A DNA stretch of 12,625 nucleotides from Octopus sinensis (GCF_006345805.1 NW_021825905.1:1-12625); one strand, 5' to 3'. Positions 1 to 12,625 are shown, counted from the stretch's first letter. Notes: generated from the letters alone by a model not told the origin. A program made the numbers and translations.

Positions 1-330
1 CTTGTGAATCCATATTGCTGTATACATCAATACAAGTTAACAGCCATGAAAAAGAATCATTGGAACTCGAAAATCTAAAATAATCAGAAAAAGGGAAATT
101 AATTATCGATATTACAGTTTTTGTAAAAATCCAAAAATATTACATAAATGATGAAAAAATCAGAAAAAGCACCTTTTAAGATCGATTAAATCCATTTGAA
201 ACCTTTCATTTGGTTTATTAGCAAAAACGTGAAATTCTGTATCATGGTCCTTTAAAGGTCCAGAAAAGCGGCAAATGTCACAGTTGATAACAACATCACG
301 GACGATTTCACGTTTAATAAAGCAGAGAAA
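1..330 (-). pseudogene. Integrase-2 core fragment (Ginger/KRBA2-like DDE integrase), runs off the window start
   Basis: Manual translation in a frame not shown in the ORF track: IKREIVRDVVINCDIC...ERFQMDLIDLKR, then after removing GT-AG segment 172-75, FSSSNDSFSWLLTCIDVYS. This parallels ORF 314-1528 (RDFVSKCIPC...ERFIADCIDLRRYSANNDNFKWILTVIDAYT). A 1-nt deletion follows IDVYS. Confidence 0.85.
75..172 (-). other. Spliceosomal intron (98 nt) in integrase-2
   Basis: GTGCTT...ATTTTAG. Removal joins AG|A (Arg) and gives LKRFSSSNDSFSW, collinear with LRRYSANNDNFKW of integrase-1. Confidence 0.75.
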
Positions 331-1498
331 CTTCTTCCACTACTAGAAATTGTTCCTTGCTAAAAAAACTAGTGAGTGGATATTTTCTTGTTTTTATATT
401 TTTATCGAAATCAATTTTAATTGTAACATTATCTCCAATTGTGATATCTTTTTTTCGAAAATTTTTGTTTGCGTCTTCTGTAACTTTTCTTTTATACTTT
501 TCATTATGAGTTTTTACTTCTAAGGATAATTCCGTTTCTTCCGATTCTGAGTTAATCTCTTCTTCTGCGCCTCCACATGGCAAAATATTAAAACCCGTTA
601 TTCCGTAAAATAGACTGGGTAAATAAAAAGAGACTAACCAAAATTGTGACTTTCCAGTTGCGCGATGACAAGTTATGTTGTATTTATACACCACCTTCTG
701 TAGAATTTCTCTCCACCTTATAGATTCTGTTGCGAACAAAGTCTTCCCCAACCAACGTTTGAGAGTTTGGTTATATCTTTCTATTTGTCCTTGAGATTGT
801 GGGTGCCTTGGTCTTCCATATATCGGAGTTATTTTCCAATCATCAAGAAGTTTTGAAACTTCTTTGTTGCGGAATTCCTTTCCATTGTCCGAATGAAAAT
901 AAATTGGAGGACCGACAGTCTGGAATAAACTCTCAATTGCATTATAGATGCTTTGTGATGTTTTATTCTCTAACGCGAATGACCATGCAAACTTTGTGTA
1001 TGCATCGATGACAGTAAGTATCCATTTAAAATTGTCATTATTTGCAGAATACCGCCTTAGATCTATACAGTCGGCGATAAATCTTTCGTATTTTTTTTCC
1101 ACAGAAATCATTCTGATATTTTCACAAGTACTTAAAGAGTTAAATGATTGGCACGGTATGCATTTTGATACAAAATCACGAATTATACATTGTTTAATTC
1201 CAATATATTTTTGAGAAATTAGATAACACATTTTATTGAACCCAGGATGTCCTTCATTATGTTCATCACAAAGAATAGATTGAATCCTTTCATGTTCAAA
1301 AGGACATATAACAATTTTATGTGTTCCTGATTTGGAATAAGAGAATAATTGATCGTCTGCAAAATGAAGAGTTTTACACTTTCTTCGAATTGTTCGCTTT
1401 TTGGTTTCTGTCATTCCAGGTTCATATTTTTTAGACAATAGATATAGTAAAATAGAATCATATTCTCCTTTGCTATTGATGTGTATCGAGCGCACCAT
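314..1498 (-). CDS. Integrase-1: Ginger/KRBA2/SCAND3-like DDE integrase-transposase, C-terminus probably truncated
   Basis: ORF 314-1528, first ATG at 1498. HHCC zinc motif (HNEGH...CIPC) and rve core with D (FIADCID), D (HSDNGKEF), E (QGQIERYNQ). The ORF ends where integrase-2 sequence resumes. Confidence 0.9.
   Translation of the reverse strand: MVRSIHINSKGEYDSILLYLLSKKYEPGMTETKKRTIRRKCKTLHFADDQLFSYSKSGTHKIVICPFEHERIQSILCDEHNEGHPGFNKMCYLISQKYIGIKQCIIRDFVSKCIPCQSFNSLSTCENIRMISVEKKYERFIADCIDLRRYSANNDNFKWILTVIDAYTKFAWSFALENKTSQSIYNAIESLFQTVGPPIYFHSDNGKEFRNKEVSKLLDDWKITPIYGRPRHPQSQGQIERYNQTLKRWLGKTLFATESIRWREILQKVVYKYNITCHRATGKSQFWLVSFYLPSLFYGITGFNILPCGGAEEEINSESEETELSLEVKTHNEKYKRKVTEDANKNFRKKDITIGDNVTIKIDFDKNIKTRKYPLTSFFSKEQFLVVEEVSLLY
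615..638 (-). other. Candidate in-frame 24-nt intron in integrase-1
   Basis: GTTAGTCTCTTTTTATTTACCCAG. Removal turns KSQFWLVSFYLPSLFYGITGFN into KSQFCLFYGITGFN, matching the recalled family spacing KSPFxLFxGxxGFN. Confidence 0.6.
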
Positions 1499-1536
1499 GA
1501 ACAGTTTAAAATTTATTCCCAAAATCATAATAATTT

Positions 1537-1563
1537 GGAGTGATAAATCCGATTTATCACTCC
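1537..1563. repeat. 27-bp near-perfect palindrome
   Basis: GGAGTGATAAATC-C-GATTTATCACTCC: 13-bp arms around a 1-nt centre. Confidence 0.95.
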
Positions 1564-1602
1564 GGACACTTAGAACTGGCCCGGACGCTATAACTTACGA
1601 CA

Positions 1603-1763
1603 ATAACTAATTTGTGACTCCCGTTTTCAACACGATAATAAAGGCAGTCATTTAATAGTATAAAAGATTTTGACTTGGTCAAAAGCCTTCTTTCCTAATA
1701 TCTATTTCTTGTCTTTACATCGATCCCTTGGAGAATTGACTTGATTTGATCATATTCATTGTT
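1603..1763 (-). pseudogene. Integrase N-terminal fragment (probably the 5' part of integrase-2)
   Basis: NNEYDQIKSILQGIDVKTRNRY*ERRLLTKSKSFILLNDCLYYRVENGSHKLVI. It aligns by eye with integrase-1 (EYDSIL...GTHKIVI) and the 11.6-kb fragment (DEYRLL...GNHKLVI). Internal TAG at 1695-1697. Confidence 0.8.
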
Positions 1764-2251
1764 ATTTCTTATATAACTTCTTTTGTTTTGGAAAACCAAA
1801 CGTGAACAATCCATAGTATATAGCAGCGGTTCTCAACCTTTTTTAGACTGGGGACCACTTTTGAACTATAAAATTTTGTGGGGACCACCTTAAATAAAAT
1901 AAACATTTTTTGGTATTAGCGCACAATTTTTGACCTCGTCAGGGCCAGGTTTAGACATGTTCGAATATTTATTATAAAAATAACATGAACATTATGAAAA
2001 TAACAGAAAATTTAATAGTAATTTAGTGAGATTTCTGATCTTGTTTGTTCAGAATAATTTTACTTATATCAGGCTCTATGTTCGACAAAGCTACTCGCAT
2101 ATCATCTTGTACCCGTAGTCTATTTCTATATTTTGTTTTTAGAAAAGTCAGACACGACATCGCCATTTCACAGTGATAAGTAGTGGGGAATGCAAGTATT
2201 GATTCCAATGCAGTTTTACTCAAAATGGGGAATTCTTTCGCCATCTGACAC

Positions 2252-2284
2252 CTAACAATAAAAAGTAATTATTAATGAGAATAC
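2252..2284 (-). other. 33-nt intron in Buster transposase
   Basis: GTATTCTCATTAATAATTACTTTTTATTGTTAG contains in-frame stops; removal gives LLDFW|CQMAKEFPIL and joins two ORF-track segments. Confidence 0.8.
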
Positions 2285-3266
2285 CAAAAATCTAATAATG
2301 AAGTACATTTGAAAATAATCTGAGCAGACTGATTACATTGAAGTTCAATCAAGCTCTGCTGAAAATTGAGTTCCTGATATTCTTTAAATGAGGTCAAGAA
2401 AGGTTGAACGATCCAGTTTGGAATTGGGTCTTCAACAGGAAAATAATCATCAAATTTTGTCTTGAGATTTTCCAGATGTTTGATTATCAGACTTAGAAGA
2501 ACATTATCCGGTGGGTTGTGTCCGAGATGATATTCAAGCATTGGGAACATTGATGTTATTCCTTTTTTTATTTTCATTATCCACAATAATAACTTTTTTT
2601 AAAAGCCATTATTATTTGAGTTTGGAAAATTCGATAATTAAGTGGTCGAGATCGAATATAGTTTATCACTTTTACAATAGTGTTTAGTGTTTCTCTTAAC
2701 GACGAACACATAGTTTTTGAACAAAGTGCATATTTGTGCAATGCACAATGTCTTGTAATAATATCAGGAACCAAATCCTTAATACGAGTAACAAGTCCAG
2801 ATTGATGACCAATCATCGCAGGTGCACCATCAGTACATATAGATCCAACTTTATCTCATTGGATTTTATTCGTCTTCATAAAATTGTCAAAAATATTAAA
2901 GATGTCCTCTCCACGAGTGTGTCCATCCATCTCCAAACAAAATAAAAACTCATCAATAATATTCTCATCATCAACAAAGCGAACATAGGACACAAGCTGA
3001 CAGACGTTAGAAATGTCAGTTGACTCGTCCAATTGAATACTTATTCTGCATTTACTTTTATTGATTCTTTCAATTAATTGCTCCAGGATATCAGATGACA
3101 ATTCTGAAATTCTACGGGAAATTGAATCGTTGGATAATGGTATGTCCTTAAGTTTGGTAACTGCATCCGGACCAAACAAAATTCGAGCCATTTCAAGAGC
3201 CACTGGTTTGATTAACTTTTCACCAGAATTATGTGCAGCTTTGTTTTTTGCGATAATCATTGAGAC

Positions 3267-3296
3267 CTATTTGTTTTAGATATAAATTAAAATTAC
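3267..3296 (-). other. 30-nt intron in Buster transposase
   Basis: GTAATTTTAATTTATATCTAAAACAAATAG contains in-frame stops; removal gives EASYA|VSMIIAKNK with no gap. Confidence 0.8.
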
Positions 3297-3685
3297 AGCA
3301 TATGATGCTTCTAATCTCGGTTATTCTTGAGATTTATTAAACCACTCAAGCTTTGGCTGTGAATCAAACTTCGTTCTTTTGACTTTAAAATATTCATGTG
3401 AGGAAGAATTTTCTGGGTGTACAGACTCTTTGTGGCGCCTAAGTTGAGAAGGTTTCAGTGAATTGTTTCCCAAAATTTTATGGCAAATCATGCATTTTGC
3501 CTTTAATTCATTATTTGGGGCAATGAATTTAGTGAATCCAAATTGTACGTAGGAATCCGACCAAAGACGACGATTCTTGTTAACCATAACTAGAATGATA
3601 AACCACGCTAATCAAATCAGATTAATTTCAATGTTTTTGATTTATACTTAATTGTACAATTAGTTTTAAATTTAATACAGTGAAA

Positions 3686-3799
3686 CCTCTCGAATCCGCT
3701 GCTTCTCGAATCCGCCGCTTCTCGAATCCGCTTGTTTTAATCAAAAATTTGAAATTTCCTATGAATGATTCTTGAATCCGCTTGTTTCTCGAATCCGCT
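3686..3799 (+). repeat. Tigger subterminal direct repeats (CTCGAATCCGC x4 plus one variant)
   Basis: Copies near 3689, 3705, 3721, 3772 (CTTGAATCCGC) and 3788; probable transposase-binding sites. Confidence 0.85.
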
Positions 3800-3894
3800 C
3801 CTCAAGTATTATGAAAAATAATTTTTTATCTAATTGTAAGTTAAATTAATTAACATTTTAAAATTTTCATTACACGTTAAATTGTATTTTTGTG

Positions 3895-4933
3895 ATGCTT
3901 CGCTGTGTTAGACTTTCTGTCAACGAAAAAATTTCTATACTACGTTATATTTCTGACAACCCATTCGTTTCTGCACCTCAAATTTCCAGGATTGTTTCTT
4001 CACGGTTAAAAAAGAAAATTTCTCCGAGAACTATAAACGACCTTAAATCAAAATCGGACCTTTTGAATAGGACTGACATCAAAAAATTAAACCTAACGAG
4101 AATTCCAAAACTCAAATTTAATGAAATTGATGTAGCGATGATAACATGGATTAACTTAATGGAATCTAGTGGAGCAATTCTATCAGATTCGATGTTAATT
4201 GCAAAAGCTCTTAAGTTTGGAAAAAATTTTCCAGAATTTAAAGCAAGTCGTGGGTGGCTAGAAAAGTTTAAATTACGAAATGGTATCAAGTTAAGAAAAT
4301 TACACGGAAACAGTGGATCAGTAAATCATGATGAAAAATCTATTACTGATTTTAATGAAACAATGAGTTTAAAAATTGAACAATATGGATTGGACAATGT
4401 TTATAATGCAGATGAAACTGGTGTTTTTTACAAGGCGATTCCTTCCAAAAGTGTGTGTACCAAATCACGGCCTGGAATAAAGTTGTCGAAGGATCGATTT
4501 TCGTTACTATTATGCGCAAATTGTTCTGGTTCCGATAAAAGAAGGCCTGTGATGATAGGAAGATTCAAAAGTCCAAGGTGTTTTAAAAATTTCAACATTG
4601 GAAAATATGTTACCTACACCCATTCCAATAAGGCATGGATGAACCGTGAAATTTTTAACAAGTGACTCAGTGATTTTGATTGTGAACTTGCAAAGAAAAA
4701 AAGAAAAATTCTACTTGTAATAGATCAATGTCCATCTCATCAAATTATTTAATAATTATACTTAGGAAACACTTATTGAAGAGGAATCAAATGAGAAAAA
4801 AGTTGATCTCTCAGAAGCCTTCAGAGCTCTAGAGATTATTAAAACTTATGCTTCTCAGGTAAATGCAGATATAGATGATCATGAAAATATTATGCGAATT
4901 GGGGAAATGTTAAGAAAATCAATTAAAAAATAA
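3895..4933 (+). pseudogene. Tigger/pogo (CENP-B-like, DDE_1) transposase pseudogene
   Basis: HTH-psq-like start, CENP-B HTH (FKASRGWLEKFKLRNGI), YNADETGVFYKAIP and KAWMNREIF. TGA at 4663 sits where Trp is expected, followed by LSDFD...LLVIDQCPSH. A deletion then precedes the C-terminal segment 4766-4933 (DLSEAFRALEIIKTY...KK*). Confidence 0.92.
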
Positions 4934-4936
4934 AAT

Positions 4937-4977
4937 TGGTCCAATTTAACGCATTTAGTGGTCCAATTTAACGCATT
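4937..4977. repeat. 19-bp direct repeat, period 22
   Basis: TGGTCCAATTTAACGCATT at 4937-4955 and 4959-4977. Confidence 0.9.
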
Positions 4978-5243
4978 CAAGCTTAGAATCTTTCCTTTTG
5001 TTATTACATCAAGCATTCGTAATTTTATCGAGGGTTAAAATTCTAAAAAAAGTAAAAAATGTCACACTCACCAGAATAAACGGTTTTTTATTGCGCTTGT
5101 GTAATTAAAATTTTCAATTTAGACATATAACACAATACAAAAAAATATAACAAAATTGATTTAGGGTTAATTTAATGATCCCTTTCGATATCGACAAAGA
5201 AAAATCACGGTTATCTTTGCAAAATATGCCGTATTTAAAAAAA

Positions 5244-5267
5244 CGGTTTTTTTTTGCACCTAGTGTA
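5244..5267. mobile_element. Orphan Tc1/mariner-like terminus
   Basis: CGGTTTTTTTTTGCACCTAGTG followed by TA, which reads TA-CACTAGGTGCAAAA on the minus strand; no partner in the window. Confidence 0.3.
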
Positions 5268-6653
5268 TAAAATATTATTTAAATTGCCTCTCGAATCCGC
5301 CGCCCACCAAAAAATTTTCTGGGGACCACGGTTGAGAACCCCTGACCTAAATGATGAAATTTCAAATAATTTAACCATTAAAAGAAACTACATCCCGAAA
5401 TATTCCTTTGAATCCATTTAAATATATAAATAAAGGTAAACCAAATAAAGACAACATCGCTACATAATGGATCAACAGCGTGGTCACACGTGCCTTAATT
5501 CATTAGTTTTGCCATTGAAATAAATAATTAAACAATATTTAATTAAAAATGAACTATATTTTAATTAAAACACAATTTTAAATATGATTAACTTAATATG
5601 TTACTCATGCTTATTTCATAAAAAAAATTAAATTTTAAATATCATTAGTTCTCATGCATTACATAAAAAAAGTCTCGAATAAGTTTCTGATCCAGAGGAA
5701 AAAATTCAAATAAAAAGACTATATTTCGCCACTTAATCCTACCAAAAATATTTAAATCCAAATAAAAATGTAATTGATATTTATTCCAGCTATCTCTTTT
5801 TGGCTTTTTATCCGCCAATTTCTGCCAGGCTCATGGCTGGAATACAGCGTCTGTGTACTCTACAGGTTTCACTGATGTCTCTTGGTGGCTACTTTCTCAC
5901 TCAGTCGCTCATTAATTTCCTCAATATCTATTAAAATAATCGTTACGTGATTCACCGCCGTAGTTGAAAGGTTGCCTTTACTGGAAACTCGATCTTGACG
6001 AATGACGCCACCATGATTCTAAGTACCAGATGAATCTCGGATGGAACGTGTTAAAATCCTAGTCTAAGAAACAGCCGAACGCCAATGAATAAAAATAAAA
6101 GAATTTAAAAAGAATGAGCACCTTCATTCATTCCGGATTAATTAGATTTACTAGCATACTCGTTCTCTCTCTTGTTCTTGCAAAACTGTGTGGCTGGCAC
6201 ATGCAAAATCTTAGGCACATACGTACAAACACTTGTTCACCTCCGGAGCAAACCTCAGGAATAGAATATGCAAGAAAGATTTAATCGTTGAAAAAGTTGG
6301 CCTCGAAATTAATCTGAAAAATATGAGATCATAATTTGAATCCTAGTCAAGCTGATTTGGGGTTTATCATAAATGAGTATGGACACACCATCATGACGTT
6401 AAAATAACTTGAAAGGAAGATCTATAAATGTGTGATCACCAATATTGAAATTCTGTAGGAAAAAATCTTCTTGTTTTACTGGACGCACATGACGAACTGT
6501 TCCTCCTAAAAAGTATATATTTCTGACTAGGCTTATGTATTTTATACGCTCTGCTTCATGTGTCCAATGAAAATTTAAATTATTTAAACTCAGAATGATA
6601 ACTCGAGTTTGTTCGAAATATTTGCAACAATAATTAGTTTATTGTAATATTTT

Positions 6654-6794
6654 TCTTCTGAAACCAAAAAACGGTGTCAGAAAGATGAAAAAAGAGTGTT
6701 TCAGAAAATGAGAAATTCTTTATTTTTGACAACGATCGATGAAAAAATACATTGTTTGATATGCAACCAGTTAATCGCTATACCAAAGAAACAT
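6654..6794 (+). pseudogene. GTF2IRD2/SPIN-type hAT transposase N-terminal (BED-like) fragment
   Basis: SSETKKRCQKDEKRVFQ...TTIDEKIHCLICNQLIAIPKKH, matching the recalled pattern KRK..E.RVFQEKWE..YF....K..CLIC...IA..K. Confidence 0.7.
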
Positions 6795-6814
6795 TAACGT
6801 ATAGAACATCTTTT

Positions 6815-6897
6815 GGACATGATGAAATCGGATTTATCAAAAAGAGCAGCCAAATACATTAATTAATTGGAGATACGGTTATTGGAATTTGGGGCAT
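6815..6897 (+). pseudogene. Possible IS630/Tc1 catalytic-domain scrap
   Basis: DEIGF followed, across a frameshift, by RYGY..LG; resembles the DE.GF...YG.S..G motif. Very short. Confidence 0.3.
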
Positions 6898-6900
6898 CTA

Positions 6901-6921
6901 CAGTGGCCGACAACAAAATTT
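6901..6921. mobile_element. Orphan Tc1/mariner-like TIR
   Basis: TA followed by CAGTGGCCGACAACAAAATTT; the inverted partner is not in the window. May be the 3' end of the element carrying 7143-7399. Confidence 0.4.
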
Positions 6922-7142
6922 AAAAGATTTAAAATAAAATTATTTGCAATAAGGAAATCAATACGAAAAAATACCTAGAAAATCGAGTTACGTCCATGAA
7001 AAAAGAAGTTTTAACTTTATGAGGCACGCGGGGAAATGTAAATTTATTAAATGTCACCGTCCGCTGAACGGACCACGCCTTTAAATGAAACAATATCAAA
7101 ATGTCATTTTCATTAATTCTATCCATATAAAATATGAAAAAC

Positions 7143-7399
7143 TTATGGAATTAACCGGCAAGTAATTTTCGGATTTGACTCGACCATTTCTTGCATATAA
7201 TCTCGTACGGTATTTGAATTTTTTGAATATCGAAAACCACCTCTTAAATCATCCTTAAAGCCTTCTTTTATCCACCTGTATGCAGTTGTTCTTTTATTCC
7301 GAGAGAACATGCAACTTGATTCCAATCCCCATCATTTTCGTAAACGGTCAACAAATTTTTTCTTTTTTCAGCTAATTCTTTCTTTTTATTAACGTTCAT
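7143..7399 (-). pseudogene. IS630/Tc1-like transposase N-terminal HTH fragment
   Basis: Across frameshifts: MNVNKKK...YENDGDWNQVACSLGIK(R)TTAYRWIKEGFKDDLRGGFRYSK...MVESNPKIT. Confidence 0.7.
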
Positions 7400-7430
7400 T
7401 AATAAATGAATTCAATAACCGACTTGAATC

Positions 7431-7566
7431 CTTTGAACTTGAAAATCCATATTGAATTTGGAAAATCCCACTTTGAACTTGGAAATCTCATATTAAATTT
7501 GGAAAATCCCACTTTGAAATAGGAAATCCCATATTGAATTTGAAATTCCCATATTGAACTTGAAAA
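7431..7566. repeat. Minisatellite, ~7 units of 19-21 bp
   Basis: Consensus (CTT/TAT)TGAA(C/T)TTGGAAA(A)TCCCA; the first five units alternate between CTTTG and TATTG/TATTA types. Confidence 0.92.
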
Positions 7567-7808
7567 GGTATAGATGTTGACATGGCACGTTATTTGTTGA
7601 GAGTTTATTTATTTTGTCTAAATAGAATAAATTCACTTTTACTTAAAATTTACTTTAATAATAAAAAAAATTTTCGAAGACAAGTAATCATGAACCTCAA
7701 TATCTAAACCAAGGGTTCTCAACCTTTTTAGCTCAAGGGCCAAATCGATATTAAGATTAGCTTGCGGGCCGCACAAAATATTTTATATATTTTTATATTT
7801 TCCATTTT

Positions 7809-8379
7809 ATTTTTTTTTCGCGAAAGTAGATTTTAATTGACAACGAAAATCGTTAAGTCCCAGCGGCGAGGACGCAGTGTGCGTTGCCCGAACAATAACC
7901 AGGCCGATGCGCTGGCGGAACCAGAGGCCCTCTCTCGTGTCCTTGAGCCTCCTCCCAATGGACTGCCCGACCTCGTTGAGGAACGAGTCAGTATCTTTCC
8001 CGCAGCTCCAGCGGTCTCCAGGGCGATTGCCGTGACGCGGTAGCGGTCCGCGAGATTTTGAAAAGGTATCCACAACGGTAACATCCCATACGAGGGCCTT
8101 CCCGACAAGTACGGGATATTGTCATCCCGTCAGGCCTTTTGCCATGCCCGTCGAGTCCGACCGGGTTCGAGGAGGCCCGAATGGCCCACCGATCGAGAAC
8201 GCCTTAACGATTTCATTAAGGGCCTTGTGTCTGTGGTACCTGCCTGCGCTCTCTTGCAGGAAGTGGGTGCAGTCCCTTTTCGTCAACGTCCTCACCGCAT
8301 CTGCAGCGGTGTTTTGCACAACATCCAGGCCGAGACGGTGAGCCACTCCGATGCGTATGGGAGATCGTCCTTTCTCTAA
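7809..8379 (-). mobile_element. 5'-truncated CRE-like non-LTR retrotransposon, RLE domain only, frameshifted
   Basis: IRIGVA.RLG...CRCGEDVDEKGLHPL.CKRSAGR..RH.ALNEIV...GKRPDGMTI...ALVWDVTVVDTF...IALETAGAAG...REGLWFRQRIG...GNAHCVLAAGT*. A9 tail at 7810-7818; candidate 9-bp TSD TTCCATTTT at 7800-7808 and 8380-8388. Confidence 0.85.
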
Positions 8380-8700
8380 TTCCATTTTTACTAAATATGA
8401 TTCGCATAAATATTAGATTCATATAATGCATTGTGTGTTATATTTCTGAATTGTATTGAGTAATTAATTCGTAAAAAATTAATAATGGACGCATTTTGAA
8501 CAATGCCGCCAGTTCTATATCATGTGTAAATTAATGAGTTCTAGTTGAAACTTTGCAGCGCATCCTTAATTTCACGCTGAATGGAGTTGCGAATATTTTC
8601 ATTAAAGGAAGGACTAATCTAAATCTAAAAATTAAAATTTTATATAAATGTACCCAAAACGTGCTTCAAATTGATTAAGGAAATCACCATTATGGATATG
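8380..8700 (-). pseudogene. GTF2IRD2-type hAT transposase C-terminal remnant (hATC region)
   Basis: With frameshifts: NQFEARFG|FRLVLPLMKIFATPFSV..IKDAAKFQLELINLH-DIELAALFK..LLIFYELI...YLCES.FSKM; continues as ENIK after the retro insertion. Confidence 0.7.
8625..8653 (-). other. Candidate 29-nt intron in the hAT remnant
   Basis: GTACATTTATATAAAATTTTAATTTTTAG. Removal links FEARFG to FRLVLPLMKIFATPF in frame; the unspliced frame stops. Confidence 0.6.
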
Positions 8701-8904
8701 TTTAACCTTAAGAATGAATAGTTAAATTTAAAACATTATAAAAATTAAAAAAGTTAGTTACTCTAGAGTCCGCCAAAAAAATCCCAGGGGCCGCATTTGA
8801 GAACCGCTGATCAAACCCAGAATCAATGGGAATGTCCGGCTTGAGCTAAAATTAATATTTTGATAGTAAAAAATCATCTCTTTTTATAAAACGTTTTTGG
8901 AAAT

Positions 8905-9165
8905 TTTGAATATTTTCAATCGCATTAGCAATTCAAAAGTAAAAAGAGAAACTTTTCAACTTTCTGTATTTATTTGAGGGATAATTGAAGCATTCTAATT
9001 TGTTAACAGTTGTCAAAATTATTCCAATGACAGGTACAGTGTCTGGAATTGACGTTTTAAAGCATTTAATGAAAACTTTTAATAAAATTCAATATCATAC
9101 TTTAAAAATTTGTTGAAATTACGACAGAAGCACTTCCATGCTCAAGAAAAAAAATTTTCTCCTTC
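8905..9165 (+). pseudogene. GTF2IRD2-type hAT transposase central fragment
   Basis: FSIAL...QLSVFI*GI...IIPMTGTVSGIDVLKHLMKTFNK...ITT.(G)A.SM, matching the recalled FS+ALDES...QL..F+RG+...PM.GTT.G.D+...TTDGA.SM pattern. Confidence 0.7.
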
Positions 9166-9199
9166 AAATTGAAATTCTTTGAAAATGGTTGTCAATATT

Positions 9200-9560
9200 C
9201 GTTCCACCTGTTTGGACACGTTCTCGCTAGGAAATCTCGCACTATCCGCCGCCAATCCTGGGCACGCTTCGAGGCAGGCCGAGGACCGAAAGATTCTCAA
9301 GTACGGCCACCTCTCCAACTCGCTGTTCTTTACTCCTATTGCCGTGGAGTCCTTCCGGGATCTTCGGCCCCAAGACACTCCGCTTCCTTCGCTCGCTCGG
9401 TCGACGGATTTCAAGGACAAGCCACAATCCAAGAGAGTATTCTTGGCTCCTGGAACGTCTGTCGATTGCTGTGATCCGAGGGAACGGCTTCGCCATTCAC
9501 AAAACTGGCCGGGGTCTCGTGAGGTCATTAATTAGCTTAGCTATCTTTTTACTTTTATAA
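9200..9560 (+). mobile_element. CRE-like retrotransposon RLE C-terminal fragment
   Basis: STCLDTFS...GHASRQAEDRKILKYGHL...FTPIAVES, frameshift, IFGPKTLRFLRSLGRR...PREYSWLLERLSIAVIRGN. No tail or TSD recognised. Confidence 0.8.
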
Positions 9561-9600
9561 ATCACATTACAGTCAAATTCCGCCCAACAACAACACCCCG

Positions 9601-9870
9601 CTTAAATTGTTTTTTCTTCCGAAAACACAACATCTTTGATTCAACCTCTAGACATGGGTATAATAAAATGTTTTAAAGTATATTACACAAACTTCCTAAT
9701 GGAATTTATGTTCGATTTGAAAGAAGATACAACAATTATCCTAATCTGTGAAAAATATAGAATCGCGAATTTTATAATGGAATTGGGATAGAGGACAACA
9801 ACGATATTAGAAACGTATGAAATGATAGATAAGTTGGAAAATGTAGCGCAAAATACATATTTATGAGTTT
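9601..9870 (+). pseudogene. Second pogo/Tigger DDE_1 transposase fragment
   Basis: LKLFFLP(K)N, frameshift, TTSLIQPLDMGIIKCFKVYY, then ILETYEMIDK.W..V.QNT; this is the FLPPNTTS..QPLD motif that holds the third catalytic Asp. Confidence 0.8.
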
Positions 9871-10720
9871 AGATTTCAACTTGGAAAAGATTTAAGAAAT
9901 AAGAAAAATTTGAAATTGACTGATTATCAAAAAAATGTTTTAAAAATATGATTGATTTTTTAAGCACAAATTATGTATATCGGCATATAAACACTTTGAA
10001 AGATGTGAAAGAGTTCTTTGTTCGCAAGTAAACCAAAATTTAAATTAATGAACTATAATTCAATAGTTTGAACCAAACCCCTGTTTGGAAGGGTACCCCC
10101 GCTTTCTGGGGCACTTTGGTGCCCCACCCCGGGGTAAGACTGTATTAATAAAAAAAAAAATATTCGCGTCCTATCATTAAAATCGTTTTAATTAAAATAA
10201 CGTTTTTTTATTAATAATTGTTTAATTAATCTTAATTATAAATAAAAAATATAATAAATTAAGCCACGTTAAGCACTTGTGGGTTTACAATGTCGTGCGT
10301 TTTTCACTATTTAGTCGTTTTTTATATTTATATTTAATTTGGATTTAAAGGGAATAATTCATGATGTAATTTCTTTTAATGATTAAGTTATCTGAAATTC
10401 CATCCTTTTTGTGATATTGTCCTATTTTATTTCCTTGATCTGTTTTATTTTACATACCTTGAAATTTCTGAATTACTATTATTTTCTTTGAAATTTTTAT
10501 CTTATTTATCCCTATTTTTGTTATATTGCATTTTTATTAATTTTTCAATTGTATTTATTGTTTCATGAATCAAATAGTCTATATGTGATGTCAATTTATC
10601 ATTTTGCCTGTCACAGTAATTGTCAAAATTATTTGAATTTGTTTCTAATCAATAATTGTTTCGATAATACAAAATTTATTAAAATTAAGCGTCTAGGTTT
10701 TTCTACTCGATTCATATTAA

Positions 10721-11586
10721 TTTTTTTGTTGACAATTTTTAAACGAAAAAAAATCTAGCTATTAAGTACTGGCTTTTTTTTCAACGAGTACAAAATGTCA
10801 CTGAAAAGTATTATAAATCGTCACGCTCCGGCAGCCAGTATCGCGTGCGTGTTGCCACGAAGAACTGCAATTCCGATACGTTGGCGAAGCCAATACCCCT
10901 CGCGACTGTCCCTCCTTCGTTTAGCCAGCATCGCCCCAATTTCCTTGAGAAATTCCGCGGTTTTGGATCCCACTACACCAGACGTCTCTATCGAGATTGG
11001 GACAAAACGGAAAAGTTTTCCGATCTCCAAATACTTAGATATCTTCGCCTTTTCTGCTGCATTAGCAGCCCAACCGGACGAATGAATATTCCGAAGAATC
11101 GTGGACTGGGAGAACGTGTCTACGCACGTCGCATCCCATGCGAGTGATTTTCCCTGGGAGTACGGGAAAAGAGTTATCCCATCGGGCCTTCTGCCATCTT
11201 CCCGGTCAAGCCCGACGGGTTCCAGGTGTGCTGGAAATCCTGCGCTCTCGAGGGCCCGTCGTATTATGTCGTTGAGTGCGGCATGGCGGGGAGCGCGACC
11301 TGCACTCCTCTTGCAAGACAAAGGGTGTAGTACTGGCTTGCAGGATTGAAAGACAATTCCCACGTAAAGCAGCCAGCGAGATCTTTTGAATAAGGAATAT
11401 AAATTCCCTGAGATCTCTGGAGCGATGGATGCACAGACAGCCAAGTTTCTTAAGATGAGCAAGCGTCTTGGCCCCAAAAACACAGGGAATCTCGACGGCA
11501 ATTGCCCAAAAGCAAAATCGATCGCGAAAATCTTTGTATTTTGTTAGTTTCGCGAATTCGGCTTTCCCGGCCGATTTTTTGGCTAG
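10721..11586 (-). mobile_element. CRE-like RLE fragment A (older copy, split by copy B)
   Basis: Frame not in the ORF track: LAKKSAGKAEFAKLTKYKDFRDRFCFWAIAVEIPCVFGAKTLAHLKKLG...DLREFIFLIQKISLAALRGNCLSILQAST. Its TAA lies beyond copy B at 10762-10764, with an A7 run at 10721-10727. Confidence 0.8.
10776..11328 (-). mobile_element. 5'-truncated CRE-like retrotransposon copy B with intact RLE reading frame
   Basis: HPLSCKRSAGRAPRHAALNDIIRRAL...LEPVGLDREDGRRPDGITLFPY...LAWDATCVDTF...AEKAKISKY...IETSG...RQRIGIAVLRGN...AAGA* (PD-(D/E)xK-type). A 40-nt 3' UTR, an A8 tail and an 11-bp TSD AGTACTGGCTT at 10765-10775 and 11329-11339. Confidence 0.9.
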
Positions 11587-11589
11587 CCA

Positions 11590-11782
11590 CCAATTTCATC
11601 TCGTCAACTTTGTCCGTCGAAATCACTAATTTGTGATTTCCGCACGGCTGTTTGAGGTATATTCTTCCATTGATTAAAATAAACTTTTCAGCTTTCTTTT
11701 TAAGGCAGTAAACTTTTTGTCTCGATTGATTTTCGATATTTTGTCCATTTAAAACTTTTTCTAGCAATCGATACTCATCCAT
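11590..11782 (-). pseudogene. Integrase-3 N-terminal fragment (same family as integrases 1 and 2)
   Basis: MDEYRLLEKVLNG...KKKAEKFILINGRIYLKQPCGNHKLVISTDKVDEMKLVAS, then fused to CRE fragment A. The 137-aa ORF in the track is a chimera. Confidence 0.75.
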
Positions 11783-12113
11783 ATCTCTTACAAAAGAACC
11801 GACATAAGTAACACAGAAGAAACACGCCTTTATATACATTCTGTTCAAAAAAAACGTGACCACTTGAAAATGTGTGTTTTTCCAATTTTTATTGATTGGA
11901 GGTTATTGTTTGCATTTTTGGAGGTATTGATGGCTTCATGCTTGGTTTGAACTTTCTCACTAATGGATTCAAGCTTTTCAGGACTCCCATTCGCTTCCGA
12001 ACAATATTGGGAGACTTTGATTTTCTTTCTGATTCCGCAGTGTTTTCAGTTTTTACCAAAAATAACTCGATTACCAAACATATATTTTTGTGACAATAGT
12101 CCATGCATTAAAG

Positions 12114-12625
12114 CAGTGGTTCTTAACCTTTATTTTTGTACCACCACCTTGGAATTTTTTTCGCCCCTCCAATTTTTTTATTTCATTAGTAAAAATTTTT
12201 ATTTAAAAAATAAGAGTTTTAATGAGATCCTTGTGGTTGATGAAGATTGACAAGTTTTTCAAAATTTGTATTTCTTTTCGTAAGTGTAATTCTAATGTCA
12301 AAATTCTTTTTTAATTCTAAAAAAAAGTCTGGCTTTTTTTCAATTGAATTATGATGTTTTTGCTTTAAATGTTCAATCAAACGAGACGGTTTCATTGCCT
12401 CATTCGAAAAAATTGTACCACATTGAAGACAAAGTGGTTTATTAGGATCTTGAGGATCTTTAATAAATCCAAGAGAAATATATTCATCTTTATACATTCT
12501 GACTTTTTTCTGAACACGACCCATAAAGACAACTAGAAATCACGGTTAGAAATTTAAATAAAATATGATAAAAATATCATATTATTAATAAATATTATTA
12601 GACTCGATTATGTATCTTTATTTTT
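12114..12625 (-). mobile_element. Second Buster-type hAT, deletion derivative, other end outside the window
   Basis: TIR CAGTGGTTCTTAACC at 12114, preceded by CATTAAAG (central TA); the transposase N-terminus is truncated about 100 bp from this end. Confidence 0.75.
12219..12524 (-). pseudogene. Buster/ZBED5-like transposase BED zinc-finger fragment
   Basis: RMYKDEYISLGFI...PLCLQC...FSNEAMKPSRLIEHLKQKH...FFLELK. Confidence 0.88.

Follow-up and report, generated by a model that had tools for sequence, protein, structure and literature searches.

Short GT...AG segments that interrupt the DNA-transposon genes of the DNA analysed here are, judging from comparison with homologous sequences, very probably true introns of 24-33 nt. 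The window, i.e., the whole stretch of 12,625 nt that was analysed, is transposon-dense and contains no cellular genes along its length; its transposon genes belong to two Ginger-like families, a Buster-clade hAT (hAT-1) and a second hAT (hAT-2). As a whole, these observations appear best explained, with good probability, by DNA of a dicyemid-type host that carries U2-type micro-introns in its transposase and integrase genes. The segments would then be ordinary U2-type spliceosomal introns of the host's characteristic size, located in cut-and-paste elements (two Ginger-like, the Buster hAT and the second hAT). They are presumed to be actually spliced, and a functional enzyme would require splicing of the transposase or integrase pre-mRNA.

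An earlier note, made from the sequence of the window, had claimed five GT...AG segments. All five were found, all on the minus strand (98, 24, 33, 30 and 29 nt), as were the loose 5' sites ascribed to them (GTTAGT, GTGCTT, GTAATT, GTATTC and GTACAT). GT and AG ends are present in each of these and in four further segments on related loci, with a single exception in one hAT-1 copy, described below. In the sequence of the window, the chance of a GT...AG at a fixed start and with a fixed length of 20-35 nt is P ~0.002, and we estimate that four to five such chance cases would have a probability below 1e-8, even with a few equivalent placements per gap. The claim that each removal restores a frame or motif held for the 24-, 30-, 33- and 98-nt segments, where it also gives gap-free collinearity with intron-less homologues, and held weakly for the 29-nt segment. 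Relatives of the window's elements were drawn from five small contigs labelled Octopus sinensis (L001-L005), L002 being the allelic partner of L001. The features of the window are as follows.

1..313, minus strand: Ginger-like integrase B, fragment (translation and alignment)
75..172, minus strand: 98-nt GT-AG intron candidate in integrase B (GTGCTT...TTTTAG)
314..1528, minus strand: Ginger-like integrase A, stand-alone, with Pfam PF17921 (H2C2 zinc finger) and PF00665 (rve DDE core)
615..638, minus strand: 24-nt GT-AG intron candidate in integrase A, in frame and stop-free (GTTAGT...CCCAG)
1812..3677, minus strand: hAT-1 element body, from the 3' TIR CAGCGGTTCTCAACC to the subterminal 5' region, 98-99% identical to L001-L005
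2023..3587, minus strand: hAT-1 transposase coding region (Buster/ZBED8/FAM200-like), decayed copy
2252..2284, minus strand: 33-nt probable GT-AG intron of hAT-1, in frame, with two TAA inside (GTATTC...GTTAG)
3267..3296, minus strand: 30-nt probable GT-AG intron of hAT-1, in frame, with stops inside (GTAATT...AATAG)
8518..8712, minus strand: hAT-2 (FAM200/GTF2IRD2-like) C-terminal coding fragment, decayed
8625..8653, minus strand: 29-nt GT-AG intron candidate in hAT-2 (GTACAT...TTTAG)

Candidate introns in Ginger-like integrases

Integrase A is truncated at position 314, where about 25 amino acids of its C terminus are missing and where integrase B adjoins its 3' end. Most of its 150 best homologues are stand-alone proteins of 350-500 amino acids, several of them on contigs of about 2 kb; one Ginger-like homologue is microsporidian (29% identity). 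Both Pfam domains and homologue lengths indicate an integrase (H2C2 plus DDE core) that stands by itself, with neither reverse transcriptase nor gag, as is characteristic of Ginger elements. The name Ginger-like is used provisionally for A and B, as each copy lacks at least one of its element ends within the window (A is truncated at 314 and B continues past the edge).

The 24-nt segment of integrase A is an exact insertion of 8 amino acids that is missing from all four homologues in a first alignment and from 96 of 96 homologues covering both of its flanks. It interrupts a conserved SPFxLxxG motif, and none of the 96 has extra residues there. Integrase B begins at the end of the zinc finger and reaches as far as the first DDE aspartate; the window edge cuts it off. 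Excising its 98-nt segment restores the frame and yields an alignment over the DDE region that is free of gaps relative to homologues, with DLIDLKR joined to FSSSNDSFSWLLTCID. Both ends of this segment carry an exact 12-nt direct repeat, CTTTTTCTGATT, a length that 16 of 2000 shuffles also reached. When the repeat is collapsed, a core of 22 nt remains, the same core that the earlier note had described. The outlying length of 98 nt is explained by an internal duplication or insertion of 76 nt. On L003, a further Ginger-like family, the third, contains GT-AG segments of 26 and 27 nt, at positions that differ from those in the other families.

Candidate introns in hAT-1 and hAT-2

The hAT-1 transposase possesses a BED zinc finger, an RNase-H-like catalytic region and a hAT C-terminal region, and has ZBED5/8/9 and FAM200 as its nearest relatives, as expected of the Buster clade. 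Evidence for hAT membership comes from the Pfam zf-BED domain, from PF14291, PF27073 and PF27046 in copy P0007, and from full-length alignment with homologues; the top named matches are ZBED8-like, FAM200, ZBED5 and SCAND3. The 33- and 30-nt segments are exact insertions of 11 and 10 amino acids, respectively, and each is missing from 12 of 12 Buster/FAM200/ZBED homologues; removal of the latter joins EASYA to VSMIIAK. Alignment to intron-less homologues, a check that had been suggested for all of these segments, thus returned extra residues in 0 of 12 proteins here and 0 of 96 for the integrase. A third hAT-1 segment of 27 nt, which is stop-free, in frame and bounded by GT...AG, is likewise missing from all 12 homologues, and the spacer that it interrupts has an invariant length in all of them.

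There are five independent copies of hAT-1, comprising that in the window and four others on small contigs labelled Octopus sinensis. The family, with its three introns, is still 98-99% identical between copies. The 33-nt segment is identical in all copies and the 30-nt segment is present in all, its 3' end being AT rather than AG in L004. Each segment is common to every copy that retains the region, while decay mutations vary between copies. Non-intronic decay in the window copy includes a TAA at 3321-3323, a TGA at 2856-2858, a frameshift at a T7 run (2594-2600) and a 295-bp deletion at 2618/2619 that has taken out the 27-nt intron; an in-frame TGA in this copy stands at a conserved Trp that is TGG in sister copies. 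In L004, removal of the 30-, 27- and 33-nt segments leaves an intact frame of 590 amino acids ending in QKSH and a stop codon, and the unspliced sequence has stops nowhere but within the 30- and 33-nt segments.

At the L001 locus the element is bounded by the TIRs CAGCGGTTCTCAACC and GGTTGAGAACCGCTG and has an 8-bp target-site duplication, GGCTATAC, on each flank. In the window copy, an insertion at 3678-5309 comes between the body and the 5' TIR (5310-5344), and the two flanks of this copy differ because the insertion has broken the element.

Removing the 29-nt segment of hAT-2 joins FEARFG to FRLVLPLMKIFATPFS, and the spliced peptide of this decayed fragment can be aligned, over the resulting junction, to a related hAT frame at 12703-13221 of L001 (E = 2e-4). 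A second frameshift occurs near 8560, about 100 nt downstream of the segment. This is the weakest of the five cases, and an intron here is plausible.

Cellular genes on linked contigs have introns of the same size

L001 carries a hAT-1 copy that is 98-99% identical to that of the window, and L001 and its allelic partner L002 hold cellular genes with micro-introns. The RPS8 gene, which lies on L002, is interrupted by four GT-AG introns (25, 24, 29 and 27 nt); its spliced product of 208 amino acids can be matched along the entire length to the eS8 of solved ribosomes (E = 4e-67). RPS8 intron 2 (24 nt) illustrates that such segments occur, and is uninformative as to whether similar ones in transposons are translated. 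An SK channel gene (L002/L001) has an intron of 26 nt. The SK protein shows 30-38% identity to any SK channel besides its own allele, and therefore points to a fast-evolving organism other than an octopus. TAA terminates both RPS8 and the hAT gene where homologues predict the end.

Apart from the 98-nt outlier, the transposon introns (24-33 nt, mean 28) fall in the same size range as the host-gene introns (24-29 nt, mean 26). This supports the earlier proposal of a host that splices micro-introns and whose transposons contain introns of host size. GC content is 0.33 in the 24-nt segment and 0.07 in the 27-nt segment. YTNAY-like motifs are found near 3' ends, as chance alone would predict at a GC content of 7-33%. 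By inspection, the nine transposon introns have no evident mutual similarity, and none recurs within its source sequence.

The stop-free segments of 24 nt (Ginger-like A) and 27 nt (hAT-1) are multiples of three that leave the frame open when unspliced, so that these two could be translated coding insertions, with only the others being introns. We regard this as unlikely, as both have GT/AG ends, are AT-rich and belong to the same size class; one splits a motif and the other a spacer to which no homologue adds residues (96/96 and 12/12, respectively), and RPS8 has an equivalent stop-free 24-nt intron inside a conserved stretch.

The DNA most likely derives from a dicyemid

The most likely source of this DNA is a dicyemid (Dicyema) that parasitises the kidney of Octopus sinensis. 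It would represent nuclear DNA of an animal with micro-introns, the dicyemid having been sequenced as such or as a contaminant of the octopus assembly. A dicyemid is the probable host because, among animals, introns of this kind are known only from dicyemids and from myxobolid myxozoans that infect fish and annelids (PMC13644364), and dicyemids are the kidney parasites of O. sinensis. The placement of the window in a micro-intron organism rests on shared transposon families, namely hAT-1 (98-99%) and a LINE (86-90%); the latter is shared with L003 and L005, both of which carry hAT-1 and belong to the same small-contig class. The linked contigs have what a dicyemid should have: housekeeping-gene introns of about 25 nt, the standard genetic code and animal-type genes. 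The assignment to dicyemids in particular draws on co-occurrence with O. sinensis and on the literature. Dicyema japonicum was collected from O. sinensis, its host, and has a median intron of about 27 nt and a genome with 49% repeats; in dicyemids, the median intron length is 27 nt, two thirds of the introns are shorter than 30 nt, and splice motifs are reduced (PMC6736024, PMC6543705, PMC13644364). Dicyemids had been listed among several candidate hosts in the earlier note, and their candidacy is strengthened by the linked contigs, which come from the assembly of the very octopus that D. japonicum inhabits. Look-ups of spliced products in protein collections returned no near-identical or exact spliced proteins of the window families.

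Another organism with micro-introns (a ciliate, microsporidian or myxozoan) is a quite improbable host. The microsporidian Ginger-like homologue (29% identity) could be taken to point to such a host. However, the TAA stops in RPS8 and the hAT gene exclude ciliate codes in which TAA encodes an amino acid, and the in-frame TGA at the conserved Trp is TGG in sister copies. In addition, the transposons are of kinds typical of animals (a Buster hAT, pogo and a LINE bearing reverse transcriptase), the DNA was sequenced together with that of O. sinensis, which harbours dicyemids in its kidneys, and the only other animals known to have such introns are myxobolids of fish and annelids (PMC13644364).

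It is very unlikely that the window is true octopus DNA into which these families were horizontally transferred from a dicyemid, their introns then being ones that the octopus spliceosome could not remove. In favour of such a transfer, the assembly that holds the closest relatives is labelled Octopus sinensis, the window consists of transposons only and does not directly show its host, and contact between host and parasite is intimate. Against this, the housekeeping genes of L001/L002, with introns of 24-29 nt, and the very divergent SK channel indicate a locus that is not octopus; all five hAT-1 proteins of the cluster lie on contigs of 21-522 kb and none on a chromosome-scale scaffold; and the LINE is common to the window, L003 and L005.

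Finally, we find it hardly credible that the segments are chance indels with fortuitous GT/AG ends, despite the plain decay of the window copies (two stops, a deletion and a homopolymer frameshift in hAT-1) and the hAT-2 frameshift close to the 29-nt segment, given the recurrence of GT and AG at segment after segment (P ~0.002 each), the exactness of the insertions against every homologue, their presence in all 98-99% identical copies retaining the region while decay mutations differ, the hAT-1 copy that is intact apart from them, and a size that fits host-gene introns on the same contig pair.

Comparison with known systems

The introns described here, which we attribute to a dicyemid, resemble those of dicyemid cellular genes in being GT-AG, 22-33 nt and AT-rich (Lu et al. 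2019, PMC6736024; Zverkov et al. 2019, PMC6543705; Hadjez et al. 2026, PMC13644364), with very weak 5' and 3' consensus past the dinucleotides and, apparently, no obvious polypyrimidine tract; the RPS8 and SK introns of the linked contigs (24-29 nt) match them in size. The branch region in micro-introns is reported to have weak A residues only (PMC13644364). The known dicyemid introns are in cellular genes, whereas those reported here interrupt genes of transposons, and no homologue has an intron at the same position. The dicyemid literature consulted (PMC6736024, PMC6543705, PMC13644364) makes no mention of introns in transposon genes, and dicyemid exon/intron structure has been termed conservative (Ogino et al. 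2010, as cited in PMC6543705). Myxobolid myxozoans are similar in having introns with a median of 22-27 nt, reduced splice motifs, and a compact, repeat-rich genome in a parasitic animal, but they are cnidarian parasites of fish and annelids with no link to the octopus sample (PMC13644364). Ciliate introns, at ~25 nt in Paramecium and 15-16 nt in Stentor as cited in PMC13644364, are of the same size class. Those that are multiples of three often contain stops, as do the 30- and 33-nt hAT introns; however, a ciliate would fit neither the code, TAA being a stop here, nor the genes and transposons present.

Introner-like elements drive intron gain through transposons in some algae, fungi and other eukaryotes; they are repeated, mutually similar and often flanked by target-site duplications. 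Lineage-specific gain of many introns is common to both cases, but introners are mutually similar repeats, unlike the nine introns considered here. The P element has three introns, the third of which is spliced in the germ line only, and maize Ac has four. Like the elements of the window, these are cut-and-paste transposons whose transposase mRNA needs host splicing, a possible control point. Their introns are longer (~50-100 nt or more) and their regulated splicing has been demonstrated, whereas for the present elements gating of transposase expression by splicing is a hypothesis of the earlier note.

Origin and significance of the transposon introns

Each transposon family has its own set of intron positions, which are not found in relatives elsewhere. 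As to whether the transposons gained introns or shrank existing ones, both of which had been suggested earlier, sequence comparison favours gain over shrinkage, since neither residues nor a gap occur at these positions in any homologue and since positions are particular to each family. The introns would thus have been gained within the lineage, separately in each family. That the integrase introns are kept in place argues, we infer, against copying via spliced RNA. LINEs copy themselves through RNA; no GT...AG micro-segments were seen in the GC-rich LINE pieces, within the reading frames inspected.

In the presumed dicyemid host, introns of such small size are already known to be the rule, and what is new, modestly so, is their presence in transposons. 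A tentative and still doubtful extension is that dicyemid DNA transposons have repeatedly acquired new micro-introns, at least nine in five families, with none shared between families or with homologues. If true, a spliceosome that accepts almost any AT-rich GT...AG of ~22-35 nt would allow small coding insertions to become introns easily, and the 98-nt case would show such an intron at a more advanced stage, enlarged by an insertion. The transposon families would then document, in a form that can be dated, intron gain that is still under way in an animal.

Nested transposon remains fill the window

The entire content of the window (12.6 kb) is nested transposon remains, lying in AT-rich sequence (GC content about 30%) that includes three GC-rich islands, and searches of it against a phage collection and Rfam and with a tRNA scan gave zero matches. 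The elements that bear on the present analysis are:

1-313, minus: fragment of a Ginger-like integrase (B), cut by the window edge
314-1528, minus: reading frame of a second, stand-alone Ginger-like integrase (A), with Pfam Integrase_H2C2 and rve
2023-3587, minus: Buster-clade hAT gene (hAT-1)
1812 (3' inverted repeat) and 5310-5344 (5' repeat), minus: ends of the hAT-1 element
8518-8712, minus: short fragment of a decayed FAM200/GTF2IRD2-like hAT (hAT-2)

The hAT-1 element is interrupted by an insertion (3678-5309) with a pogo gene inside. The pogo transposase seems split (3892-4740 and about 9566-9790): its frame, ending ...CPSHQI at about 4740, resumes as PPNNNTPLKLFFLPKTQHLLIQPLDMGII at about 9566. 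TCAAATT stands at both break points, suggesting insertion of a block about 4.8 kb long into the transposase. Apart from this, a pogo C-terminal tail is present at about 4770-4930, and a 16-nt repeat, TCTCGAATCCGCTGCT, adjoins the pogo 5' end (3688-3732), with one further copy of its motif near 5290 (about 5285-5300). The islands (7781-8385, 9142-9535 and 10821-11501; 45-51% GC versus the 30% background) are 3' fragments of LINE-type retrotransposons, 86-90% identical to a LINE on a small contig (L003) that has a reverse-transcriptase domain upstream of the matching part; the LINE C-terminal domain (RPDG...WD.T motif) had no Pfam match. Additional hAT-like terminal motifs at 7721-7735, 8785-8812 and 12115-12130 (GGTTCTCAACC / GAGAACCGCTG / CAGTGGTTCTTAACC) mark at least two further internally deleted hAT elements, and a BED-finger N-terminal reading frame (12219-12524) lies in the hAT element that runs from 12115 onward. 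Positions 7431-7566 hold a tandem repeat (TTGAACTTGGAAAATCCCATA) whose period is about 20 or 41 nt.

GT...AG segments interrupt transposase and integrase genes

All five GT...AG segments that the earlier note had read as micro-introns are present as described, at the following exact positions:

75-172, minus: 98 nt, Ginger-like B
615-638, minus: 24 nt, Ginger-like A
2252-2284, minus: 33 nt, hAT-1
3267-3296, minus: 30 nt, hAT-1
8625-8653, minus: 29 nt, hAT-2 fragment

The 24-nt segment adds exactly 8 residues and splits a conserved SPFxLxxG motif; it is missing in four homologues of a first comparison and in 96 of 96 homologues spanning both flanks among the best matches when 1.8 billion proteins were scanned in full with HMMER. 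With the 98-nt segment taken out, the frame is restored, and the translated product aligns without gaps across the region of the first catalytic aspartate. This segment has an exact 12-nt direct repeat at its two ends (matched in 16 of 2000 shuffles), the collapse of which leaves the 22-nt core described earlier. The two hAT-1 segments (30 and 33 nt) lie in frame, contain stop codons, and add exactly 10 and 11 residues that are missing in 12 of 12 homologues. Homologues with residues at the 24-, 30- and 33-nt sites, which would have spoken against introns, were not found in these comparisons. The claim that removal restores a frame or motif stands for the 98-, 24-, 30- and 33-nt segments, while the 29-nt segment is the weakest case of the five because the hAT-2 fragment has another frameshift nearby. 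Its removal joins FEARFG to FRLVLPLMKIFATPFS, and once spliced, the peptide can be aligned over this junction to a related hAT reading frame (E = 2e-4); short hAT-2 peptides, both spliced and unspliced, had zero Pfam matches. Exact look-ups of the window's 404-aa reading frame and of the spliced hAT-1 protein returned no record.

Copies of hAT-1 on other contigs share the segments

Searching with the conceptually spliced hAT-1 protein retrieved an annotated Octopus sinensis protein with 97% identity. Copies of hAT-1 that are 98-99% identical to the window element lie on five contigs of GCA_006345805.1, the one encoding this protein among them (21-522 kb; L001-L005, respectively VCDQ01013302.1, VCDQ01000240.1, VCDQ01005863.1, VCDQ01009711.1 and VCDQ01009435.1). 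The 30- and 33-nt segments are kept in every copy retaining that region. Complete copies have a third segment (27 nt, GTAAAA...TAAAG; L001 10884-10910, in frame and stop-free), an exact 9-residue insertion missing in 12 of 12 homologues, in a region that the window has lost (deletion at 2618/2619). Removal of the three segments from the L004 copy yields a transposase of 590 aa that, like its relatives, ends in QKSH*; unspliced, this copy has stops only inside the 30- and 33-nt segments. The 30-nt segment of L004 ends in AT, not AG, and one other copy has a 2-nt deletion within that segment.

Nonsense codons and a 295-bp deletion are defects of the window copy only. In-frame TGA at conserved Trp (hAT-1 2856-2858, pogo 4663-4665) and TAA at 3321-3323 raised the possibility of a reassigned genetic code, which is ruled out by sister copies, where the two hAT sites read TGG and GAT AAA, and by TAA terminating a ribosomal protein gene (RPS8, below) and the hAT gene where a stop is expected. 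Because sister hAT copies have TGG, the TGA codons reflect G-to-A decay rather than a variant code.

Several further features of these copies were observed. A one-base homopolymer frameshift (T7 at window 2594-2600, plus strand; A7 in the gene) is common to the window, L001/L002 and L003, while L004 and L005 carry eight bases here and keep the frame open; this could be a true family polymorphism or a long-read assembly error. The L001 copy is flanked by an 8-bp target-site duplication (GGCTATAC) and its 5' subterminal region has a 126-bp tandem duplication (9389-9514 and 9516-9641, 96% identity). L001 7125-7808 holds a 227-aa acidic reading frame of degenerate repeats (DEYYDSNELNM...), and on L004 a Tc1-like copy, examined as a possible micro-intron carrier, is truncated.

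Cellular genes on linked contigs have micro-introns

The RPS8 gene on L002, the allelic partner of L001, has four GT-AG segments of 25, 24, 29 and 27 nt, and its spliced 208-aa product matches eS8 of solved ribosomes over its whole length (E = 4e-67). On both contigs, a 26-nt GT-AG segment must be removed from an SK potassium channel gene to reach the conserved C-terminal helix, and this channel is 30-38% identical to any other SK channel, its own allele aside (5.8 billion proteins). Neither spliced protein had a record in an exact look-up. Candidates from a frame-junction search of a TPR-like gene on L005 were ambiguous without homologues and were left out of the host-intron set. Given the RPS8 and SK micro-introns and the SK divergence, the sequences indicate that L001 and L002 come from a fast-evolving, micro-intron-splicing organism and not from octopus, a host that the 97% match had raised and that these introns reject for the linked contigs. 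Host introns are therefore not much longer than the segments, and the main proposal of the earlier note, that the host splices micro-introns and its transposons carry host-sized ones, is supported by the 24-29 nt range of the RPS8 and SK introns.

In the literature consulted, Dicyema japonicum and the myxobolid myxozoans are the only animals with known introns under 30 nt (PMC13644364). The dicyemid intron median is 27 nt (PMC6543705), and D. japonicum, with a genome of 67.5 Mb, 49% repeats and 36.7% GC, was collected from O. sinensis kidneys (PMC6736024). The window shares its LINE family (86-90% identity) with L003 and L005, which belong to the hAT-1-bearing, small-contig class. The organism behind L001-L005 is probably a dicyemid, and we consider it likely that the window is dicyemid DNA.

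The 24- and 27-nt segments, which lack stops, could instead be insertions that are translated, although they split motifs of invariant length and resemble the stop-free 24-nt RPS8 intron. Horizontal transfer of the transposons into true octopus DNA is unlikely for the window itself, because the L001/L002 hAT-1 locus is demonstrably non-octopus and all five related hAT-1 proteins are on small contigs. TAA working as a stop codon and transposons of animal type speak against a ciliate or another protist as host. Chance indels are excluded: the probability of meeting GT...AG at one fixed start and length in the window sequence is about 0.002, so that chance does not explain the set, and the segments are common to copies, including the intact one on L004.

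Probable transposon introns are consistent with separate gain

On the most plausible reading, the segments are ordinary host-type spliceosomal introns within cut-and-paste transposon genes. The introns in transposons measure 24-33 nt (mean 28) and those in host genes 24-29 nt (mean 26); the two sets are alike in size, AT-richness and the lack of a consensus past GT and AG. A third Ginger-like integrase family, on L003, has two GT-AG segments at positions unlike those in A and B:

L003 12135-12160: 26 nt, frame-shifting
L003 12393-12419: 27 nt, in frame, two stops

No intron position is shared between transposon families, and none is occupied in homologues from elsewhere. Of the two routes offered earlier, introns gained or shrunk to host size, these positions favor the first: separate gain within the lineage is more parsimonious than shrinkage of ancestral introns. 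LINEs, which replicate through RNA, cannot keep introns; no comparable GT...AG segments were seen in the inspected LINE reading frames. We infer splicing of the segments from sequence, and a regulatory role such as the proposed "gating" of transposase expression is hypothetical.

Probable assembly contamination and implications for intron gain

At least two allelic contigs (L001 and L002) of the O. sinensis assembly GCA_006345805.1 seem to come from a micro-intron parasite, as probably do three more with the same transposon (L003-L005). Several RefSeq proteins on these contigs are gene models unable to handle micro-introns, and look mis-assigned and mis-modelled:

SK channel: XP_029656198.1
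ZBED8-like proteins: XP_029654905.1, XP_029656197.1, XP_029656764.1, XP_029654959.1, XP_029653726.1

As a useful by-product, users of this assembly and of protein databases should know of the probable contamination. Our literature search found neither dicyemid contamination of the octopus assembly nor introns in dicyemid transposons.

Introns of 24-33 nt are nothing unusual in the probable host, which makes the finding a largely ordinary one; the segments belong to a known phenomenon, dicyemid micro-introns. What is modestly new is their extension to transposon genes, where there are signs of recent gain specific to each family. To our knowledge, intron gain has rarely been caught in animals. 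Family-specific positions absent from all relatives are sequence-level evidence for such recent gain, and surveying dicyemid transposons across the whole genome could open the rate and mechanism of this gain to testing.
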